Source: Escherichia phage ECP2303. From it: a stretch of 64,000 bases of DNA. The notes beneath the pieces are model-generated. The model worked only from the letters and a program-made list of their open reading frames with translations, made no database searches and was not told the DNA's origin. The DNA lies in sequence record PP261279.1. One strand, given 5' to 3'. How positions within the stretch are numbered: position 1 is the first letter of the stretch; each line of letters opens with the position of its first letter. The translations under genes and the position numbers were made by a program. This document shows positions 1 to 64,000 of this stretch, piece by piece.

Positions 1-562
1 TGATACGAGGATCATAGCATTTTTTACCAACCTTGACGAGTGTAACGTTTGGCAACCCAAAAGGGAACTTGTTAGGGTCAAACCTGAAGCTGGCACGTAG
101 CCAACTGATCCCTCTACCTATCATGTCTGGTGACCACGACGGGCAGTGTGTACCCATGAAAGGATCAGATGTTTTTCTGTCGTTATGTAGCTCCCACGAT
201 ATCAAATCTCCATACGAGGAAATAGGATTACCGTCGATGAGTATATCTTCTATACCTTCCAGGGGATGATTGGCAAGAACAATAGCACAATGGAGGGTCC
301 TGTCCCTGTCCTGCTCCAAAAACGCAAGTAATCCAGATGTGCGTGTCTTCCCATACACTACAGAGCAAGGTGCAGCAGAAGATCTGAGAAGCTTTTGTCT
401 ATCTTGCTGACTTCTGTAAGATTTGTTGCCCTCAAAAATCTTATCCAGAGTTCTGGTGGTAACAGTGTTCAGGCTGTCAGCCAGAGCTGCCTTGGATGCG
501 TTCCAGTCATAACTTGAAGATCTTGCAGAAGCAACGATGTTATCAATCATTGCAATTGGCAT
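1..562 (-). CDS. tail/baseplate-associated protein, N-terminal part (gene runs off the window start)
   Basis: Open frame on the minus strand from ATG at 562 (RBS GGAGGT upstream, ATG overlaps the stop of the upstream gene as TAATG) to position 1 with no stop; not in the ORF track because it lacks a stop. Position in the tail module; family not recognised. Confidence 0.4.
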   Translation of the reverse strand, partial: MPIAMIDNIVASARSSSYDWNASKAALADSLNTVTTRTLDKIFEGNKSYRSQQDRQKLLRSSAAPCSVVYGKTRTSGLLAFLEQDRDRTLHCAIVLANHPLEGIEDILIDGNPISSYGDLISWELHNDRKTSDPFMGTHCPSWSPDMIGRGISWLRASFRFDPNKFPFGLPNVTLVKVGKKCYDPRI

Positions 563-999
563 TAATACCTCCAGACATCAACAACAATAGAATCTTTCAT
601 GTCGAACATAAAGACCCCTTTATCACCTTTCGCCCAAATCTGGTTGTTCCAGAACACACCCGCGGTGAGTCCGTTCAGTCCTTCGAAAATAACAATATCC
701 CCACGCTGAACCTGTTTAGGAGTGTCCAGTCGAGTCATAAAGAAATCAAAAATAGTAGGCAGGTGTGTGGTTTTGAAATGAAGCATGCACCATCTCTTGC
801 TTTCCAACTCTGTTTTATACGTTCCTTCGAAGTTAGAAAGAAAATCTGTTCCGTATTGGGCATCAACACACTTAGCCGCAAAGGTGCAACAATCGTGGAA
901 TCCCCATTCAAAAGGTATGGTGGCCTCTTCGTCAAACACTTTCCACAACCTTTCTTGCCAGTCCACTAGACGAGGATGTGTGCTCATTAAACCTCCCAA
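562..999 (-). CDS. hypothetical tail-module protein (Cys-containing, weak NlpC/P60-like pattern)
   Basis: 145-aa ORF; WGFHDCCTF then GDIVIF resembles the NlpC/P60 Cys and GDxxF segments, but no downstream His is present; translationally coupled to flanking genes. Confidence 0.35.
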   Translation of the reverse strand: MGGLMSTHPRLVDWQERLWKVFDEEATIPFEWGFHDCCTFAAKCVDAQYGTDFLSNFEGTYKTELESKRWCMLHFKTTHLPTIFDFFMTRLDTPKQVQRGDIVIFEGLNGLTAGVFWNNQIWAKGDKGVFMFDMKDSIVVDVWRY

Positions 1000-1553
1000 A
1001 TGATCGGGCGGCTCGCCACCTGATCCACATATTTAAAAAATCTGTCGTTATCGTTTCTTGAGCTGTGGCTTTCCTCCGTGTACCGATAAGGAAAACCTCT
1101 TAACCAGCTGTTGAAGATGGAAGAGATGGATATGGACAAAGCACTATTCTCTCCTGTCTGGATAGCCATATCTGTTATAAGGCCGTCAAACAAGCCATTA
1201 GTTGTGACAGGCAGACCATTCTCCATAGCGGTAATGTACAACGTGGCACGACAACCAGAATACTCCGTCTTCAGCAGATCACCCACATACTTAGGATCAA
1301 ACCCGTTCAATGTTGCTACCACAGATCCGAAGTTGGTGGCATCTTTCTCAGACACAGCGGTCAATGTTGCTGATCCGCCTATCCCTATAAAATGTTGACC
1401 CTCAATTACTACAACACCAGTGCCTGAGCACACCCTGACAGTGCCTGTCGGTAGCTCCAGCTTTGCAGCAATTAAGATCTCAACACCATCAAGCTCTAGC
1501 TTTTCAAGAAATAAATTATCTAATGGCGCTCTGATCATCTTAGAAATCCTCAA
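987..1553 (-). CDS. hypothetical tail/baseplate protein
   Basis: 188-aa ORF in the co-oriented tail gene string with overlapping start/stop. Confidence 0.35.
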   Translation of the reverse strand: MRISKMIRAPLDNLFLEKLELDGVEILIAAKLELPTGTVRVCSGTGVVVIEGQHFIGIGGSATLTAVSEKDATNFGSVVATLNGFDPKYVGDLLKTEYSGCRATLYITAMENGLPVTTNGLFDGLITDMAIQTGENSALSISISSIFNSWLRGFPYRYTEESHSSRNDNDRFFKYVDQVASRPIIWEV

Positions 1554-2130
1554 AGAAGTTGATAACTATATTATCACCTTTTTGCATAGCATCGACTTTT
1601 TGCTTAATTTTATAAATATCTCTGATATGGAACCTACCCTTCGGGGATTGAGTTATTATCTTCATAGTGTCCCCTGCGGCAATAGGTTTTCTAAGTCTTG
1701 GAGATATGCTTATAACAGCAGACCCAACACCATCACTACGCACTGGAGCTGTTACCACTTTCAATTCATCATTGACAGATATTTTATCCCCAGCTCTGGC
1801 TATGTCTCTGTTTGGCTCCCATCCGACCGTATTCAAAAAATCGTCGTTGCCAGTAGGCCCAAGGGCGATTGGCTCATTAGCTGTTACTGAGTGACCGTAA
1901 GTTTTAATGAGAAAGATGTTCCCATCTTTATACACCTGATCAACAAAGCTTTTAAGCTCTAGCAACTGTGACTCGCTGATATTGGAGACCGTCAAAGTGC
2001 CTTTCCAGTTAGGTGTGGCATAGGTTACTTTTTGCGTCTTACCTGTAAACGGACTTTTAAACGTAACAATATCTGCCAGCAGCTCCAATCTAATATCTGG
2101 AAGGTATCTAGGCCTTTCCCATAAAAACAT
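1540..2130 (-). CDS. hypothetical tail/baseplate protein
   Basis: 196-aa ORF directly downstream of the tail fiber gene terminator; no motif recognised. Confidence 0.35.
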   Translation of the reverse strand: MFLWERPRYLPDIRLELLADIVTFKSPFTGKTQKVTYATPNWKGTLTVSNISESQLLELKSFVDQVYKDGNIFLIKTYGHSVTANEPIALGPTGNDDFLNTVGWEPNRDIARAGDKISVNDELKVVTAPVRSDGVGSAVISISPRLRKPIAAGDTMKIITQSPKGRFHIRDIYKIKQKVDAMQKGDNIVINFFEDF

Positions 2131-2191
2131 TGTGCCTCCAGGTTAAACAATCATGATAGTTATTTTACCAGATTTTGAGTTAATACGCAAT

Positions 2192-2222
2192 ACAAACAAA
2201 AAGCCCCCGCCGAAGCGAGGGC
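2192..2222 (-). terminator. Rho-independent terminator after the tail fiber gene
   Basis: Minus-strand RNA GCCCTCGC-UUCG-GCGGGGGC hairpin followed by UUUUUGUUUGU, just 3' of the stop at 2230. Confidence 0.6.
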
Positions 2223-2229
2223 AAAACAG

Positions 2230-5200
2230 TTACTTCAATTTCTCTTGCAATCCAGTAACAACCTCTGTCAATTTTTTAACCTGCTCCTCAAGGGCGGTTA
2301 TTTTATCGTCCTGTTCCCTGCAAACCTGGACAAGCAAGCCTGTTACAGCTGCGTAGTCAACGTTATAGAACCTTTCCTCAGTCATTAAAGGAATGCCGTC
2401 TTGAGTAGGACCTTCTATTTCCTTCCTTTTCACGAAAGATCCTACTGCCTCTGGCAATGCTTCCATAACCTCTTGAGCAATCACGCCTGCATAAGGCATA
2501 CCATTCTCTTTCAAGGTGTAGGTATAGCCTTTCATCTTTCTAATTGCTTCCAGAGCGTTAGGTATGACCTCTATGTTATCCTTCAGGTCCCTATCGGAAC
2601 TTTGACTAACAGTAGTACATTCTACCGTGCCGTTGACAGCAAAATATCTTGATTTAGCCTCATCTGCCTTAGCACCACAGTGGAATACCCAGCTGGCGAC
2701 TGTTGAGTTATCACTTATCTGAAACTCCAGCACATTCTTCCTATCTGCGCCATTACCCCAATAGTACAACCTACCTGTATTAGAAGGCATGTTGGAAGTG
2801 TTGGTAACATCCGCACCACCACCTGTGTGTATTGTGAACTCCGGTTCAAGATTGGATCCTTGAGTTTTTAAAGTGATACCTTTACCACCAAGCTGCTGCC
2901 AATGGCCCCATGTGAAAACACCACCTATCGTTGTTCCATAACGCAGGAATTTTTCTCCAAGATATGTCGTATATTCCTGTACGCAACTCTCTGGAACGTT
3001 GGCATAGTTTCTGTAGACAACGAGAGTACCTGCCTGGGAGCATGGGTAGTTTTTATCAAGTGCGGCCTGAGCATTAGCCTCCTGATGATAAAAACCCTCT
3101 CTATCCCCTTTGTAGTCGTTAAGGTCATTAGTCCCCAGCCCTTGACCACGGTGCTGAATAACTTTGTTCCATGCCCTATGGTTACCACCCTCGATAGATC
3201 TGGTGTATAGCTGATCAAGGCGACCAGCCATTTGGAAGGCATAGTTTCCAGAAAACGCCACAGACAGCCCACCAACAACCATCGAACCTTCAGGTCCGTT
3301 GACATTGCCTGCCATTATTTTAGAAGGGTTGTTAGGACCAAACTGGTTGTTCCAGTCTGCACCAGTATGGCATACAAAACCACCTGGAGCTGAGAAAGTA
3401 CCATCCTTGTTGAAGTTGTAGAATCTATGAGCTGTGCCTACAACATCGCGAACAATAACTTGACCAGCTTCCGGAGTAGATCTGAACTCTGCCTGGCCTT
3501 TGAGACCAGCACCATTACCGCATTTAGAGGTAAACGTACCGTTAGTCAGATCCTCTGTCCCATCAGATGCACACTGGAATCCTGCATTAGAGAATAACGC
3601 CTTTCTAGGACTGCCGTAGCACAAATAGTCAAGACCGTCTGCCCATAGCTCGACTTTTGGCATATTCATTTTGCTCATCACAGCATAGCGTTCAGCAGTG
3701 CCTATATAGTGCCACTGTGTGCCGCCGCCAGTGTAGAACCCTGAAGTACCTTTAAAATCAACAATAGGTCTGGTATTGGTGTTGTTATCTCCAAGAATGG
3801 CAAGATTCAAATCTGCTGACTGAAGAGGTGCAACGAACTTAACCCCATCCTGATTGTCTGTTACAGAGCCAACCTGGTAATCTTGCTCTCTGGTAAACAC
3901 TTCGACAACATTTCTACTTGCGTATATGCTGACAGGGAAAGCACGAGCCTCTACATAGAAAGCAACATACTCTTGTTTACCCCTTGTTGGAGCAACCATC
4001 CCAAGAAGTGCTTTTTCATTCTGGTAGAAATTTACTACCCCGTAGAAAGCGTCCCCTCTGTCTGTCCAACCACCAGTTCTATAGTGACACTGTAAGGTAG
4101 CACAGTTCATAGGGTCACCGCCGGATGACGATCTGGTAACTATGGTAATATCAGTGCCAGTTGCTGGAGCATAGTACGGATCTGTTCTAACGATAATTGG
4201 GTAGTATTTCCCATCTTCCATCCCTGCGGTTCTTGGCAGTGTTAAGAAGTCTTTTACACCTGCTGCTATAGGAACTTTGAACAGATTCTGAGCATCTGCT
4301 AAAGTTGTGGCTCCAGTACCACCTGCGGCGTGAGGTAAAGGTTCCCACTTGGCCTTCCGGTTGTTATAAACACCCCATTCCAAACTGCCGTTACCGGATT
4401 CGTCCATCCCGCCATCCCAGATAACCATCTTGGCGGCTTTCTTGGACCCCCAAAAGCCTCTTTCTGCTCCTGAACTACGGATCCACTCCCCAAGTCCCCA
4501 GTTTGTCAGCTGACCAGTAAGATCCCCAACCTGCATATATTTAGGACAGTCTAATACACCGTCCTCGCGGAAACCTAAATATCTATGAGTTTCAGATCCT
4601 TTTGCACCTTTGTGGAGGTGGATTGTCAACCAAGCCTTATTGTCGTTTCTTACCTCAGAATAGATCCTATAACCATGCTCAAGAATACCATCAGTATTAT
4701 ATTTATCTCCATGGAGAATACCTGAGGCCGATTTAACATCTCCAGAGTATTGAGCTAAGTAAAGGTGCCCGAAGGCTGGCGAGTTGTTTTTACCAAGGCC
4801 GATATGAGATCTGAAAGTATCATCGTTACGAGGTCTGACCATCGGCTGCCATGCAGTCCACTGGTTTGTGTTGGCCTGATAGGTTCTCAAATACCAAACA
4901 TCTACGTTAGAAAATGGATAGTATTCCTGACGACAACCTGTACCGCCGTTAGCATTGTTCTGCCAAACAATCAAGTGACCAGCACCAGAACCTGCAGGGT
5001 AACCATTTGCCTCAGTTGCATAAGCAGTCATCGGCTGGTAGTATACGCCATCCTGATTACCAGTCAAGTTATTGATATTGAAATTTGGCTCAAGGGCTGC
5101 ACGTTGCTTATAGAAAGCACCGATATTGATACGGACTCCAGCGGCATCTCTAGCCCCTGTGCCGCCTTGCTCTATAGCAAGAGGTTGCCACGAAGCTGTT

Positions 5201-6030
5201 TGTTGGTTCCACATACCCCAACGGCCTGTTGCATCAAGCTGCAAGTACCCTGCCGTATTTAAATCATCTCCAGCACGGATAACTGTTCTTGTTGGGTTGT
5301 TTGCCTCTAGGCGTTTAAATTCATCACGAAGTGCTATTCTTTTCGTTGTTGCTACACCGTTGGTTACTGCAATGGTGTACATGGCTCCGGTGGTAGCGCC
5401 ACGGAAAATACCATCAACAGTTGTAGTATCACGACGAGATACCACACCGTTCAGAAATTTTTCACCAGCTGCTACAGAAGGGTAGTTGGTAGTTCTTCCC
5501 TCTTCAATAACTGCAGGGCCAACAAAGTTATCGAGGTGAATAACATCGCCTACAGTGTGCACTGTACCAAAATCTACACGCTGTGCAAGTGCTTTGGCAT
5601 CGTTAGCTGTCTGAACAGTAACATCCATTACATCCTGGACAGACTGCCCTTCGGCTGTCATGATCATAGATGCGCCAATGGTAGATTCCAGCTCCTCCCT
5701 TAATGACGGATCTGTATATACCATCCATGCAGCGTCAGTAATCCCACCATCGGAGTACGGTGAAGACAGTGCAGGAACAGTGTGTGGAAATTCGCCTTTC
5801 CAACGTAGGTAGAGGTCTTCCTCTTCGAAGTAGGCAAAATCCATTGGGCCGTTTAACTTACCACCTTCCTTAAAGGAGATTACATGAGAAACAGTCCCAT
5901 CAACATGGACAACATCGCCAATTTTTACACGACGGGTCAGGTCTGGTTGTTGAACAACCAGGTAATCATCCTCTGTCACTGCGGTAGTGGCAGGAAGAGA
6001 TTCAATTCTGACAACTTTAATATCAGCCAT
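2230..6030 (-). CDS. long tail fiber / tailspike with C-terminal intramolecular chaperone (peptidase S74-type) domain
   Basis: 1266 aa; C-terminus SDRDLKDNIEVI...GYTYT...coiled coil matches the autoproteolytic chaperone domain of endosialidase/L-shaped fibers; N-terminal ~110 aa homologous to the N-terminus of the 222-aa protein at 8665-9333. Confidence 0.8.
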   Translation of the reverse strand: MADIKVVRIESLPATTAVTEDDYLVVQQPDLTRRVKIGDVVHVDGTVSHVISFKEGGKLNGPMDFAYFEEEDLYLRWKGEFPHTVPALSSPYSDGGITDAAWMVYTDPSLREELESTIGASMIMTAEGQSVQDVMDVTVQTANDAKALAQRVDFGTVHTVGDVIHLDNFVGPAVIEEGRTTNYPSVAAGEKFLNGVVSRRDTTTVDGIFRGATTGAMYTIAVTNGVATTKRIALRDEFKRLEANNPTRTVIRAGDDLNTAGYLQLDATGRWGMWNQQTASWQPLAIEQGGTGARDAAGVRINIGAFYKQRAALEPNFNINNLTGNQDGVYYQPMTAYATEANGYPAGSGAGHLIVWQNNANGGTGCRQEYYPFSNVDVWYLRTYQANTNQWTAWQPMVRPRNDDTFRSHIGLGKNNSPAFGHLYLAQYSGDVKSASGILHGDKYNTDGILEHGYRIYSEVRNDNKAWLTIHLHKGAKGSETHRYLGFREDGVLDCPKYMQVGDLTGQLTNWGLGEWIRSSGAERGFWGSKKAAKMVIWDGGMDESGNGSLEWGVYNNRKAKWEPLPHAAGGTGATTLADAQNLFKVPIAAGVKDFLTLPRTAGMEDGKYYPIIVRTDPYYAPATGTDITIVTRSSSGGDPMNCATLQCHYRTGGWTDRGDAFYGVVNFYQNEKALLGMVAPTRGKQEYVAFYVEARAFPVSIYASRNVVEVFTREQDYQVGSVTDNQDGVKFVAPLQSADLNLAILGDNNTNTRPIVDFKGTSGFYTGGGTQWHYIGTAERYAVMSKMNMPKVELWADGLDYLCYGSPRKALFSNAGFQCASDGTEDLTNGTFTSKCGNGAGLKGQAEFRSTPEAGQVIVRDVVGTAHRFYNFNKDGTFSAPGGFVCHTGADWNNQFGPNNPSKIMAGNVNGPEGSMVVGGLSVAFSGNYAFQMAGRLDQLYTRSIEGGNHRAWNKVIQHRGQGLGTNDLNDYKGDREGFYHQEANAQAALDKNYPCSQAGTLVVYRNYANVPESCVQEYTTYLGEKFLRYGTTIGGVFTWGHWQQLGGKGITLKTQGSNLEPEFTIHTGGGADVTNTSNMPSNTGRLYYWGNGADRKNVLEFQISDNSTVASWVFHCGAKADEAKSRYFAVNGTVECTTVSQSSDRDLKDNIEVIPNALEAIRKMKGYTYTLKENGMPYAGVIAQEVMEALPEAVGSFVKRKEIEGPTQDGIPLMTEERFYNVDYAAVTGLLVQVCREQDDKITALEEQVKKLTEVVTGLQEKLK

Positions 6031-6065
6031 TCTTTCTCCTGAAAGGGGGCAAACAGCCCCCTATG

Positions 6066-8663
6066 TTAAAGGTACAATCCACGGTATTGAGCATAGAGGC
6101 CCAGACCGCGAAGGATTTCGCCAGAGTGATAGCCTACCGGATCAGAAACTGCCCAGCAGCCGTTTAAAACATTATCCCCATTAATGAAGTGGTGCTTTTG
6201 CAGTAGCTTCACACAGGCTTCTACAACAATGTCTATTTGAGGTATTGTCTCTGAATACCCACACAGACCTAGCCAGCAGCAACCTGCAAGCCATTCACCT
6301 ACCACCCACATCCTGTCTCCTCTGTCTTGATAAGAATATCCCCCAGAGGTGTTAAAGTCTGTAGGCAGATTTCCTGAATGAGATGACTGGAATCTGTTGA
6401 GGAACCATGCCCATTTCTGGCAGAACAGGAATAGTCTTTCATCAACAGGTTCTTTATGTTTCTTGAGCTCATATATTGTGCGGCACGCAGCAACAAAAGA
6501 TCTTGACTGGAGCTTAGAGTTATCTACCATCTCCCACCAACCAGTCAACCCTTCATTACCTCTTTGCCATACATAACGTGAGGCAACTGGACCCTCTGTC
6601 TTAAATGTATTATTATACCAGACTTGAGCGTCATACAGAAAGCCTATTGTATTTGACAATCTATGGCGATCTATGTTTTCTGCACCCATACAGTAGACTG
6701 CTGGGTATTGCATGCCAGGGTAGGGCCAATTTGGCCTTTCCTCTAAGAGATAGTTTTCCTTATCTATCACCTTTCCGGCAGGGAACACCCCTGGCGTGTG
6801 CCTGTATGCACCTTGCTTGTAGTTTCTGACATAGCAATCGCCAACCTTAGCGGTTGATTCTGTCTTGCTTGCCATCCATACGCTAAACCAGATTAGATAA
6901 GCATCCCTGTCTGCAATATAGAATTGCGGCAGCGTGTTGACGCAGTACAGATCAAACAAGCCATTACCTATCTGCCTGTCGCTTAGGCTGAAATCTACAG
7001 AGGTGAGCCCCTTAGGATTAGCAAAGAAAGGTTTAATCTCTTCTTCGGTGTGATGAGGTTGTGTCGGATCTAGTTTGAAATCTCCTAGAGTAAGAGTTTC
7101 TGTTATCCATTGTCCATTAGTGGCATATAGATCAGCATACCATAACCACCTGTCTTTGTCAAGAAATTTGACCCTTACCATCTCATCATCTGATCGATAA
7201 GTTACTGAGTTTAAAGAAATCTCTCTTCCAAAATTGAAAGTTACTTTACCTCTTGCTATATTACAACGGGTGAAGTTGTCAGAGTGGTTGTAAATGTCGG
7301 TATCATACTGCATACCAACACCAGCACCACCGCTTACGGCAATGTTTTCCTCTTTAGGTAAGAGATACGGATTACCGTCTTTACCAACCACCTCTACGAA
7401 ATCAGTAACCTTGGCAACTATTTCTGTTACCTCTGCACCTCCAAAAGGGACACCTATCCTGTACTGTTTTTTGTTATTGTTACCATCATTAAGGATGAAA
7501 TGCGGCTGGAACAGAACACCTTCTCCTCCGAAATTCATAACAATTTCAGCATCTCTACCTATTTTGTATGTAGTCCCTTTTTGAATTATTTCGCAAGGCT
7601 GGCGTGCGTTCATTCTAAAATTGATATACCCGTCACTGTCCCTGCTCATGACAGGAACTGTTCCTGCAACAAGACAAGCACCATCTGTGAACGGTGCCTT
7701 AATCAACGTGGTCTTTCTAAACAGCTTGTCGTAGGCGTTTATATCACTGAAATTAAGCAACTTGTTGTAAGACTGTTTAAACGCGGTGTAATACTTTTCC
7801 TCACCTGTCAAGGTGTAGAGTTGATAACAAGCGTCACACCACATTTCTTCCCCGTCCAACTCCGGGGCCTGATTATCTGCAACCACGTTTATAGGATTTA
7901 CAATTACAGGGGATCCTGCAGGTATCACCGATCCACCCTGCTCTTGAGGTAATCTTACACAATAGGTCACCTTGTGGCTGCCTGTAACACCCTTATCTTG
8001 TAATTGGATTGTGCCGAACTCTACAGATGTATGACCACTGTCGGCTATGCTACCGTTAGCCCAATAGCGGTTACCATCCCATGCTATATACCACTCAACC
8101 CACCAACTTAATCCGGATGTTGTCCAATCCGGGTTAGCATCTGTGCCGCCGTAAACATCAGAGTCTACAGTGTTTCTTCCTAACACACCGTTATACGCTT
8201 GGAATGCCTTGTCCAGGTATTCCCCCCATGTCGGAGATCCAGCTGGGATTTTTCCTCTACCATTGGTAAAAGACACCACCACATCTTTAAACCCACCATG
8301 TGATGGAACCCCGTCTGTGGATAGAGGGTAGTGGGACAATCTTTGCATTTTACTTTCTACAGCATATGCACCCAGAAGATGACTATTGTAAGCTTCCCAA
8401 GCATCTTTTGCCCTATCCAGATAGAAATCGCTTTTCGATGCCCTATATGCTTCAATGTATCCCAGAATCAACACAGCTTGGGACTCATGCATTGCCCAAT
8501 CATTATTTATCTTATTACCTGCCCACCCTGCAGCTATAAGACCATCAGGGTTTACTAGCTTATTTTGTGTAGGGGTGTTGGTAATACCTGTGTTGTTATC
8601 GAGGCACTTCCTGTGCCCCTCAATCATCTGAAATACGTTATCAATGTTGTGTTGAATACGCAT
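6066..8663 (-). CDS. putative tailspike enzymatic subunit (polysaccharide depolymerase/glycosidase-like)
   Basis: 865 aa; translationally coupled to the upstream 222-aa anchor-domain protein (GGAG then ATG 1 nt after its stop); Trp/Tyr/Gly-rich composition typical of carbohydrate-active beta-helix or alpha-toroid proteins; no motif confirmed. Confidence 0.45.
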   Translation of the reverse strand: MRIQHNIDNVFQMIEGHRKCLDNNTGITNTPTQNKLVNPDGLIAAGWAGNKINNDWAMHESQAVLILGYIEAYRASKSDFYLDRAKDAWEAYNSHLLGAYAVESKMQRLSHYPLSTDGVPSHGGFKDVVVSFTNGRGKIPAGSPTWGEYLDKAFQAYNGVLGRNTVDSDVYGGTDANPDWTTSGLSWWVEWYIAWDGNRYWANGSIADSGHTSVEFGTIQLQDKGVTGSHKVTYCVRLPQEQGGSVIPAGSPVIVNPINVVADNQAPELDGEEMWCDACYQLYTLTGEEKYYTAFKQSYNKLLNFSDINAYDKLFRKTTLIKAPFTDGACLVAGTVPVMSRDSDGYINFRMNARQPCEIIQKGTTYKIGRDAEIVMNFGGEGVLFQPHFILNDGNNNKKQYRIGVPFGGAEVTEIVAKVTDFVEVVGKDGNPYLLPKEENIAVSGGAGVGMQYDTDIYNHSDNFTRCNIARGKVTFNFGREISLNSVTYRSDDEMVRVKFLDKDRWLWYADLYATNGQWITETLTLGDFKLDPTQPHHTEEEIKPFFANPKGLTSVDFSLSDRQIGNGLFDLYCVNTLPQFYIADRDAYLIWFSVWMASKTESTAKVGDCYVRNYKQGAYRHTPGVFPAGKVIDKENYLLEERPNWPYPGMQYPAVYCMGAENIDRHRLSNTIGFLYDAQVWYNNTFKTEGPVASRYVWQRGNEGLTGWWEMVDNSKLQSRSFVAACRTIYELKKHKEPVDERLFLFCQKWAWFLNRFQSSHSGNLPTDFNTSGGYSYQDRGDRMWVVGEWLAGCCWLGLCGYSETIPQIDIVVEACVKLLQKHHFINGDNVLNGCWAVSDPVGYHSGEILRGLGLYAQYRGLYL

Positions 8664-8664
8664 C

Positions 8665-9333
8665 TTAGATAGCTCCTGCGATAATCAGTGCCCCGTACCA
8701 AGTTAACCCGTTGTCGTAGGTTTCCAACTTGAAAATATCTGTTGCACCAGCTGTAAATGTTAGGATAGGATCTCTTCCGTAGGACCATTTAACATTGTCA
8801 GGCCAATAGACTTTGTTGCCGCCAGAGGTCTGAGTAATGCATACGGTTATAGTTCTCGCCACCCCTTCAAGACCTTCTGTTTGATTTTCAAAAGAGATTG
8901 TGGTATTTGAAGTTAGTCGAACTTTAAAGGTATCCGCAACTTCAAGATCCATATCAAGCTGACCACCGATAGATCCGTAATCAACTATTCTGCCATAAGA
9001 AGTTGCAGCAAGCTCACCAAAAACAGACCATGCATTTGCAGACACACCCCCAGCACCCTCTACAGTGGAGTCTGGGAGGATTATTTTAGGATAATCCCCG
9101 TTCCACGTGTAGTAGCGCTTAGTCTCTGGGTCATAAGCAAAGTCCTTCTTGCTCTTAAGATAGCCACCCTCTGTGAAATAGACTATCTTAGTAATGCTAA
9201 GATCGTTGACAACATCGTCAATCTTAGCCTTTCTTGTCCCATCAGTCTGGTTGACAACCAAGAAGTCATCACTCAGGACTGTTTCTGCATCTTCAAGATC
9301 TGGAATTGGTATTGTAGGATAAGCTACAGCCAT
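8665..9333 (-). CDS. tail fiber/spike adaptor with conserved N-terminal particle-anchor domain
   Basis: 222 aa; N-terminus (DDFLVV..TDGTRKAKIDDVV...EGGYL...DFAY) aligns with the N-terminus of the 1266-aa fiber (DDYLVV..DLTRRVKIGDVV...EGGKL...DFAY). Confidence 0.5.
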   Translation of the reverse strand: MAVAYPTIPIPDLEDAETVLSDDFLVVNQTDGTRKAKIDDVVNDLSITKIVYFTEGGYLKSKKDFAYDPETKRYYTWNGDYPKIILPDSTVEGAGGVSANAWSVFGELAATSYGRIVDYGSIGGQLDMDLEVADTFKVRLTSNTTISFENQTEGLEGVARTITVCITQTSGGNKVYWPDNVKWSYGRDPILTFTAGATDIFKLETYDNGLTWYGALIIAGAI

Positions 9334-9342
9334 GATTTCTCC

Positions 9343-10059
9343 TTAGTTAACATCAATAGCACGACCAGACTGGTTGGCAATGGCCTCATCATTGGAGGTA
9401 GCAATAACACCAGAGTATTCGCGCTCATCTGGAGCAAGCGTCCAGGTATTGCGGTTAATGGTTTGTTCTGCCTCAGTCATCAGCAGATCTTTATCCTGAG
9501 TCAACAGAGAGCCTACAGGGATCGGGTTTTCCATCTCAGGACCAGCATACTGGTTCCACCATGTGGCATCTCCGGTTCTAGGCAATCTGAAGTTGATCAG
9601 ATAGTACAGTTTATTAGCCCACTTAATCCAACCCTCATCATCACAGAGAGAGGTTGTCCCAGAATCAGGCTGTGGGTAGGTGAACTGATCAAGACCTACG
9701 AAAGCCAGCCTTACAATCTCGTTCTCTTTGGTAACAACCTCAAAGAACGCTTGGTATGTTCTCGATCTTCGATCCATGGTAGACTGGAAGTTTATGATGT
9801 TTAGCACATCCGGCTCTTGTCTTGCCACTTCCATAATCTTGTTATCAAGAACAGTCTTCATGACCTTCTTACTGAGAAAGTCCATATAAGGGAAGCCAAA
9901 CAACTCGTCAAAGTACCAGCTCCCCTTCCACGTATTAAACCTCATCCACAAGCGCTGGCGCAGACTTACTTGGTTTGAATCTATCAACTCAAGACCTTTG
10001 TCTATCGCCAAATCGCCTGTCTGTGGGTCCATCAATATATCACTATAAAGCGTAGCCAT
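9343..10059 (-). CDS. baseplate wedge protein (putative)
   Basis: 238 aa between the spike and the fiber genes; N-terminal D..GDLAIDKG...W..F...W pattern reminiscent of small baseplate wedge proteins. Confidence 0.4.
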   Translation of the reverse strand: MATLYSDILMDPQTGDLAIDKGLELIDSNQVSLRQRLWMRFNTWKGSWYFDELFGFPYMDFLSKKVMKTVLDNKIMEVARQEPDVLNIINFQSTMDRRSRTYQAFFEVVTKENEIVRLAFVGLDQFTYPQPDSGTTSLCDDEGWIKWANKLYYLINFRLPRTGDATWWNQYAGPEMENPIPVGSLLTQDKDLLMTEAEQTINRNTWTLAPDEREYSGVIATSNDEAIANQSGRAIDVN

Positions 10060-10071
10060 GAAAGCCCTCTA

Positions 10072-10749
10072 TTAGTGCGGTCCACTTGTCTCGCCATCAG
10101 GGCAAGAGTGGGTATGACCTTTATATTCTGCATAGAATGAATCCAAATCCACACCAGCAGCAGTTATAATTCTACCAGATGGGTCTATTGTGGCACCATT
10201 CATTCTGATATTTCCATCCACAGCAGCTCGCAAATTGGCAGCCCCGTTAGTGAAAGAAAACTCCCCGCTACTGTCGCACCGTAATGTCCCACCAGGTGTT
10301 TGAAGCTCAAAATCGCCAGAAGGTGTCAGTTTAAAATAAACCATATCATTCCATAACTCTACGTTATCAGGATCGATCTGTAAAGCGTTTGAGTCTGAAT
10401 GAACAGAGGTGATTGCCCACCCTGGAAACAGGCCGTGAGTTTGTTGATCGTCGTTATTGTTTTCATTTCTCTCTGAAAACTGCAATCCTACAACATCCCC
10501 AGCCTTAATAGGAAGTGTTAACCTTGCCTTTCCGCTGTTTGCAGACATCACCTGAATTGGAACGTCATAGATAAGAGGGTATCTCTCCACATCCCCGTCA
10601 TCAAACGTGGTTTCAGCTATTGGCTGCACGGCTGCAGAAGGTATACTGTAGTCAACACTGACAACTCTGGCCCTGATACTGGTGTGATAGTCCCTCATTA
10701 TTTTTTCTATAAAGGATCTTACAGCAGCATCTTTCCTATTTATTGCCAT
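10072..10749 (-). CDS. baseplate central spike protein (gpV/gp45-like)
   Basis: 225 aa; C-terminal GHTHSCPDGETSGPH contains the HxH motif characteristic of metal-binding spike apex domains; sits between hub-like and wedge-like genes. Confidence 0.55.
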   Translation of the reverse strand: MAINRKDAAVRSFIEKIMRDYHTSIRARVVSVDYSIPSAAVQPIAETTFDDGDVERYPLIYDVPIQVMSANSGKARLTLPIKAGDVVGLQFSERNENNNDDQQTHGLFPGWAITSVHSDSNALQIDPDNVELWNDMVYFKLTPSGDFELQTPGGTLRCDSSGEFSFTNGAANLRAAVDGNIRMNGATIDPSGRIITAAGVDLDSFYAEYKGHTHSCPDGETSGPH

Positions 10750-11747
10750 TATACCTCCTCAGTTTTGTCAACAACTCCACCCACTGTTTCCCCAAGGCCA
10801 AGCTCTGTAGTGTAATCACCGCCTTCTATGGTGCCCTTATGATGCACCGTGATCACCTTATAGAAGCCTGTATATTGCCTGCTTTTAAGATAAATAGTGG
10901 ACTCTGGGAGGATAGCTCCGTTAAGGCATGTGGTTACAGTAAGGCCAACATCCTCTCTCGGGTTTTTCTTTTTCTTACGTGTGCCACCTTTCGCAGCAGC
11001 TTTAGCTTTTCGCTTTTTAGCAGGTTCTGGGTTTTTAGGGGTAGGTGATCCGTGCATCCCAGACTCTGCACTTATTTCAAACACAGAGTCTTTAAACCTT
11101 TTTCCAACCTTAGTCCAATACAAAGCCCCATCCTGAACGCTAAATGTGGAGTTGGTCAGCCTTGCAAACCTGCGGAGGTTCTCTGCAGTGTTTCCAGAGA
11201 AAGCCATAGAGTATTGCAAAGTCTGGTTTCCAAAACCAACAACCCTACCTTTTGGCAAGTTCATATCCTTCAGCAGGTCATTAAGCACAGAGTTCAGAGG
11301 TGTACCTTTCTGATAAGATCTTGTGCTTTGGCACTTAATGATGTTCTCAGTGCCATCCCCAAAGATGAACTTAGTTTTTCTGGTCGGGCCTTCCCATCTG
11401 TCCTCAACAAACTCTACAGTTCCAGAGAATATCAACTGGTTCTCATTGTCATAGCCAGCCTCAAACATAACTGCAAGAGCATCAGCTTGATGCATATCCA
11501 GATAGTTAACTGTATCGTCAGACAGGTTGTAAACTGTCACATAGCCTTTGTTTGGCTCTTTGGTATTGTCCTTTTGTATGTCAAACTCTATATTGGCAGC
11601 ACCAGTGTCCGAGCTAATCTCATAAACTCCGGAATCACTCTCTCCTTTCTTTTCAACAGATTTTGGGATATTGGTTTTTGATTTACCGCCATGCTCTACA
11701 GGACGACCAAATAATAATCGCCATGTTCTACGTCTGTACTCTGCCAT
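10749..11747 (-). CDS. baseplate hub-like protein (putative)
   Basis: 332 aa immediately upstream of the spike gene with ATG/stop overlap; the call is positional. Confidence 0.4.
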   Translation of the reverse strand: MAEYRRRTWRLLFGRPVEHGGKSKTNIPKSVEKKGESDSGVYEISSDTGAANIEFDIQKDNTKEPNKGYVTVYNLSDDTVNYLDMHQADALAVMFEAGYDNENQLIFSGTVEFVEDRWEGPTRKTKFIFGDGTENIIKCQSTRSYQKGTPLNSVLNDLLKDMNLPKGRVVGFGNQTLQYSMAFSGNTAENLRRFARLTNSTFSVQDGALYWTKVGKRFKDSVFEISAESGMHGSPTPKNPEPAKKRKAKAAAKGGTRKKKKNPREDVGLTVTTCLNGAILPESTIYLKSRQYTGFYKVITVHHKGTIEGGDYTTELGLGETVGGVVDKTEEV

Positions 11748-12127
11748 TATTCTAACCCTTGCTGTTCCTTGTAAAGATCAACTGGGGTGCCGTATACAAG
11801 CTGTAGCTCGGATCTTGCTCCAAGGTTGTATCTTCCAACCCTGCCCCAATATTGATCATCTTTAAACGACAGCGCCATCAATCTACCTTTCGGTAAATCG
11901 TCTCTGTAATGCAGTCCGTCTAAGATATCTTGACAAGCTGTTACTTTTCTGGTTACTAAAGGGCTGTCACCTACCGGACCAAGGGATAACCACCAAGACT
12001 CATCCCTCTCATTCCATTGCATACGCATTTCATATGTTTCATTGTCTAAAACAACACGCATGGTTTGATCAGGAAAGCCGTCAATGTCCCACACAAAGGT
12101 GATTATGCACCAATCTTTAAGCTCCAT
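11747..12127 (-). CDS. hypothetical tail/baseplate protein
   Basis: 126-aa ORF coupled between the 303-aa and 332-aa genes. Confidence 0.3.
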   Translation of the reverse strand: MELKDWCIITFVWDIDGFPDQTMRVVLDNETYEMRMQWNERDESWWLSLGPVGDSPLVTRKVTACQDILDGLHYRDDLPKGRLMALSFKDDQYWGRVGRYNLGARSELQLVYGTPVDLYKEQQGLE

Positions 12128-12139
12128 TACACGCTCCCC

Positions 12140-13051
12140 TTATTTTCCGTTAACTTTGTTGTAGTTTCCCTGCTCAGATGGGACTATGGTAGAAGGTCTT
12201 CCATATTCCTGGTAATACCAATCCGCAGCAGATTGGGTAACACCGTTTTCATCTGTCCACATCATAGATTTGTATGGCTGCCACTCTTCTGCAGCATTTG
12301 TGGATGCAGTGTCTGCAAATGCCCCTGTGTCCCTCTTGTTACCTACGTTACTGCCATTCTTACAATCGTTGACAGCACCTTTTTGCTGGGTCTTGCCTAC
12401 TTTCTTAGGGTTGCTGTATACAGTTGCATTAACAACCTTGTTCAAGTAGAATGTGCGGAACTCTGTAAGTTCTACATCAAACACCATCGCAGCACCTTCA
12501 CCAACAGACTTGTTGGCAGAAAGACTGGTTATGATGTAGTTCTCAAGGAGCCTCTCCTCGGTAACCAAAGAAACCAACTGGCGCTTATTAATGATCTCAG
12601 TCAAAGCCTCCAGTGCAGCGCCTGGTCGCATAGATGCTGCAGGGTTTTTAGAGTCAGTATTCCTGTCAATGTAGTTTTGCTCATAGATTATGTGTGGTGA
12701 TGTATTTACCCTACCAGTAAAAGAAAATACACCATCTTTAATTACAGCGTGGTCTGACAGGGTAGATTTATCTTCCACCGCAAAATCAGTCTTATCAACA
12801 GAATGTTTGAAAGAGTAATTCTCAATCTGATCGAAGATGATGGCAAGATCGTTAGTAAAGTTTTTGCCCTTCATCTCCGTATTGCGACCACCATAGTTAA
12901 GACCGCTGACAAACATAGTGTACTTTACATCGCTTTCAGTTTGTTGCTCTGCCTTTTCAGCCTTTGGAGATTTAACCTCTTGAGGCTTGTACAGGTCTTT
13001 TTCATCAACTATATTGCTTGGCATAACCTCTCCAGGACACTCCGATACCAT
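12140..13051 (-). CDS. hypothetical tail protein (distal tail/baseplate region)
   Basis: 303-aa ORF directly downstream of the tape measure gene. Confidence 0.3.
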   Translation of the reverse strand: MVSECPGEVMPSNIVDEKDLYKPQEVKSPKAEKAEQQTESDVKYTMFVSGLNYGGRNTEMKGKNFTNDLAIIFDQIENYSFKHSVDKTDFAVEDKSTLSDHAVIKDGVFSFTGRVNTSPHIIYEQNYIDRNTDSKNPAASMRPGAALEALTEIINKRQLVSLVTEERLLENYIITSLSANKSVGEGAAMVFDVELTEFRTFYLNKVVNATVYSNPKKVGKTQQKGAVNDCKNGSNVGNKRDTGAFADTASTNAAEEWQPYKSMMWTDENGVTQSAADWYYQEYGRPSTIVPSEQGNYNKVNGK

Positions 13052-13130
13052 CTAAATATTGTATCATAAAATAGCCGTTTTTACAACACCGATAAAATAA
13101 AGGGGGCCGGAGCCCCCTGTGTGCTGTTTA

Positions 13131-15470
13131 TTACCAAAGATCTGTTGACATAAAGTTAATATCCTTGTTGTTCTCCCACTCAAGTTTTGCATCAAGTATT
13201 TTGCTAAACTCCCCCTCATCTATTGAAATCGTGATTTTACCATCACTAATCTCTAAAGGGAGCATTTCCATAGTTCTTAATTGAGAAGCAAAACCAGGGC
13301 CACCGGGCAACGGAAGAGTCCCTCCCGGTAAGGTGTCCAAAGGATCAACAAACCCGTTACCTCCAGATATGATATCTTTGCGAATCATATCGCTGATAGT
13401 ATCCAGTTGCTGATTTCTCTCACTCAGTGGGTTGAAACGGTCATTAAATAACTCCCCGGCGCTTAATATTGTACCGATAATACCAAGCTTACCAAGCAGG
13501 CCAACTTTACCACCAGGTGTCTTGAGGCCACCTCCCCCTTTTCCTGCCGCACCACCACCAGATCCTTCTGTGGTAGCTGCACCTGCACCTGCTGCTCCAG
13601 CTGCACCTCTTATAGAACTAAGGAATTTGAAGGTTTTTACAAGCATAGATGCCATGACAAAACCTTTTGTCAGGGCGTTCACTACCAGCATAATGGCAGC
13701 AGCAAACCCTGCCCATTTAGCATAGCTAAAGGTGTCATTAAGCTCTTCAGAATATTCCTTCGTCTTAGCTGTTATGAGTCCCCATTTAATCCCCCATTCA
13801 AGGAAAAACATGCGGATCTTGACTATGGTATTGTTTAGTTCACCAACTACCCAGTTGAGACCTCTCACAAAACCACTAACAAAATCACCAGAGGCATCCC
13901 ACACAAATTGCAAAGTCTCACCAGTGCGAATCAGTGTATAATAGAACTCTGTTAGTTCATCAGCCCAACGGGTGAATAGTTTCTGACGAGACAGTTCAAT
14001 GAAGGTTTTCAGTCTGTTTTCTGCCAGTACGTTAGACTTCTGCATTCTTTCATAACCAGCTGCAGATGCCTCGTTCATGTACTTAGCCACATACTTCATG
14101 ATCTTGGCTGTCTTAACCTCACCTTTCTTCATCATGTCCATGAACTGATCCATGGATAGTTCAGAAAGACCAAAAGCCTCTTTGGTGGCTTTGATAAAAG
14201 GTTCGTATGCACCAGGCAATGCTTCAGCAAGTTGTTGCTTCAGTTCTTCGGACATTACCTGTCCTTTACCGAGCATTTGCTGGATTGCCATGATGCCACG
14301 CTGGTATTTTACCTCATCTGCACCGTAAGCAGCAGCATACTGTGAGTATGCAGAGAATAGCTCATGCACCTCTTGATTTGTCATCTGGTTTTTGGCGTTT
14401 ACCGCCATCTGGGCGTAACCTTGAAGACCAGATTTGAGATCAAAACCAAGACGCATAGCCTCTTGCTGGACAAACGCAACCTCACTGTTGGCTTTGTTTG
14501 GATCTCCAGTAACAGCAGTAAGAGCAGCACTTGCCCCCTCCATCATGTGACCAGATCTGTTCACAGCAGTAAATCCAGAGAAAGCCGTATACGCAGCTGT
14601 TGCATTAATAACAGACCTACGTAAGTCTCTCATGGCATCACCAAGTGTAAGCGTTTGGCTGGTGGCGCTTTTAAATCCAGACTGCAGAGCTGACAGGTGG
14701 GCGTTAAAGGTTGACTTTTTCATCTCTCCGCGAGCAAACCTGGACTCTAACTCTGAGTATCCTGGCAAGCTTCCACGGAATCCGGCCCCATACTTGGCAG
14801 AAAGTCTTATCGCAGAGTTGTAGAGGTGGGTTCTCCTTGCCTCACGATCCGACATAAGCTTATTATCCATACCAGCTTTACTGTCTCTTCTTAGCTGCCT
14901 ATGATAACGATTCATAGCGGCTGTCTGAGCTTTCACAAGGTTAGGGTCGGAAGCCACACCACCCATATTAGGGTTACCTGGGATATACTTGAAAGATTTG
15001 GCATTAGCCAAAACTCTTGCCTTAGGTGCCTTATAACCGCCGTAAGACACTGGTGCAGATTTGGTAGCCTTTTTGGCCTCTTTAGCTTGCTGCTGGTAGA
15101 ACTTACGCATCCTAGCCATTTCTGGATTTTTAGCGGTAAGATTACCCACAGCTTGTTTACGTCTCGCGTTCTCCCTACGTTCTATTGCAGCCCTTACTGC
15201 AGCCTCTTTCTTGGCCTGTGCTACGCTCTCCCTGTGCAGTTTAGCATTTGCCTGATATTGCTGTCTGGCAACCCGCTGCATTGTTTGCTGGGTTTTAACA
15301 GCCACTGCCTGCCATCTACTCATTGGGTTGGCTGAGTTAAAATCCTCGCCCAGTTTCCTGAACTCCCTCCCAATACTGCGAATTTTCTCTACAGCTTTTT
15401 TGTAGGAGGAGTTCTCTATCTCAAAGCCAATCTTGTTGACTGTTGTGGCAACTATTTTGTTTGTAGCCAT
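13131..15470 (-). CDS. tail tape measure protein
   Basis: 779 aa; long helical, coiled-coil-rich sequence with a Gly-rich segment (GAAGAGAATTEGSGGGAAGKGGGG); located after the chaperone pair. Confidence 0.75.
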   Translation of the reverse strand: MATNKIVATTVNKIGFEIENSSYKKAVEKIRSIGREFRKLGEDFNSANPMSRWQAVAVKTQQTMQRVARQQYQANAKLHRESVAQAKKEAAVRAAIERRENARRKQAVGNLTAKNPEMARMRKFYQQQAKEAKKATKSAPVSYGGYKAPKARVLANAKSFKYIPGNPNMGGVASDPNLVKAQTAAMNRYHRQLRRDSKAGMDNKLMSDREARRTHLYNSAIRLSAKYGAGFRGSLPGYSELESRFARGEMKKSTFNAHLSALQSGFKSATSQTLTLGDAMRDLRRSVINATAAYTAFSGFTAVNRSGHMMEGASAALTAVTGDPNKANSEVAFVQQEAMRLGFDLKSGLQGYAQMAVNAKNQMTNQEVHELFSAYSQYAAAYGADEVKYQRGIMAIQQMLGKGQVMSEELKQQLAEALPGAYEPFIKATKEAFGLSELSMDQFMDMMKKGEVKTAKIMKYVAKYMNEASAAGYERMQKSNVLAENRLKTFIELSRQKLFTRWADELTEFYYTLIRTGETLQFVWDASGDFVSGFVRGLNWVVGELNNTIVKIRMFFLEWGIKWGLITAKTKEYSEELNDTFSYAKWAGFAAAIMLVVNALTKGFVMASMLVKTFKFLSSIRGAAGAAGAGAATTEGSGGGAAGKGGGGLKTPGGKVGLLGKLGIIGTILSAGELFNDRFNPLSERNQQLDTISDMIRKDIISGGNGFVDPLDTLPGGTLPLPGGPGFASQLRTMEMLPLEISDGKITISIDEGEFSKILDAKLEWENNKDINFMSTDLW

Positions 15471-15524
15471 GCTTTCCTCATAATAAAAAGGGCCAGATCC
15501 CAGAAAAGGAATCCGGCCCTTAGA

Positions 15525-15773
15525 TTATCCTCTCCTGCGCTTAGCTTTCGCAGCAGCTGCGGCAGCCTTCTGCTCCCGCTCCATTTCCCTGTTTTGGACG
15601 GTATCTAGGAATTCTTCGATATCAAGATACTCACAGAGCTTCAGGAAATACGCCATATCTGCAAGATTTAGCGATTCAAAATTTTCCCCTTTGAAATTCT
15701 TGAGCACCCTGCACCAAAGAAAGTCGAACCAGTTAAGTGAACTGTTCTTAGCTGCCCACTCACTGGCCCTCAC
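15525..15773 (-). CDS. tail assembly chaperone C-terminal extension (reached by -1 frameshift)
   Basis: 82-aa frame lies in the -1 frame relative to the upstream chaperone ORF and stays open back across the slippery site; classic G/GT-type arrangement between tube and tape measure genes. Confidence 0.5.
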   Translation of the reverse strand: MRASEWAAKNSSLNWFDFLWCRVLKNFKGENFESLNLADMAYFLKLCEYLDIEEFLDTVQNREMEREQKAAAAAAKAKRRRG

Positions 15774-15784
15774 AACAACCTTGC

Positions 15785-16258
15785 TTATTCCTGCTCTTCC
15801 GGAGTCTGATCCAGATTGTTCACCTGCTGGATCATACCCATCTGCTGTAACATCTCCAGAAGGCTTCCTAAACCGTCTTGTGTGAAAAAACAGCCGTAGT
15901 TAACCTCCAGAACCTTACCTGCCAGCTTAATCATCTCCAGCAGATGCCCTGCAAACACAACATCAGGGTTAAGCTTATCCACACCATCCACGGTAATATC
16001 TTCGAACAAGATTTTAAATAACTCTTCAATAGAGTTATCATCAAGTTCTTGGAACAGGTAAGCTAGGGCTGTAGGAAGGACCTCTGCCATATTCTGACCG
16101 CCTGAGAGAATAGATCCACCGATAGCACCTAGCGGGACAGCCACAATCTTACCGATTTTAGGCATGTTTTTCATTGCTTTCATCGGTCCCCAGTGGGTGA
16201 TCACAAAGTTGTGCCCTGCTAAATCAATCTCTGTTGTAGGTCTAAAGTTTATAGCCAT
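15785..16258 (-). CDS. tail assembly chaperone
   Basis: 157-aa acidic protein between the tube and tape measure genes; carries in-frame heptamer T-TTT-TTC near its 3' end. Confidence 0.55.
   Translation of the reverse strand: MAINFRPTTEIDLAGHNFVITHWGPMKAMKNMPKIGKIVAVPLGAIGGSILSGGQNMAEVLPTALAYLFQELDDNSIEELFKILFEDITVDGVDKLNPDVVFAGHLLEMIKLAGKVLEVNYGCFFTQDGLGSLLEMLQQMGMIQQVNNLDQTPEEQE
15884..15890 (-). other. programmed -1 ribosomal frameshift slippery heptamer (U UUU UUC)
   Basis: Plus-strand gaaaaaa equals minus-strand TTTTTTC, in phase X-XXY-YYZ with the chaperone frame (TGT TTT TTC); the -1 frame is open from here into the 15525-15773 ORF. Confidence 0.5.
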
Positions 16259-16371
16259 TTTATAGCATCCTTATTAGTCATGTTGTGCACCATATTTGTG
16301 TATTTTACCATGATTACGGTGCATTGTCAATTTAACCTTTCAAGCAACTCAAGAACGTGTGTCAAAACCAT

Positions 16372-16402
16372 AAAAGCAAAAAGCCCCACCCGAAGGTGAG
16401 GC
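16372..16402 (-). terminator. Rho-independent terminator after the tube gene
   Basis: Minus-strand RNA GCCUCACC-UUCG-GGUGGGGC followed by UUUUUGCUUUU; the G-U pair exists only on the minus transcript. Confidence 0.6.
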
Positions 16403-16420
16403 CTATGCTAAAGTGTGCCC

Positions 16421-16894
16421 TTAGATAATACCTGCAAGACCTGCGAGGCCAGTGAGAGCACCAGTGATGTTGTCACGGTTGAGCCATGCATCCAGAATAC
16501 CGATATCCCAGTCCAGCTGACCTACTTCGGTTCCGTAAGTTAGGTCAGGCTGTTTCTGGATCCAACCGATTGTAGCAATGCCAGGGCCCTGGCTACCTTC
16601 CAGCAGAACCGGGAAGAATACCAGACCAGTAATAGATGCCTGTTTCTGCCAGTCAGAAAGGTAAGCGTTCCATACAGAAGTGTTCTGCAAGGATACAGTC
16701 ATAACACCAGATTGGTTACGAGACAGAGCTGCAGACATTTCACCATCCACACCAACGTGAGGGTAGATGTTGTCTTCGTTTCTTGAAACAACGATCTTGG
16801 TGTCAGCAGCGAAGCCAGTGACACGCTGCTGCATCAGATACAGTTTGACCTTTTTAGGGTCATACGCATAAGGAGTTAAAATTTGAGTTTCCAT
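16421..16894 (-). CDS. tail tube protein (putative)
   Basis: 157 aa immediately downstream of the sheath-like gene and upstream of a terminator and the chaperones. Confidence 0.5.
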   Translation of the reverse strand: METQILTPYAYDPKKVKLYLMQQRVTGFAADTKIVVSRNEDNIYPHVGVDGEMSAALSRNQSGVMTVSLQNTSVWNAYLSDWQKQASITGLVFFPVLLEGSQGPGIATIGWIQKQPDLTYGTEVGQLDWDIGILDAWLNRDNITGALTGLAGLAGII

Positions 16895-16904
16895 CTAGTC
16901 TTCC

Positions 16905-18281
16905 TTATTCAGTCATTGCAACAGCATTGGTGGATTTAGAACCAACTTTGTCCAGAAGGACGTTGATCCGGATACGAACGAAGTGCAGGGCGTTGTTATA
17001 CACCAGTTCTACTTTCACACCTTCCAGAACACGAGCAGCCAACTGATTGGTTGGGATTTCTGCACGTTTAGGAACTGTGATGATCGGGTCGTAGAATACA
17101 TTATTGTCTTCGTCAAAACCTGTCAGGATCGCACCATTTTTAATGCCAGTATTGATCGGGTTGTTCATCAGAACAGACTTGATAACCGGAAGATCATCAT
17201 CAGACATCTTCATGCTTAAGCCCATATTGGAGCGGCGATGCATGTACCCAAACATGGACTCTTCAGATCTGAACTTGATCCAGTGTGCAAAACGGATAGC
17301 GTCTGCATACTGACCTGAAGCACACTTACCTTCCCAGAAAGCGCCAACACCGTTAATCATTCTATAGAAGTTAACGTGGTTTTCCCAAATCGCCATACGC
17401 TGAGTTAAAGTCAGGGATGGTGCAATAACGCCCGGCATCTGTTTTAAATGCAAGCTGTCGCCGTAAGACGGATCGTTGGATGCCATAGCGCCTACGATAC
17501 CACCCTCTGGAAAATCTTTATCCGCACGAGGATCGTACATGCCGACACTATCATATTGTGCAGCCATCAGTTTGGTGGCGATGTTATTTTCTTTGCCAGT
17601 CACATCTTCTGCAGTAGAATAGACATGGAGCTTGTAGTTAGCCTGAGCCCACTTAGCACATGCTTCAATGTCGGTGTGGTCTTCATGGCACAGGAAGTAC
17701 CAATTATCACGCTCAGCATTGATCTTATCAACTACTGTAGAAGGTTTTTCAGAATTGGCGATATTTTTGATTGTATAGTTACCAGTATGATAACCAACAG
17801 TGCAGTCACCAGTGATGGTAATAACACCTTCAGAAGCCTCTACAGTGATATCGTTCAAGTTATCATCTGCTTCGATTTTAGTCTTCATTGATTCTGCAAT
17901 CTGAGTTGCACCTGTTCCACCAGAGATAGGTACTATCAGAGAAGTATTGTAGCCACCTTTTGCAATGGTCATTACGACATCGGTATCAGCTGCGGCAGCA
18001 ATACCTTTAAAATCTACAGTGGTTTTTTCTTTAGCCTGTCTGCCGATCATAACGTATTGTGGAGGGAATACACCGCCGAAAGCTTTTGCTGCAAACTCAT
18101 ACGCTGCAGAGCCTTGTGCGAAACCGTCTTCCACCATCTGGTCCAGCTCCGCATACACGCGAGCTCGCTCAGTAAAGTTGTTGTGGATAGCGATGAACAG
18201 CGGGGTTTCGAAACCTACAGTGTCAATAGGCTGGGTTCCGAGGTTAACTGTAACATCTACCACTTTATCTAAATATGGCAT
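16905..18281 (-). CDS. tail sheath protein (putative) or major tail protein
   Basis: 458 aa, first gene of the tail block; size and order relative to tube, chaperone and tape measure fit a contractile-tail sheath. Confidence 0.5.
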   Translation of the reverse strand: MPYLDKVVDVTVNLGTQPIDTVGFETPLFIAIHNNFTERARVYAELDQMVEDGFAQGSAAYEFAAKAFGGVFPPQYVMIGRQAKEKTTVDFKGIAAAADTDVVMTIAKGGYNTSLIVPISGGTGATQIAESMKTKIEADDNLNDITVEASEGVITITGDCTVGYHTGNYTIKNIANSEKPSTVVDKINAERDNWYFLCHEDHTDIEACAKWAQANYKLHVYSTAEDVTGKENNIATKLMAAQYDSVGMYDPRADKDFPEGGIVGAMASNDPSYGDSLHLKQMPGVIAPSLTLTQRMAIWENHVNFYRMINGVGAFWEGKCASGQYADAIRFAHWIKFRSEESMFGYMHRRSNMGLSMKMSDDDLPVIKSVLMNNPINTGIKNGAILTGFDEDNNVFYDPIITVPKRAEIPTNQLAARVLEGVKVELVYNNALHFVRIRINVLLDKVGSKSTNAVAMTE

Positions 18282-18353
18282 TTGTTTCCTCTTAATATCT
18301 GTGCACGGATATCAAACACGCAGTGTAATCATTACACTACACAATTATAACGA

Positions 18354-18905
18354 TTACTGACCACTGTCTGTAACCGATTTATCAGAATTGGGTGAAGGGA
18401 AGTGCGTGGTTATTTCAGCCTTAATTCCCTGAAGATCCTCAAAAGCCCCAATGTCTGTCTCAACAAACCTTACGTTAAATGTCAGCATTACCGTGGCTCT
18501 ATTTTCATACGTCTGCTTATTCAACGGCACCCTTTGAGGGGAGATTGTTGAATTGTTAGAGTAAGCAAAGCACGACCCCAGAGGGAAATACTTGTCATAA
18601 AACATTGGAAGATTTATTGCTTGCAATACTCTGCTAAGTGCAGCATGTGCCCTGCCACGATAAGCTGTTAACAGATAGGTAACAGTGTAACTGTGTGTTA
18701 CGTAAGCATTACCCTCCGCATCTTGAAACTCATTATCTTCCCAAGTGGTTGGATTGATCGCCAAGGTTTGTAAAAGTACAAACTCACCTTCCGGCTTCGG
18801 TATGGTAGAGCTTTCTGCCAGAACTACAGTTCTTCCTGTGGCAACCTTGACAAGCTTAGCAATGGTTGTTTCAAGATCAGAAAAAACTTTTTCGAAAGCT
18901 TCCAT
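18354..18905 (-). CDS. hypothetical head-tail joining protein
   Basis: 183-aa ORF between head and tail blocks. Confidence 0.3.
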   Translation of the reverse strand: MEAFEKVFSDLETTIAKLVKVATGRTVVLAESSTIPKPEGEFVLLQTLAINPTTWEDNEFQDAEGNAYVTHSYTVTYLLTAYRGRAHAALSRVLQAINLPMFYDKYFPLGSCFAYSNNSTISPQRVPLNKQTYENRATVMLTFNVRFVETDIGAFEDLQGIKAEITTHFPSPNSDKSVTDSGQ

Positions 18906-19330
18906 CAGTCTTCTCCTTCAGGCTCTTCTACCACAAAAAATCTATATCTTCCACCACCAGACGTGACATATGCATCGCATTTTAAAACGGTAAACCATTT
19001 CAAGTCACCACGGATGTCAGGCAGCTGAATTTGATCAGCCATTGCATATGTTCCTTCATCTGGACTATACAACTTGGTTGAGGAGTAAACTGTAAAAGCC
19101 TCGTACTGTCTGTCACCTTCGGGATTTATTTGAGAGGAGTAATCTTTAGCTGCCCTTCCTGTCAACGGCTGCACAACACACTCTAAGACATCAAACTCTT
19201 CATACTCAAGTTCTAACCCCTCGTTAGCAAAAGGACCACCAACTGTTTTGTTATACACTCTGTGGCGACCTTTGAATGTTTTGCGGGGTATTAGCCTGTT
19301 CTTTCCTATCAGCTTATAACCTGCTGCCAC
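18905..19330 (-). CDS. hypothetical head-tail joining protein
   Basis: 141-aa ORF, start/stop overlap with neighbours. Confidence 0.3.
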   Translation of the reverse strand: MAAGYKLIGKNRLIPRKTFKGRHRVYNKTVGGPFANEGLELEYEEFDVLECVVQPLTGRAAKDYSSQINPEGDRQYEAFTVYSSTKLYSPDEGTYAMADQIQLPDIRGDLKWFTVLKCDAYVTSGGGRYRFFVVEEPEGED

Positions 19331-19339
19331 TCAACCCCC

Positions 19340-19816
19340 TTATTTTTGCTGTCCAATTTTAAAGGTTGCAGATTCCAGCAGCACATCGTAATGCCGCATA
19401 GCCTCGTTGAAGCCCTTCTCTTGTGCCCACTGCTCACTAACAGTAGGGTTACTAAACTGCCCAGCCTCAATAACAAACTGGATAGCTTTGGCTCCTGTGT
19501 CCCCCATCTGCTTAAGAACAGCCTCTGCACTTGATCCTCTAGCCATAGCTCTCAACAATTTTTCTGTCAAGGTCTGCAGTTGCGTGCTGTGAAATGCAAA
19601 GGCCGTCTCCATGAAATTGCGAACAGGCAGCCCGTTCCAACCGAAGTTGTGAATAGCTGCCAATGTTGCCATATTTAAGCCTGACGGGTGAGGTTCATCA
19701 TAAAAGCCGTAGGTTATTGTTTTGCTTTCAAGTTTCACAAGGTCTTTATAAAAGCGATCTAAACGCTTTAAGTTGAACCTTGTTTGACATTTAACCTTTA
19801 GCATTATATTCCTCAC
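19340..19816 (-). CDS. hypothetical head completion/neck protein
   Basis: 158-aa ORF in the connector region. Confidence 0.3.
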   Translation of the reverse strand: MRNIMLKVKCQTRFNLKRLDRFYKDLVKLESKTITYGFYDEPHPSGLNMATLAAIHNFGWNGLPVRNFMETAFAFHSTQLQTLTEKLLRAMARGSSAEAVLKQMGDTGAKAIQFVIEAGQFSNPTVSEQWAQEKGFNEAMRHYDVLLESATFKIGQQK

Positions 19817-19857
19817 TAATGTATTTTACCACAAAGATACATCAAAAGCAACAATTT

Positions 19858-20535
19858 TTAAAAACTGCGTTTGCGTCTTGGGTGGCGAGGAGGTTGATTA
19901 TTTAGACCACTGATAGGTGTAATCCCTTGGACATCGAAAGGGCCGTTACTGTTTTCATTAAATTTAACCCGAATTCCTTCGTCTACACGAACACCCCCAA
20001 TGATAATCATTCTGCTATAAGCATCTAACTCAGAGTCTACATAGTCAGGGTGTGCCAGCAGCCAATCAAGGAAATCTTTCCACTGGGCGTAGGAAGATCC
20101 ACCACGGATCTCTATGGTCTCATCACCTATCTTTTCCAGACGAGAAGTTATACTTGCATTACCGCTGGACACTTCCTGCATCATCAGCCACCGCACAAGC
20201 TGCACAAGCACATTGTACTTAAGCAGTGGTAGCTTATCAGGGTCTGCCGGATAATTTAGTTTCAGCTTCTCCATGTCAAGGAATGTTTTAATTACTCCGT
20301 CAGGGAGTGTTTCCTCATCAATATTGCCAAGCAATAACCTCATAATATCAATAAGAGGTTGGTCTGGATCAGGTTCCGGAGGTACAGGATCTTCTTTTGG
20401 TGGTTCTTCTGGGGTATCGACTACACCATCATGGTTAGGCGGGGACGGGATAATCTCTTCATCTTCATACCATGCCATTTGAAAATACCTCGTAAAAATA
20501 AAGCCCCATTCCTGATTTGGAAGGGGCCTTAACAA
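19858..20535 (-). CDS. hypothetical head-tail connector protein
   Basis: 225-aa acidic ORF downstream of the capsid gene block. Confidence 0.3.
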   Translation of the reverse strand: MLRPLPNQEWGFIFTRYFQMAWYEDEEIIPSPPNHDGVVDTPEEPPKEDPVPPEPDPDQPLIDIMRLLLGNIDEETLPDGVIKTFLDMEKLKLNYPADPDKLPLLKYNVLVQLVRWLMMQEVSSGNASITSRLEKIGDETIEIRGGSSYAQWKDFLDWLLAHPDYVDSELDAYSRMIIIGGVRVDEGIRVKFNENSNGPFDVQGITPISGLNNQPPRHPRRKRSF

Positions 20536-20537
20536 AA

Positions 20538-21392
20538 TTATGCCAGTGCAGCCTCAAAATCTTTCATCATATTTTGGAAAGTTTTTGCCTTACTTAAGGT
20601 AACACCGTACTCTTTAGCAAAGGTTTGGAGTGCATCTTTTGAACCACTTTTGTCATCTTCGTTGTTAAGAGCTGCGGCTTGCTGCAGTATGGCATCAGTA
20701 TCACTGTGAGAAGATCTTGATTCTTGTGCCTGTTCAGGATCCTGCTCAGTACCTTCCGTACCTTCCGGTGCAGTCGGGCCTGGTGATTCCTCGCCGCCAC
20801 CACCAGGTTCAGTAGGGCCTACAGGTGGCTCCGGCTCAGGTTCAGGCTCTGGAGCCACTGTAGAAGTTAGCCCAAGATTTACAACCTGAGAACGTTTCTT
20901 AGGCCACTCAATAGTGAAAGTTTGGGTATCTTCTTCATAAACAATGCTGCATTGCTCATCGTTTATGGTCACTTTTTTAGGCATCCCTACAGGGTCCCAC
21001 AGATGTCCCTCTGCCACGGAAACTTTGAAAGCGGCATCTACCTCTTTAAACACTGACGGAGTGAGTGTGATATTGACATCTCCGCTTTGCAGTGTTAAAG
21101 TGCTTTCATCAAGGTTCTCTGTGAAGAACAGAAGAATAACACCCATACGGATAGTTGAAATACCGGTATCAATTGGCAGGCCTGTATGTTTTGCAATCTT
21201 CTCGAAGAAGTCTACAATAGTTCTGCATGGATAGTGAACACTGCCAATAACGAATTCTGTTGGTGGCAGCAAGGCTGATAAACCAACATTGATTTCTGGG
21301 TTATATTGTGCTAAAAATTGATAGAAACTTAACTGATTGTTGAAAACTCTTAATAGAGGATCATACTCAACTGGATATACGGCTCTCTTCAC
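20538..21392 (-). CDS. hypothetical structural protein with (PE)n linker
   Basis: 284 aa; two domains joined by PEPEPEPEPPVGPTEPGGGGEE linker; first gene after the capsid terminator. Confidence 0.3.
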   Translation of the reverse strand: MKRAVYPVEYDPLLRVFNNQLSFYQFLAQYNPEINVGLSALLPPTEFVIGSVHYPCRTIVDFFEKIAKHTGLPIDTGISTIRMGVILLFFTENLDESTLTLQSGDVNITLTPSVFKEVDAAFKVSVAEGHLWDPVGMPKKVTINDEQCSIVYEEDTQTFTIEWPKKRSQVVNLGLTSTVAPEPEPEPEPPVGPTEPGGGGEESPGPTAPEGTEGTEQDPEQAQESRSSHSDTDAILQQAAALNNEDDKSGSKDALQTFAKEYGVTLSKAKTFQNMMKDFEAALA

Positions 21393-21413
21393 GGGACACT
21401 CCTGTTAAACCCT

Positions 21414-21448
21414 AATAAATAAAAAGGGGAGGGGAGAACCCCCTCCCC
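21414..21448 (-). terminator. Rho-independent terminator after the major capsid gene
   Basis: Minus-strand RNA GGGGAGGGG-guucu-CCCCUCCCC (9-bp GC stem) followed by UUUUUAUUUAUU. Confidence 0.7.
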
Positions 21449-21472
21449 ATATGGGATGAATCACCTTAGTGA

Positions 21473-22483
21473 TTAGCCACCGTTTTTCAGAGTTACTTTA
21501 ACAACCAACTCTGGACGGGTGTTAACTGCCAGCATGGAAGTTTCAGATTCAATCTTCTCTTCACGCAGGTATGCAGAGTGTTTGTACCACATATACAGTT
21601 CCTGTGCTGGAGTGTTTGCTTCGTTAACATCATCTGCCGGAGCAAAGTGCAGCTGGAACATCTGATCAATACCCATCGGCAGAATGCGAGCTTCTTTCTT
21701 AGGAATATTGCCAGAGATATCTTCGATAAAGGTGATACCTTTATGTTCAAACACACGGTATACGCTGTCTTGACCGCCAGCACCAAGACGGCGACGCAGA
21801 GGTTCCTGAGCAGAGCCGTAATAGGTGTATGCCAGTTCTACCAGCGGGTGATGGGTAATAGCACTGAAGAACTCTGGTGAGCACAGAGCTACAATACGAT
21901 AGCCAGCTGCGTTATCACCAGCTTGCAGTGCGATGTGCAGACGAGCTTCTTCCAGAACCTCCATAGGATCCTGATCTGCTTTTGCAGGGTCAATCTCAAC
22001 AGATTTCTGTTCAACACCCCACAGAGTGTAGTAGTCATACTGACAGGTGGTGTCACCAGGTGCATAGGATTTACCCAGAATAGCCTGGAACAGCGCTTTC
22101 TCACGCAGTGCTTCATGAGAAACACGGATACGGCGAACAACGCGGGTTACTACGTCCTGAACAGTTTTCGGAGCATCAGGGGTGAAGTAACGACGGAAGT
22201 TCTGAACATCTGCGGCAGTGATGCCTTTGTCCAGAGGGAAGAACGGGATGTTCAGGTTTTTAACCTGGGCACGTTCACTACCAACGTAGTTACGCTCACC
22301 ACCACGACGGCGTGCCGGAATGTCGGTTACAACTTCATCAACACGCTCGATCTGAGCAATCGTTGAGGTGCCGAGACGGGTTTCGAACAGATCCATACCA
22401 GTAATCAGTCGGAATTGGCGCGGAACAAGTTCCAGAGTAGCACCTAAATCAACAATGCCAAATTCATCTTTACGAGTAATCAT
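21473..22483 (-). CDS. major capsid protein (lambda gpE-like family)
   Basis: 336 aa, size and sequence pattern similar to lambda gpE; preceded by decoration and scaffold genes and followed by a strong terminator. Confidence 0.75.
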   Translation of the reverse strand: MITRKDEFGIVDLGATLELVPRQFRLITGMDLFETRLGTSTIAQIERVDEVVTDIPARRRGGERNYVGSERAQVKNLNIPFFPLDKGITAADVQNFRRYFTPDAPKTVQDVVTRVVRRIRVSHEALREKALFQAILGKSYAPGDTTCQYDYYTLWGVEQKSVEIDPAKADQDPMEVLEEARLHIALQAGDNAAGYRIVALCSPEFFSAITHHPLVELAYTYYGSAQEPLRRRLGAGGQDSVYRVFEHKGITFIEDISGNIPKKEARILPMGIDQMFQLHFAPADDVNEANTPAQELYMWYKHSAYLREEKIESETSMLAVNTRPELVVKVTLKNGG

Positions 22484-22530
22484 TTATTTCTCCAAAGTAA
22501 AACTTAAATATTTCCCGAACAATTTAGGGC

Positions 22531-22920
22531 TTACTCATCACCAAGGGTCTGGACTTGAACCTTGTTACCAAGGGCCTCAAGCTTGTCTAACACAGCCTGT
22601 GCTGCTTTAGCGCCACCAGTTGCCAGCAATTTATCCTTGGCAAAAGTAACACCACGTACAGCAACAACCAGTTTATATTTCTTTGTGCCAAGAGGTTCAG
22701 CGATATGCACTTTACCAGCAGAGTCTGGAATTAAAGCACGATCCACCAGAACGCCGTAAGCGTCTGAACCGTCCTGATTGGCAATGCTACCATCTTTGGT
22801 CACAACCGTGCCAGCGTGGTGATGCTCTGTCAGTGTAATTTCCATCTCTTTAAAATTGTAGCCAGCATCGCTAGAATCAACTTTGCCGAGCACGATATCA
22901 GAATATTGAGCGGTAATCAT
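22531..22920 (-). CDS. head decoration protein (lambda gpD-like)
   Basis: 129 aa directly upstream of the capsid gene; size and Gly/Ala-rich pattern fit gpD-type decoration proteins. Confidence 0.65.
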   Translation of the reverse strand: MITAQYSDIVLGKVDSSDAGYNFKEMEITLTEHHHAGTVVTKDGSIANQDGSDAYGVLVDRALIPDSAGKVHIAEPLGTKKYKLVVAVRGVTFAKDKLLATGGAKAAQAVLDKLEALGNKVQVQTLGDE

Positions 22921-22940
22921 TTATTTCCCCCGTTAATGTC

Positions 22941-23918
22941 TTATTTGGTAGATTCTGCACGTGCACGAGCAAGTGCTTTTGCAACGTTTTCAGCAAGAAT
23001 TTCTTCTGCGGATTTTGCAATATCATCCACAACAGGTTCGCCATCATTACCATGTTCAGTGGTGGCAAACTCTTCTTTGGTTTTATGCACCTCTGCTTCC
23101 AGCTCTTTAATTTTGGCTTGAGCTTTCTCCAGCATAGCTACGATAGGTTCGTTAGCTTTTTCCAGCATGAAGTCAACCAGGGTTGCATGATCTTCTTCAC
23201 CAACAAAGCTTAAAGCTTGAGCTTTAGCCAGCATTTTAGCTTTTTCAACTTCAACCTGGGCCTTGATGATTTCTTCAGCTTTACTCTGGGTTGCTTTCAG
23301 CTCTTCTACTTGCTTCAGCAGATCCAGATACTCTTTAGTTTTGGTTACGTCCACCGGATTCTCCTCGGTATTTGCGGATTTTGCAACATCATCCACCTCG
23401 GTAGTTTTATCCACCTCAGTAGGTTCCTGTACCGCCTTGATCAGGTTCCCTTCTTTATCGAAGAGATCAGCGGTTACTTGTTCAAAAATCTGTTGTGTTT
23501 TTAACAGGCTGTACTGATCTACCACACTAAGCTGCTTGCCTTCTTTTGCAGCTTTATGAATGGTCACGTTATCACAACGCTCTTCCAGCCATGCAATGCA
23601 AGACTCTGCGTCAGCTTGCGCCCATTCCCAATCAGGATGCTCTTTAGCCCAAGCTTCCTCTTCAATCTCAAAACCAAGCATGTGTGCGAGTGCTTTGGCA
23701 TCGTCATACCACATATCGAAGAAACGACGCAGGTATTCTTCAAAACTCAGCTCCACAGTAACTTGGCGAAGTGCCTTAACAATATCGTCTGTTAACTGCT
23801 CAGGCTGAAGATCACTCTTCATCAAAAGAGATACAGGTCTGTTGTTAGCGCTATAGCCTTGAGCCTTATGGCACAGGGCAATCCCCTTCTCTTTAATAGT
23901 GATTGTTTTTTCAGACAT
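22941..23918 (-). CDS. scaffolding protein
   Basis: 325 aa, highly acidic and helical (long KAEE/EVEKAK coiled coil) between protease and decoration genes. Confidence 0.6.
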   Translation of the reverse strand: MSEKTITIKEKGIALCHKAQGYSANNRPVSLLMKSDLQPEQLTDDIVKALRQVTVELSFEEYLRRFFDMWYDDAKALAHMLGFEIEEEAWAKEHPDWEWAQADAESCIAWLEERCDNVTIHKAAKEGKQLSVVDQYSLLKTQQIFEQVTADLFDKEGNLIKAVQEPTEVDKTTEVDDVAKSANTEENPVDVTKTKEYLDLLKQVEELKATQSKAEEIIKAQVEVEKAKMLAKAQALSFVGEEDHATLVDFMLEKANEPIVAMLEKAQAKIKELEAEVHKTKEEFATTEHGNDGEPVVDDIAKSAEEILAENVAKALARARAESTK

Positions 23919-24337
23919 TATTCATTGCCCTCTTCTACAACACTGATCCCGAAATTTACGTTGGTAATTTCGCCCGTCTCTTCATCAACATTGCCTGTTG
24001 CCTGAATGCTTAGGCCACCAACAATGCCAGCCTTCTTAGCTTCCCATAATTCAGGATTATTGTATTTAACTTTAGCAACCCAAGAGCCAGCCTTGATGAC
24101 CTGCTCAGTACCAATTACTACAACATCAAACTCTTCTTGAATCCACGTCTTTTCAATAGTGAAAGCATCTGTAGAGGTCAAGTGGAAAAGGTTTTCAGAA
24201 ACTAGGCCTGCGGCGTATGCTGCGTCCCAATTATCTTTAGCCTTTTTGATGGTGTCTTTACTCATCCACTCACCGTGAGCGTCTTTAGTGTCCGGTTCGT
24301 AGATGATTTCGTAGGAAATCATTTCTTCCTGTGGCAT
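23918..24337 (-). CDS. prohead protease (XkdF-like, putative)
   Basis: YEIIYEPDTKDAHGEWMSKDTIKKAKDNW matches the XkdF-type phage protease core; longest ORF extends to 24493 but overlaps the portal gene by 89 nt, so start assigned to the in-frame ATG at 24337. Confidence 0.45.
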   Translation of the reverse strand: MPQEEMISYEIIYEPDTKDAHGEWMSKDTIKKAKDNWDAAYAAGLVSENLFHLTSTDAFTIEKTWIQEEFDVVVIGTEQVIKAGSWVAKVKYNNPELWEAKKAGIVGGLSIQATGNVDEETGEITNVNFGISVVEEGNE

Positions 24338-24404
24338 CTTATTCCCCATGTGGATTATTTTATCACGCCAAAGGAGGTTTTGCAACCCCCTGTGTTGATA
24401 ATTT

Positions 24405-25961
24405 TTAATTTTCCATGTTGGATATGGAATTATCTCTGGTTGATGACATCTTAGAAGTGCCGTTGCCAGTGGATCCTGCAGCCATACCATCACCAGCCCT
24501 GCTGATATCCTGGCCCAAAAGCTTCATCAGCTCTTCTTGATCCATGTCTTCGTCAAATCTTTCATCAAACCCGCCTACTTCAAGAATCTTATTAATTACT
24601 GTAGGAGTTTTTGGCAAGTAACCTACAGCACCGATCCTCTGGACAAACTTGGAGAAGCTCTCCATGTCCACTTCTTCAATCAGACCAGGTTTCAGTTTAG
24701 GCATATCATCATCTTCAAGGATGATACCATTCAATGCCAGAAGCTGTGGAATAAGATCTTTATTGAAGGCCTCAGTGATAATATCTATATCACGCTGAAC
24801 AAAATGCCCATGGATGGATTGTTTTGACTCAGACAGAGAGAAGGACCCAACGTTATCGTTACCAAGGTTAATAAAGCCAGCACCGAAACGGTCAAGAATC
24901 GCCTTCTTACGGGCATCAATCAAATCTTTAGTGGAATACTGCTTACCCATACCATCAACCCCCTTCAGGGTCATGGAGTAAAGCTCTTTACCAGACTTAT
25001 CTCTATCAGACGGAAGTATAAAGAAACTTTGCTCCCCACTATGGGCGTTTGCTGCGTCCAACATAAGATCTGCAACCATTCTCCCTTCCATCGAATTCGG
25101 GTCAATGCTGGCCTTGTTCAAAATATTGGAAGGAATTTTCAGCTCAAGCACACCACCAAGGTCTTTGGAGCAGCCAACAACCTCAAGGTTTTCAATCAAA
25201 ACTTTCTCACGGAAAGATCTGTAGCAACCTATCATCGGTGACACACCTGCAGGATTAGATTCTGTTCCTGACAGAGTCATGAGCATAAGCTTTTTAGCAG
25301 GGATGAAAATTTCAGGCTCATTAAAGCCTTTTGAAGGCATTGCAGCAAGAGGACCAGCCCAGCGTGCATTCTGCGTGTTTAGAAATGCATTAGGTGATTG
25401 ATAAATACCTGTCAGTGTTCTACTATTCTTGTCAAAGACAAACGGCTCTGATCTGGACAAACTGGCCTGTGGTCGGAACGCAATCTTATCAATAAGAAGC
25501 ATCCCGGCGTATTTACCTTCTTTCTCTCTGCGGTATACTTTCTCAAACAGTGAAAAACCATACTCGTTAAAGGTAGCTGCGCTTCTTGCAATATCTCGAA
25601 GAGTTTGTTGGTTTGCCAAATTACGCAAAGAATACTCTACAAGCTCGGCAGCTTTCTTAGAGTCTTCACTTTTAACATTATAAAGTATCTTAAAATCATT
25701 AAATGCTTTCGTGATGAAAACATATTTTGTATCTAAGGCAGTAGCAACTGTGGAATCACATTTCATAGTTTCCACTGTAGCAATCAGCTGAGGCCAACGC
25801 AATTCCTCAACCATCATAGATTGTGATTCTGCCATAATTTGGGAAAGTGCGCCAGAACCGATCTCACTCATACGAACATTATGAGTTGGTGCGCCTGCGT
25901 TCCCAGATTTATTCACAGTTTTGGCTGTGGCGTTGTGTTTCCTGCGGTTCTTTTTGGACAC
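24405..25961 (-). CDS. portal protein
   Basis: 518 aa directly downstream of the terminase large subunit, basic N-terminus and acidic C-terminus; the call is positional. Confidence 0.7.
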   Translation of the reverse strand: MSKKNRRKHNATAKTVNKSGNAGAPTHNVRMSEIGSGALSQIMAESQSMMVEELRWPQLIATVETMKCDSTVATALDTKYVFITKAFNDFKILYNVKSEDSKKAAELVEYSLRNLANQQTLRDIARSAATFNEYGFSLFEKVYRREKEGKYAGMLLIDKIAFRPQASLSRSEPFVFDKNSRTLTGIYQSPNAFLNTQNARWAGPLAAMPSKGFNEPEIFIPAKKLMLMTLSGTESNPAGVSPMIGCYRSFREKVLIENLEVVGCSKDLGGVLELKIPSNILNKASIDPNSMEGRMVADLMLDAANAHSGEQSFFILPSDRDKSGKELYSMTLKGVDGMGKQYSTKDLIDARKKAILDRFGAGFINLGNDNVGSFSLSESKQSIHGHFVQRDIDIITEAFNKDLIPQLLALNGIILEDDDMPKLKPGLIEEVDMESFSKFVQRIGAVGYLPKTPTVINKILEVGGFDERFDEDMDQEELMKLLGQDISRAGDGMAAGSTGNGTSKMSSTRDNSISNMEN

Positions 25962-26063
25962 AAGCTTTACCCCTCAAAACAGTATAACAAAATAGCCCTC
26001 GTGTCAGAGGGCTAGTATCTCCGATTACTCTATTCTACCACATCTAATTAAGATTGGCAACAC

Positions 26064-27611
26064 TTAGATAAAACGCTTGAACATAGAAGGTGATGAGATT
26101 GATGGAATCACACAAGGCAGCGCTACCTCCTCTTTCTCTAGGAAATTAATCGCAGAAGCTACACAGTCGGCCCAGTCGTCTTTTCTGTTAAATGTTGATC
26201 TTTCCCCGTTGAACTTTTCAAGTTCAGTCAGAAATGCTTCCAGAGTGTCAGGATGGAAACTGGATTTTACAATCCTCACCATTCCTTGTTGGGCAAGATT
26301 GGCAAAAGGTGAGAACCTTGTCAGTTTAGATTTGTTGGAAGGCATTGGATCTTCTTCAACCCTGAACCCTTCGGCGAGCAAGGATCTGGATGAGGTTAAG
26401 AACTCACTCTTACCTGCCTGGCCGGGGTCCACAGAAAATACGATTATGCAATCATCTCCATCAAACTGTGCCTGTTTCCTGATGATCACATCTCGTTCCC
26501 CAGCCTTTTTACAGAACTTGCCTTCCAGACCTGTGGAATACCTACCGTCATCCACGTTCTCAGGACAATAATCTCCGGACAGGTAATAAAAGCCGTCGCT
26601 ATCTTTACTTACCTTAACACTGGCGGTAAAGTCAGGAAATTTATTACCGGAAGTTCTCTCGGTCCCTGCCTTATCCCATGCCCTGCAAGATACTGATCCA
26701 AGAGGTACTCTATCGGCATCCCGAAGGAAAGATCTTTGGAAATAGTTTGCACCCTCAGGTTTGGCAAACCAGTTGCCATGAAGAAGCTGGGCTTTTTCAA
26801 GCTCTGGCAGACCTTCAAGGAAAGCAAGGTATTCTGGGTTGTCTCTCAAGCAGACAGGATTATCGAAAATTGTTGCGCCTATAAACGAGAATGACAACGG
26901 TCTTGGCTTGATCTCCACACCCAGTCCGTTAACCGTGGTGTATTTCTCTATTAACTCTTCTTTAGAGTCTCCCCAAATAAATTCACCGTCGCGTCGGATA
27001 AAATATCTTTTCTTACCACATTTCTCCGGATCTGGATACCCTTCATCGTCCAACCACCACCTAACCAGTTTGGCAAGCATGTGTTCTGAGTCGGGGTTAC
27101 AGCTGATAACCATTCTTGATGGATACTTTGACTGAGATCGCAGACGAGACATCAAATAGTCTATCTGCTCCCATTCGAATTGCGTGCCTTCATCGAAGCA
27201 AACCATGGTGTACTCAAGGCCTTGATGGTTAAGCTTATCTTGGACATACTCCATGTGGCAGTATTTTACAACGGCCCCCTTTTTGCTCCTATCCCACTTG
27301 CCAGTGCTCGGATCAAACCGTGGAAAAATAAACTTATGATCCTTCTCTCTGAACTTTGGTTTAATGTTTTCAGGCAGATCACTGTAAATAGCTACTGCTT
27401 TAGGCCATAGCCCACCCTCACCTTCCAACTGGGGAGTTGTTCTTCGGAACATAACCACAGAGCTGTGCGGGTCATCAATAATTTTAAGCGGCATTAGCTG
27501 CAAGAGGAACGACTTGCCAGACCCAGCTGCACCTCCGATCACCAAAATATCTGCATCGTTCTCTAGGATCATCTTCTGCTTTTCAGAACACGGTCCGTAA
27601 ATCTTAGACAT
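26064..27611 (-). CDS. terminase large subunit
   Basis: Walker A GGAAGSGKS, Walker B-like VCFDEG, C-terminal nuclease-domain acidic motifs (SVDPGQ); 515 aa. Confidence 0.85.
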   Translation of the reverse strand: MSKIYGPCSEKQKMILENDADILVIGGAAGSGKSFLLQLMPLKIIDDPHSSVVMFRRTTPQLEGEGGLWPKAVAIYSDLPENIKPKFREKDHKFIFPRFDPSTGKWDRSKKGAVVKYCHMEYVQDKLNHQGLEYTMVCFDEGTQFEWEQIDYLMSRLRSQSKYPSRMVISCNPDSEHMLAKLVRWWLDDEGYPDPEKCGKKRYFIRRDGEFIWGDSKEELIEKYTTVNGLGVEIKPRPLSFSFIGATIFDNPVCLRDNPEYLAFLEGLPELEKAQLLHGNWFAKPEGANYFQRSFLRDADRVPLGSVSCRAWDKAGTERTSGNKFPDFTASVKVSKDSDGFYYLSGDYCPENVDDGRYSTGLEGKFCKKAGERDVIIRKQAQFDGDDCIIVFSVDPGQAGKSEFLTSSRSLLAEGFRVEEDPMPSNKSKLTRFSPFANLAQQGMVRIVKSSFHPDTLEAFLTELEKFNGERSTFNRKDDWADCVASAINFLEKEEVALPCVIPSISSPSMFKRFI

Positions 27612-27898
27612 TAACCTCTCTCCTTTGGAAACAGTGTTCTTATATAGTCTTGCAAAATGATCAATTTAGCTCTATCATTACTACAAGACAGGTTATTATC
27701 CCTCATAATGCCAGAATTCACCGCATCTGGCGCACCTTTCTTCAAAGGGATAGCTTTAGCAGGTGGTTTCATAGCACCCTCGGGAGGTTTAACAATCAAC
27801 CTTCCTACATTCGGAGGGTCAATCTTGTATTCTCTCTCAACGCTGGTTGCACACCCACACAATAACAAGCACAAAACAACCAGTGCAGTAACTCTCAT
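27611..27898 (-). CDS. o-spanin (Rz1-like outer-membrane lipoprotein)
   Basis: 95 aa; signal peptide with Cys cluster (LLCGC), proline-rich mature part; start overlaps the i-spanin stop. Confidence 0.55.
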   Translation of the reverse strand: MRVTALVVLCLLLCGCATSVEREYKIDPPNVGRLIVKPPEGAMKPPAKAIPLKKGAPDAVNSGIMRDNNLSCSNDRAKLIILQDYIRTLFPKERG

Positions 27899-28293
27899 CG
27901 AACCTCCTGATTGATACTCTCATTATAAATATCTATTAGCTGATCAGGAAGTGTTGACTTCTTACCTTCAGGAGATTGGAGGTAGATAATCTGCTTTTCT
28001 TTACCTGCCTTCTCAGCCATATTTAATTTATCCTGTAGATCAGAAAGAGATTTTTCAAGGTTTTTAACCTCCTCTGCGTGGCCCATTTTAATTTTGTCGG
28101 CCTGCTTTTGTTGTTGGTCAAGGATCCGTTCCCACTTTAACTCTGTTGCTGACACACCTTCTTGATAAGCATCATTGAGCTTAGAGTTAAACCAATACAC
28201 GGCCCCAAGATAAGCCATGCCTATAGCCGCTGCAAAAACTAAACCTTTTATGATCCCTCTGTGTTTACTCATCAATGTTAAAACTGAAATCAT
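27895..28293 (-). CDS. i-spanin (Rz-like)
   Basis: 132 aa; N-terminal transmembrane helix then charged coiled coil; immediately followed by the lipoprotein gene. Confidence 0.55.
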   Translation of the reverse strand: MISVLTLMSKHRGIIKGLVFAAAIGMAYLGAVYWFNSKLNDAYQEGVSATELKWERILDQQQKQADKIKMGHAEEVKNLEKSLSDLQDKLNMAEKAGKEKQIIYLQSPEGKKSTLPDQLIDIYNESINQEVR

Positions 28294-28310
28294 TTTTAAG
28301 GCTCCAGAAA

Positions 28311-28345
28311 CGAAAAAACCCCGCAGCTATACAGCTAACGGGGCG
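28311..28345 (-). terminator. Rho-independent terminator at the early/late boundary
   Basis: Minus-strand GC-rich hairpin (CCCCG...AGCU-guau-AGCU...CGGGG) followed by UUUUUU. Confidence 0.55.
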
Positions 28346-28399
28346 GGTTAAAATTGAGTAACCTAAATAGATCGAAACTAACTAAAAGGAGACTAATAC

Positions 28400-28669
28400 T
28401 TATCGAGGCACTCGGTGGATGATTCTGACAGTAACCGCATTCTCATTCATCAAGTAAGCATCCACATCTCTGTAAATATAAAACTTCTGCTCGCTATCAA
28501 CAACACAAGCTACTGCCCCTTCAGAGTTGTCTTCAAAGAAGACCACAACTGCATCGCAGCTTAGTTCATGATACGACTCTCGAAGATTTACAGCAAGAGG
28601 GTTGAAATCGTCACGAAGATCTAAAGTATGGGTTGGATTTACACGTTCTACAATTTTAAGTGTATACAT
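28400..28669 (-). CDS. hypothetical protein
   Basis: 89-aa ORF downstream of the tRNA cluster with AAGGAA RBS. Confidence 0.4.
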   Translation of the reverse strand: MYTLKIVERVNPTHTLDLRDDFNPLAVNLRESYHELSCDAVVVFFEDNSEGAVACVVDSEQKFYIYRDVDAYLMNENAVTVRIIHRVPR

Positions 28670-28715
28670 TTTAAAGGTTCCTTTTGTGTGTATATATTTA
28701 AAGTATAACTAAAGG

Positions 28716-28792
28716 TGGTCTCCACGGAGTGATTCGAACACTCGACCTCCTGATCCCAAATCAGGCGCTCTACCAAGCTGAGCTACGCGGAG
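28716..28792 (-). tRNA. tRNA-Pro (anticodon UGG)
   Basis: Hand-folded cloverleaf: acceptor with C1-G72, D-arm GCTCAGCTTGGTAGAGC, anticodon loop UUUGGGA, T-arm GAGTG-TTCGAAT-CACTC, CCA encoded. Confidence 0.7.
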
Positions 28793-28803
28793 TATTTATT
28801 ATT

Positions 28804-28878
28804 TGGTGGCCCTGGGTGGAATTGAACCACCGTCTGGCGATTATGAGTCGCTTGCTTGAACCTTCCAGCTACAGGGCC
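28804..28878 (-). tRNA. tRNA-Met (anticodon CAU; initiator-like loop CUCAUAA)
   Basis: Acceptor GGCCCTG/CAGGGCC, anticodon loop CUCAUAA, T-arm GGTGG-TTCAATT-CCACC, CCA encoded; could alternatively be a lysidine-modified Ile tRNA. Confidence 0.6.
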
Positions 28879-28879
28879 A

Positions 28880-28955
28880 TGGTGCTGATGGCAGGACTTG
28901 AACCTGCAACCTATTGATTACAAATCAATTGCACTGACAATTGTGCTACATCAGC
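28880..28955 (-). tRNA. tRNA-Thr (anticodon UGU)
   Basis: Acceptor GCTGATG/CATCAGC, D-stem GCAC/GTGC, anticodon stem ATTGA/TCAAT with loop UUUGUAA, T-arm GCAGG-TTCAAGT-CCTGC, CCA encoded; 1-nt spacer from tRNA-Met. Confidence 0.7.
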
Positions 28956-28959
28956 AAAA

Positions 28960-29058
28960 GGTGCTAGGTGATGGAATCGAACCACCTATGTATTCAACGA
29001 CTACCTCGTCTATTTTCAGGATTAAAAATCCTCGCCCTTGCCAAAGGGCTTACCTAGC
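28960..29058 (-). tRNA. atypical tRNA-like gene (99 nt; Lys-type UUUUUAA anticodon loop; ~30-nt insertion before the T-arm)
   Basis: Perfect 7-bp acceptor (GCTAGGT/ACCTAGC), D-arm GCCC-TTTGGCAA-GGGC, 4-bp anticodon stem AGGA/TCCT with loop UUUUUAA, extra hairpin ACGA-GGTAG-TCGT, T-arm GGTGG-TTCGATT-CCATC; too long for a canonical type I tRNA and not folding as a standard type II. Confidence 0.35.
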
Positions 29059-29156
29059 GCAATATGTTGACCATGTGGCTAGTCGGCGATGACGACTGTA
29101 ACATTTGATAATCCGGTTCTGCTTCCGGCTTTCGCTTAATTACAAGGTCAACAATG

Positions 29157-29247
29157 TGGCGGAGAGTAATGGAATCGAACCATCATCGAGTTATCCTCAA
29201 CGGGACGGTTTTCAAGACCGCTTGAGCACCATTGCTCCCTACCCTCC
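29157..29247 (-). tRNA. tRNA-Ser (anticodon UGA), type II
   Basis: Anticodon arm GCGGT-CUUGAAA-ACCGT nearly identical to E. coli tRNA-Ser(UGA); long variable arm; T-arm GATGG-TTCGATT-CCATT; CCA encoded; 91 nt. Confidence 0.7.
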
Positions 29248-29361
29248 TTTATAAATTACACTGATAATGACACTGATTTTCGAGCAGTTAGTGACTAGTA
29301 TAAACGACGATAAATATCAATGTCATTATCTGTATGATTTATGCATTTAAAAATATAAATT

Positions 29362-29448
29362 TGGTGGGGAGTGGTGGAGTCGAACCACCCGAGTCGCAAT
29401 GACAATAGATTTACAGTCTACACCGCTACCTCTACGGGATAACTCCCC
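29362..29448 (-). tRNA. tRNA-Tyr (anticodon GUA), type II
   Basis: Anticodon arm GTAGA-CUGUAAA-TCTAT and variable region TGTCATTGCGACTCG resemble E. coli tRNA-Tyr; T-arm GGTGG-TTCGACT-CCACC; CCA encoded; 87 nt. Confidence 0.65.
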
Positions 29449-29452
29449 AATT

Positions 29453-29527
29453 TGGCACCCCGTACTGGACTCGAACCAGTGTCAACGGCTTAGAAGGCCG
29501 CTGCTTTATCCACTAAGCTAACAGGGC
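29453..29527 (-). tRNA. tRNA-Arg (anticodon UCU)
   Basis: Acceptor GCCCTGT/ACGGGGT (two G-U pairs), D-stem GCTT/AAGC, anticodon stem GCGGC/GCCGT with loop CUUCUAA, T-arm ACTGG-TTCGAGT-CCAGT, CCA encoded. Confidence 0.65.
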
Positions 29528-29585
29528 ACTGGGTGGCTTTCTTTTACACCTGAGCCGCCAGAAAAGGTGGGAGACCATGTTTATA

Positions 29586-29614
29586 ATATTACACTGTTAG
29601 GCAAAGTTTGTCAA
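29586..29614 (-). promoter_or_regulatory. sigma70-type promoter for the tRNA cluster
   Basis: Minus-strand TTGACA (29609-29614), 17-nt spacer, TAATAT (29586-29591) preceded by TG; about 55 nt upstream of tRNA-Arg. Confidence 0.5.
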
Positions 29615-29623
29615 GAAAATATT

Positions 29624-29962
29624 TTAACTATTGCCAACAGGCTGTATTTCTGTGGTAAATGGCATAAAAGGTGCTGGTTTTTCAGCCTCTTCTACTACCA
29701 CCTCTTCCTCTTCACCAAACATCTCATCATATTCTTCCTGCATTCGGTCTGCCTTATCAAGAACATACTCTGCAATGCTTTGACGAATATTTTGTTTGGT
29801 TTTCGGGTCCAACATCAGCTCTCTTAAAACTTTGTGAGCTTCTGGAACCATCGCTATAAAAGATTCCTTCATATCAAGGATGTTCTTCTCTAGCTGAATG
29901 GCGTTGGACTCCTCTTTCAGAGGTCTGCCTCTACGGCGACGCTTTTTAGTTGTATCCGCCAT
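29624..29962 (-). CDS. small basic/acidic protein with AT-hook-like KKRRRRGRP motif
   Basis: Start assigned to ATG at 29962 (GGAGGAAAC RBS), 112 aa; N-terminal Arg/Lys cluster with GRP core, C-terminal acidic tail; the longer track ORF (to 30082) would overlap the promoter. Confidence 0.45.
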   Translation of the reverse strand: MADTTKKRRRRGRPLKEESNAIQLEKNILDMKESFIAMVPEAHKVLRELMLDPKTKQNIRQSIAEYVLDKADRMQEEYDEMFGEEEEVVVEEAEKPAPFMPFTTEIQPVGNS

Positions 29963-29990
29963 GTTTCCTCCATTATCACGTGATAGGTGG

Positions 29991-30019
29991 ATTTTATCAC
30001 GGCAAATACTGATTGTCAA
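29991..30019 (-). promoter_or_regulatory. sigma70-type promoter
   Basis: Minus-strand TTGACA (30014-30019), 17-nt spacer, TAAAAT (29991-29996); a 7-bp-stem hairpin (30026-30046) abuts the -35. Confidence 0.45.
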
Positions 30020-30307
30020 GTTCGCCGCAGGGTGGTATTCCCTGCGACTTGCCCAGCGTCCTGGACCAGCAAGACCCAACAAGTGGGTTACCAGATACCC
30101 ATTACCGCGCTCTGGCTCGACCTTATTACAGGTTGGCTGGGGTCACATCGTCATGTGCTGGCTGCCCCTACCATTTTAAGTGTGGTGCACTATCAAGCCC
30201 TCTAAGGGGAACTCAGACTTCTCCGAACCCTGTTTCAAAGCATCCGGAGATAAAGCCATCAAACTCATCTTTAAATTGGATATTCATCATGATACACGAA
30301 AACAACC

Positions 30308-30550
30308 TCATTGTAAAGCACAAATAAATAAAACATACTTAATTTGTTTGTTATCGGGCTCAGGGTAGAAGTAGAAGATCTTGCTATCACCAATCTGCAC
30401 ACCACCATCCCAACAACATAAACCATAACCCGTATTCATACAAGCTAAGTCGTTTGCAAAATCTATTGCATCATCTAGTGCACGAAATTCACCTTCATCT
30501 TCTAAATAATCCTCATTCATGGAACGGAAAACGAGCTTAACCTTAAACAT
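30308..30550 (-). CDS. hypothetical early protein
   Basis: 80-aa acidic ORF. Confidence 0.4.
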   Translation of the reverse strand: MFKVKLVFRSMNEDYLEDEGEFRALDDAIDFANDLACMNTGYGLCCWDGGVQIGDSKIFYFYPEPDNKQIKYVLFICALQ

Positions 30551-30626
30551 AGCATTACCTGTAGACCTCGTAAGTTAAAATTGTATCACATCATATTGCA
30601 GATCTTATCAGGTAACATTATTTTTG

Positions 30627-30815
30627 TCAACAGATTCCGGCCTTATCCCTCCTGTCTGCGTATTCTTTAATCGCAACCTCACCTGCATTGGTAACCAGAT
30701 CTTCAAAGTAATTCTCAAGCTCCTCGTCAATGTCCGGTGACCAGCTCTTTTTCCTGTCAGTGTGAATTGCAGACTTGTTGAACTTATTACAATTCTTTGC
30801 TACCGGATTGTTCAT
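30627..30815 (-). CDS. hypothetical early protein
   Basis: 62-aa ORF. Confidence 0.35.
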   Translation of the reverse strand: MNNPVAKNCNKFNKSAIHTDRKKSWSPDIDEELENYFEDLVTNAGEVAIKEYADRRDKAGIC

Positions 30816-30825
30816 TAAGCTCTCC

Positions 30826-31404
30826 TCAACGTTCGTAGTAAATCTTATTCAACATTACCTCATCGTTTGCAGAAAGGATATCAAGATATGCATCACCAAA
30901 TCTGCCTGCAACAACCTCTGCATGATACATCACTTCGTTAACATCGTCAAGAGTGATAACCGGATGACCATATCTTTCTGAATATTGTCTCAGTGTGCGA
31001 TGTAACGAGTCGTCATCATATGCAGACTTTTTAATATCACAAACACGACGAATGGCCTTGATGTCGAAAAAACCTGTGCGATACCACCCAAGAAAAAAGT
31101 TCCGTGTAGTGTCAACATCTACATCAATACCATTAAGAACCTTATCTACAAGATAGCTGTCATCCTTTGGACTAGCGTCCTTAGTGCGAATGTAGTTGCC
31201 ATCTTTTCCAGGTGATAGCTCCTTCTCATCACCAACTTGCATGCCATCATTTGGCGGTGTTAGCCACTTATCAGGATGCTTACGATCACGAGCGTTAGAA
31301 TGATTACGCTGGAAACCTGGCTTCCACTTGAAAGTTTTCTCCATCTGTTCTTCATTCTGATAACGTTTTGCAATCTTTTCACTGGCATCTTTGCGTGAAC
31401 TCAT
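30826..31404 (-). CDS. hypothetical early protein
   Basis: 192-aa ORF with GAGGAG RBS; first gene downstream of the 660-bp non-coding hub. Confidence 0.45.
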   Translation of the reverse strand: MSSRKDASEKIAKRYQNEEQMEKTFKWKPGFQRNHSNARDRKHPDKWLTPPNDGMQVGDEKELSPGKDGNYIRTKDASPKDDSYLVDKVLNGIDVDVDTTRNFFLGWYRTGFFDIKAIRRVCDIKKSAYDDDSLHRTLRQYSERYGHPVITLDDVNEVMYHAEVVAGRFGDAYLDILSANDEVMLNKIYYER

Positions 31405-31908
31405 AGCAGACTCCTCTTCAAGTTATAGAAAAACTCACTGTATCGCTTTGTAACGAGCTTTTCTATCAAACTGGTGCGATTGCCTTACTTGGTATAGTTT
31501 ATATAGCTGTGGAGCGATTTAGGGGCCTTCTTGTCAGTTTCCACACATAAACTTTATCCGAACTCGCGCGGGAGGCTCTCAACCGACTCCTTCCGGCGCT
31601 GGCAAGCTTTCGTCGGTGGTACACATTAGTGCTCGGCCTTTGGCCTGCGCTATCGCTTCGCTCCCACACATGTTAACAGTCCTGCATGTATGCACTTCTG
31701 TTATTGTGTGCACTATGGAGGCCCGGCATCTCGCCCCTCGTAGGCGAGTGCCAATGAAGGGCCGACACTACCCATAATAAGTAATAAATTTAAAACATGG
31801 TACTTAGGATCTAGTATATTCTACATAAGTTAAGTATATGTACTTTAGTACCATAAGTACTAGATCTTTTATTTTTATTATTTAGTTATTTTAGTTATAT
31901 TCTTTATG

Positions 31909-31989
31909 TGTCCGTATCACGGACAGTTAGTGTCCGTATTACGGGCAGATGTGTCCGCGTGACGGACAGTAGTGTCCGTATCACGGACA
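31909..31989. repeat. array of four 17-bp palindromic iterons (TGTCCGT-ATC-ACGGACA) phased at 21-22 bp
   Basis: Copies at 31909-31925, 31931-31947 (variant), 31952-31968 (variant centre), 31973-31989; each has 7-bp inverted arms; read directly from sequence. Confidence 0.85.
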
Positions 31990-32064
31990 GTTACTAACCT
32001 CTGTTCCAGAGTGAACATAAAACATACAAATCCTTATAGTACAGATGTTTAAGTTTTTACTGGT

Positions 32065-32415
32065 CTAACCAGTTGTTGACATTCGAATAACTTCTTCTGG
32101 TGGCAAAACTTTGTAAAATGTGCATCTTTTACCTCTCCCTTGTGTGGATATTTCAACCACTCCTGCACATTCTAAAGTTTTAACGCACGCTGCTGCTTTT
32201 GTTTTCTTTATCCCAACATCTGCTGCAATTTTCCTTGTGCTGGGTGTGAAGCGTGAATTTTCTCCAAGCTTATACCAGTTGTGCAGATAGCAGTATACGA
32301 TCTTGTCATATAAGTCAAGAACAACAACCTCCCCAGTTGTGTCATTCAAAACTTTTGACATAGACAGTATTTCAAGGGGGACTTTAAGATATAGCAGCTT
32401 ATCCCCATCTTTCAT
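32065..32415 (-). CDS. winged-helix DNA-binding protein (putative transcriptional regulator or initiator)
   Basis: 116 aa; TRKIAADVGIKKTKAAACVKTLECAGVVEI has the helix-turn-helix pattern of wHTH regulators; gene ends ~75 bp from the iteron array. Confidence 0.5.
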   Translation of the reverse strand: MKDGDKLLYLKVPLEILSMSKVLNDTTGEVVVLDLYDKIVYCYLHNWYKLGENSRFTPSTRKIAADVGIKKTKAAACVKTLECAGVVEISTQGRGKRCTFYKVLPPEEVIRMSTTG

Positions 32416-32462
32416 ATCTCCTGATTCTCCTTGTGTGGCAATTTTCTTTAAAATAGCAGGGA

Positions 32463-33017
32463 TTACTCCCCGCTGTCAATAGCAAGACTCATTGCAATAC
32501 GGTATGCCTCTTCTAATGGTAAGAGTCTCCCCCACACATCCCAACCGACATCAAACTGCCTGCCAAACAACTGCTGTGTGGTTCCGTGAGCATGACCGAA
32601 CAGTTGGACTGATCCGTGAGGCTTTCTGTTCCACTTTGCAAACTGGTAATGGCTCATACAGATCAAATTCTTGTTGTGGCGAAGCTCGTAATAATCTACA
32701 ACCTCATGACCGAACTCTTTCATAATTCTGACAGTCGTTCTTGTGTCATGGTTACCACGAACAAGAATAATATGTCCGTTCAACATATTTAGAACATCTG
32801 GAAGCAGTTTGTTGATATTCTTATCATTAGTGCACGCAATATCCCCCAAGTGAAACACAGTGTCTGCAGGTGACACAACAGAGTTCCACTTGGTGATGAT
32901 TCCCGCATTCATACTGTCAAGATTGTGATCATACTGAGATCTGTGTTTTTGACATGAGTCGAACTCCATTACCCGCTGGTGGAGAAAGTGTGTGTCGCTT
33001 GTTACAAAGTATTTCAT
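32463..33017 (-). CDS. calcineurin-like metallophosphoesterase (putative RNA/DNA 3'-phosphatase)
   Basis: Start at ATG 33017 (GAGGAA RBS); motifs SDTHF, GDIACT, GNHD, GHAHG correspond to metallophosphatase motifs; coupled to the kinase gene. Confidence 0.65.
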   Translation of the reverse strand: MKYFVTSDTHFLHQRVMEFDSCQKHRSQYDHNLDSMNAGIITKWNSVVSPADTVFHLGDIACTNDKNINKLLPDVLNMLNGHIILVRGNHDTRTTVRIMKEFGHEVVDYYELRHNKNLICMSHYQFAKWNRKPHGSVQLFGHAHGTTQQLFGRQFDVGWDVWGRLLPLEEAYRIAMSLAIDSGE

Positions 33018-33024
33018 ACATTCC

Positions 33025-33435
33025 TCATTTAAGTTTAATGCAGTTTTTAAGCTGGCGTTCCATACGATCCACAACCCTGTCTGGAACATCATGAATGCTT
33101 TTATTACCATGGCGGTTTTCAACCACGATCACGGTATAACTATATCCATGACTGATCGCCATGTCAATATATTCTTGCACATATTTTTCTTTTGTAAACG
33201 TATTACTTACCACGATACGGTCGTAGCCCATACGCATCATATCTTCTACGTTATCTTTGCACCATTTTGCTGCAAGTGTTACTTTACTTGCATCCCAATT
33301 GTAATTGCCGTCATCGTCGTACCAGAACATATCGTTCTCAAAATGTGGATACAGACCTTCTAAAGATAGCGCATTTGCCAGTGTTGATTTGCCAGACCCT
33401 GGTAGACCACGCACGATATATAGCATTTTAGACAT
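33025..33435 (-). CDS. P-loop polynucleotide kinase-like protein
   Basis: Start at ATG 33435 (GGAGAG RBS); Walker A GLPGSGKST near N-terminus as in T4 Pnk kinase domain; 136 aa. Confidence 0.6.
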   Translation of the reverse strand: MSKMLYIVRGLPGSGKSTLANALSLEGLYPHFENDMFWYDDDGNYNWDASKVTLAAKWCKDNVEDMMRMGYDRIVVSNTFTKEKYVQEYIDMAISHGYSYTVIVVENRHGNKSIHDVPDRVVDRMERQLKNCIKLK

Positions 33436-33463
33436 AGTAACTCTCCGTTTTAATTTTAATGAT

Positions 33464-33492
33464 AGTATACCTAACTGTTTTGTTAATTTCAA
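33464..33492 (-). promoter_or_regulatory. sigma70-type promoter for the kinase/phosphatase operon
   Basis: Minus-strand TTGAAA, 17-nt spacer, TATACT; about 30 nt upstream of the kinase start. Confidence 0.4.
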
Positions 33493-33495
33493 GTG

Positions 33496-33524
33496 TTGAC
33501 ACCAGGTTATTTGTGTGGCAGAAT
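33496..33524 (+). promoter_or_regulatory. sigma70-type promoter opening the plus-strand block
   Basis: TTGACA, 17-nt spacer ending TGTGG, then CAGAAT; divergent from the minus-strand promoter. Confidence 0.4.
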
Positions 33525-33556
33525 AAAGGGACAAAATGACAAATGAGGAATGTATG

Positions 33557-34471
33557 ATGAAGTATTTTAATGCAGACGACCTGGTTGACAAAGGTCTTGT
33601 AACCAGCAGATATTACCCAGATCTTGGATTAAAGATCTACAAATATGCCAGAAAAGTATTCTACAACAATTTATGGCATTTGTCTCCGCGTTTACTAGAG
33701 TGCCGAGGCATTGTTGTCGGTAATGAAGGAAATGTTGTGGCATGGCCCTTCACAAAAGTGTTTAATTTGGGAGAAAACTCCACCAACCTGCCTGACAATA
33801 AACTTGTGACGGCGGTAGAGAAAAAGAACGGATTCCTTGGTGTGGTATCATCTCATAAAGGTGAACTATTGTTTTCAACAACCGGGTCTCTTGATTCTCC
33901 ATATTGTAACCTTGCAAAGGAAACCATCCAGGAGCAATGTGGTAATTTAGATCTCATCAAAAAGGTTATGGGCCATGAAAACATGACATTCATGTTTGAA
34001 ATTTGTCACCCTTCAGATCCGCATATTGTTCAGGAAGACCATGGCGCATATTTGATAGGTTGCAGATATAACGATTCTGGAATAATGCTACCAGAAGCAG
34101 CTTTAGATGGGATTGCCAAATACCTTGGTGCAAAACGTCCTCACACTGTGCGTGAAATTCCGTTCAGCTATGCAAAAGAATTAGCTGCAGAAACAAGAGG
34201 TGAAGGGTATATGATTCGTAAGCCTTACTACCCTTATGATCTGCAGCTGAAGATCAAGTCTCCATACTATTTGGCACGGAAGGCCGTAATGAGGGGTAAA
34301 GCTTGGAAGATTTGGGATGATGATATCTTTAAACGTATTGACGAAGAGTTTTACGGCATGGTAAACTTCATTCGTAACAATTACACAGAAGATGTGTGGA
34401 ACTGCCTCCTAGAGCAGGAACGCCGTGAGATACTTGACTGCTATTTCCACAACGAGGACTATATGCAATGA
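33557..34471 (+). CDS. RNA ligase 1 (T4 RnlA-like)
   Basis: LECRGIVVGNEG and FNLGEN match T4 Rnl1 (LECRGIMFEMDG, FNLNEN); nucleotidyltransferase motif I KKNGFL matches KEDGSL; start assigned to ATG with GAGGAA RBS (track start 33536). Confidence 0.75.
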   Translation: MKYFNADDLVDKGLVTSRYYPDLGLKIYKYARKVFYNNLWHLSPRLLECRGIVVGNEGNVVAWPFTKVFNLGENSTNLPDNKLVTAVEKKNGFLGVVSSHKGELLFSTTGSLDSPYCNLAKETIQEQCGNLDLIKKVMGHENMTFMFEICHPSDPHIVQEDHGAYLIGCRYNDSGIMLPEAALDGIAKYLGAKRPHTVREIPFSYAKELAAETRGEGYMIRKPYYPYDLQLKIKSPYYLARKAVMRGKAWKIWDDDIFKRIDEEFYGMVNFIRNNYTEDVWNCLLEQERREILDCYFHNEDYMQ

Positions 34472-34818
34472 AGAAGTTGATTGTGTGGCTGGATGACTTG
34501 AGAGATCCGTCAAATTATGGGCTCCCAGATGCTCTTTGGCTAAAGAATTCCTCTGAGTTTATGGATTTTATTAACGATAAGGGAAAGCTCTACAGGCGCG
34601 TTTCTGAGTGGCACATGGACAACGACCTTGGAGAGGTATTTGAAGGGTACGATTGCCTATCTATGCTGGAGGAAAAATTTGTATTTGGTAAGCCTCCTGT
34701 AGTTGACAACGTGAAGATTTTCGTGCATACTTCTAACCCATCAGCTGCTCGTAAATTCATGCTTGCTGCTGACTCGTTTAAAAAGTTTGGAATAGAGATT
34801 AAACAAAACATCTACTGA
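34468..34818 (+). CDS. hypothetical protein
   Basis: 116-aa ORF coupled between RNA ligase and Sir2-like genes; no motif recognised. Confidence 0.4.
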   Translation: MKKLIVWLDDLRDPSNYGLPDALWLKNSSEFMDFINDKGKLYRRVSEWHMDNDLGEVFEGYDCLSMLEEKFVFGKPPVVDNVKIFVHTSNPSAARKFMLAADSFKKFGIEIKQNIY

Positions 34819-34826
34819 GGACACTT

Positions 34827-35588
34827 ATGCGACGACTGATCATTATCTCCGGTGCTGGTTTGAGCGCTGAATCTGGTATCCCAACTTTCCGATCTGGTGG
34901 CACTGCAATGTGGGAGAATTTCAGCATCGATGAGGTGTGTAACATCCACACCTTTGCCAAGAACTACTATAAGGTTCATGACTTTTACAATGCACGGCGT
35001 GTAGCTCTTGGCAGTGTTGATCCTAACCTTGCACATCTCCGGATCGCTGAGTGGTATTCCCGCTGGTCTGGTCGTGTGATCAACCTGACCACCAATGTAG
35101 ATGATTTGCTGGAGCGTGCTGGTGTAAAACATGAAGATATTTTACATGTCCACGGATATTTGCCAGAAATAGTCTACAAGGATGATGAAGGGAGTAACGT
35201 CATTAAAGACATTGGATACTCTGAGGTAGATGCAAGCAAGTATACTTGGGTTAAGCCTAATGTAGTGTTCTTCGGAGAAGTAGCTCCAAAGTATACAGAC
35301 ATGTATGACCTGTTGACTTCTCTGACGAGCAATGATATGGTTATCCTTGTAGGGTGCTCCAACACAGTTATCAATTTTAACTGGGAGCTATTCCCTGCCT
35401 GTAATAAGGGGACCAAACTGCTGATCGTTAACAAATACGACTCACAGCATTTAGGGGAGAATGGCATTTCACGTAGTGACATTTACCAGTATGAGGATCG
35501 CGGCATCCCAGTTTGGTTTAACGGGGCTGTTGACGCTTTCTCTGATAAAACATTCATTGACATCGTAGAAAACTTTATGGAACTGTAA
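34827..35588 (+). CDS. Sir2-family (sirtuin-like) NAD-dependent protein, lacking the zinc ribbon
   Basis: GAGLSAESGIPTFR, TTNVDDLLERAG, catalytic-type HG (LHVHGYL), VVFFGE, LVGCS; no CxxC...CxxC zinc motif. Confidence 0.8.
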   Translation: MRRLIIISGAGLSAESGIPTFRSGGTAMWENFSIDEVCNIHTFAKNYYKVHDFYNARRVALGSVDPNLAHLRIAEWYSRWSGRVINLTTNVDDLLERAGVKHEDILHVHGYLPEIVYKDDEGSNVIKDIGYSEVDASKYTWVKPNVVFFGEVAPKYTDMYDLLTSLTSNDMVILVGCSNTVINFNWELFPACNKGTKLLIVNKYDSQHLGENGISRSDIYQYEDRGIPVWFNGAVDAFSDKTFIDIVENFMEL

Positions 35589-35602
35589 GCGGAGGCCTTT
35601 TA

Positions 35603-36316
35603 ATGCTGAATACTAAACTGATTGACAACTTGGAAAAACTGTCTCAGCCTGAAAACTACCTTTGGTCTGCCAACTGGGTGGAAAATTGGAACCGTGTAGC
35701 AGCTAAAGTGAAAAAATCATACACACCATTCGAACTTCAGCTGAGTTTCATTGAGGAAGAGTTCAATGAAGTTTTGGAAGAGTTGGAGAAAGGTGATGGT
35801 GGGGATCATCTCCTAAAAGAGGCCTGCGATCTTCACGTTGTCACAAGTTATGCCGCTTATCTTGTTAACGATAACCATGAAAAGTGGTCAAACCTGTTTG
35901 ATAATCCGCGAGGTCTTAAGTTTAAGATCGGTGAATTTTATGATACATTGATCGCTGCGAAAAATACCTCTAAGCAAAGAGCGTCTGCTTACCGCTTAGC
36001 AGAGTTGTCAACAGCTTTGCTGTTCCAGCTTCGCGGTGATGTGTGCGGGATGATGCGGAAGGTTCTAAAATCTAATGACAGCAAGTTTGCACGCGTCAAC
36101 CATCTGCGGTATTCACACGGTGCCAGTGCAGATATGCCTGCTGAACAACTTATCGAGTTGGAGATTAAAGATCTTGAGCGACGCTTTGATGGTCGCTATG
36201 AAGGTTTTGTTGCTAAAGAAGAATTCTACAACGGAAATAAAGTTATCATATTCCTCGACAGTAAAGGTAAGATTATGAAGCCTTCAAGCTTCAAGGATGT
36301 AACAGAATATATTTAA
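35603..36316 (+). CDS. MazG-like nucleotide pyrophosphohydrolase domain protein (putative)
   Basis: N-terminal FIEEEFNEVLEELEKGD resembles the EExxE/ExxE MazG motif; C-terminal 120 aa unassigned. Confidence 0.45.
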   Translation: MLNTKLIDNLEKLSQPENYLWSANWVENWNRVAAKVKKSYTPFELQLSFIEEEFNEVLEELEKGDGGDHLLKEACDLHVVTSYAAYLVNDNHEKWSNLFDNPRGLKFKIGEFYDTLIAAKNTSKQRASAYRLAELSTALLFQLRGDVCGMMRKVLKSNDSKFARVNHLRYSHGASADMPAEQLIELEIKDLERRFDGRYEGFVAKEEFYNGNKVIIFLDSKGKIMKPSSFKDVTEYI

Positions 36317-36322
36317 TAACAT

Positions 36323-36345
36323 AGCCGGGGCGATCCCGGCTTTAC
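36323..36345 (+). terminator. Rho-independent terminator
   Basis: GCCGGG-gcgau-CCCGGC followed by TTTACTTGTTT. Confidence 0.6.
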
Positions 36346-36380
36346 TTGTTTAGGAAAGTATGCAAGTGAGGTAGAAAGTT

Positions 36381-36689
36381 ATGTACAAGCACTCCAGAGA
36401 TCTTGAAAACGATGCTGTGTTTGGGGATCAGATGAAAGAATTGGTTAAACTTATAGGTAGGATAGAGGATAAGTTTGACACTAAGATCTACATCGACAGC
36501 AAAGTATTCAACCACAAAATATGGACAAATCTGTGTGTTGGACTGCATGGAGATAAAGATGTGGTAAATTTAGTTGTAATTAAGTTCATAGTGTGGCAGA
36601 ATAAAACTATAAATTATTACGATCCGCACCTGCTTGTTTACCCGATAAAAGACCTATTAGAGAAGGAGGACTGCAATGCCGTTATTTAA
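36381..36689 (+). CDS. hypothetical protein
   Basis: 102-aa ORF. Confidence 0.4.
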   Translation: MYKHSRDLENDAVFGDQMKELVKLIGRIEDKFDTKIYIDSKVFNHKIWTNLCVGLHGDKDVVNLVVIKFIVWQNKTINYYDPHLLVYPIKDLLEKEDCNAVI

Positions 36690-36945
36690 TCTTGCTAAAC
36701 CTGTAGAAGCACACCAGTTTGACGGAAGCTCTTCATCAGTATCTGATCTGCAACGGTGGATTGATACAGGTGTGTTTACACCGTCACCTGTTCGGACCAG
36801 AGATATTCTTCGCATGTGTGAGCTTGTGGAGCCGTTTGGTAACCTGGTCTTGTACCAAGGGGATTGGTTAGTTGACTTTATGGGAGACTGGTTGGTAATG
36901 AGCAAAGAAGAGATGTTTAAAATTTTTAAGGAAGAGGCTGAGTAA
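36676..36945 (+). CDS. hypothetical protein
   Basis: 89-aa ORF coupled to the ligase gene. Confidence 0.4.
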   Translation: MPLFNLAKPVEAHQFDGSSSSVSDLQRWIDTGVFTPSPVRTRDILRMCELVEPFGNLVLYQGDWLVDFMGDWLVMSKEEMFKIFKEEAE

Positions 36946-38228
36946 TGCATCAGATCAAAACAACACTGTACGCACTGAACAAAGATGGCAGCTACCAACA
37001 GTGGAAAGTATTCACGGATGGTGATAAGGTTATTGTAGAGTTTGGCAAGCTTGATGGTAAACTGCAATACAAAGAGACGATCTGCACACCTAAGAACGTG
37101 GGTCGTGCCAATGAAACTACAGCTGAGCAACAGGCTGAGCTGGAAGCGATCAGTAAGTGGGAAAAACAAGTCCGTCTGGGGTATGTTGAAAATATGGAAG
37201 ATTGCGAGCAGGGTGTTGACCTTTTACCCATGCTGGTGCATGACTACCTGAAGCGTGGAAAGGCACTTAAATTACCTTGCTGGATCTTGCGTAAGTTAGA
37301 TGGCCTTCGTCTACTGGTTGTTTTCCAAAACGGTGAGCCTAAATTTATTTCCCGTGGTAATAAGTCCTACCCTATTCAAGGAAAGCTTCTGGAGCAACTT
37401 CGTTCTTTCCACTTCACCACCGGGATTAAACAGCTCGACGGAGAGATCTATATTCATGGTCTGCCTCTGCAGAAAATAGTGTCTCTTGCTAAACGTTGGC
37501 GCACACAGGAAGAGATTCAGGCCGAGATCGATAAAGACTACGAGGCAGATAAAAAACGCCGTCATGCCGCAATTAAGGCAGGCTTATCAACATACAAAAA
37601 CTTCAATAAGGTAGATATTCCTGTTGATGTTGAGCCTGTTCGTGATGATTTGCGTTACGGAGGGTACTGTAGCTATGACTTAGAGTATCATATTTTCGAC
37701 ATTCCTAGTGACAAGGTATGGTGGGATCCTGAAACAGAATCTGGACGATGCAAGGATCTTATGGATGCAGAAGATACCATTACCACCCTGATGCTTGACC
37801 ATATCAAGGTTGTTGACGCAGAGCTTGCGTACACAGTTGATCATTGCGAAGAATCTGTTGGTGTATTCATGTCCGAAGGATATGAAGGTACTATCATGCG
37901 TAACTTCTGTGGTAAATATGAATATGGTCAGCGAACATCTGAAGCATTGAAATGGAAAAAGTTCAACGATGCTGAGGTGAAAGTTATTGACGTTGAGAAA
38001 GATAAGAATGATGAAGGTGTTCTTATCTGCGTTGACAAGGAAGGTATAGTTGTTAAAATGAAGATGAAAGGCACGCACGAGGAGCGTAGCTATGACAGGA
38101 TGCAGGAAATGATCGGCAAGTTTGTCACCTTCAAATATCAAGCAAGGACAGAAGACAACAACTACCAATTCCCTGTCGGCATCTGCGTCCGAAATGTTAA
38201 CCCGGACACTTGGGAGGTTCTGGAATGA
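36945..38228 (+). CDS. ATP-dependent DNA ligase
   Basis: Adenylation motif I KLDGLR (KxDGxR) and downstream nucleotidyltransferase/OB-fold pattern; 427 aa. Confidence 0.8.
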   Translation: MHQIKTTLYALNKDGSYQQWKVFTDGDKVIVEFGKLDGKLQYKETICTPKNVGRANETTAEQQAELEAISKWEKQVRLGYVENMEDCEQGVDLLPMLVHDYLKRGKALKLPCWILRKLDGLRLLVVFQNGEPKFISRGNKSYPIQGKLLEQLRSFHFTTGIKQLDGEIYIHGLPLQKIVSLAKRWRTQEEIQAEIDKDYEADKKRRHAAIKAGLSTYKNFNKVDIPVDVEPVRDDLRYGGYCSYDLEYHIFDIPSDKVWWDPETESGRCKDLMDAEDTITTLMLDHIKVVDAELAYTVDHCEESVGVFMSEGYEGTIMRNFCGKYEYGQRTSEALKWKKFNDAEVKVIDVEKDKNDEGVLICVDKEGIVVKMKMKGTHEERSYDRMQEMIGKFVTFKYQARTEDNNYQFPVGICVRNVNPDTWEVLE

Positions 38229-38352
38229 TGTAGGAAGGTTTAGTAGGTAACGGTAGCCAATTGAATGATGGTTTTTCAATTGGCACCTGCATAACCACAT
38301 TATGCAGTGTTGTTGATCGGGTTAGTTATGAGTAAATTGGAGAGTATGAAAA

Positions 38353-38823
38353 ATGAAACTTGATAAAAATGTTCAACGAAAAGCTTTCTTGGATATGATC
38401 GCATATTCAGAAGGTACAGATAACGGTAGACAACCTACCAAGGATCGGGGCTATGATGTCATAGTCGGTGGCAAGCTGTTTAGCGATTACAGCAAGCATC
38501 CGGGTGTGTACGTTAAGCTAAATGCTAAACTTACCTCCTCTGCTGCGGGGCGCTACCAAGTTTTGGAGAAGTTTGCTAAACACTATATGAAACAGTTAGG
38601 ATTACCAGATTTTGGCCCTGCCAGTCAGGATAAGATCGCACTACAATTGATCCGTGAGTGCAAGGCGCTCGATGATATTGATGAAGGTCGTATTCATCAG
38701 GCCATCCATCTTTGCAGATCCCGATGGGCAAGCCTTCCTGGTGCAGGGTATGGTCAGCACGAACAGAAGATCGAAAAGTTGATCGAGGTGTTTAAAAAGT
38801 CAGGCGGTGTTGTCCTAGATTAA
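38353..38823 (+). CDS. R: endolysin, lambda R-type lytic transglycosylase
   Basis: NVQRKAFLDMIAYSEGTDNGRQPTKDRGYDVIVGG...AGRYQ...WASLPGAGYGQHEQK is near-identical in pattern to lambda R. Confidence 0.9.
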   Translation: MKLDKNVQRKAFLDMIAYSEGTDNGRQPTKDRGYDVIVGGKLFSDYSKHPGVYVKLNAKLTSSAAGRYQVLEKFAKHYMKQLGLPDFGPASQDKIALQLIRECKALDDIDEGRIHQAIHLCRSRWASLPGAGYGQHEQKIEKLIEVFKKSGGVVLD

Positions 38824-38826
38824 TCA

Positions 38827-38855
38827 TTGACATGACCACATGGATGTGGTATTGT
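38827..38855 (+). promoter_or_regulatory. sigma70-type promoter with palindrome in the spacer
   Basis: TTGACA, 17-nt spacer containing CCACATGGATGTGG, then TATTGT. Confidence 0.4.
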
Positions 38856-38886
38856 TACCCAGTAAAATGTTAAGGAGAGTTTAACC

Positions 38887-39093
38887 ATGAAAGATTTTCT
38901 GTTGGCAATTTTATTCATGGCAGCATGCTTTGCCTGTGGTGTCGTGTTTGCAGGTGAAACAGCGTATCTTGTAGATGTATATCGGGACAATGGTAAACGT
39001 ATTTGCCTTTATGAAACAAGCCAAGGTGAGCTCTACGAGCTTGTGAAACAAGGCGAGGCTGGATCTTGTCCTCGGACTCACTTCTTCGAATAA
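38887..39093 (+). CDS. small secreted/lipoprotein-like protein
   Basis: 68 aa; hydrophobic N-terminus with Cys cluster (MAACFACG); AAGGAG RBS; adjacent to endolysin. Confidence 0.4.
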   Translation: MKDFLLAILFMAACFACGVVFAGETAYLVDVYRDNGKRICLYETSQGELYELVKQGEAGSCPRTHFFE

Positions 39094-39103
39094 GGGTGGT
39101 AAT

Positions 39104-39322
39104 ATGGCTTTAGAAGGCACTGATTATATTCACGATTATCGTGGGAGTGCAGTGTATGTGGGAGATACTGTTGCAGTATACTACGGTTATGGTTCCCTAG
39201 AAACAGCGAAGGTCATACAGATCAAGAATGACCGTGCTAAGCTTGAAGTTTATTACTCTAATGGCGAAAGATCGATTTCTAAGTGGAAAGATGGTCATTG
39301 TATGGTCAAATTGGAGGGCTGA
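39104..39322 (+). CDS. hypothetical protein
   Basis: 72-aa ORF. Confidence 0.35.
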   Translation: MALEGTDYIHDYRGSAVYVGDTVAVYYGYGSLETAKVIQIKNDRAKLEVYYSNGERSISKWKDGHCMVKLEG

Positions 39323-39786
39323 TGGAAGACGGACGTTTAATGAAGTCTGAACGCAGGCTTATTGTGCAACTGATCCCGGAAACAGCTTGGTATAATAACC
39401 TCAGAAACGCTGTGAAGAAGAGTGAGTGGGATAAGATCCGTAAGAAGTGCTACAGAGAAGCCAACTACACTTGTGAGGTGTGCGGTGGTAAAGGCAGCAA
39501 ACATCCGGTGGAGTGTCATGAACTTTACACTTTCGAAGATGGAGTGATCCGGCTTGTCGGACTGATAGCGTTGTGCCCAGATTGTCACACATCGGTGCAT
39601 CCTGGGTTAGCAAATATCCGTGGAAAGTATGCTCAGGCAGTTAATCAGTTGGCTAAGGTGAATAAGATCACCAAGGGTATGGCAGAGGCGTATTACCGAG
39701 ACTGCTTTGCAGAGTGGCGTGAGCTTAGTAAAGTTCCAGAATGGAAGACTGACTTTTCGTGGATAGAGGGTTACCTTGATGGCTAA
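39322..39786 (+). CDS. zinc-binding protein, HNH-like (putative nuclease)
   Basis: Start at ATG overlapping upstream stop (TGATG) with GGAGGG RBS; CEVCGG...HPVECHE...CPDCH...H pattern. Confidence 0.4.
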   Translation: MEDGRLMKSERRLIVQLIPETAWYNNLRNAVKKSEWDKIRKKCYREANYTCEVCGGKGSKHPVECHELYTFEDGVIRLVGLIALCPDCHTSVHPGLANIRGKYAQAVNQLAKVNKITKGMAEAYYRDCFAEWRELSKVPEWKTDFSWIEGYLDG

Positions 39787-40069
39787 GAAACCTGTAAAAG
39801 AGAAATTCGATAAGACAGCTTTTGTATTTGATACGCCTCTGGACGACATTATCAGAGGTATGCAAGCACTGTATCGAAAGGCTGAATCTGAGCAGTTGTC
39901 TGAATCAGAACTTTACTGGCTTGGTTGGTGGGAGTTAAACCTGCCTAAAGCTGAAAGTTCTTGTCTGAGAACTGTTAAAACGTGCGCCCAAGAAAACGCT
40001 GCACTTGGAATCTACCACAAAAGGAAAAGATCAACAAAAGGCTCTCCAAGAAAGACTAAAAAGTCTTGA
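39776..40069 (+). CDS. hypothetical basic protein
   Basis: 97 aa, Lys/Arg-rich C-terminus. Confidence 0.35.
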   Translation: MMAKKPVKEKFDKTAFVFDTPLDDIIRGMQALYRKAESEQLSESELYWLGWWELNLPKAESSCLRTVKTCAQENAALGIYHKRKRSTKGSPRKTKKS

Positions 40070-40095
40070 CAAAAGTGCTATTAATCTGATATTAT
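40066..40095 (+). promoter_or_regulatory. sigma70-type promoter
   Basis: TTGACA, 18-nt spacer, TATTAT; about 35 nt upstream of the 40129 start. Confidence 0.45.
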
Positions 40096-40128
40096 CAGTC
40101 AGATATTTATAAACTAGGAGAACTAGAC

Positions 40129-40437
40129 ATGCTTAAAATTTTTATTGTTGAAGATAAAGATATTGTCCAGTTGTATGCAAACGAGAATCATAAAGGTATG
40201 ATCCTGAAGAAGGCAAGCAACCTTCATGAAAACACCATTCAACCTGGCGATGTAATTAAGATCTGTGGCTATCTGATACCAGACTCCTTGATGAAAATAA
40301 CCCACCACTGGGGGTCTAATCCGTTCCTTTTTGAAAAATATTGGGATGTTGAGTCGCTTATTGCAGAGAGTGATGATGCATTCCATTACAGCATCCAACC
40401 ATCTTGCAGAATAACTAACAGGAGGGTCTTTGAGTAG
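40129..40437 (+). CDS. hypothetical protein
   Basis: 102-aa ORF with AGGAG RBS. Confidence 0.4.
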   Translation: MLKIFIVEDKDIVQLYANENHKGMILKKASNLHENTIQPGDVIKICGYLIPDSLMKITHHWGSNPFLFEKYWDVESLIAESDDAFHYSIQPSCRITNRRVFE

Positions 40438-41569
40438 AGAATATCCGCTTATTGAGTCCATAGATTGTCTAGCTGATCTTCTTGAACCTGACGCTATAGT
40501 TTATTATGACTTCGATCAGGTTGCATATCAAGCTGCAGCAAGTTGTGAAAAAAGGACAATTGAGGTAACACATAAAGCCTCAGGACGTAAGAAGGTGTTT
40601 AAAACACGAACAGAGTTTTGGGGGAGGCAGAAGAACGCAGTTGGCGGCTGGTTAAAGGCTGAGAACACCAACCGTGAAGCTGCATGTAAAAAAGCTGGCA
40701 AGGAGTTTATTCCGTGGACACGCGAAGATTTCGATGTCTTGGATATCCAAACCCCCGATCCTGTAGAGAACTGCTTGCACACAATTAAGTGTAAAGCTAA
40801 TGCAGTCCTTAACTATCTAGGTATTCCTGAAGATCGGTGCGTAGGAGTGCTTGGGGGTACTGGTAATTTCAGACTAGATCTTCCCATGCCGGAACGATAT
40901 AAAGCCAACCGTAACAATACTCTTCGACCACTGTTGCTTGAAGATGCAAGACAGTATCTCCAAAAGCAATATAACGCTCAAGTGATCAACGGTATTGAAG
41001 CTGACGACTGGTTAGCTATCCAGCAATTTGAAGGTTGGAACCACTACCAGAAAACAGGAAAGTTCAACAAGTTTATTATCTCTATAGATAAGGACCAGCG
41101 AACACTTCCTGGGCTTGTATTCGATCCGATGAGGAACGATAAAGGTGATTTTGTAAGAGAAACCCCTATGCTCATTGATAACGGTATGGGTAACATATTC
41201 ATGAAGCCAAACGGTGATGTTGGTGGGTATGGAATGTTGTTCTTCGGTTATCAAATGCTGTGTGGTGATTCGGCTGACAATATTAAGCCTTACCAAGGGC
41301 TTATTGGTAAAGGAAAGTTCGGGGATGCATCTGCATTCTCCTTACTGTCTCAGTGCAGCACACCGAAAGAGATGTGGTTAGCAATCATTGATCAGTATAA
41401 AAAATGGTTTCCGAAAGGTGCCGTTAAGTATACTGATTTCAATGGCATAGACCGTAGGATTTCCGTAGGTCAGTGGATGAGTATAATTTTCGACTGTTTG
41501 TATATGAAGCGATCATTCAATGACCAAACAAAACTTGTTAACGTTCTTAGAAATGTTGGAGCAATTTGA
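40430..41569 (+). CDS. 5'-3' exonuclease / flap endonuclease (T5 D15 / T4 RNase H family)
   Basis: NGIEADDWLAI, SIDKDQ and GDSADNI correspond to the conserved acidic clusters of FEN-type nucleases. Confidence 0.8.
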   Translation: MSREYPLIESIDCLADLLEPDAIVYYDFDQVAYQAAASCEKRTIEVTHKASGRKKVFKTRTEFWGRQKNAVGGWLKAENTNREAACKKAGKEFIPWTREDFDVLDIQTPDPVENCLHTIKCKANAVLNYLGIPEDRCVGVLGGTGNFRLDLPMPERYKANRNNTLRPLLLEDARQYLQKQYNAQVINGIEADDWLAIQQFEGWNHYQKTGKFNKFIISIDKDQRTLPGLVFDPMRNDKGDFVRETPMLIDNGMGNIFMKPNGDVGGYGMLFFGYQMLCGDSADNIKPYQGLIGKGKFGDASAFSLLSQCSTPKEMWLAIIDQYKKWFPKGAVKYTDFNGIDRRISVGQWMSIIFDCLYMKRSFNDQTKLVNVLRNVGAI

Positions 41570-41892
41570 TGACTAAAAATTCTGTAGATAATGCAATTAT
41601 GGAAGCTGTTTTTGAGGATGACCATACAACAGGTACCATTAAAACAAAAAATACATTTATTGTTGCCACAGGTATGTGGCGGTTGTATGAAGATGACACT
41701 ATTGCATACATCCTGTATACTGATGATTACGCAGATGATCGTGTATGGTCTGCTGTTTTAAAAGAGGATTGCGAGCTGATTGAGGGCGAGCGGTTATGCA
41801 TGTTTACCAGCGTGGAAACAGACGTTAAGCTTTGCTCTCTTGTGCTATTCAAAGACAAAGCTTATTCTCCAGATGAAGAGGAAACAGCATGA
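41566..41892 (+). CDS. hypothetical protein
   Basis: 108-aa acidic ORF. Confidence 0.35.
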   Translation: MMTKNSVDNAIMEAVFEDDHTTGTIKTKNTFIVATGMWRLYEDDTIAYILYTDDYADDRVWSAVLKEDCELIEGERLCMFTSVETDVKLCSLVLFKDKAYSPDEEETA

Positions 41893-42518
41893 GAGAAAGA
41901 CTGCTGTCTATAGACCAGTCTCTTACCCACACAGCCTGTGTTGTATGGGACGATGGTAGGCCTGTTCATAAGGTTGTGTTACGCACACAAAGCTCATCTG
42001 CAAAAGAGAAGAAACCAGGGACGGTTTCTTTTGCAACAGCTGCTGAGCGTATTGACTGGATCTGCAAACAGGTTAGATATTATATCCACACGCACGGCGT
42101 TGACACCGTGGTTATGGAAGGGCTCTCCTTCGGATCGCGAGGAGATGCCACACGTGAACTGGCTGGGTTGTTTTACGGTCTTGAAGTTATGCTTTGGGAT
42201 GCTTTAGCAGATTGTGAAAATGACGGCCTGTTTAAGGTTCACACAGTGACACCAACAACTGCCAAAAAGTTTGCTCGTAGTCATCTTCCTGAAGAACTTG
42301 CTTTTGAGGAGAAGAAAAAGCTTGACAAAAGGACAGGTAAAGAGCATACTGTGAAGAAACCTGTTACGATGGATAAAAAGTTGATGGTTAAGGCCTGTGA
42401 AGTATCTGAACCTGGGTTCCTGGATGGGATCAACTTGGTACAAGGTAAGGCCGATCTCGCAGATGCTTATTGGATAGGTAGGGCGCATCTGGAGGGATTA
42501 TCGCAAAGCGTAAAATAA
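41889..42518 (+). CDS. RuvC-like Holliday junction resolvase
   Basis: N-terminal LSIDQSLTHTACVVWD and central MEGLSFGSRGDATRELAGL fit the RNase H-fold RuvC/resolvase pattern. Confidence 0.65.
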   Translation: MRERLLSIDQSLTHTACVVWDDGRPVHKVVLRTQSSSAKEKKPGTVSFATAAERIDWICKQVRYYIHTHGVDTVVMEGLSFGSRGDATRELAGLFYGLEVMLWDALADCENDGLFKVHTVTPTTAKKFARSHLPEELAFEEKKKLDKRTGKEHTVKKPVTMDKKLMVKACEVSEPGFLDGINLVQGKADLADAYWIGRAHLEGLSQSVK

Positions 42519-42595
42519 GAAAGAAAGCTGTCAAAGCCCCCGTCCATAGCGGGTGGCTAAAAGATTCTAAGGACATAGCCGACTTTCGGAAAGAA

Positions 42596-43075
42596 TTGTC
42601 AGAAGAGCAGGATGGTCTTGATCCAATCTTGTGCGAACCACTTCGTAAGCCTTGTTTAGACCATGATCATCTGACTGGTCGTTGCAGGGGTGTTTTGTCC
42701 CAATGCACTAATACCTTTGAGGGGTATGTGCTTAAATACTGGATGAAATACTGTAACGAGTATACAGATTGCAGTTTATCAGAGGCGTTACGCCGGATGG
42801 CTGACTATCTGGAGAAAGACTACAGCGACTTCCCGCTCCACAAAAACTACAGAGATGATATGACAAAGTTCTTGAGGAGATGCTCTAAAGCTACGATTAT
42901 TGCACGTGCAGAATCAGATCTCGGTCTTGTCATTAATTCAGAGTATACCAAGCATGAGGCTATTGAGGCCTACATGCAGGAGTTTATAAAGAAAACTGAG
43001 GAGAGAGATTTCTATGGGGACGAAAAAGGTATTCAATCCTTGCGATTCAGTTCTGATCAGGATGAAATACCGTAA
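42596..43075 (+). CDS. recombination endonuclease VII (T4 gp49-like)
   Basis: CEPLRKPCLDHDHLTGRCRGVLSQCTN matches the CxxC-DHDH-TG-RG-LC-CN signature. Confidence 0.8.
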   Translation: MSEEQDGLDPILCEPLRKPCLDHDHLTGRCRGVLSQCTNTFEGYVLKYWMKYCNEYTDCSLSEALRRMADYLEKDYSDFPLHKNYRDDMTKFLRRCSKATIIARAESDLGLVINSEYTKHEAIEAYMQEFIKKTEERDFYGDEKGIQSLRFSSDQDEIP

Positions 43076-43235
43076 CTGGAAAGGTGTTGTTGCAGATCGC
43101 TGCGTTACTGAGCCTAATTTATGGTTTGGCTCTACAGAGTATCATAAAGAAGAGCAGTGGTTGATGCATGCATTTGACGTAGATAAGGGCGAATACCGTG
43201 ACTTCGCTTTAAAAGACATTCTTCAGTTTTACTAA
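43014..43235 (+). CDS. hypothetical protein (start uncertain)
   Basis: 73-aa ORF overlapping the endonuclease VII 3' end by ~60 nt; the true start may be internal. Confidence 0.25.
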   Translation: MGTKKVFNPCDSVLIRMKYRNWKGVVADRCVTEPNLWFGSTEYHKEEQWLMHAFDVDKGEYRDFALKDILQFY

Positions 43236-43247
43236 GGAATCTTAACG

Positions 43248-44231
43248 ATGATGACAAAGTTAACTCTTGAGCAAATTTTAACACTAAAGCAACAGGGATA
43301 CACTAATAGACAAATTGCTCGTGAATTTTTAGGGCGTGAGTCGCGTGAGAGCTGGATCCGACTACAGCTTAAACGTGCACAAGAGAATATGTCAGAGATT
43401 GTAGGAGAGGCAACGGAGCGCTTCCTTGAAGAACATAAAGGTGCTAAAGTTTGGGTGTATGACACAGAGACATCTCCAACAAACGGCTGGTTCTTTGGGC
43501 ATTATAAGACCAACATTCAAACCTGCGGTATTGAAATTATGCCCTATATGCTGACTTTCGCAGGTAAGTGGTTAGATAGCCCTAGCGTGGTTGACTGTGG
43601 TCTTCCTGATTACAAAATGTGGGACGAGGATATTCACAACGATCTTGAACTGATTCAAGATTTGTGGTATTATCTGGATAAATGTGATGTCGCAGTAGCG
43701 CACAACTCCGGTTTTGACTGTGGATGGGCCAACCAACGATTTGCATTTCACGGTTTGCCTCCAACAAGTCCATACAAAGAGGTTGACACCCTCAAGATGA
43801 TTAAAAAGGCATTCCGTTTGAATGCAAACACGTTAGAGTATGCATGTAAATACTTCCAACTGGCCCGACAGAAGCTGATTGACCACACATTTGAAATGTG
43901 GATCAAGTGTGTTCATGGTGATCTTGAGGCGTTTAAACAGATGCGGGAGTATAATGTTGGGGACATCTTGTCTCTGGAAGGCCTGTATTTGCTGGCGCGT
44001 CCGTTTGCTAAGCAGCACCCTAACATGTCATTGTACTACCAAGATGAGGAGTCAAAAGTTCGTTGCCCACGTTGTGGTGGAGAACACCTTCACGAGGAAG
44101 AAGCTTTGGCGTATACTCAGCTGAGTGCATTTAAAACATACCGCTGCGAAAGTTGTGGATCTGTTGTTCGTGATCGTAACAACATCCGTACTAGGGAAGA
44201 GATGAAAAACACCCTTATTCAGATAATCTAA
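43248..44231 (+). CDS. DnaQ-like 3'-5' exonuclease with N-terminal HTH and C-terminal zinc ribbon
   Basis: Exo motifs VYDTETS, AHNSGFD, YNVGD (DEDDy); N-terminal QQGYTNRQIAREF HTH; C-terminal CPRCGG...CESCG. Confidence 0.7.
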   Translation: MMTKLTLEQILTLKQQGYTNRQIAREFLGRESRESWIRLQLKRAQENMSEIVGEATERFLEEHKGAKVWVYDTETSPTNGWFFGHYKTNIQTCGIEIMPYMLTFAGKWLDSPSVVDCGLPDYKMWDEDIHNDLELIQDLWYYLDKCDVAVAHNSGFDCGWANQRFAFHGLPPTSPYKEVDTLKMIKKAFRLNANTLEYACKYFQLARQKLIDHTFEMWIKCVHGDLEAFKQMREYNVGDILSLEGLYLLARPFAKQHPNMSLYYQDEESKVRCPRCGGEHLHEEEALAYTQLSAFKTYRCESCGSVVRDRNNIRTREEMKNTLIQII

Positions 44232-44239
44232 CAAGTAGA

Positions 44240-44266
44240 GGGAGGCTTGCGCCTCCCTTTTCCTTT
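44240..44266 (+). terminator. Rho-independent terminator
   Basis: GGGAGGC-uugc-GCCUCCC followed by TTTTCCTTTT. Confidence 0.7.
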
Positions 44267-44276
44267 TGGAGGCACT

Positions 44277-45083
44277 TTGAGCAAGAAAGAGTCCAACGAC
44301 AAATATTACACAGACCCCGAGTATGCAGAATATCTTGTTGGTAAAGTAAAAGGTAAGTATGGGAATTGTGCATACGTTGAGCCTTCTGCTGGAAAGGGTT
44401 CTTTTTCAAAACTATTTTCAGAGATACTGTCGTATGATTTGGTACCAGATCCTGAATTTGAAGGCCCAACCCCGTGTATTAAGGCAAACTTCTTAGAGGT
44501 GTATCCCAAGGCTGATGTATTCATAGGTAATCCTCCATTCGGCAAAAATTCGTCTTTAGCTTGCAAGTTCTTTAACCACTGTGCATCATTGCTAGAGCCT
44601 GGTGGAGCTATAGCCTTCATCTTGCCACGGACTTTTGAAAAAATATTTTTTGCAAACAAACTGGACATGTCGATGCACCTTATTTATAGCGAAAGGTGCC
44701 CCAAGAACTCGTTTTTACTTAACGGCAAACCTTATGACGTGCCATGTGTTTTCCAAATTTGGGAGAAAAAGGTGTGCAGTAGGGATCCTGTAGAGATCGG
44801 GGAGAATAAGTTATTTTCTTTTAGCACTCCGGATGATTACGACTTCTGTATAAGACGTGTTGGGTATAATGCTGGGAAAGTATTGGGAGAGGATGACCCA
44901 AAATCTGAAGAATCAACATATTTCATAAAATCTTTAGTTGATGGTGTTGACAGAGTGTTTGCTGAGTGCTATTCTTCTTTTCAAGAAGAAGCAGGTAAGA
45001 CTGCTGGAATGAAGAGTATAGGCAAGAAAGAACTACAATACATTTTGGAGACCAGGTATGATCAAAAGCATAGACTTGACTAA
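44277..45083 (+). CDS. DNA N6-adenine methyltransferase
   Basis: Motif I VEPSAGKGSF and motif IV NPPFG; start moved to TTG 44277 (GGAGG RBS) because the track start 44247 lies inside the terminator hairpin. Confidence 0.75.
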   Translation: MSKKESNDKYYTDPEYAEYLVGKVKGKYGNCAYVEPSAGKGSFSKLFSEILSYDLVPDPEFEGPTPCIKANFLEVYPKADVFIGNPPFGKNSSLACKFFNHCASLLEPGGAIAFILPRTFEKIFFANKLDMSMHLIYSERCPKNSFLLNGKPYDVPCVFQIWEKKVCSRDPVEIGENKLFSFSTPDDYDFCIRRVGYNAGKVLGEDDPKSEESTYFIKSLVDGVDRVFAECYSSFQEEAGKTAGMKSIGKKELQYILETRYDQKHRLD

Positions 45084-45516
45084 AGAGCTTTCCGATGCAA
45101 AAGCTTTTGGTGAGACAGCCGTGCAAAGGGGACAGGCTATGGGGCTGGCACTACCTTTTGTCTTAAAAGAGCATTTTACAGATTTTCAGCTTATCCGGGG
45201 TGAAAAGGGTATGCTTATTCTGGAACATAAGCTGAGTAAGAAACGTTATAAAGTTGTTTTTAATTCTAAAGCTCCAACAAAACTTGGATTCAGAACTTAC
45301 AATCTCAACCCTTCTTATACTAAGGGTGTTGGAAGAGTGGAGCAGCAGCATTTCAGTGCTAGAGCTTCTTTAGCCCCTTTGATGATAAATTTCTCAGGTG
45401 TGGCTTTAGGATACCTAGATAAGAAAAGAGTTCTTCATGTTCGTTTTACAGACTTTGTAACGCTTTTAGCTAACAACGAAGTAGATGAAAAGGGACGTGT
45501 AAAAACAAACTTCTAA
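45058..45516 (+). CDS. hypothetical protein
   Basis: 152-aa ORF. Confidence 0.35.
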   Translation: MIKSIDLTKELSDAKAFGETAVQRGQAMGLALPFVLKEHFTDFQLIRGEKGMLILEHKLSKKRYKVVFNSKAPTKLGFRTYNLNPSYTKGVGRVEQQHFSARASLAPLMINFSGVALGYLDKKRVLHVRFTDFVTLLANNEVDEKGRVKTNF

Positions 45517-45531
45517 TAACGCACAATATGA

Positions 45532-45735
45532 TTGGAGACCGCAATGACACCAGAGTTAACAATTCCAGACAGCTTTTCAGAAGACTTTGTTCCAGAGATG
45601 ATGGGGAAGATGCGAACACTACTTGATCAGATTGAGGAGGCTGTTTGGGAAGATGATGCTGTAGTGGCTAACGAGCTGGTAGATAAGTGTAAAAGTATTA
45701 TTGATGCAGTCGAAGAATATCACGGAGGTTTTTAA
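45532..45735 (+). CDS. hypothetical acidic protein
   Basis: 67-aa ORF with GGAGAC RBS. Confidence 0.35.
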   Translation: METAMTPELTIPDSFSEDFVPEMMGKMRTLLDQIEEAVWEDDAVVANELVDKCKSIIDAVEEYHGGF

Positions 45736-46349
45736 TGGATATTATTGTTCTTAATGCCCCACCAAGTTCTGGAAAAGACCATATCGCAGATCTTTTGTTG
45801 GAAGCTATTCCAAACTCGCATCACCGCGAGGTAAAGGAAATGCTATTCAGCGTGGCAATTAAGGCAGCAGGTATTTCACCACAGTTGTGGAATGCATTCT
45901 ATGATCGCCGCTATAAAGAAGAGCCGTGCCCGTTCTTGATGATCGATGGCAAGCACGTTTCTCCTCGTGAGTGGATGATCCATTGTAGCGAGGCCCTGAT
46001 TAAACCTGTATTCGGCAGTGATGCCTTCGGAAAGGCCAGTGTTGCTTCTCTGGAGAAAGATTTCCCAGAAGGTAAAGGGGTTGTTGTTTACTCCGATGGT
46101 GGCTTCAAAGAGGAGCTGGCATGCCTTAGCGAGTACGCATACAGCACAGGTGGAGATCTGTTGTTGTTCCGTATTCACCGGGCCGGATATGACTGGGGAA
46201 ATGATTCCAGAACCTATCTAAGTCTGGAAAAGAACGGAATAAAAGGAATTGAGTTCGATGTTGTAAACCCTGAAGGTGCACCTTGGGAATGTGCATCGGA
46301 GATTGTGTGCAAGTATATTGATGCTAAAGAGGCCCAAGAAGAATGTTAA
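45735..46349 (+). CDS. P-loop kinase, dNMP kinase-like (T4 gp1-like)
   Basis: N-terminal Walker A LNAPPSSGKD comparable to T4 gp1 LSGVKRSGKD; 204 aa. Confidence 0.5.
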   Translation: MDIIVLNAPPSSGKDHIADLLLEAIPNSHHREVKEMLFSVAIKAAGISPQLWNAFYDRRYKEEPCPFLMIDGKHVSPREWMIHCSEALIKPVFGSDAFGKASVASLEKDFPEGKGVVVYSDGGFKEELACLSEYAYSTGGDLLLFRIHRAGYDWGNDSRTYLSLEKNGIKGIEFDVVNPEGAPWECASEIVCKYIDAKEAQEEC

Positions 46350-46936
46350 TCGGAATTGATGTAGATTTGACACTGGTAGATTCAGGAACAGCATGGTGGG
46401 AGTGGTTGGAGCGTTTGTATGGTCCAGCCAGTAAGACAGTTGCTAAACCTTCTAACGGACTGATGTATTACGATCTGTCAAAGTATTGGCCTGATCGCCC
46501 CAAAGAAAACATCATAGGGCCTTTTGATTTCTGGAGTGATCCGTTCCTCTACGACTTTCTTAAGCCTGAAGAGGGGGCTATTGAGGTTATGAAAGATTTG
46601 GTGGCTCGTGGTCACAAGCTTGCATTTATCTCGGTATGCAAGAAAGGTCACCTTGCATCTAAATCAAGGTTCTTAAAGCGTTGGACCAGTGATTTTATGG
46701 ATCTGGACGATCACACCCAGGGCCACGGCTTCTACGCCACACATTTCAAAGGTAATGTGGCTGTAGATGTTATAATTGACGACAGGCATGAATACCTGAA
46801 CCAATTCGCTTCACGCCCTGAAGTTATTAAAATCTTAAAAGACACTCCTTATGAGCAATTCGAGGAGTTGAAGGTCAGTGTTGACTATACCACCAATAGT
46901 TGGTATAAAATAGGAAAGTTTTTAGAAGGTATTTGA
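46343..46936 (+). CDS. HAD-superfamily phosphatase (putative 5'-deoxynucleotidase)
   Basis: Motif I GIDVDLTLVDS (DxDxT) and C-terminal IIDDR. Confidence 0.6.
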   Translation: MLIGIDVDLTLVDSGTAWWEWLERLYGPASKTVAKPSNGLMYYDLSKYWPDRPKENIIGPFDFWSDPFLYDFLKPEEGAIEVMKDLVARGHKLAFISVCKKGHLASKSRFLKRWTSDFMDLDDHTQGHGFYATHFKGNVAVDVIIDDRHEYLNQFASRPEVIKILKDTPYEQFEELKVSVDYTTNSWYKIGKFLEGI

Positions 46937-46937
46937 A

Positions 46938-47138
46938 ATGGGCAGATGTTCTAAAGGTGGCGATCCTGTAGTCAGATACGGTGACTGGCTAGAGGTATAT
47001 GATCTTGGAGGTAAGCTAGTGTATGCCTCCAGGATCACCCAAGACATGTGCTCTGATATGTTTAACAGATACCTTGCATTTAAGGCCAACATAAACCCAG
47101 ACGAAATTTCCAAAATTAAAACAAGGAGAGCTAAATAA
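46938..47138 (+). CDS. hypothetical protein
   Basis: 66-aa ORF. Confidence 0.3.
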   Translation: MGRCSKGGDPVVRYGDWLEVYDLGGKLVYASRITQDMCSDMFNRYLAFKANINPDEISKIKTRRAK

Positions 47139-48121
47139 TGCTAAAACTGTGCACTGCAAAGATTATTGCCGACAGTATTTCCGAGAAAGGTAAGCGTATC
47201 ACCACTTTTGAGCTAGAGTATCCTCGAATTATTCACTCAGAGCTTATGACACATCGAGTGTTCAGCCGAAACGCCATGTCTTCTCGTGCAGTTCCTGTCG
47301 GTAAGATGCTGCAGCAGATCGTGGAGAATCCGGCAATGCCAGTTCGCTTCGGTGTAAATAAGCGAGGGATGGAAGATGGTGGGGAACACGATCAAAAGAT
47401 CCGTGTAGAGTATACCGACATGGAGTTAACTCCTGAAGAGTTTTGGAAAGAAGCTGCAAAAAACGCCGCGTGGCATGCAGAGAAGTTCGCCCTTGCTGGT
47501 TACCATAAGCAGGTATGTAATCGCTTAGTGGAGCCGTTTCAGCGCATGAAAACAGTTGTAACAAGCACCGAGTGGAATAATTTTTTCCACCTGCGTTGCT
47601 GGCACGATGCTGATCCTACGATTCAGATGCTGGCTAATTGTATGTGGGATGCTCTTATGAATAGCACTCCTGAAACCCTTAAACCGGGTCAATGGCACAC
47701 CCCATATGTAGAGCACGTTTATTTGGACGGTGAGTTTAACTACGCTGTACGTGACACAGAAGGGAAGCTATGCATTCTCGATACTAAAGAAGCCCTATCT
47801 ATTAGTGCTAGTTGCTGTGCACAAGTATCTTATCGAAATATTGACAGCACGTTTGAAAAGGCAGACAGTGTGGCTAAAAAATTGATTGGCGGGGATCGTA
47901 TTCATGCAAGCCCTTACGAGCACCAGGCAACACCTATGGATCACGATAACGCAATGGAACGTTTAAACTACTACCTGTCTTCATGTGAAATCACACAGGA
48001 CAGCTGTGTTTGGCAGGAAGGTGTAACCCATCAAGACCGTGATGGTAAATTCTGGTCTGCCAACTTTTGTGGGTGGGTTCAGCACAGACAGCTGCTTAAT
48101 AACCACTTCATGAAAGGTTAA
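47138..48121 (+). CDS. thyX: flavin-dependent thymidylate synthase (ThyX-like)
   Basis: ELMTHRVFSRNAMSSRA resembles the ThyX RHR-x7-S signature; 327 aa. Confidence 0.65.
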   Translation: MLKLCTAKIIADSISEKGKRITTFELEYPRIIHSELMTHRVFSRNAMSSRAVPVGKMLQQIVENPAMPVRFGVNKRGMEDGGEHDQKIRVEYTDMELTPEEFWKEAAKNAAWHAEKFALAGYHKQVCNRLVEPFQRMKTVVTSTEWNNFFHLRCWHDADPTIQMLANCMWDALMNSTPETLKPGQWHTPYVEHVYLDGEFNYAVRDTEGKLCILDTKEALSISASCCAQVSYRNIDSTFEKADSVAKKLIGGDRIHASPYEHQATPMDHDNAMERLNYYLSSCEITQDSCVWQEGVTHQDRDGKFWSANFCGWVQHRQLLNNHFMKG

Positions 48122-48150
48122 TCCTATCACAGCGATAGGTAACTTTTGTG

Positions 48151-48179
48151 TTGACTAATAGTATTAGATAATCTATAAT
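48151..48179 (+). promoter_or_regulatory. sigma70-type promoter
   Basis: TTGACT, 17-nt spacer, TATAAT; preceded by hairpin CCTATC-acagc-GATAGG at the thyX stop. Confidence 0.5.
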
Positions 48180-48219
48180 AATGGCTCACTTTGTTGGTGA
48201 GCCAGAAATGGAGACAGAT

Positions 48220-48681
48220 ATGAGTAATGTTATGATTCCTAAAAAGACATTTATTTCAGTTACTTTAGATTTCCTATCTACTGTTCCCGGATTTAACGTT
48301 CGCACACGAAACGGTCTCCGAGCTGCACTCTTTGCTGTAGGGTTTGATTTAAAAAATATTGATGTTCTTCGTGGAAAAAACGTTCGATGCAAAAATAAGC
48401 CAACACATTATAGAAAGGCAGATGTATTTGCTGGTGTCATGCGTGCAGACTTTAGATACCCGCAAATGTATAACGGTGTAGATATTTTAGATGTAGATAA
48501 AGCACCCGATGAGGCAATGCTTGTTCAAGATCTTCCCTATGATATCCCTGTAGAAGATCGTGTTAATGTAAGAAAGTATACAAAACAATCTGAAAAGGCT
48601 GAAGATATTCATATTGTTGATGAACCTTTCAATTTTGAAGATCTGCATCGCCTGGAAAAATTATTCGGTATTGAAAGCTAA
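48220..48681 (+). CDS. hypothetical protein
   Basis: Start assigned to ATG 48220 (GGAG RBS 6 nt upstream); the track start 48181 lies within 2 nt of the -10 hexamer. Confidence 0.4.
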   Translation: MSNVMIPKKTFISVTLDFLSTVPGFNVRTRNGLRAALFAVGFDLKNIDVLRGKNVRCKNKPTHYRKADVFAGVMRADFRYPQMYNGVDILDVDKAPDEAMLVQDLPYDIPVEDRVNVRKYTKQSEKAEDIHIVDEPFNFEDLHRLEKLFGIES

Positions 48682-48691
48682 GGTGGTGAAG

Positions 48692-48922
48692 ATGAGTCAT
48701 AACTCCAAGTGGAAGGATCTTGGTTTTGCAAGTCGGGCAGAATATGTTGGTTGGCTTTGGTTCAACGGTCTGACAAACGATATTAAAATGTATGATGATG
48801 TTTACTATGACGAGTATACAGGTAAAATTATAAATATCTCTGTAGAAGAGGATACCTTTGTCCAGCAAGATACTGATACCTGCCTTGATAAATACGTTGA
48901 TGAAGTGGAGGAAGCAAATTGA
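48692..48922 (+). CDS. hypothetical protein
   Basis: Start at ATG 48692 with AAGGTGGTG RBS; 76 aa. Confidence 0.4.
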   Translation: MSHNSKWKDLGFASRAEYVGWLWFNGLTNDIKMYDDVYYDEYTGKIINISVEEDTFVQQDTDTCLDKYVDEVEEAN

Positions 48923-51234
48923 TCACCAAGGTAATTAAAAGCAACGGATGTGAAGTGGCATTCGATCCAGAACGTTTAAATAAGGCGGCTATTTTCGGTG
49001 ACGACGGTAACGGCAATTGGTCACATATTGCACTGGATGCATACAAGCGGCTGTATGATGGATGTACAACCAAAGAAGTTAACCAAGCTATTATAGACTC
49101 TTGTGTTAGCCGTAAAGACGAAGCACATTCCCGTATGGCTGGTCGTGTTCTTATTGGTCAGATTTATAAAGAGGCTTTTGGAGGGTTTACAAAGATCCCT
49201 TCCTTACCATCATTTTACAATACCATGGTTGAGAAAGGGTATTGGGAGGATATGGGTTATAGCTTTACCGAGCTAAACACTTTAGACGCTGTTATTGACC
49301 ACAGTAAAGATCTCGGTTATGGCTATGCAGTCCTTAAACAGTTTCGAGACAAATACGGGATCAAGGATACTCTTAAAGACACCCTGTTCGAATCTCCACA
49401 GATGATGTTTATGGGGATAGCGATGGCTGTCATGAAAAATATGCCGAAAGAACGCCGTATTGACGATGTTGTAAAATTATACACTTATCTGTCAGACTTA
49501 AAGATCAATGCCCCGACACCGTACTTAAACGGTCTACGCACAGGTAAGACAGGGTATGCATCTTGTTGTGTAATAAAAGCTGACGATACAGCAAAATCTA
49601 TTGGTGTGGCACGTGAAGTTGCGTACACAATGACGGTTAACCAAGCAGGTATCGGCTACTATTTATCATCAAGATCTGCAGGCGATGGTGTTCGTGGTAA
49701 CACTATTAAACATATGGGTAAGATTCCATATTATCGAGGTATTGATGCTGGGGTTAAGGAGAACAGACAACAATCACGTGGCGGTTCTGCAACAGTATCA
49801 TTCCTTGCACTGGACCCGCAGATTGATGAGCTAATCCGTTTGAGAAACCCTATGACTGTTGCTTCAAAAAGAATCAACACCATGGACTACTCCATCGGTA
49901 TTAATAGGTCGTTTATCAACCGTGTGGCTAAGAATTTAGATTGGATGCTTGTTTCTTATAAGCACGCTCCTCAACTGCATGAGGGTATCTTCACCATGTC
50001 TATGGAGGAGTTTGATGCAGAGGTTGAGCGTATTGCTAAAGATGACAGTATTCCTAAAACATGGATCCGAGCCAGAGATCTTGCTGTTGAACTGATCACG
50101 CAGCGTACTGAGGTGGGAAGGCTGTATGTATACTGGACAGATGAGATGAATAGACATACACCTTTTAAAGATGTGATCTATTCAAGTAACCTGTGTGCAG
50201 AAATAGCCCTCCCGACAAAAGGCTATTCAGATATGCGTAATATCTTCAAGTACGATGCTGATGATGGAGAGGTTGCATTGTGCTTCCTGTCATCTCTTGT
50301 AGCTGGAAGGGTTACTCCAGAGGAGTATGAGGATGTTGCATACTACACGGTGCTTATGATTGACAATGTTATGGAAATCATGACATATCCGTATGAAAAT
50401 ATGGAAAGCACAGTTAAAAAACGCAGATCCATCGGGGTTGGCCTTACCAATGTTGCACATTTTATTGCCAGCCACAAGGTTACTTACGGATCTCCTGAAA
50501 GTAAACAGCTCGTTCACGATCTTGCAGAACTTCACAGCTACAGCTTGCATAAGGCAAGTTTACGGTTGGCAAAAGAGCGTGGTGTCTGCGAGTGGATGCA
50601 TAAAACAAAATATCCAGAAGGTTGGTTACCAATCGACACCTATAACAAAGAGGTCGATAGCGTGGTGAAAGATCCTTCTCTTAAACAGGATTGGGAAGGG
50701 TTACGTAAAGAAATCATTGAAAATGGTGGGCTACGTAATAGCGTTCTTGAAGCATATATGCCTAATGAAAGCTCTTCGCTGGCAACAAACACCACTAACG
50801 GGGTTTATCCTGTCCGTGAGCACATTATCTTTAAAAAGTCGCCACAAGGGCAGGTGCTGTTTATCGTTCCTGACTATGATGAGTTGAAAGAGTATTACAC
50901 TTCGGCTTGGGACGTTGATACTAACGACATGATCGATATGTATGCTGTGATTCAAAAATTCACAGGTCAGGCAATCAGCGCGGATTTATACATAGACTAC
51001 ACCAAGTTGAAAGATGGTAAAATTTCAATGAAGGAGCAGCTAGGGTACCTTATCCGTGCCACTAAATTCGGGATGAAGACATGGTATTATTTAAACTCTA
51101 GGGTTGGTGCTGGTGACTCCTTGGCAGAGGAACTTCATGCCAAGAAACAGGCTGAAGATGAAACCAGAAAGAATTATCCTTTGATTGCAGATAGTTCAGT
51201 TGAAGATCCGTATTGCGAAAGTTGTGCACTATAA
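48919..51234 (+). CDS. nrdA: ribonucleotide reductase class I alpha subunit
   Basis: N-terminal ATP-cone, SNLCAEIALPT active-site region; TTG start with GGAGGA RBS; 771 aa. Confidence 0.9.
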   Translation: MITKVIKSNGCEVAFDPERLNKAAIFGDDGNGNWSHIALDAYKRLYDGCTTKEVNQAIIDSCVSRKDEAHSRMAGRVLIGQIYKEAFGGFTKIPSLPSFYNTMVEKGYWEDMGYSFTELNTLDAVIDHSKDLGYGYAVLKQFRDKYGIKDTLKDTLFESPQMMFMGIAMAVMKNMPKERRIDDVVKLYTYLSDLKINAPTPYLNGLRTGKTGYASCCVIKADDTAKSIGVAREVAYTMTVNQAGIGYYLSSRSAGDGVRGNTIKHMGKIPYYRGIDAGVKENRQQSRGGSATVSFLALDPQIDELIRLRNPMTVASKRINTMDYSIGINRSFINRVAKNLDWMLVSYKHAPQLHEGIFTMSMEEFDAEVERIAKDDSIPKTWIRARDLAVELITQRTEVGRLYVYWTDEMNRHTPFKDVIYSSNLCAEIALPTKGYSDMRNIFKYDADDGEVALCFLSSLVAGRVTPEEYEDVAYYTVLMIDNVMEIMTYPYENMESTVKKRRSIGVGLTNVAHFIASHKVTYGSPESKQLVHDLAELHSYSLHKASLRLAKERGVCEWMHKTKYPEGWLPIDTYNKEVDSVVKDPSLKQDWEGLRKEIIENGGLRNSVLEAYMPNESSSLATNTTNGVYPVREHIIFKKSPQGQVLFIVPDYDELKEYYTSAWDVDTNDMIDMYAVIQKFTGQAISADLYIDYTKLKDGKISMKEQLGYLIRATKFGMKTWYYLNSRVGAGDSLAEELHAKKQAEDETRKNYPLIADSSVEDPYCESCAL

Positions 51235-51241
51235 TTTTAAA

Positions 51242-51260
51242 GGGGCTTCGGCCCCATTTT
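51242..51260 (+). terminator. Rho-independent terminator
   Basis: GGGGC-uucg-GCCCC followed by ATTTT. Confidence 0.65.
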
Positions 51261-51273
51261 AGAGGTTAGAATA

Positions 51274-52362
51274 ATGGCTGTATTTAATGCTGAGAACACC
51301 GCTCATAAAACTGGTGATTATCCGCTGTTTCTAGGACAGCAGATGGGGATGTACGACTCTATTAACAAAAAGTACCCACAACTGTTTGAACTATATAAAA
51401 AACAAAAAGAACAGGATTGGGCAGAGGACGAAGTAGATTTGTCACAGTCTATTTCGGATTTCGTAACATGCTCAAAGTCAACTTACGATGTGATGGTGCA
51501 GACACTGATGTGGCAATGGGAGGCAGACAGTGTTGCAGCAAGATCTATCATTTGCCTGTTTTCACCATTTATCACCAATAGTGAGCTTTTCACCTTGTTG
51601 ATGAAGCAGTCTGAGATTGAGGTTCTTCATGCACTAACTTACTCAGAGATTGTTAGACAATGCCTTCCTAATGCTCGTGAGATTATAGAAGAGATCCAGG
51701 AAAACCAGAACGTGCTGAGCAGATCTGGAGTTATTGTCAAATATATGCAAGAGCTTGAGGTTATTGGTGCAAAATACCGACTGGATACTTCCAGTGTTGA
51801 AGAAGATGTTGTACGGAAATGTATCCTTAGAGCACTTTTTGCACTTTTAGCTTTAGAAAGTATTGAGTTTATTGCAAGTTTTGCATGTACGTTCGCAGTA
51901 GCTGAGCAAGGTATTTTTGTTCAAGTGGCACAACTTGTTCAAAAAATTATGCTTGATGAAATGCTGCATTCGAAAGGTGATTTTGCTATCATCGATATCC
52001 TGCTTGATGATCCTGCATGGGAGCAAAGCTTCCTTGAGATTAAGGGTGAGTTAAAAGAAATTCTTGACGAAGTGCGGACCAAGGAGTACGGTTGGAGTGA
52101 CTATATTTTCAGCGAAGGAAGAGCGATTATAGGTCTTAATTCACCGTTGCTTAAAGAATGGGTTGACTATAACTGCTCACCGATTTATGATTATTACGAC
52201 ATCGACAAAGACTTTGTGCCGCCAACAAAAGACCCGCTACCGTTTATGCAGGTGTGGATGAAACCTTCACTGCAACAGACGGCTAACCAGGAAATGTCTA
52301 ACACCGACTACCGCGTCAACACAACCGTTAACGACGCTGAAGAAGAAATTTGGGAGTTTTAA
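51274..52362 (+). CDS. nrdB: ribonucleotide reductase class I beta subunit
   Basis: Di-iron ligand pattern (EVLHALTYSE, ESIEFIASFACTF, DEMLHS); 362 aa. Confidence 0.85.
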   Translation: MAVFNAENTAHKTGDYPLFLGQQMGMYDSINKKYPQLFELYKKQKEQDWAEDEVDLSQSISDFVTCSKSTYDVMVQTLMWQWEADSVAARSIICLFSPFITNSELFTLLMKQSEIEVLHALTYSEIVRQCLPNAREIIEEIQENQNVLSRSGVIVKYMQELEVIGAKYRLDTSSVEEDVVRKCILRALFALLALESIEFIASFACTFAVAEQGIFVQVAQLVQKIMLDEMLHSKGDFAIIDILLDDPAWEQSFLEIKGELKEILDEVRTKEYGWSDYIFSEGRAIIGLNSPLLKEWVDYNCSPIYDYYDIDKDFVPPTKDPLPFMQVWMKPSLQQTANQEMSNTDYRVNTTVNDAEEEIWEF

Positions 52363-52365
52363 TAT

Positions 52366-52644
52366 ATGAGCTGCGAAAAATCTTTTTTCATCATCATTTA
52401 CGGCAAGGATAACTGCCCACATTGTGTAAGAGCAAAAGAATTTGCAGTCAGCAAAGGCATACCTTTCGTATACAAGACGCTAGGTGAGGGATACACAAAA
52501 GAAGAGCTTATCGAGAAGTGTAGCCCATTTGTTCCCAGAACGTTGCCTCAGATCTTCTTGGAAAGCAACCTTGACAGTATCCACATAGGTGGTGCTGACG
52601 ATTTCATCTCTTTTGTTAAGAATGGTTTTGGAGAGAAAAAGTGA
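52366..52644 (+). CDS. glutaredoxin-like protein
   Basis: CPHC active site (KDNCPHCVRAKEF); 92 aa between nrdB and nrdD. Confidence 0.7.
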   Translation: MSCEKSFFIIIYGKDNCPHCVRAKEFAVSKGIPFVYKTLGEGYTKEELIEKCSPFVPRTLPQIFLESNLDSIHIGGADDFISFVKNGFGEKK

Positions 52645-54761
52645 AAGTTGTAAAACGGGACGGTAGAGAAGAGTTTTATAACGGAATTAAGGTGATCAAG
52701 GCGGCAGAGTCCGCCTTACTTGAGTCTGGACATACTGAAGAAGAAGCTTACCGGATTGCCTGTGCGGTTAATGAAGTTGTTGCCAACAATCTGCCAACCG
52801 ACCAGTGCACGATCTCTGTAAAAAATATCCATATCCTTGTTGAAGATGCTCTTATGGATATGGGTTTAAAATGTGCAGCCAGAGAATACATCCAGTATAG
52901 ACAGACAAGAGATAATAACAGAGAGGCAGGTGGAAAACTGCTTGCAGATATTAGTGGCTTCTTGGATCGTACTTGTGATGAATTTACAAAAGAAAACGCA
53001 AATAAGCCTACTAATCATGTACACACTCATCGTGACCTGCTTGCAGGTATCCTTAGCAAACACCTTGCATCAACACAGATCCTGCCAGATCGTGTCTCAG
53101 AAGAGCACAACAAGGGCTTCATCCATGTGCATGATCTTGACTACTTGATCAGCCCGTTAACAAACTGTTGTTTGGTGAATTATCCGGATATGCTGGAAAA
53201 CGGATTCAACATTGGCAACGCCCATGTCAGTAAGCCGAAGTCAATAGGGGTTGCAACAACAATCCTTAGCCAAATCTCTAGTGCAGTAGCTAGTGCTCAA
53301 TATGGCGGTCAGACCATGAGCCATATTGATCATTATCTGGCACAGTATGCTGAAGCAACCTATGAGAAGAACCTTAAATTTTGTCAGGAACATTGGTTGC
53401 CAGATGCTGAGACTGTTGCAATGCAAATGACAGATAAAGACGTGTTTGATAGTATGCAAACTTTGCTCTACCAAATCAATACGTTAACTTCTGTCAACGG
53501 GCAAACTCCATTCATCACACTAAGTTTAGGGCTGGATACCTCGGTCTTTGGTAGAATGATTACCAAAAACTACTTGAAAGTTCACAAAATGGGTCTCGGT
53601 GAAGAACGGATCACACCTGTGTTCCCTAAAGTGCTGTTCTTCTTAGAGGAGGGTGTCAACATGAACCCTGGGGATCCTAACTATGATTTGAAACGATTGG
53701 CATTAGAATGCTCTGCAGAGCGGATTTATCCTGACTTTGTTTCTGTTCCGCTAAATCGTAAAGTGACAGGTTCAACAGACGGCAAAGTAACAAGCATGGG
53801 ATGTAGGTCGTTCCTTGGAAAATACGTTACACCGGAGGGTGATGAAAAATACCTTGGCAGATTCAACTTGGGTGTTGTTAGCCTTAACCTACCAATGATT
53901 GCGGCAAAAGCTAAGACGGAAGGTATTGATTTCTTTGCAGTTCTTGACGAATACTTGGATCTTGCATACGAGGCTCACCTTGTAAGGGTTAACCGTCTAA
54001 AAGGAACAAAGGCAGGGCAGAACCCTATCATGTGGTGTGAAGGAGCTCTTGCTCGCCTGGATCCTGAAGAGAGTATCGATAAACTCTTCTATGACGGGTA
54101 CGCTTCCATCAGTATTGGGTATATTGGTGTGTATGAAACCTGTCAGATTTTGGGTAGAGAGGGTGACAAGGCTTTAGCTCTTGAAATCCTTCAGCACATG
54201 AGAGATGCTTGTGAGCGATACAAGAAGGAAAGTAGACTAGCATTTAGCTTGTACGGCACTCCTTCTGAGAGTCTATGCTATAAAGCTGCAACCTGTCTGG
54301 ATCGTGAATATCCGGAAGTGTTGAAGCACGAGCATGAATATCTCACCAACAGTTTCCATCAGCCAGTATGGATAAATAGCTCCCCTTTTGATAAGTGGGA
54401 GTATGAGGAAGGTTTTGCTATGATCTCCTCCGGTGGCAACATCGGATACGTAGAGACACCTAACCTGAAAAACAACCTGGATGCTTTAGAGGCTCTTGTT
54501 GACTTCGGGTATAAACATATTATGTATTTTGGTATTAACCAACCTGTGGATAAATGTCTCAAGTGTGGTTTCTCTGGTGAGTTCAGTGCAACAGCTAAAG
54601 GCTTTGTATGCCCAGAGTGTGGAAACCATGAAGAGGGAACGATCAGTGTAATTCGACGTGTGTCTGGATACCTTTCCAGTCCTAACTCCCGTCCTTACAA
54701 TAAAGGTAAGCAAGCGGAAGTTATCGAGCGAGTTAAGCACTATGGAAGTTGTAGTTGCTGA
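52641..54761 (+). CDS. nrdD: anaerobic ribonucleotide reductase (class III)
   Basis: C-terminal CLKCGFSGE...CPECG zinc site and glycyl-radical motif RVSGYL; 706 aa. Confidence 0.9.
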   Translation: MKVVKRDGREEFYNGIKVIKAAESALLESGHTEEEAYRIACAVNEVVANNLPTDQCTISVKNIHILVEDALMDMGLKCAAREYIQYRQTRDNNREAGGKLLADISGFLDRTCDEFTKENANKPTNHVHTHRDLLAGILSKHLASTQILPDRVSEEHNKGFIHVHDLDYLISPLTNCCLVNYPDMLENGFNIGNAHVSKPKSIGVATTILSQISSAVASAQYGGQTMSHIDHYLAQYAEATYEKNLKFCQEHWLPDAETVAMQMTDKDVFDSMQTLLYQINTLTSVNGQTPFITLSLGLDTSVFGRMITKNYLKVHKMGLGEERITPVFPKVLFFLEEGVNMNPGDPNYDLKRLALECSAERIYPDFVSVPLNRKVTGSTDGKVTSMGCRSFLGKYVTPEGDEKYLGRFNLGVVSLNLPMIAAKAKTEGIDFFAVLDEYLDLAYEAHLVRVNRLKGTKAGQNPIMWCEGALARLDPEESIDKLFYDGYASISIGYIGVYETCQILGREGDKALALEILQHMRDACERYKKESRLAFSLYGTPSESLCYKAATCLDREYPEVLKHEHEYLTNSFHQPVWINSSPFDKWEYEEGFAMISSGGNIGYVETPNLKNNLDALEALVDFGYKHIMYFGINQPVDKCLKCGFSGEFSATAKGFVCPECGNHEEGTISVIRRVSGYLSSPNSRPYNKGKQAEVIERVKHYGSCSC

Positions 54762-54764
54762 TAC

Positions 54765-54794
54765 TTGACAAAAGCCACAAGGATGTGGCATATT
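54765..54794 (+). promoter_or_regulatory. sigma70-type promoter with palindrome in the spacer
   Basis: TTGACA, 18-nt spacer containing CCACAAGGATGTGG, then CATATT. Confidence 0.35.
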
Positions 54795-54824
54795 ATTGGC
54801 ACACAGTGAGCTAGGAGGTACAGT

Positions 54825-54941
54825 ATGTCTAAAGGTATTTATAAAATTTGCAAGTGTGGTTGTCGTTGTAATCTTCGGTGGTGCAAGGCATTAGACGATT
54901 TTATTTGGCATTGCCCTAAATGCGATGCGGAGTACTTATAA
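54825..54941 (+). CDS. small Cys-rich zinc-ribbon protein (38 aa)
   Basis: ATG with strong RBS TAGGAGGT; CKCGCRC...CPKCD pattern; below the ORF-track size cutoff. Confidence 0.4.
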   Translation: MSKGIYKICKCGCRCNLRWCKALDDFIWHCPKCDAEYL

Positions 54942-55092
54942 GCATAAGGGGTCGAAATGCGGAAATCTATCAAGAAAATCAAGATAAAATTGTTAGCACT
55001 GAAGCGTAAGTATAAAAAGTTATACGGCTTCATCAAATGGACTTTTATAGGTTTATCTTGAATAGAAGCACACCACAGAAGAGAGGTTCCTT

Positions 55093-55329
55093 ATGATAGG
55101 TGTCTGTGTAAAAGCTAACAGATGGTTTACATTCGGTAAGGATTACGAAATTATCTTTCATTCGGACAGAGCCACAACAGTAGAAAGCGATGATGGGTGC
55201 CACTGGTTCGTTAGTTACCATGGTGATGGGTATTATAGATCTACTGATTCCAGAGGGGAAGAAGCTGTTTTCTTGGATAGAGCTTATTGTGGGCCTGAAT
55301 ATCCTTACCTAAAAGAGGATAAGGAATGA
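55093..55329 (+). CDS. hypothetical protein
   Basis: 78-aa ORF with AGAGAGG RBS, coupled to nrdG. Confidence 0.4.
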   Translation: MIGVCVKANRWFTFGKDYEIIFHSDRATTVESDDGCHWFVSYHGDGYYRSTDSRGEEAVFLDRAYCGPEYPYLKEDKE

Positions 55330-55799
55330 ATGTTGTTAATATTATAGAGTGTAGCATGGTTGACGGCCCAGGCATTAGGACAACGGTGTTCTGTTCTGGT
55401 TGCCCACATCACTGCGTCGGTTGCCAAAACAAAAGTGTTTGGTCGCCAGCTAAAGGGGAACCGTTAACAAATGACACTATTGAGAGTATACTTCACTCTA
55501 TAGAGCCGAAACACATTACTGGCGTTACATTATGCGGTGGCGAACCTTTAGCGCCTTACAATATTGAGGGTATGTACTCGATCATTCGCGCTATCCGTGA
55601 ACACTTCGGCAACACAAAAACTATCTGGGTGTACACAGGGTATTTGTTTGAAGAGGTTCCCGATTACATTAAAGATAGTGTCGATTACATTATGGATGGT
55701 AAGTACGAAAAAGATAACCCAACCAAAAAACCCTTCAGAGGTAGTGATAACCAAAGAATGTTTAAAAAGGTAGCAGGTGGTTGGGTTCAGGTTGACTAA
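55326..55799 (+). CDS. nrdG: anaerobic ribonucleotide reductase activating protein (radical SAM)
   Basis: CSGCPHHCVGC cluster and GGEPL motif; 157 aa. Confidence 0.85.
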   Translation: MNVVNIIECSMVDGPGIRTTVFCSGCPHHCVGCQNKSVWSPAKGEPLTNDTIESILHSIEPKHITGVTLCGGEPLAPYNIEGMYSIIRAIREHFGNTKTIWVYTGYLFEEVPDYIKDSVDYIMDGKYEKDNPTKKPFRGSDNQRMFKKVAGGWVQVD

Positions 55800-55802
55800 T
55801 TG

Positions 55803-55832
55803 TTGACAAAGTTTTGTTAAGTTGGTTATAAT
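55803..55832 (+). promoter_or_regulatory. consensus sigma70 promoter
   Basis: TTGACA, 18-nt spacer, TATAAT. Confidence 0.55.
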
Positions 55833-55861
55833 TAGCGTAATGAAAGCAGAGGAGGTGCCAA

Positions 55862-55975
55862 ATGGCTAAAAAAGCCTTGAAGAAGGCGTACAAGAAAGAG
55901 ATTGCGCTTGAGCTTAAGAAAAAACACAAGCGTGAAAAGAAACATCATGAAGATGAAGAGGGGGTGCAACAGTGA
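55862..55975 (+). CDS. small lysine-rich basic protein (37 aa)
   Basis: ATG with AGGAGGTG RBS 30 nt downstream of the consensus promoter; MAKKALKKAYKKEIALELKKKHKREKK...; stop overlaps the next GTG start. Confidence 0.35.
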   Translation: MAKKALKKAYKKEIALELKKKHKREKKHHEDEEGVQQ

Positions 55976-56322
55976 CACAAGAACGTATCGATTTGGCTAA
56001 TAAGTTTGTAGACCTCATTTTGCCACGGTTAGTTACTCAACATGCAGATGCTATTTCTACTAATCTTGATGGCTTACGCCTAATGCTGAATCGCACAGAT
56101 GACCCTCGTATTCGGGCTGATTTAGAAGCCTCTGCCAACAAACTGGAAAAGTTCTTGCAAGTAGACACGCAAGAAGCCTTGCACAAGATTATGGTGGAAG
56201 GTTTCTCTAAAGAATTTACCATTAAAGAGCTTAAGGAGCTGATCCACCAAGAAGAGATGAATATCCGAGTTCAGGCTGTTGCAAGCAGCATGGAAGCGGC
56301 TATTGAAAAACTGTTGCAGTAA
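55972..56322 (+). CDS. hypothetical protein
   Basis: 116-aa helical acidic ORF. Confidence 0.4.
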   Translation: MTQERIDLANKFVDLILPRLVTQHADAISTNLDGLRLMLNRTDDPRIRADLEASANKLEKFLQVDTQEALHKIMVEGFSKEFTIKELKELIHQEEMNIRVQAVASSMEAAIEKLLQ

Positions 56323-56360
56323 AAGTACTTGGCACATCTCAATCTGAAAGGAGTCCCAAC

Positions 56361-57149
56361 ATGGGTCGAGCTAAAGAAACAAAACGCATGCGTGATGAAG
56401 CTAGAGAGGCTCGCAAATCTGATCGCCTGCGTAAGGCTGCTGAGAAATTTGCTGACGAAAGAGAGCACACCGCTCCAGCTCTCCGACCAATGAATAAGAA
56501 GCAGCAAAAGTATCTTGATTATCTAGGGTCACGTAAGATTATTATTGTAAACGGTGTGTTTGGATCCGGTAAGACATTTATGGCATCTGCATATGCAGGT
56601 GATCTTCTGCGTAAGAACGAGATTGATAAGATCATTGTTGCACGTCCTTACGTCCAGACAGGAAAGACTTCAGGATTTAAACCTGGAAATGCAATGCAGA
56701 AACTGTGGCCCTATCTTAGAAGCATGATGGACACGATTTGTCGTCGTGTTGGCAAAGGTGCTTTTGCAGCAATGCTTGGGGACGGTCAGAACAGCCGTAT
56801 CGAGATTTGTGAGGTTGAAAGCATTCGTGGTCGTAGTTTTGATGAACGATGCTTTGTCCTTATTGATGAAGCACAGCAAACTAACCCTGAAGAAATGTTG
56901 TCAATTATCACAAGGATCTCTGATCAGGCCACCCTTGTAATTATGGGTGATAATAGCCAACGTGACATCCCTGGTAAATCTGGCCTTGCATGGGTGACAG
57001 ATTTCTTTACTCGCCATCCAGATCCTGATGTTGGAATGATTAGCTTTGATAGTCCAGACGATGTCGTTCGTTCCGGGTTAGGCCGTCAGATTGCACTCAA
57101 TCTTATTGAGGATCGTGCAAATCATATTTGGACTCCTGTTTCCGAGTAA
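56361..57149 (+). CDS. phoH: PhoH-like ATPase
   Basis: Walker A GVFGSGKTF and PhoH-type core; 262 aa. Confidence 0.85.
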   Translation: MGRAKETKRMRDEAREARKSDRLRKAAEKFADEREHTAPALRPMNKKQQKYLDYLGSRKIIIVNGVFGSGKTFMASAYAGDLLRKNEIDKIIVARPYVQTGKTSGFKPGNAMQKLWPYLRSMMDTICRRVGKGAFAAMLGDGQNSRIEICEVESIRGRSFDERCFVLIDEAQQTNPEEMLSIITRISDQATLVIMGDNSQRDIPGKSGLAWVTDFFTRHPDPDVGMISFDSPDDVVRSGLGRQIALNLIEDRANHIWTPVSE

Positions 57150-57155
57150 TACAGA

Positions 57156-57178
57156 AGGGTGGTTATTCCACCCTTAAA
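57156..57178 (+). terminator. Rho-independent terminator (weak U-tract)
   Basis: AGGGTGG-uuauu-CCACCCT followed by TAAATATCT. Confidence 0.45.
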
Positions 57179-57193
57179 TATCTAAAACAGTTG

Positions 57194-57222
57194 TTGACAA
57201 ACAGGTGAGCTTTAGATATTAT
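57194..57222 (+). promoter_or_regulatory. sigma70-type promoter
   Basis: TTGACA, 17-nt spacer, TATTAT. Confidence 0.5.
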
Positions 57223-57252
57223 TATTGGACAAAACAAGGAGAAGGGCACAGT

Positions 57253-57564
57253 ATGGCTACAATACAAGAGAGACTGAATAAAATATACTGCCTGTTTGTG
57301 CATAACGGCGAGACAATTTTGGCAAATAAGGGATTCAAGAATGTGTGGACCAAGGACAGTGGTGGTAATATAATCAACCTAGCGTTGCTACGTGAGCGCC
57401 GACACAGATTCTTTATCGAGTCTCGGATTATTGAAAGCAGCACCTGCTACAGAACAGGCGATAAAGTAATTGTTGACAATGATACGTGGTATGTGGTAGA
57501 CTGGCAATCATTGAGCTGTGATGCTTCTGACAATCGTAAGTATTCTATAGTGATTGCTAAATAA
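57253..57564 (+). CDS. hypothetical protein
   Basis: Start at ATG 57253 (AAGGAG RBS); the track start 57205 lies inside the promoter spacer. Confidence 0.4.
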   Translation: MATIQERLNKIYCLFVHNGETILANKGFKNVWTKDSGGNIINLALLRERRHRFFIESRIIESSTCYRTGDKVIVDNDTWYVVDWQSLSCDASDNRKYSIVIAK

Positions 57565-57624
57565 AGGTAAATGTGAATCAGGTTTAAATAAATAGCTTTC
57601 AACTTCCAATATTAAGGATTTCTC

Positions 57625-58674
57625 ATGAATTTAACACCTCGCAGCACCATGGTACACGGCATGAAAGAAAAACAGAACGGTTTCGAACCTATGAGTAATA
57701 AAATGTTCGGTATGCCGGGTGGTATTATGGAGACATACAGCTACCCAACACCTGTTGTTGACCACGTTCTTTATATCGACGATTTGGAAGACCTGCAGGA
57801 TCATATGTCTCGCCTGCAGACGATCCGTATGGCTCAGCCTGAAGAAAGCATTCGAGTGATCATTAACAGCCCTGGTGGTTGCGTGCACATTGCGATGGCT
57901 TATCTGCAGGCATTCCGCGAGTCTCAGGCAAGCGTTGTTGCACATGCGGAAGGGATGTGCTGCTCTGCGGGAACAATCTTATGGCTGGGTTGCAAAGAAC
58001 GTACTGTGGCTCCGGACACAGAATTTATGTTCCACTACTATCAAGGTGGCACTTATGGTAACGGTGTGAACATGAATACTCAGGTCAGCTACTGGAAAAA
58101 GCGTTTCGAACGCCTGATCGAAAAATACTACGGTTGGGTGCTGACAGAAGATGAGATCGCATCCATCACAGCTGGTGGTGAAGTGTGGTTGGACGGAGAG
58201 GAGCTGGCAGCTCGAACTGGAGCTATCATTCTGGATGAAGGTAACATACAACGCATCCAGAACGGACAAAAACCGAAAAAGCTTCTGGCAAAAGGTGATG
58301 AAGAAGGTGTGTTAGGTGAAGCAGGTCTCCCGGAGATTCACCAGTGTACCTCTTTAGATGAGTTAGTTCATGCTGTTGAATCTGCAAAAGCTGGTGGTTC
58401 GAAAGGTGATGTTCACACTGTGTTCCTGAACCTGCAGATGGAAAGTGGTGAGACCGTTAAGATTGCCTTAGGTGAGATTACCTCAGAAGATCTGCAGCGA
58501 TTCTCTGTCGTTGAACTTCAAGACATTTTGTCCCAATTGAAGACAACCCTAAACGGCGGTGAAGAGGTTAAGGTAAAAGATAAGACTCGCAAGCGTCTGG
58601 TGGACAATATTATTAAAACAGCAAAAGAGCTCAATGAAAAAATCCTGGGTGCAGGAATTGTCGAAGAAGCTTAA
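57625..58674 (+). CDS. ClpP-like serine protease with C-terminal extension
   Basis: INSPGG and MCCSAG active-site regions as in ClpP; ~150-aa charged helical C-terminal tail; 349 aa. Confidence 0.7.
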   Translation: MNLTPRSTMVHGMKEKQNGFEPMSNKMFGMPGGIMETYSYPTPVVDHVLYIDDLEDLQDHMSRLQTIRMAQPEESIRVIINSPGGCVHIAMAYLQAFRESQASVVAHAEGMCCSAGTILWLGCKERTVAPDTEFMFHYYQGGTYGNGVNMNTQVSYWKKRFERLIEKYYGWVLTEDEIASITAGGEVWLDGEELAARTGAIILDEGNIQRIQNGQKPKKLLAKGDEEGVLGEAGLPEIHQCTSLDELVHAVESAKAGGSKGDVHTVFLNLQMESGETVKIALGEITSEDLQRFSVVELQDILSQLKTTLNGGEEVKVKDKTRKRLVDNIIKTAKELNEKILGAGIVEEA

Positions 58675-58686
58675 ACATTAATTCTA

Positions 58687-58708
58687 AAGCCCTCTTCGGA
58701 GGGCTTTT
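58687..58708 (+). terminator. Rho-independent terminator
   Basis: AAGCCCUC-uucg-GAGGGCUU followed by TTAT. Confidence 0.65.
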
Positions 58709-58725
58709 ATGATCTGGAGATTTGC

Positions 58726-59259
58726 ATGACTTGTGCTCGAAAACCTGATGAACAACGTAACGCCTACGATGAGTATGTGACACCGGAGTGGTGTGCAGAA
58801 GGGCTGTATGACCTTATTCCGTTCCCAGAAGACTGGACCTACTTAGAGCCTTGCAGGAATAGTGCCTCAGGTGTGTTCTACTCCCGTATGCCGTTAGGAT
58901 CTGCATGGGGAGAAATCCAAGAAGGTGTTGACTATCTGAATACAGAATACAACCATGTTGACTGTATTATCACCAACCCACCATACAGTTTGGCTCGTGA
59001 GTTTGTAGACAAGGCGTTGAAAGATGCTGACGTAGTTATTATGCTTTTGCGTCTTAATTTTCTGGAAAGCAAAGCCAGATTTGAATGGTGGCTTGATAAT
59101 GCACCTACCACTGTGATCACAATATCTAAGCGTCCATCTTTTCAATCAAATGGCAGAACTGACGGGCAAGCATATGCATATTTTGTGTGGGATAAGAAAA
59201 ACCGTTTAGGCTTGCCGCCGTTTATGTGGTTGGCACCCCCAGAGGTAGACCTGAAATGA
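58726..59259 (+). CDS. phage Dam-type DNA N6-adenine methyltransferase (small)
   Basis: CIITNPPYSLA (NPPY catalytic motif) in a 177-aa protein. Confidence 0.7.
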   Translation: MTCARKPDEQRNAYDEYVTPEWCAEGLYDLIPFPEDWTYLEPCRNSASGVFYSRMPLGSAWGEIQEGVDYLNTEYNHVDCIITNPPYSLAREFVDKALKDADVVIMLLRLNFLESKARFEWWLDNAPTTVITISKRPSFQSNGRTDGQAYAYFVWDKKNRLGLPPFMWLAPPEVDLK

Positions 59260-59540
59260 AAATGAGTGCTAAGGACAAATTACACCAGCTAGCGCTAAAA
59301 CGCCCTGTAACGCTCCCTGACGAGCTTAACTCCATTTATGATGCGATTGTAGGGGAGATACAAAATAAAGCGTTAGCAGGCTTTCTGGGGTGCGGATTTT
59401 CGATAAATCTACCCTCGCATCTCTCAGATTACTTCCCGCACATTGTTGGAGATTTAAGGGCAGGAGGTCTGCAGGTAGATGTTGTTGGCATCTCCCCAGA
59501 GAAAAATAATACGGTTGCCTACTTGACAGTAACCTGGTAG
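59256..59540 (+). CDS. hypothetical protein
   Basis: Start at ATG overlapping the upstream stop (ATGA); 94 aa. Confidence 0.35.
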   Translation: MKMSAKDKLHQLALKRPVTLPDELNSIYDAIVGEIQNKALAGFLGCGFSINLPSHLSDYFPHIVGDLRAGGLQVDVVGISPEKNNTVAYLTVTW

Positions 59541-59542
59541 TT

Positions 59543-59815
59543 GTGTATTGTTGTTTTCAACAAGAGGGGTCATTTATGTACAAGTCATTTTCAATCTACT
59601 CAAGACAGGCGAAACACTACACAGAGATCCTGATCACTCAGAAAAAATCTGTGGAAGGTGAGTGGGAATATCACCATAAAATGTTGCGTCCAGACTGGGT
59701 TTTTGATAGACTTATTGCTATGATCCCTCTCGGAGAAGTATACCCTCTGACAGCCCATCGCGATGCTTGGGATTTAATTGATTACATAGATTCATTTAAG
59801 GAGCCTAGATTATGA
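59543..59815 (+). CDS. hypothetical protein
   Basis: 90-aa ORF. Confidence 0.35.
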   Translation: MYCCFQQEGSFMYKSFSIYSRQAKHYTEILITQKKSVEGEWEYHHKMLRPDWVFDRLIAMIPLGEVYPLTAHRDAWDLIDYIDSFKEPRL

Positions 59816-60210
59816 AGATTGAGATTACTAAAGAAGGTAAGAAAGTGTCCGGCAACTATGCAACAGTAATTCGGGATTTAATGTTTGAAGCCACCAAGAT
59901 CGGTACATCTAAAGTTGGTCAAACTGTTAGTGTGAAAAGTAATATCTCCACAGGAGAGAAGGTATTCATTGTGGTCAAAGGGCAGGATCCCGTGGAAGGA
60001 ACAGTGGGCCGAGGTGGCTACCTGTGCATTTCTGAAGAGCCGCGTATGTTAGTGGCTGACGCTACTATGGGTGGGAAACGTGTGTGCGAGGCGGATGAGG
60101 TAATGATTATCCAACCTGTTGATCCAGATGACCCAGCAACTTGGGTGGTAGGAAATGAAATCTTCTCTTTAGAAGAGTTATCCTTCCCAGCACCGCGCTC
60201 TGTTCAGTAA
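59812..60210 (+). CDS. hypothetical protein
   Basis: 132-aa ORF with GGAG RBS. Confidence 0.4.
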   Translation: MKIEITKEGKKVSGNYATVIRDLMFEATKIGTSKVGQTVSVKSNISTGEKVFIVVKGQDPVEGTVGRGGYLCISEEPRMLVADATMGGKRVCEADEVMIIQPVDPDDPATWVVGNEIFSLEELSFPAPRSVQ

Positions 60211-60247
60211 TAATTTATCTTACCAGGGACGGTAGGTAGGAGGTAGC

Positions 60248-60481
60248 ATGAAAGTTAAATTTCTTACAGATTTAGGGTACCCTTCCTTGGTTGACTGTGT
60301 TGGTAAAATTGTGGAAGCAAAACGGCTATCTGCAAACGAGAATGTTGTCCTGGTTAAAGGGAAGGATTTACTAGCTGCAGGTGCAGAGTCTGGCAGGATC
60401 TCTCCTGATTATATGTATTACCTATCTTTAAGTAATCTGCCAGAGCGAGGCGGTAAAGGCCTTGAAGTTGTGGAGGAGTGA
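60248..60481 (+). CDS. hypothetical protein
   Basis: 77-aa ORF with AGGAGG RBS. Confidence 0.4.
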   Translation: MKVKFLTDLGYPSLVDCVGKIVEAKRLSANENVVLVKGKDLLAAGAESGRISPDYMYYLSLSNLPERGGKGLEVVEE

Positions 60482-61011
60482 CAGGTATGCTTCTGATTAA
60501 CTGGGAAGACCTCTATGGGGACAAAGACCCTGTTGCGTTTGTTGATCGTAGGTGGAGATACACTGAAGAACAACTGGCGGCAAAAAATTTAACTGCAAAA
60601 CGCAGAAAGATCATCCAGTGCAAGTACAAATACGCACAGTTTGCTGCAAAAGTGTCTCCACAAATCGAGAGCTTTGTGCTTAAATTGTATGACGAGTACC
60701 TCAAATTCAAATTGGATTTTGTGCAGGTGTACCGTGCACAGGTACGACCAGATACCAACATATGTAGATGGAAGGTTGTTTGTGAAGGTAAAGATTTGCC
60801 GCTCAGCTTGACAATTGAGTGGCGTTATGGGTATCATGAGTGTGGTCTGTATGATATTTGGGATGTCATTGTAGATCCTGCTAAGCATCTGAACACAGAG
60901 GAGCTGGAATATATCAATAAGGTTATTCTCGATATGTTTTTCAGCTACACACATGAAAACTCTGAGAAAGAACGGGATAATTTTCTTGACACCCTCAGCG
61001 ACCATTTGTAG
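60478..61011 (+). CDS. hypothetical protein
   Basis: 177-aa ORF. Confidence 0.4.
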   Translation: MTGMLLINWEDLYGDKDPVAFVDRRWRYTEEQLAAKNLTAKRRKIIQCKYKYAQFAAKVSPQIESFVLKLYDEYLKFKLDFVQVYRAQVRPDTNICRWKVVCEGKDLPLSLTIEWRYGYHECGLYDIWDVIVDPAKHLNTEELEYINKVILDMFFSYTHENSEKERDNFLDTLSDHL

Positions 61012-61041
61012 TATACAATTTAACCTACAAAGGGAGGACCA

Positions 61042-61269
61042 ATGAGTATAAATGTTGTGCTAATAGGTTACCTGGTAATGTCCGTTATAACAGCGGTATT
61101 CTTGACAGGTGTATGCATCGTGTCCAGACGAAGGGTGAAGTTTGATGATTTTATCACCATCATCACTGCTGCACCTTTTTGGCCTGTTGTTATCTTCATC
61201 GTAATAATGTGCCTAGTTGATTACTACAAGAATATCAGGAAGGAGAGTAGGGATGGAGACCGCACCTAA
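61042..61269 (+). CDS. small membrane protein (two predicted transmembrane helices)
   Basis: 75 aa, two hydrophobic stretches and a charged C-terminus; GGGAGG RBS. Confidence 0.45.
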   Translation: MSINVVLIGYLVMSVITAVFLTGVCIVSRRRVKFDDFITIITAAPFWPVVIFIVIMCLVDYYKNIRKESRDGDRT

Positions 61270-61382
61270 AACTATCTATACTGTTCTTAAAGAGATTGCG
61301 TTCTACGCAGATCTTAGCCAGGCACCTTTATGGGAAAAGAGCATGTATTTAAAATGGTGCGTTAATTTAGGGAGACCTTCCA

Positions 61383-61502
61383 GTGTTTCAAGCCATGTTT
61401 ATTGAGATGCTATCTGGGATATTGTTACTGGTAGCCATCTTAGGTGGTGCAGTTCTGATGTATAACTATCTTGAAAAAGGAGACAGCAATGGTAAAAAAT
61501 AA
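61383..61502 (+). CDS. small membrane peptide (39 aa)
   Basis: GTG start 6 nt after GGGAGA; single hydrophobic helix (LSGILLLVAILGGAVLM). Confidence 0.3.
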   Translation: MFQAMFIEMLSGILLLVAILGGAVLMYNYLEKGDSNGKK

Positions 61503-61674
61503 ATCTTTAGAGCAGGCTGAAAACCTTCTCCACGAGCTGGTAAAGGAGTGGAAAGTTGAATACTCAGATTTTAATGCACGAGAGGGTGAAGATTATTGGC
61601 CTACGGAGCGCTCAGAGGGCGAATGGTATCAAGATTTTATAGAGTGGTTATATCAGACGTGCGATGAGGGGTGA
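61489..61674 (+). CDS. hypothetical acidic protein
   Basis: Start at ATG 61489 with AAGGAG RBS (track start 61471). Confidence 0.4.
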   Translation: MVKNKSLEQAENLLHELVKEWKVEYSDFNAREGEDYWPTERSEGEWYQDFIEWLYQTCDEG

Positions 61675-62141
61675 CGATGTTTGTTAAATATGTAAAAACG
61701 TGCCTCAACAGTCTTGGCAGAGAGCATTGGTACACCTTGCTTGAAAAAGGGGAAATTTTAACAAAATCTGGAAAGATAACTTTGATACCTCTTGATAGTA
61801 AAGGTAAAGACCCGTCACGACTTGTTATAGATGATTACGTTACAGGTGTGACGTTCGAGGTCTCTGTGGAGAGGTTAATACGCAGAGCTGGCGGCCCTTA
61901 TGACCGAAGAGAGTATGTTTTCGATTCCGTTACAGAGATGGGGGAGCATCCGTCTTTAATGTTCAGGATGGTAATCAGAGATATGAGGTCATCTATAGAT
62001 AGGATCGTAAAGGACATTAAGGAACCTTTTAGAGTAAAAGTTAAGAAGTTTTTCGATTCTAAGATTAACATACTCGCCGTTGCACTAGGTGTAGTTCAAC
62101 TTCTGTTAATTTTGCACTATTTTGAACTACTATTTAAGTAG
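61671..62141 (+). CDS. hypothetical protein with C-terminal transmembrane anchor
   Basis: 156 aa, hydrophobic C-terminus (ILAVALGVVQLLLILHYF). Confidence 0.4.
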   Translation: MTMFVKYVKTCLNSLGREHWYTLLEKGEILTKSGKITLIPLDSKGKDPSRLVIDDYVTGVTFEVSVERLIRRAGGPYDRREYVFDSVTEMGEHPSLMFRMVIRDMRSSIDRIVKDIKEPFRVKVKKFFDSKINILAVALGVVQLLLILHYFELLFK

Positions 62142-62203
62142 TAGTTGAGATATGGCACAAAGGATGTGCCATAGTGAAATAAACTAAGAAAGAGGTAGAG
62201 AGA

Positions 62204-62551
62204 ATGCCAAAGATTAAAACGTTATTACTGTGGGTAGCTGTTTTAGCTTTTATAGGGTACTGGACTTGGGAAACTGAATTAAAAGATATCGGATATACCA
62301 GTCTTGAGAGCAAGGCGTGCATTGGCATAACCGATGCGTTCAGGCAAAATGCTATGGATCACGAATGTGTTGATGCAGATATAGATGAGAAACTGTCTAA
62401 GGACAAAGATTTTTACCATGGGTATGCTTTACTTGATAGTGGTGACACTGTAGAGTTCTGGTCGTGGTTTCGTGAAGATGGAACAATAAAAACAGCAGTA
62501 AAGATCTCTAACAAAGAGTTAATGCTGTTGCAGCAAAAGGAGGCTCAATGA
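62204..62551 (+). CDS. hypothetical secreted/membrane-anchored protein
   Basis: 115 aa, N-terminal signal-anchor-like helix; AGAGG RBS. Confidence 0.4.
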   Translation: MPKIKTLLLWVAVLAFIGYWTWETELKDIGYTSLESKACIGITDAFRQNAMDHECVDADIDEKLSKDKDFYHGYALLDSGDTVEFWSWFREDGTIKTAVKISNKELMLLQQKEAQ

Positions 62552-62835
62552 TCTGGATATCCTATGCTGATGGCACCATGCTGTATACTGCAGGTACCAG
62601 ATATGAAGTTCAGGAGAACGATAAAAAATTTATCGTAAAAACATTTGACAAGGACGACAACCTTTTGCTAGAATTGACTTACAAAGTTGGAGAGGTATCC
62701 AATATCCAGTTGGATTGTGGTCATAAAGATAATCCACTCAAAAAACCTGGAGTAGGTAAGGCTTCAGAAGAACGTCTGTCTCGTATTGCAGAAAGCGTTT
62801 CTCCCCAAAAATCTAAGAAGAGGACTAGAAAATGA
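62548..62835 (+). CDS. hypothetical protein
   Basis: 95-aa ORF. Confidence 0.35.
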   Translation: MIWISYADGTMLYTAGTRYEVQENDKKFIVKTFDKDDNLLLELTYKVGEVSNIQLDCGHKDNPLKKPGVGKASEERLSRIAESVSPQKSKKRTRK

Positions 62836-63026
62836 AAAACTTACGTTTTAACACTTATTACTACAACACATTGAATGATTTGTATTATATTGTTCGAAGT
62901 AAAAGTCCTGAAACAGTCCTATTCTGCCGCGAACCTTTCAAAGGGGAGGAAGTAGAGTCTGAGATGAATGTTAGCCAGATCACCTCTTTGTTGCTCTCAG
63001 GCGCAATGGAAGAAGCAATATTCTAA
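62832..63026 (+). CDS. hypothetical protein
   Basis: 64-aa ORF. Confidence 0.3.
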   Translation: MKNLRFNTYYYNTLNDLYYIVRSKSPETVLFCREPFKGEEVESEMNVSQITSLLLSGAMEEAIF

Positions 63027-63044
63027 ACCAGGCAGGAGGGTTTT

Positions 63045-63230
63045 ATGAAGCACTATTGCCTGTCTGGTAGAATGGGTGCAGATTGTGATTGGGTTTTCTT
63101 AAAACTTGTCAGCATTCGAGAGTTCATCCCAGAGGAAGAGCAAGAAAGCGAGCTGATGTCATGGATCAACCATTACGGTAACACTTTTCGGCATGTTAAG
63201 GTAGAAGAGTTGCCAAGCGAGGCTGATTGA
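63045..63230 (+). CDS. hypothetical protein
   Basis: 61-aa ORF with AGGAGGG RBS. Confidence 0.35.
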   Translation: MKHYCLSGRMGADCDWVFLKLVSIREFIPEEEQESELMSWINHYGNTFRHVKVEELPSEAD

Positions 63231-63232
63231 CT

Positions 63233-63322
63233 ATGATTGCATCAATATTAACGTTTATAGGTGGCGTGGCATTCGGATTCATTGTTTGCCTGTTTATAGT
63301 GATTATGTCTATGCGAGGCTGA
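63233..63322 (+). CDS. small hydrophobic peptide (29 aa)
   Basis: ATG 2 nt after the upstream stop; single predicted transmembrane helix. Confidence 0.25.
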   Translation: MIASILTFIGGVAFGFIVCLFIVIMSMRG

Positions 63323-63325
63323 ATT

Positions 63326-63622
63326 ATGAAACTTTTTGAGTGGTTTAAAAAGTTTAAATATAAAGCTGTAGCCATCGTGCCGTGGTCCATTCAGTGGGTT
63401 GATGAAGGTGGTCTACCGATACCTGGTGACAAAGATACTGGGTACTGGATTATGATGGAGAACGGGTTTGGAAAGCGAAAGTATACGTGCACAAACTCTA
63501 CTCGATCTGCACTTAATAGAGTTCCTGGTTACAAACTTATGGTTGTGTGGAAAATGTCAGGCGTGCCTCCAGCCAATGCTCAATTTCTTACTGACAATCC
63601 GACCACGGTAGAGGGAGATTGA
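63326..63622 (+). CDS. hypothetical protein
   Basis: 98-aa ORF. Confidence 0.35.
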   Translation: MKLFEWFKKFKYKAVAIVPWSIQWVDEGGLPIPGDKDTGYWIMMENGFGKRKYTCTNSTRSALNRVPGYKLMVVWKMSGVPPANAQFLTDNPTTVEGD

Positions 63623-63906
63623 TAATGAAAAAGATTAACAGTAGTGAAGTAGAGTTTAAACTTGTCGGAAAAGGCACTTACTGGGAAGTTCGTCAAAAGG
63701 TATATTTGTTCGGTATTATTCCCTACTGGTCTAAATTCTACTGGGGAGCTAACGAGTGGGGAAGATACGCCACCAAATCAATGGCACTTATTGGTATAGC
63801 AGAGTACATTGCAGCCCGAGATAGGGTTGGAACCACTTATTACTACACTGCTGACGATATTCGTAACAGTGTTTACGTCCCACAACCGCCTGAGGGAGAC
63901 CGTTGA
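63619..63906 (+). CDS. hypothetical protein
   Basis: 95-aa ORF. Confidence 0.35.
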   Translation: MIMKKINSSEVEFKLVGKGTYWEVRQKVYLFGIIPYWSKFYWGANEWGRYATKSMALIGIAEYIAARDRVGTTYYYTADDIRNSVYVPQPPEGDR

Positions 63907-64000
63907 TGAAAGTTAAAGTTTTAGATTCAAGCTTCTATATTGGTCAGGAGCCTTTAGTGGGGAAAGTGTTTACCGCTATCCCTAACGAAGATTATCCTGA
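63906..64000 (+). CDS. hypothetical protein, N-terminal fragment (runs off the window end)
   Basis: ATG overlapping the upstream stop (TGATG); open to the window end. Confidence 0.3.
   Translation, partial: MKVKVLDSSFYIGQEPLVGKVFTAIPNEDYP

What the first reader, a model, noticed from the sequence alone, without database searches (positions are those of the whole stretch)
54825..55975. Two unannotated mini-proteins behind strong promoters around nrdG
A 38-aa Cys4 zinc-ribbon protein (54825-54941) and a 37-aa lysine-rich protein (55863-55976 region, directly after a perfect TTGACA-N18-TATAAT promoter) both have strong Shine-Dalgarno sequences but fall below the ORF-track cutoff. Small zinc-ribbon and basic proteins in phage early or middle regions are frequent host-takeover or anti-defence factors.
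Basis: seen in the sequence. Interest (0 to 1): 0.35.

Follow-up and report, generated by a model that had tools for sequence, protein, structure and literature searches.

The report
Two conserved phage mini-protein genes
Both tiny ORFs are real, strongly conserved genes of rV5-like coliphages, a 38-residue seven-cysteine zinc-ribbon protein and a 37-residue basic peptide; both are already catalogued elsewhere as hypothetical proteins and their functions are still unknown, so the finding is sound but fairly ordinary.

Summary
The window is a Vequintavirus (rV5-like), 100% identical to Escherichia phage ECP2309. Both ORFs sit exactly where stated, each with a near-ideal Shine-Dalgarno sequence and a sigma-70-type promoter. 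Both evolve as proteins: dN/dS is 0.09 and 0.05 in frame, against 0.9-2.5 in the wrong frames.

"Unannotated" is only partly true. ORF-D (37 aa) is annotated in ECP2309 itself, and its promoter is rV5's published P118. ORF-A (38 aa) is annotated in LL12, MaxTheCat and others. Both have PHROG families.

ORF-A has seven invariant cysteines, not four, and a predicted zinc-ribbon fold. Its family is phage-only and very narrow. It lies between nrdD and nrdG and is translationally coupled to nrdG in the compact arrangement. However, sister genera have nrdD-nrdG without it, and some K1E-like podoviruses carry it coupled to DNA ligase. It is therefore a mobile autonomous module, not an RNR subunit.

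ORF-D is conserved across Vequintavirinae. It is always the cistron just upstream of an acidic four-helix protein (ORF-E), and in five of six lineages the two genes overlap. They are probably partners.

No tool result gives a function for either protein. A role in host takeover or anti-defence is neither supported nor excluded.

The parts
54765..54794 (+). Sigma-70-type promoter-like site for ORF-A: TTGACA-N18-CATATT with an extended -10 TG, directly after the nrdD stop codon
   Evidence: 10 of 12 matches. Conserved in 7 of 8 aligned relatives. In WalterGehring a homing-endonuclease gene is inserted at the -10 element. No expression data exist.
54774..54789 (.). Conserved hairpin GCCACA-AGGA-TGTGGC inside the promoter spacer; possibly a weak nrdD terminator or an operator
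   Evidence: terminator-like on both strands. Conserved and retained upstream of the inserted endonuclease gene. Its function is inferred only.
54813..54819 (+). Shine-Dalgarno AGGAGGT, 5 nt before the ORF-A ATG
   Evidence: Read. Conserved. An SD is kept even where the upstream region has been replaced (TP14, L009, WalterGehring).
54825..54941 (+). ORF-A: a 38-aa (4.5 kDa) zinc-ribbon mini-protein with seven cysteines, MSKGIYKICKCGCRCNLRWCKALDDFIWHCPKCDAEYL (phrog_20137)
   Evidence: intact in about 120 phage records; dN/dS 0.09; all 7 Cys codons switch TGT/TGC without replacement; three beta-strands, pLDDT 66; Rpb9-type zinc ribbon, TM 0.74.
54957..55061 (+). ORF-B: 34-aa Lys-rich ORF with a hydrophobic tail. 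It belongs to the 'type 1' nrdG cassette and its coding status is uncertain.
   Evidence: annotated in LL12, MaxTheCat and rV5. It has no PHROG match. Only 8 sites vary and they show no codon-position bias (p = 0.53). It is absent from Murica, FV3 and TP14.
55093..55329 (+). ORF-C: 78-aa hypothetical protein (phrog_3249) whose stop overlaps the nrdG start (ATGA). It belongs to the same optional cassette as ORF-B.
55326..55799 (+). nrdG, the activase of the anaerobic ribonucleotide reductase. It is the downstream gene of the unit that ORF-A heads.
   Evidence: In the Murica/FV3/TP14/L009/L018/L032 arrangement the ORF-A stop overlaps the nrdG ATG.
55803..55832 (+). Perfect sigma-70 promoter TTGACA-N18-TATAAT (rV5 'P118')
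   Evidence: the only perfect match in the window; 0.08 expected; hexamers invariant, spacer variable; already annotated and published for rV5.
55850..55857 (+). Shine-Dalgarno AGGAGGTG, 5 nt before the ORF-D ATG
   Evidence: Read. Invariant.
55862..55975 (+). ORF-D: 37-aa basic peptide MAKKALKKAYKKEIALELKKKHKREKKHHEDEEGVQQ (phrog_7670). It is the first cistron of the P118 operon.
   Evidence: dN/dS 0.05; 29 clusters across Vequintavirinae with a conserved N-terminal motif; first 27 aa carry net +8 to +10, followed by an acidic tail.
55972..56322 (+). ORF-E: 116-aa acidic four-helix protein (phrog_7650). Its GTG start overlaps the ORF-D stop (GTGA). It is the constant downstream neighbour of ORF-D.
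   Evidence: pLDDT 91; no significant fold match.
56361..57149 (+). phoH-like ATPase gene, the distal gene of the ORF-D/ORF-E operon
   Evidence: gene order conserved across genera.

Best explanation
Both ORFs are genuine, translated phage genes, but they are two different kinds of thing.

ORF-A encodes a 4.5-kDa metal-binding zinc-ribbon mini-protein with seven invariant cysteines. It is a lineage-specific accessory gene inserted between nrdD and nrdG. Host sigma-70 RNA polymerase would transcribe it from a promoter that starts 4 nt after the nrdD stop codon, or by read-through from a homing-endonuclease gene where one has landed there. It heads the unit that contains nrdG. It behaves as a self-contained portable module. 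The same gene, bounded almost exactly by its start and stop codons, occurs in K1E-like podoviruses, where it is translationally coupled to DNA ligase. Sister genera have nrdD-nrdG without it. The most likely way it works (inferred, not shown) is as a small rigid metal-stabilised binding module that acts stoichiometrically on a target common to E. coli phages, either a host factor or a nucleic acid. It is unlikely to be a subunit of the anaerobic ribonucleotide reductase.

ORF-D encodes a basic helical peptide with a conserved N-terminal motif, M-[AS]-K-K-x-L-[KR]-K-A-Y-x-K-E-[IL]-A, followed by an acidic tail. It is the first cistron of a promoter-driven operon conserved across Vequintavirinae. 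In five of six lineages its stop overlaps the start of the acidic four-helix protein ORF-E. Most likely (inferred) the two are made in fixed proportion and work together as a complex.
For: Shown. The ORFs, SDs and promoters are present. Purifying selection is specific to the called frames. ORF-A is intact in about 120 phage records and all 7 cysteines are invariant with synonymous codon switching. The model has three beta-strands and its best fold matches are Rpb9-type zinc ribbons and the small zinc-finger protein ZifS. ORF-A overlaps the nrdG start in Murica, FV3, TP14, L009, L018 and L032. ORF-A occurs in Vectrevirus ACG-C91 and in four more 44-45-kb contigs, between the DUF3310 kinase and DNA ligase, overlapping the ligase start. 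K1E has an unrelated CxxC...CxxC 38-mer in the same slot. PVP-SE1 has overlapping nrdD and nrdG and no ORF-A. The family is phage-only: an exhaustive HMM search of 1.84 billion representatives found only its own members, and a DNA-level scan of 185,579 bacterial and archaeal genomes found none. ORF-D homologues form 29 clusters with a conserved N-terminus. The ORF-D/ORF-E adjacency holds in Vequintavirus, Mydovirus, Henunavirus, Seunavirus and two further lineages. The genes overlap in 5 of 6 and are 8 nt apart in the sixth. The basic-ORF-D, acidic-ORF-E charge pattern is conserved.
Against: There are no expression, metal-binding or interaction data for either protein. The rV5 paper gives only predicted promoters and virion mass spectrometry. 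The ORF-A model has modest confidence (pLDDT 66) and no fold-search E-value is significant. In the window's 38-aa form the first knuckle is CxC rather than the canonical CxxC. In every myovirus lineage ORF-A is next to nrdG, which still allows an RNR-related role. Charge complementarity and translational coupling are only weak evidence that ORF-D and ORF-E form a complex. ORF-E has no recognisable fold relative that would suggest an activity.
Confidence: 0.6

Rival explanations
1. ORF-A is an accessory of the anaerobic ribonucleotide reductase. For example, it could be a rubredoxin-like electron donor or metallochaperone for the NrdG [4Fe-4S] activase, made in fixed ratio with NrdG.
For: ORF-A always lies between nrdD and nrdG in rV5-like genomes. 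It is translationally coupled to nrdG in six arrangements. It is cysteine-rich. Some records and phrog_20137 label it 'ribonucleotide reductase'.
Against: Co-occurrence fails in both directions. PVP-SE1 has overlapping nrdD-nrdG and no ORF-A. The Vectrevirus loci examined show it between a DUF3310 kinase and DNA ligase, with no nrd gene in the regions seen. It has no similarity to NrdD beyond a CPEC knuckle. It has no Pfam, NCBIfam or rubredoxin match. The RNR label traces to naming by adjacency.
Confidence: 0.15
2. ORF-A is specifically an anti-defence or anti-restriction factor of the small zinc-ribbon type, acting like the Lar family.
For: It is small, carried only by phages, exchanged horizontally, and patchy in distribution. 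It replaces another zinc ribbon in the same slot. The K1E slot-mate has sub-threshold Lar-family and other zinc-ribbon hits. A Lar-family protein appears among weak BFVD fold matches (rank 14, E = 0.68).
Against: ORF-A itself matches no Lar, anti-defence or PADLOC model. The fold matches are generic zinc ribbons. Nothing links it to any particular defence system.
Confidence: 0.15
3. ORF-A persists and looks unusually conserved mainly because it hitchhikes with homing endonucleases. It flanks a homing hot-spot and is repeatedly co-converted between phages, with little function of its own.
For: Three unrelated endonuclease-type genes occupy the nrdD/ORF-A spacer: HNH_3 in L009, T5orf172/MUG113 in TP14, and the WalterGehring endonuclease gene. 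In L009 the ORF-A core is the only segment of 3.4 kb that still matches known phages by megablast, at 87-90% nucleotide identity.
Against: Co-conversion does not explain protein-level purifying selection with abundant synonymous change (pS 0.29-0.45 against pN 0.03-0.07). It does not explain seven invariant cysteines. It does not explain retention in most genomes without any adjacent endonuclease gene, nor in the Vectrevirus slot.
Confidence: 0.07
4. ORF-D is only a translated leader whose role is to deliver ribosomes to the weak GTG start of ORF-E. The peptide itself would have no function.
For: The stop and start overlap (GTGA). ORF-E's SD-like GAGGGGG lies inside the 3' end of ORF-D. The two genes are coupled in all six lineages examined.
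Against: The peptide sequence is under strong selection (dN/dS 0.05). Its N-terminal motif is about 70% conserved across genera in which ORF-E is only 22-29% identical. In most other genera ORF-E starts with ATG, yet ORF-D is still kept.
Confidence: 0.08

Closest known systems
phrog_20137 and phrog_7670 (PHROGs families of uncharacterised phage proteins), with their GenBank members, e.g. LL12 AXC42785.1/AXC42789.1, MaxTheCat QXV82924.1/QXV82920.1, rV5 gp113
   Same: Full-length matches at E = 4e-31 (ORF-A) and 2e-20 (ORF-D). Same genes, same positions.
   Different: Nothing differs; these are the same families. The 'ribonucleotide reductase' label on phrog_20137 has no sequence support.
Zinc-ribbon domains, e.g. 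the Rpb9/TFS-type ribbons of RNA polymerase subunits, the ribosomal ribbons eL43 and eL40, and the small zinc-finger protein ZifS (PDB 8yoz)
   Same: A predicted three-stranded sheet with a C-P-x-C knuckle between strands 2 and 3. TM 0.74 and rmsd 1.1 A over 34 columns to Rpb9. Knuckle motifs resemble eL43 'IWHCPKCG' and eL40 'KICRDCG'.
   Different: There is no significant sequence or fold E-value. ORF-A has seven invariant cysteines instead of four. The first knuckle is CxCxCxC in the window and CxxCxCxC in longer variants, and there is an extra Cys at the end of strand 1. This implies a second metal site or another use of three cysteines.
Lar-family restriction alleviation proteins (NCBIfam TIGR03655), small phage or prophage zinc ribbons
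   Same: Similar size class, a stand-alone zinc ribbon, phage-borne, accessory.
   Different: ORF-A does not match the family model. Only the unrelated K1E slot-mate gives a sub-threshold hit (20.7 bits against a 39.6 cut-off).
The K1E 38-aa zinc ribbon AQY55013.1 (MTCPNCGSEETEHVVMSDTYHFYFCHSCDTTIEEEEAV)
   Same: Same length and the same genomic slot (nucleotide kinase, then the mini-gene, then DNA ligase) as the ORF-A copy in ACG-C91, with the same tight packing against the ligase gene.
   Different: Not homologous (hhalign probability 36% over 8 columns). It is a canonical CxxC-x17-CxxC ribbon with 4 Cys.
NrdD C-terminal zinc ribbon and NrdG (class III RNR)
   Same: Adjacent genes. NrdD also ends in a CxxC...CPEC ribbon.
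   Different: No alignment beyond the 4-residue CPEC knuckle. The distributions are independent of each other.

Membership tests
phrog_20137 (ORF-A) | Full-length match to the family HMM | tested here: met
   E = 4.3e-31, residues 1-38 on profile positions 1-38 of 38. The 54-aa variant also matches, E = 7.8e-22.
phrog_7670 (ORF-D) | Full-length match to the family HMM | tested here: met
   E = 2e-20. The Mydo homologue matches at E = 2.1e-27 over positions 1-46 of 46.
Zinc-ribbon fold | Three-stranded antiparallel beta-sheet | tested here: met
   AF2 predicts strands at 16-20, 25-30 and 35-37 (pLDDT 66, so moderate confidence). The best PDB matches are zinc ribbons with TM 0.68-0.74.
Zinc-ribbon fold | Two CxxC-type zinc knuckles | tested here: inconclusive
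   The second knuckle, C30-P-K-C33, is canonical. The first is CxxC only in the 41-54-aa variants and is CxC in the window's 38-aa form.
Zinc-ribbon fold | Binds one Zn through four Cys | not testable with these tools
   Needs metal analysis of purified protein. Seven invariant Cys suggest more than one site.
Class III ribonucleotide reductase components (NrdD/NrdG) | Sequence membership: NRDD/Gly_radical or Radical_SAM/Fer4_12 domains | tested here: not met
   No Pfam or NCBIfam hit. BLASTP against the window's NrdD aligns only 'CPEC'.
Class III ribonucleotide reductase components (NrdD/NrdG) | Strict co-occurrence with nrdD and nrdG | tested here: not met
   Absent from PVP-SE1, where nrdD and nrdG overlap. 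Present in Vectrevirus between a kinase and DNA ligase.
Lar-family restriction alleviation protein (TIGR03655) | Match to the family model above its cut-off | tested here: not met
   ORF-A has no NCBIfam hit at E <= 1.
Rubredoxin | Match to a rubredoxin model; two CxxCG knuckles about 30 residues apart | tested here: not met
   No Pfam or NCBIfam rubredoxin hit for ORF-A. The knuckle spacing and the CxCxCxC motif differ.
Known anti-phage defence components (PADLOC-DB) | Match to any model | tested here: not met
   No hit for ORF-A or ORF-D.
Known RNA families (Rfam 15) | Covariance-model match in 54600-56400 | tested here: not met
   No match at E <= 1. The conservation is therefore not explained by a known RNA element.

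The most novel reading that the evidence does not exclude
ORF-A's seven invariant cysteines build a two-metal or Fe-S centre on a zinc-ribbon scaffold. This would define a new class of mobile mini-metalloprotein that coliphages exchange as a gene-sized cassette and use to neutralise a host factor. The unrelated zinc ribbon in the same K1E slot would be a functional analogue, making this an interchangeable zinc-ribbon effector slot. Separately, ORF-D/ORF-E could be an uncharacterised two-component module that is core to Vequintavirinae.
Probability: 0.12. Interest if true: 0.55.

Novelty: new member of a known kind. Interest (0 to 1): 0.25.

Why it matters
Small phage proteins are under-annotated, and several well-known host-takeover and anti-defence factors are of this size. 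Showing that these two are real, selected genes corrects some annotations. ECP2309 misses ORF-A and ORF-B. rV5 gp109 is called in the wrong frame. The 'ribonucleotide reductase' label on phrog_20137 is unfounded. The work also yields two well-defined candidates for experiment. One is a portable seven-cysteine zinc ribbon shared by unrelated coliphages. The other is a peptide/partner pair conserved across a whole subfamily of phages of therapeutic interest. Nothing here changes current understanding, and both families are already catalogued as hypothetical proteins.

Tried and rejected
1. tblastn of ORF-D against phages returned nothing because of the low-complexity filter. I replaced it with a DNA search, with ORF-E as an anchor, and with a profile search.
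I solved this by using an alignment headed by the 41-aa variant.
3. L019, a 44% 'relative' in a GC-rich bacterial contig, is a chance match in an implausible frame.
4. P0014, the only non-family hit of the exhaustive HMM search, is a repetitive junk translation.
5. The idea that ORF-A derives from the NrdD zinc ribbon is rejected.
6. Homology between ORF-A and the K1E slot-mate is rejected.
7. I suspected rV5's 2-bp deletion might frameshift ORF-A. It lies upstream of the ORF, so rV5 gp109 is simply a call in another frame.
8. Alma's 61-aa ORF-A and 45-aa ORF-D are single-base indels. Alma's nrdG alignment also carries a one-base gap. I treated all of these as sequencing errors and excluded Alma from the selection analysis.
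9. I predicted the ORF-E structure and searched its fold hoping for a functional handle on ORF-D. The model is confident but has no significant neighbour. PDB sequence searches for all three families were also empty.
10. Literature searches for expression data on rV5-like phages, for ZifS and for small zinc-ribbon phage proteins found nothing pertinent.
Full report
IDENTITY OF THE WINDOW. The region 54000-57200 is 100% identical to Escherichia phage ECP2309 (PP464953.1; Vequintavirus, rV5-like) and 93-99% identical to about 120 other records. On the + strand the local order is as follows:
- glutaredoxin, 52366-52644
- nrdD, 52641-54761
- a promoter-like site, 54765-54794
- ORF-A, 38 aa, 54825-54941
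- ORF-B, 34 aa, 54957-55061
- ORF-C, 78 aa, 55093-55329
- nrdG, 55326-55799
- a perfect promoter, 55803-55832
- ORF-D, 37 aa, 55862-55975
- ORF-E, 116 aa, with a GTG start at 55972 that overlaps the ORF-D stop
- phoH, 56361-57149

THE OBSERVATION. Each has an AGGAGGT-type Shine-Dalgarno sequence 5 nt before its ATG. The promoter ahead of ORF-D is TTGACA-N18-TATAAT. It is the only perfect match in 64 kb, with 0.08 expected from shuffles. Its two hexamers and the SD are invariant in ten vequintaviruses while the spacer varies. The promoter ahead of ORF-A is weaker: TTGACA-N18-CATATT with an extended -10 TG, 10 of 12 matches. A conserved hairpin lies in its spacer. An ORF of this size is not evidence in itself, since 92 ORFs of at least 20 aa overlap this 5.5 kb. 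I therefore tested for selection.

- **ORF-A:** across 13 distinct sequences, dN/dS is 0.10. Within the 38-aa set it is 0.09, against 0.92 and 1.44 in the other two frames, which also contain stops.
- **ORF-D:** across 9 distinct sequences, dN/dS is 0.05, against 2.4 and 2.5 in the other frames.
- **Codon position:** variable sites concentrate at third positions, 27 of 48 for ORF-A (p = 9e-4) and 14 of 18 for ORF-D (p = 1.4e-4).

No Rfam family matches the region. Both are therefore real protein-coding genes by evolutionary criteria.

WHAT NEEDS CORRECTING. 'Unannotated' holds only for ORF-A, and for ORF-B, in ECP2309. ORF-D is annotated there (WXX18411.1). LL12 and MaxTheCat annotate ORF-A, ORF-B and ORF-D. 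rV5 annotates ORF-D as gp113, and its promoter as P118, which also appears in the paper's Table S4 (PMC3606486). rV5's gp109 (75 aa) overlaps ORF-A in another frame. The 2-bp difference between rV5 and the window lies upstream of ORF-A, which is intact in rV5, so gp109 looks like a mis-call. Both proteins match PHROG families: phrog_20137 at E = 4e-31 and phrog_7670 at E = 2e-20. ORF-A is not 'Cys4'. It has seven cysteines.

ORF-A, ANATOMY. The family consensus is [K]-[IV]-C-K-(x)-C-G-C-x-C-N-L-R-W-C-K-x-L-D-D-F-I-W-[HY]-C-P-x-C-[DN]-x-E-Y-L. All seven cysteines are invariant in 19 protein variants. In the 14 nucleotide sequences examined, every one of the seven Cys codons switches between TGT and TGC and is never replaced. 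The known variants are:
- 38 aa (most vequintaviruses);
- 41 aa (TP14, CxxCxCxC);
- 53-54 aa, with a Lys/Glu-rich N-terminal tail (L009, L032 and metagenomic contigs);
- 36 aa (Vectrevirus).

AlphaFold2 on a 12-sequence alignment gives pLDDT 66 and three strands, at 16-20, 25-30 and 35-37, with the C30-P-K-C33 knuckle between strands 2 and 3. Foldseek's best PDB matches are Rpb9-type zinc ribbons (TM 0.74, rmsd 1.1 A over 34 columns) and the small zinc-finger protein ZifS. None has a significant E-value, as expected for 38 residues. In BFVD the only significant match is the family itself. Pfam, NCBIfam, PADLOC and PDB sequence searches give nothing. The fold class is therefore supported. The three extra invariant cysteines (C13, C15, C20 if C9/C11 plus C30/C33 bind the ribbon zinc) remain unexplained.

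ORF-A, DISTRIBUTION AND CONTEXT. tblastn finds an intact copy in 120 of 121 matching phage records, and the 121st is a truncated fragment. An exhaustive HMM search of 1.84 billion representative proteins returns only family members plus one spurious repeat protein. A DNA-level scan of 185,579 bacterial and archaeal genomes finds none. The family is therefore phage-only and very narrow.

Vequintaviruses have two arrangements. In the window type, ORF-A is followed by ORF-B, ORF-C and nrdG. In the Murica/FV3/TP14/L010/L014/L018 type, ORF-B and ORF-C are absent, most of nrdG is a different allele, and the ORF-A stop overlaps the nrdG ATG (CTATGA). The divergent 136-kb lineage represented by L009 and L032 shows the same overlap with nrdG. 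This would fit an RNR accessory, but two observations argue against it.
- Salmonella phage PVP-SE1 (Seunavirus, same subfamily) has overlapping nrdD and nrdG with nothing between them.
- The Vectrevirus ACG-C91, a 43.7-kb K1E-like podovirus, and four further 44-45-kb contigs carry an 82%-identical (nucleotide) copy between the DUF3310 nucleotide kinase and the ATP-dependent DNA ligase. Its stop overlaps the ligase ATG, and the flanks are unrelated to the vequintavirus flanks.

In K1E itself the same slot holds an unrelated 38-aa CxxC-x17-CxxC zinc ribbon. BLASTP of ORF-A against the window's NrdD aligns only the four-residue knuckle CPEC. The 'ribonucleotide reductase' name on the APECc02 RefSeq CDS, and hence on the PHROG, has no sequence basis.

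ORF-A, MOBILITY. The nrdD/ORF-A spacer is a landing site for at least three unrelated endonuclease-type genes: HNH_3 in L009, a T5orf172/MUG113 plus DUF723 gene in TP14, and a 330-aa putative homing endonuclease in WalterGehring. In WalterGehring the insertion is exactly at the -10 element. The -35 hexamer and the hairpin now precede the endonuclease gene, and ORF-A follows it with its own SD. In L009 the ORF-A core is the only part of 3.4 kb that megablast can still align to any sequenced phage, at 87-90% nucleotide identity. I infer that ORF-A is exchanged or co-converted between coliphage lineages as a near gene-sized unit. The abundant synonymous change and invariant cysteines show that the protein itself is selected.

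ORF-A, MOST LIKELY MECHANISM. The following are shown: a real gene, a conserved SD, a sigma-70-type promoter in most genomes, coupling to the downstream gene, a zinc-ribbon-like fold, portability, and independence from nrdDG. The rest is inferred. I think it is a metal-stabilised mini-domain that works by binding a target available in any E. coli infection, either a host protein or a nucleic acid. I put the RNR-accessory rival at about 0.15, a specifically anti-restriction or anti-defence role at about 0.15, and a pure hitch-hiker at about 0.07.

ORF-D. The 37-aa peptide has net charge +6: +10 over the first 27 residues, followed by an acidic tail. Using ORF-E as an anchor, I found homologues of ORF-D immediately upstream of ORF-E homologues in Proteus phage Mydo (46 aa), Erwinia phage Hena1 (49 aa), PVP-SE1 (46 aa) and two other lineages. 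A profile search gave 29 clusters, all on Vequintavirinae-sized genomes where the contig is long enough to tell. The N-terminus, MSKKtLRKAYqKELAlELRgKKRK, is conserved, with M1, L6, K8, A9, K12, E13, A15 and L18 invariant. The C-terminal tails are clade-specific, and the Vequintavirus form is the shortest. This motif is better conserved than ORF-E, which is 22-29% identical between genera.

The ORF-D stop overlaps the ORF-E start in five of six lineages and lies 8 nt upstream of it in PVP-SE1. The gene order D, E, (endolysin), phoH is conserved, after glutaredoxin or after nrdG. ORF-E is acidic in all lineages (pI 4.6-5.9). It models confidently as four helices (pLDDT 91) but has no significant structural or sequence relative.

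I infer that ORF-D and ORF-E are produced together and act together. The basic helix of ORF-D would either dock on ORF-E or bind nucleic acid. A pure 'coupling leader' role is unlikely given the selection on the peptide sequence.

NOVELTY AND SCORE. Both genes are already in databases as hypothetical proteins, and the P118 promoter is published. Neither family has a known function, and no tool result points to one. The most unusual features are ORF-A's seven invariant cysteines on a 38-residue ribbon, and its cassette-like presence in unrelated coliphages in a slot that otherwise holds a different zinc ribbon. That makes it a reasonable experimental target but not a surprise to a specialist. 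Interest is 0.25.

Noticed in passing
window 54957-55061: A third mini-ORF, ORF-B (34 aa, MRKSIKKIKIKLLALKRKYKKLYGFIKWTFIGLS, net charge +12, hydrophobic tail). It has no PHROG match, and too few substitutions exist to show coding selection (8 variable sites, 3/2/3 by codon position).
   Followed up: partly
window 54942-55690, compared with L005, L006, L007, L010, L014, L018: Vequintaviruses carry two alternative cassettes. One is ORF-B + ORF-C + nrdG allele 1. The other is nrdG allele 2 alone. Only the last ~110 nt of nrdG are shared at the DNA level. L018 encodes a mosaic NrdG.
   Followed up: partly
window 54762-54824; L007 379-1539; L009 2411-2920; L029 1000-1992: The nrdD/ORF-A spacer is a hot-spot for homing-endonuclease-type genes of three unrelated families. 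In WalterGehring the insertion is exactly at the -10 element of the ORF-A promoter, so the endonuclease gene inherits the -35 hexamer and the hairpin. nrdD itself is split or interrupted in FV3, WalterGehring and L032.
   Followed up: partly
window 54774-54789: A perfect 6-bp hairpin (GCCACA-AGGA-TGTGGC) sits inside the promoter spacer, 13 nt after the nrdD stop. It is conserved in relatives and scores as terminator-like on both strands. It could be a weak nrdD terminator overlapping the next promoter, or an operator.
   Followed up: no
L002 2259-2486 (rV5 gp109); L028 701-817 (APECc02 gp111): Two annotation problems in reference records. rV5 gp109 (75 aa) is called in a different frame over an intact ORF-A. 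APECc02 RefSeq names the 38-aa ORF-A 'ribonucleotide reductase', a label that phrog_20137 inherited.
   Followed up: yes
L013 2991-3107 (K1E) compared with L011 2989-3099 (ACG-C91): The slot between the nucleotide kinase and the DNA ligase of K1E-like podoviruses holds one of two non-homologous mini zinc ribbons of 36-38 aa, depending on the phage. ACG-C91's copy is unannotated in its RefSeq record.
   Followed up: partly
L008 (phage Alma) 1601-1786, 2103-2577, 2640-2777: Alma has single-base indels in ORF-A and ORF-D, and its nrdG alignment carries a one-base gap. These look like homopolymer sequencing errors, and they produce artefactual 61-aa and 45-aa 'proteins' that are now in protein databases (P0002, P0043).
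   Followed up: partly
P0013 (ENA contig, 1473 bp): A 62-aa protein that fuses ORF-A residues 1-20 to the C-terminal part of ORF-C (junction ...NLRWC|HWFVSYHG...). It is either a natural deletion variant or an assembly artefact.
   Followed up: no
(records MG0656xx): About 19 records named 'Campylobacter phage', with host Campylobacter jejuni, are 92-99% identical to E. coli rV5-like phages across this region. The names and hosts look doubtful.
   Followed up: no
L020 4241-4323 (Proteus phage Mydo): Upstream of the Mydo ORF-D homologue there is also a TTGACA...TATGAT promoter-like site, followed by a 7-bp-stem hairpin (CCTGCCG...CGGCAGG) in the leader. The promoter-first position of ORF-D may therefore be conserved beyond Vequintavirus.
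   Followed up: no
L022-L026, L020, L021: In the other Vequintavirinae genera the ORF-D/ORF-E pair is directly followed by the endolysin gene (identified as GH19 in L022-L026) and then phoH. In the window, phoH follows ORF-E directly and no endolysin is present.
   Followed up: no

Follow-up and report, generated by a model that had tools for sequence, protein, structure and literature searches.

The window analysed here is a stretch of 64,000 nucleotides of Escherichia phage ECP2303 (PP261279.1), in which tail and head genes occupy the minus-strand half and replication and nucleotide-metabolism genes the plus-strand half. On the plus strand, an ORF at 57625-58674, with AAGGA 7 nt 5' of its ATG, encodes a 349-residue protein that the initial annotation described as a ClpP-type protease, a description that agrees with the ORF list, with Pfam and with the comparison of an AlphaFold model to E. 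coli ClpP. The DNA around this gene is 100% identical to that of Escherichia phage ECP2309 and 95-99% identical to that of roughly 100 further Vequintavirus (rV5-like) genomes; judged by sequence, the window is that of a Vequintavirus. The protein is likewise 100% identical to WXX18415.1 of ECP2309, where it is annotated as 'ATP-dependent protease', and is a homologue of gp122 of phage rV5, for which the genome paper of 2013 (PMC3606486) used the name "ClpP (ATP-dependent) protease subunit". Since gp122 has been annotated as ClpP-type in more than 100 rV5-like genomes, the presence of the gene is not new, and the peptidase gene is already known and catalogued. The protein matches the phrog_5410 profile over almost its full length (E 7.7e-155, residues 24-345), the phrog_1827 profile (E 1.3e-39) and, over residues 59-168, the Pfam CLP_protease model (PF00574; 47.6 bits versus a cut-off of 20.2, E 2.3e-12).

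Ribonucleotide reductase genes and a PhoH-like ATPase gene precede the peptidase gene, and a gene for a DNA methyltransferase follows it. Its earlier placement inside a metabolic block was thus correct, the block being one of nucleotide metabolism. The features of the immediate neighbourhood are as follows.

56361-57149, plus strand: PhoH-like ATPase gene (PF02562, E 3.6e-47)
57194-57222, plus strand: sigma-70-type promoter P121, TTGACA-17-TATTAT (promoter scan, 11 of 12 matches)
57253-57564, plus strand: small upstream ORF of 103 aa (rV5 gene 121; annotated in ECP2309; phrog_5456)
57473-57502, plus strand: candidate second promoter-like site within gene 121, TTGACA-18-TGgTAGACT (10 of 12 matches plus TG)
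57625-58674, plus strand: ClpP-like peptidase gene (homologue of rV5 gp122), 349 aa (ORF list)
58686-58711, plus strand: intrinsic terminator t122, a 9-bp stem with a UUCG loop followed by UUUUAU (fold energy)

For the t122 hairpin (58686-58707) the folding free energy is -14.7 kcal/mol and the z-score -2.8; a simple terminator scan overlooked it, and it was found by direct sequence reading and folding. P121 ahead of gene 121 and t122 after gene 122 were both predicted in rV5 (Table S4 in PMC3606486), and the same terminator is an ARNold prediction in phage Gotham. Thus, of the promoter and terminator that had been ascribed to the protease gene as its own, the terminator stands, but the strong promoter precedes gene 121 and not the protease gene itself. 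Gene 121, which has no homologue beside the peptidase gene in any of the other phage genera that we compared, is probably co-transcribed with the peptidase gene. The late-promoter core of rV5, TGGTAAAATA, has three exact matches in the window, all on the minus strand in the structural module, and gene 121 holds only a copy with one mismatch (57363-57372). Promoter type and gene neighbourhood make early or middle expression of gp122 likely. In the literature on Vequintavirus transcriptomics we found no expression-timing study of rV5-like phages, and the homologue was not assignable to a temporal class from the transcriptome papers on PAK_P3 and PAK_P4 and their supplements.

Fold, active site and docking surface

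The protein divides into an N-terminal region, a catalytic domain, a linker and a C-terminal domain.

57625-57759, plus strand: N-terminal region (aa 1-45), predicted to be disordered (pLDDT ~30), with FG[MFY]xG and YSYP motifs
57760-58224, plus strand: ClpP-fold catalytic domain (aa 46-200; Foldseek and PDB profile match)
57964-57966, 58033-58035 and 58180-58182, plus strand: catalytic-domain codons of Ser114, His137 and Glu186, respectively (codons checked)
58225-58410, plus strand: linker (aa 201-262), with a conserved LLDExNIKRxQxGQxP helix within aa 201-222 and a variable stretch of low confidence at aa 223-262
58411-58671, plus strand: orphan C-terminal domain (aa 263-349), predicted to form a beta-hairpin and two long helices (pLDDT ~75-88)

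Several comparisons place the core within the ClpP fold. Foldseek searches with the AlphaFold model returned ClpP matches with target-normalised TM-scores of 0.63-0.72, and superposition on cellular ClpP of E. coli (MEROPS S14; PDB 1TYF) revealed a similar alpha/beta fold with a target-normalised TM-score of 0.70 over ~170 columns. A profile of 20 homologues searched against the PDB matched ClpP chains only (E 4e-13). Like cellular ClpP, the protein has its Ser in a G-x-x-x-S-A-G context, the catalytic His, the NSPGG oxyanion motif and a Gly-rich segment before the handle helix, and the two motifs that had been singled out initially could be confirmed, INSPGG at residues 80-85 and MCCSAG at residues 111-116. 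In an alignment of E. coli ClpP (sequence verified as identical to 1tyf_A) with the family, Ser97 and His122 of ClpP correspond to Ser114 and His137, which are conserved without exception in the 20 close and in 11 distant homologues; the GG of the oxyanion hole and the motifs around these residues are likewise invariant across distant lineages. Unlike in cellular ClpP, the Asp171 position is occupied by Glu186; it is Asp or Glu in six distant homologues, while most relatives within the Vequintavirinae, and Barbavirus as well, have Gln there.

Outside the core the resemblance to ClpP ends: the N-terminal region, in which F28, G29, Y40 and P41 show little or no variation (alignment A1), is unrelated and does not align to the axial-loop/helix A segment of ClpP, helix B is shortened by five residues, and a C-terminal extension of 150 residues is added. 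Within the linker, L203, N207, I208 and G214 are invariant among close homologues, and pLDDT falls below 50 at residues 223-240 and 258-262. In monomer models, which are of moderate confidence for this part (mean pLDDT 69-74), a conserved short helix spans residues 205-212 and a further helix residues 244-257; a beta-hairpin is predicted at 267-281, and the two long helices would occupy 295-309 and 322-342. The initial annotation had seen here a helical charged tail of ~150 residues; length and charge are as described (30% charged residues versus 22% in the ClpP core), but the tail is not plainly helical, with a linker and a beta-hairpin predicted in it. The domain spanning residues 263-349 is restricted to Vequintavirinae-type proteins. 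A Pfam scan of 18 family members gave no significant match for it (HeH/LEM in one member, at E 0.083), a structure search of BFVD returned a family member as the sole match, and hhalign detected no relationship to the C-terminus of the ICP1 homologue (E 0.17).

We then asked if the features of canonical ClpP that mediate its ATP dependence are retained. The docking pocket for the IGF/IGL loops of ClpX and ClpA and for ADEP on E. coli ClpP, which we take to comprise Y60, Y62, F82, I90, M92, F112, L114 and L189, aligns with R77, I79, E99, H107, E109, T127, A129 and Ile, respectively. Six of the eight residues assumed to form the pocket are therefore replaced by charged, polar or small ones, with R77, E99, H107 and E109 being invariant in the subfamily, and the five-residue deletion in helix B takes out the segment of ClpP L48/F49. 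The score against the TIGR00493 clpP equivalog model, 33.2 bits, lies far below the cut-off of 308.6. On these sequence features gp122 is a ClpP-fold peptidase and not a ClpP equivalog. With most docking residues exchanged for charged or polar ones, the standard ClpP annotation becomes doubtful: the designation "ATP-dependent protease subunit" finds no support in the features testable here, and we advise caution in its use.

These data bear directly on the possibility that gp122 is an alternative proteolytic core that docks on host ClpX or ClpA and so redirects ATP-dependent proteolysis to substrates chosen by the phage. The clear ClpP fold, the Ser-His pair and the Gly-rich handle motif would suit such a role, which is also the one implied by the annotation in more than 100 genomes. 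The replaced pocket, the loss of the L48/F49 segment, the lack of conservation in the N-terminal axial-loop region and the TIGR00493 score argue against it, as does the 150-residue extension, which by ClpP topology would exit on the face used by unfoldases, and we consider docking on the host unfoldases unlikely. Highly improbable, in our view, is that gp122 serves as a decoy whose catalysis is irrelevant, assembling with host ClpP into mixed rings that poison it and shield phage proteins from ClpXP. Phages do inhibit host proteases such as Lon, and co-assembly of a ClpP-fold protein with the host enzyme is conceivable, but identity to E. coli ClpP is only ~19-22%, and Ser114 and His137 are invariant across distant lineages together with the GG of the oxyanion hole and the motifs around them, which argues for selection on catalysis.

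The head module and its own protease

The structural half of the window contains a head module with the following genes.

26064-27611, minus strand: large terminase (ECP2309 annotation)
24405-25961, minus strand: portal (Portal_Mu)
23918-24337, minus strand: XkdF-type (Peptidase_S78_2) protease, 139 aa (PF14550, E 8.7e-18; phrog_3017 'head maturation protease', E 6.9e-14)
22941-23918, minus strand: acidic scaffold-like protein (rV5 gp62), 325 aa, scaffold candidate by charge and position
22531-22920, minus strand: decoration protein
21473-22483, minus strand: major capsid protein, lambda-E-type

The PF14550 match confirms the earlier assignment of an XkdF-like protease between the portal and a scaffold-like gene. 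The 325-residue scaffold candidate is 33% charged with a net charge of -27 and is encoded between the protease and the decoration and major capsid genes. The XkdF-type enzyme, this genome's other protease, belongs to the XkdF / HK97-type prohead protease family, whose fold is unrelated to that of gp122, and is likely the true prohead protease. The peptidase gene, on the other hand, lies ~33 kb from this module, on the opposite strand and amid metabolic genes.

Published virion proteomes are consistent with this assignment. Mass spectrometry of virions of the related phage CB7 identified 26 proteins, among them the head-module protease CB7_5, which corresponds in position to the XkdF-type enzyme, and the neighbouring 40-kDa CB7_6; no ClpP-like protein is on that list, though CB7 itself is not confirmed to encode a homologue (PMC7344957). 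In rV5 virions, 19 proteins passed permissive filters in a small and noisy dataset (gp61, 60, 64, 53, 52, 133, 79, 152, 82, 34, 237, 41, 62, 235, 106, 37, 1, 27 and 228, with gp64 taken from the text of the paper), and gp122 is not among them (PMC3606486). The scaffold-like protein is present at a low level in the virions of both phages (PMC3606486, PMC7344957). Peptides of the rV5 capsid protein begin at residue 5 or 6 of MITRKDEFG... (PMC3606486); the N-terminus is thus kept from residue 5, indicating that there is no N-terminal trimming and no cleavage site to be found, irrespective of the protease at work, by the N-terminal sequencing that had been proposed for the mature capsid protein. 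Absence from mature virions is by itself weak evidence, since prohead proteases often exit the capsid, and the CB7 list carries even less weight than the rV5 one.

Could gp122 nonetheless be the enzyme that matures the prohead, carrying a scaffold domain and displaced from the head genes, as the initial annotation had offered as one of two readings? Modelled on lambda gpC/Nu3, such a protein would enter procapsids via its C-terminal domain, digest the scaffold and exit. The lambda protein, a member of S49 in the same clan, is encoded within the head module, and its Nu3 part is the scaffold; like it, gp122 consists of a ClpP-clan protease followed by a non-catalytic C-terminal part. ClpP-clan folds serve many phage head proteases, including the ClpP-related head maturation proteases described by NCBIfam NF045542 and encountered at two loci of our sample (L024 and L026), which are, like gp122, phage-encoded ClpP-fold serine peptidases. 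PHROG head-maturation families match the peptidase at 1e-21 to 1e-14. Its best curated NCBIfam match is NF045542 (60 bits, above cellular ClpP with 39 bits), and gp122 may therefore have evolved from a head protease. Moreover, the C-terminal end is predicted to be a charged helix-loop-helix, as are the coat-binding domains of some scaffolds, and the late-promoter core with one mismatch lies within gene 121.

Against this reading, the head module already holds a separate protease and a separate scaffold-like gene in canonical order, unlike in lambda, and proteins from these positions are found in CB7 virions, whereas gp122 is missing from the rV5 list. The NF045542 score of 60.3 bits is half the cut-off of 120, and genuine ClpP-type head proteases retrieved by the family search occur in the gene order TerL-portal-protease-major capsid protein, unlike gp122, and match the family profile at only E ~1e-11 to 1e-12 versus 1e-42 or better for the non-structural group. 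The C-terminal domain is similar neither to the phage's own scaffold-like protein (hhalign E 0.29) nor to viral scaffold models in BFVD (best E 0.45, probability 0.05). Finally, the capsid protein N-terminus is unprocessed, and close family members reside in T4-like and T5-like genera, phage types that carry prohead proteases of their own. We therefore regard a displaced protease-scaffold fusion as very unlikely, and the question why the genome has two proteases is answered by an XkdF-type enzyme that serves the head and by gp122 as a member of a separate, non-structural family.

Relatives in other phages and the upstream PhoH gene

Searches with tblastn retrieved relatives of the peptidase in 1086 phage records. 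From annotated phage records and metagenomic contigs we compared the loci of 12 lineage samples from cultured phages and of 8 metagenomic proteins. In the window and in the 12 other cultured-phage loci, the gene is located among replication and nucleotide-metabolism genes, outside morphogenesis modules. The homologue of the T4-like Schizotequatrovirus lies between frd and uvsX, that of the T5-like Sugarlandvirus is in a non-structural position, and the same holds for ICP1, Otagovirus, Barbavirus and Zobellviridae. With the non-structural phrog_1827 proteins (ICP1 ORF211 and those of Schizotequatrovirus, Pakpunavirus, Otagovirus, Barbavirus and Sugarlandvirus), gp122 shares 25-36% identity in the core, the placement among replication and nucleotide genes and a frequent linkage to PhoH; unlike gp122, these proteins have 182-326 residues and either no C-terminal extension or an unrelated one.

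In several phage lineages a PhoH-like ATPase gene is found closely upstream of the peptidase family. PhoH is encoded on the same strand, with 0-3 small ORFs in between, in the window, in Mydovirus (Proteus phage Mydo), in Certrevirus and in ICP1. The same arrangement occurs in two Otagovirus genomes (the genes overlapping by 8 nt in phiPsa267), in Barbavirus and in a Barba-like metagenomic contig, and PhoH, again on the same strand, is separated from the peptidase gene by 1 nt in a Zobellviridae podovirus, where the pair sits between thymidylate synthase and ribonucleotide reductase, and by 2 nt in an unclassified metagenomic lineage. The genome paper of Alteromonas phage V22 likewise reports the two genes in this arrangement (CDS-146 and CDS-147). 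The linkage is absent from Pakpunavirus, Kassivere, Schizotequatrovirus, Sugarlandvirus, Matsuvirus and three metagenomic lineages. The linkage of PhoH and peptidase is far above chance placement. Several myovirus groups that have it may, however, descend from a common ancestor, Barbavirus and Vequintavirinae having a downstream methyltransferase in common as well, and the number of independent linkage events is therefore small.

Such linkage could signify that the peptidase and the upstream PhoH-like P-loop ATPase form a phage-specific ATPase-peptidase pair or act in one pathway, for example in the turnover of RNA-protein complexes. Recurrence of the same-strand arrangement, with 0-3 small ORFs, in several phage groups that include three Vequintavirinae genera speaks for this possibility. 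We nevertheless consider it unlikely, for the linkage is absent from the lineages named above, several of the linked myovirus groups may not be independent cases, and proteins related to PhoH are ATPases or helicases linked to RNA (NF053827 match) and not known unfoldases. We found no paper that discusses such a pairing of PhoH with a Clp protease.

A non-structural peptidase and its possible role

On the basis of the fold, the Ser-His pair, the position of the gene, its promoter and terminator, the absence from virions and the loss of the docking pocket, we propose that gp122 is a non-structural accessory ClpP-fold serine peptidase that represents the Vequintavirinae branch of the phrog_1827 / phrog_5410 family (with a probability of roughly 0.7). 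A non-structural role, such as the degradation of host or defence proteins, had been the second of the two initial readings; as a category only, it agrees with the genes nearby, with the type of promoter and with the family at large.

How might such a peptidase operate? Made early or in mid-infection by host RNA polymerase, gp122 would assemble into ClpP-like rings and work without host unfoldases. As the C-terminus of ClpP exits beside the docking pocket, on the apical face where unfoldases bind, seven C-terminal domains would ring the entry pore in such an assembly and could act as a built-in gate or as a cap that recruits substrates. Its task would likely be to cleave host or early phage proteins in a limited way, or to turn over peptides, while the cell is being taken over, with capsid maturation being left to the XkdF-type protease of the head module. 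PADLOC gave no defence-related match for the peptidase or for gene 121, and in the literature on rV5, ICP1 and phage-encoded ClpP we found no functional study of a gp122-type protease.

More speculatively, and with little probability in our estimation, PhoH and the peptidase might constitute a phage-specific machine, or the peptidase might be a self-capped, unfoldase-independent ClpP ring whose C-terminal domain selects targets, in either case employed by virulent phages of several families to remodel the host proteome or to remove defence proteins before assembly begins. If this were true, phage PhoH and phage 'ClpP' would both gain a function. With the gene itself long catalogued and the puzzle of the two proteases explained, what still draws attention to the locus is the lost docking pocket, the orphan domain and the linkage to PhoH. 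Many virulent phages encode a conserved ClpP-fold peptidase that appears to be active and is often paired with PhoH, itself widespread among phages, and the substrates of gp122 might point to proteolysis as a step in taking over the host or in counter-defence.

Capsid N-terminus and uncertain annotations

Published peptides of the capsid protein from virions of phage rV5 have their first residue at position 5 or 6 (R.KDEFGIVDLGATLDLVPR). As the virion peptides start there, the N-terminus of the mature capsid protein is kept, which excludes an N-terminal capsid delta domain as the target of the prohead protease, whatever that target may be. This protein and two genes for which a database label, the gene's own or that of its profile match, calls for caution lie in the window as follows:

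21473-22483 (-), major capsid protein
23918-24337 (-), XkdF-type protease
61677-62141 (+), homologue of rV5 gp133, annotated 'virion structural protein'

The label of the gp133 homologue derives from the rV5 proteome, in which the evidence for gp133 is a pair of weak peptides (XCorr 2.5 and 1.9), neither of them tryptic. As the gene is also surrounded by early-type small ORFs, its structural annotation looks unreliable. The top PHROG match of the XkdF-type protease, phrog_1530 (E 1.7e-51), carries the label 'DNA methyltransferase', and the match spans only positions 244-373 of the 379 in the profile; phrog_1530 is either derived from fusion proteins or wrongly labelled.

A DNA search with window 57000-59300 matched 121 records, nearly all at least 90% identical. 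Nineteen of these GenBank records, matching E. coli rV5-type DNA, are named 'Campylobacter phage', and 17 of the 19 give Campylobacter jejuni as host, which suggests that hosts were mislabelled or that isolates were contaminated by coliphages.

PhoH and the ClpP-like gene

The ClpP-like peptidase gene follows a PhoH-like ATPase gene on the same strand, and two further signals lie in the region:

56361-57149 (+), PhoH-like ATPase gene
57155-57177 (+), 8-bp GC-containing hairpin, AAGGGTGG ttatt CCACCCTT
57473-57502 (+), promoter-like site, TTGACA, 18-nt spacer, TGgTAGACT
57625-58674 (+), non-structural ClpP-like gene

The hairpin, just past the PhoH stop codon, lies ahead of the promoter of gene 121 (P121) and has no T-run after its stem; the PhoH unit may be parted from the P121 unit here, either by weak termination or by RNA processing. 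The promoter-like site, inside gene 121 and 120 nt ahead of the peptidase gene start, has a core (TGTGGTAGA) similar to the rV5 late promoter P055, and from this putative promoter the peptidase gene could be transcribed a second time, with different timing.

PhoH lies directly upstream of the ClpP-like gene and on its strand, with 0-3 small ORFs between, in about half of the sampled phage lineages (the window and loci L004, L005, L008, L010, L011, L014, L015, L017, L019 and L020), and the gap narrows to 1-2 nt in two of them, a Zobellviridae podovirus as well as an unclassified metagenomic lineage. The genome paper of Alteromonas phage V22 lists the two genes as CDS-146 and CDS-147; our literature search found no paper discussing the pairing.

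A different phage setting

On a metagenomic contig (L025), a 204-aa ClpP-like gene has a beta-CASP/metallo-beta-lactamase RNase-type gene on one side and a YonJ-like gene on the other, and lies near a protein matching PF05183 (RdRP). This locus is a further non-structural context for the ClpP-like family, in a quite different phage.
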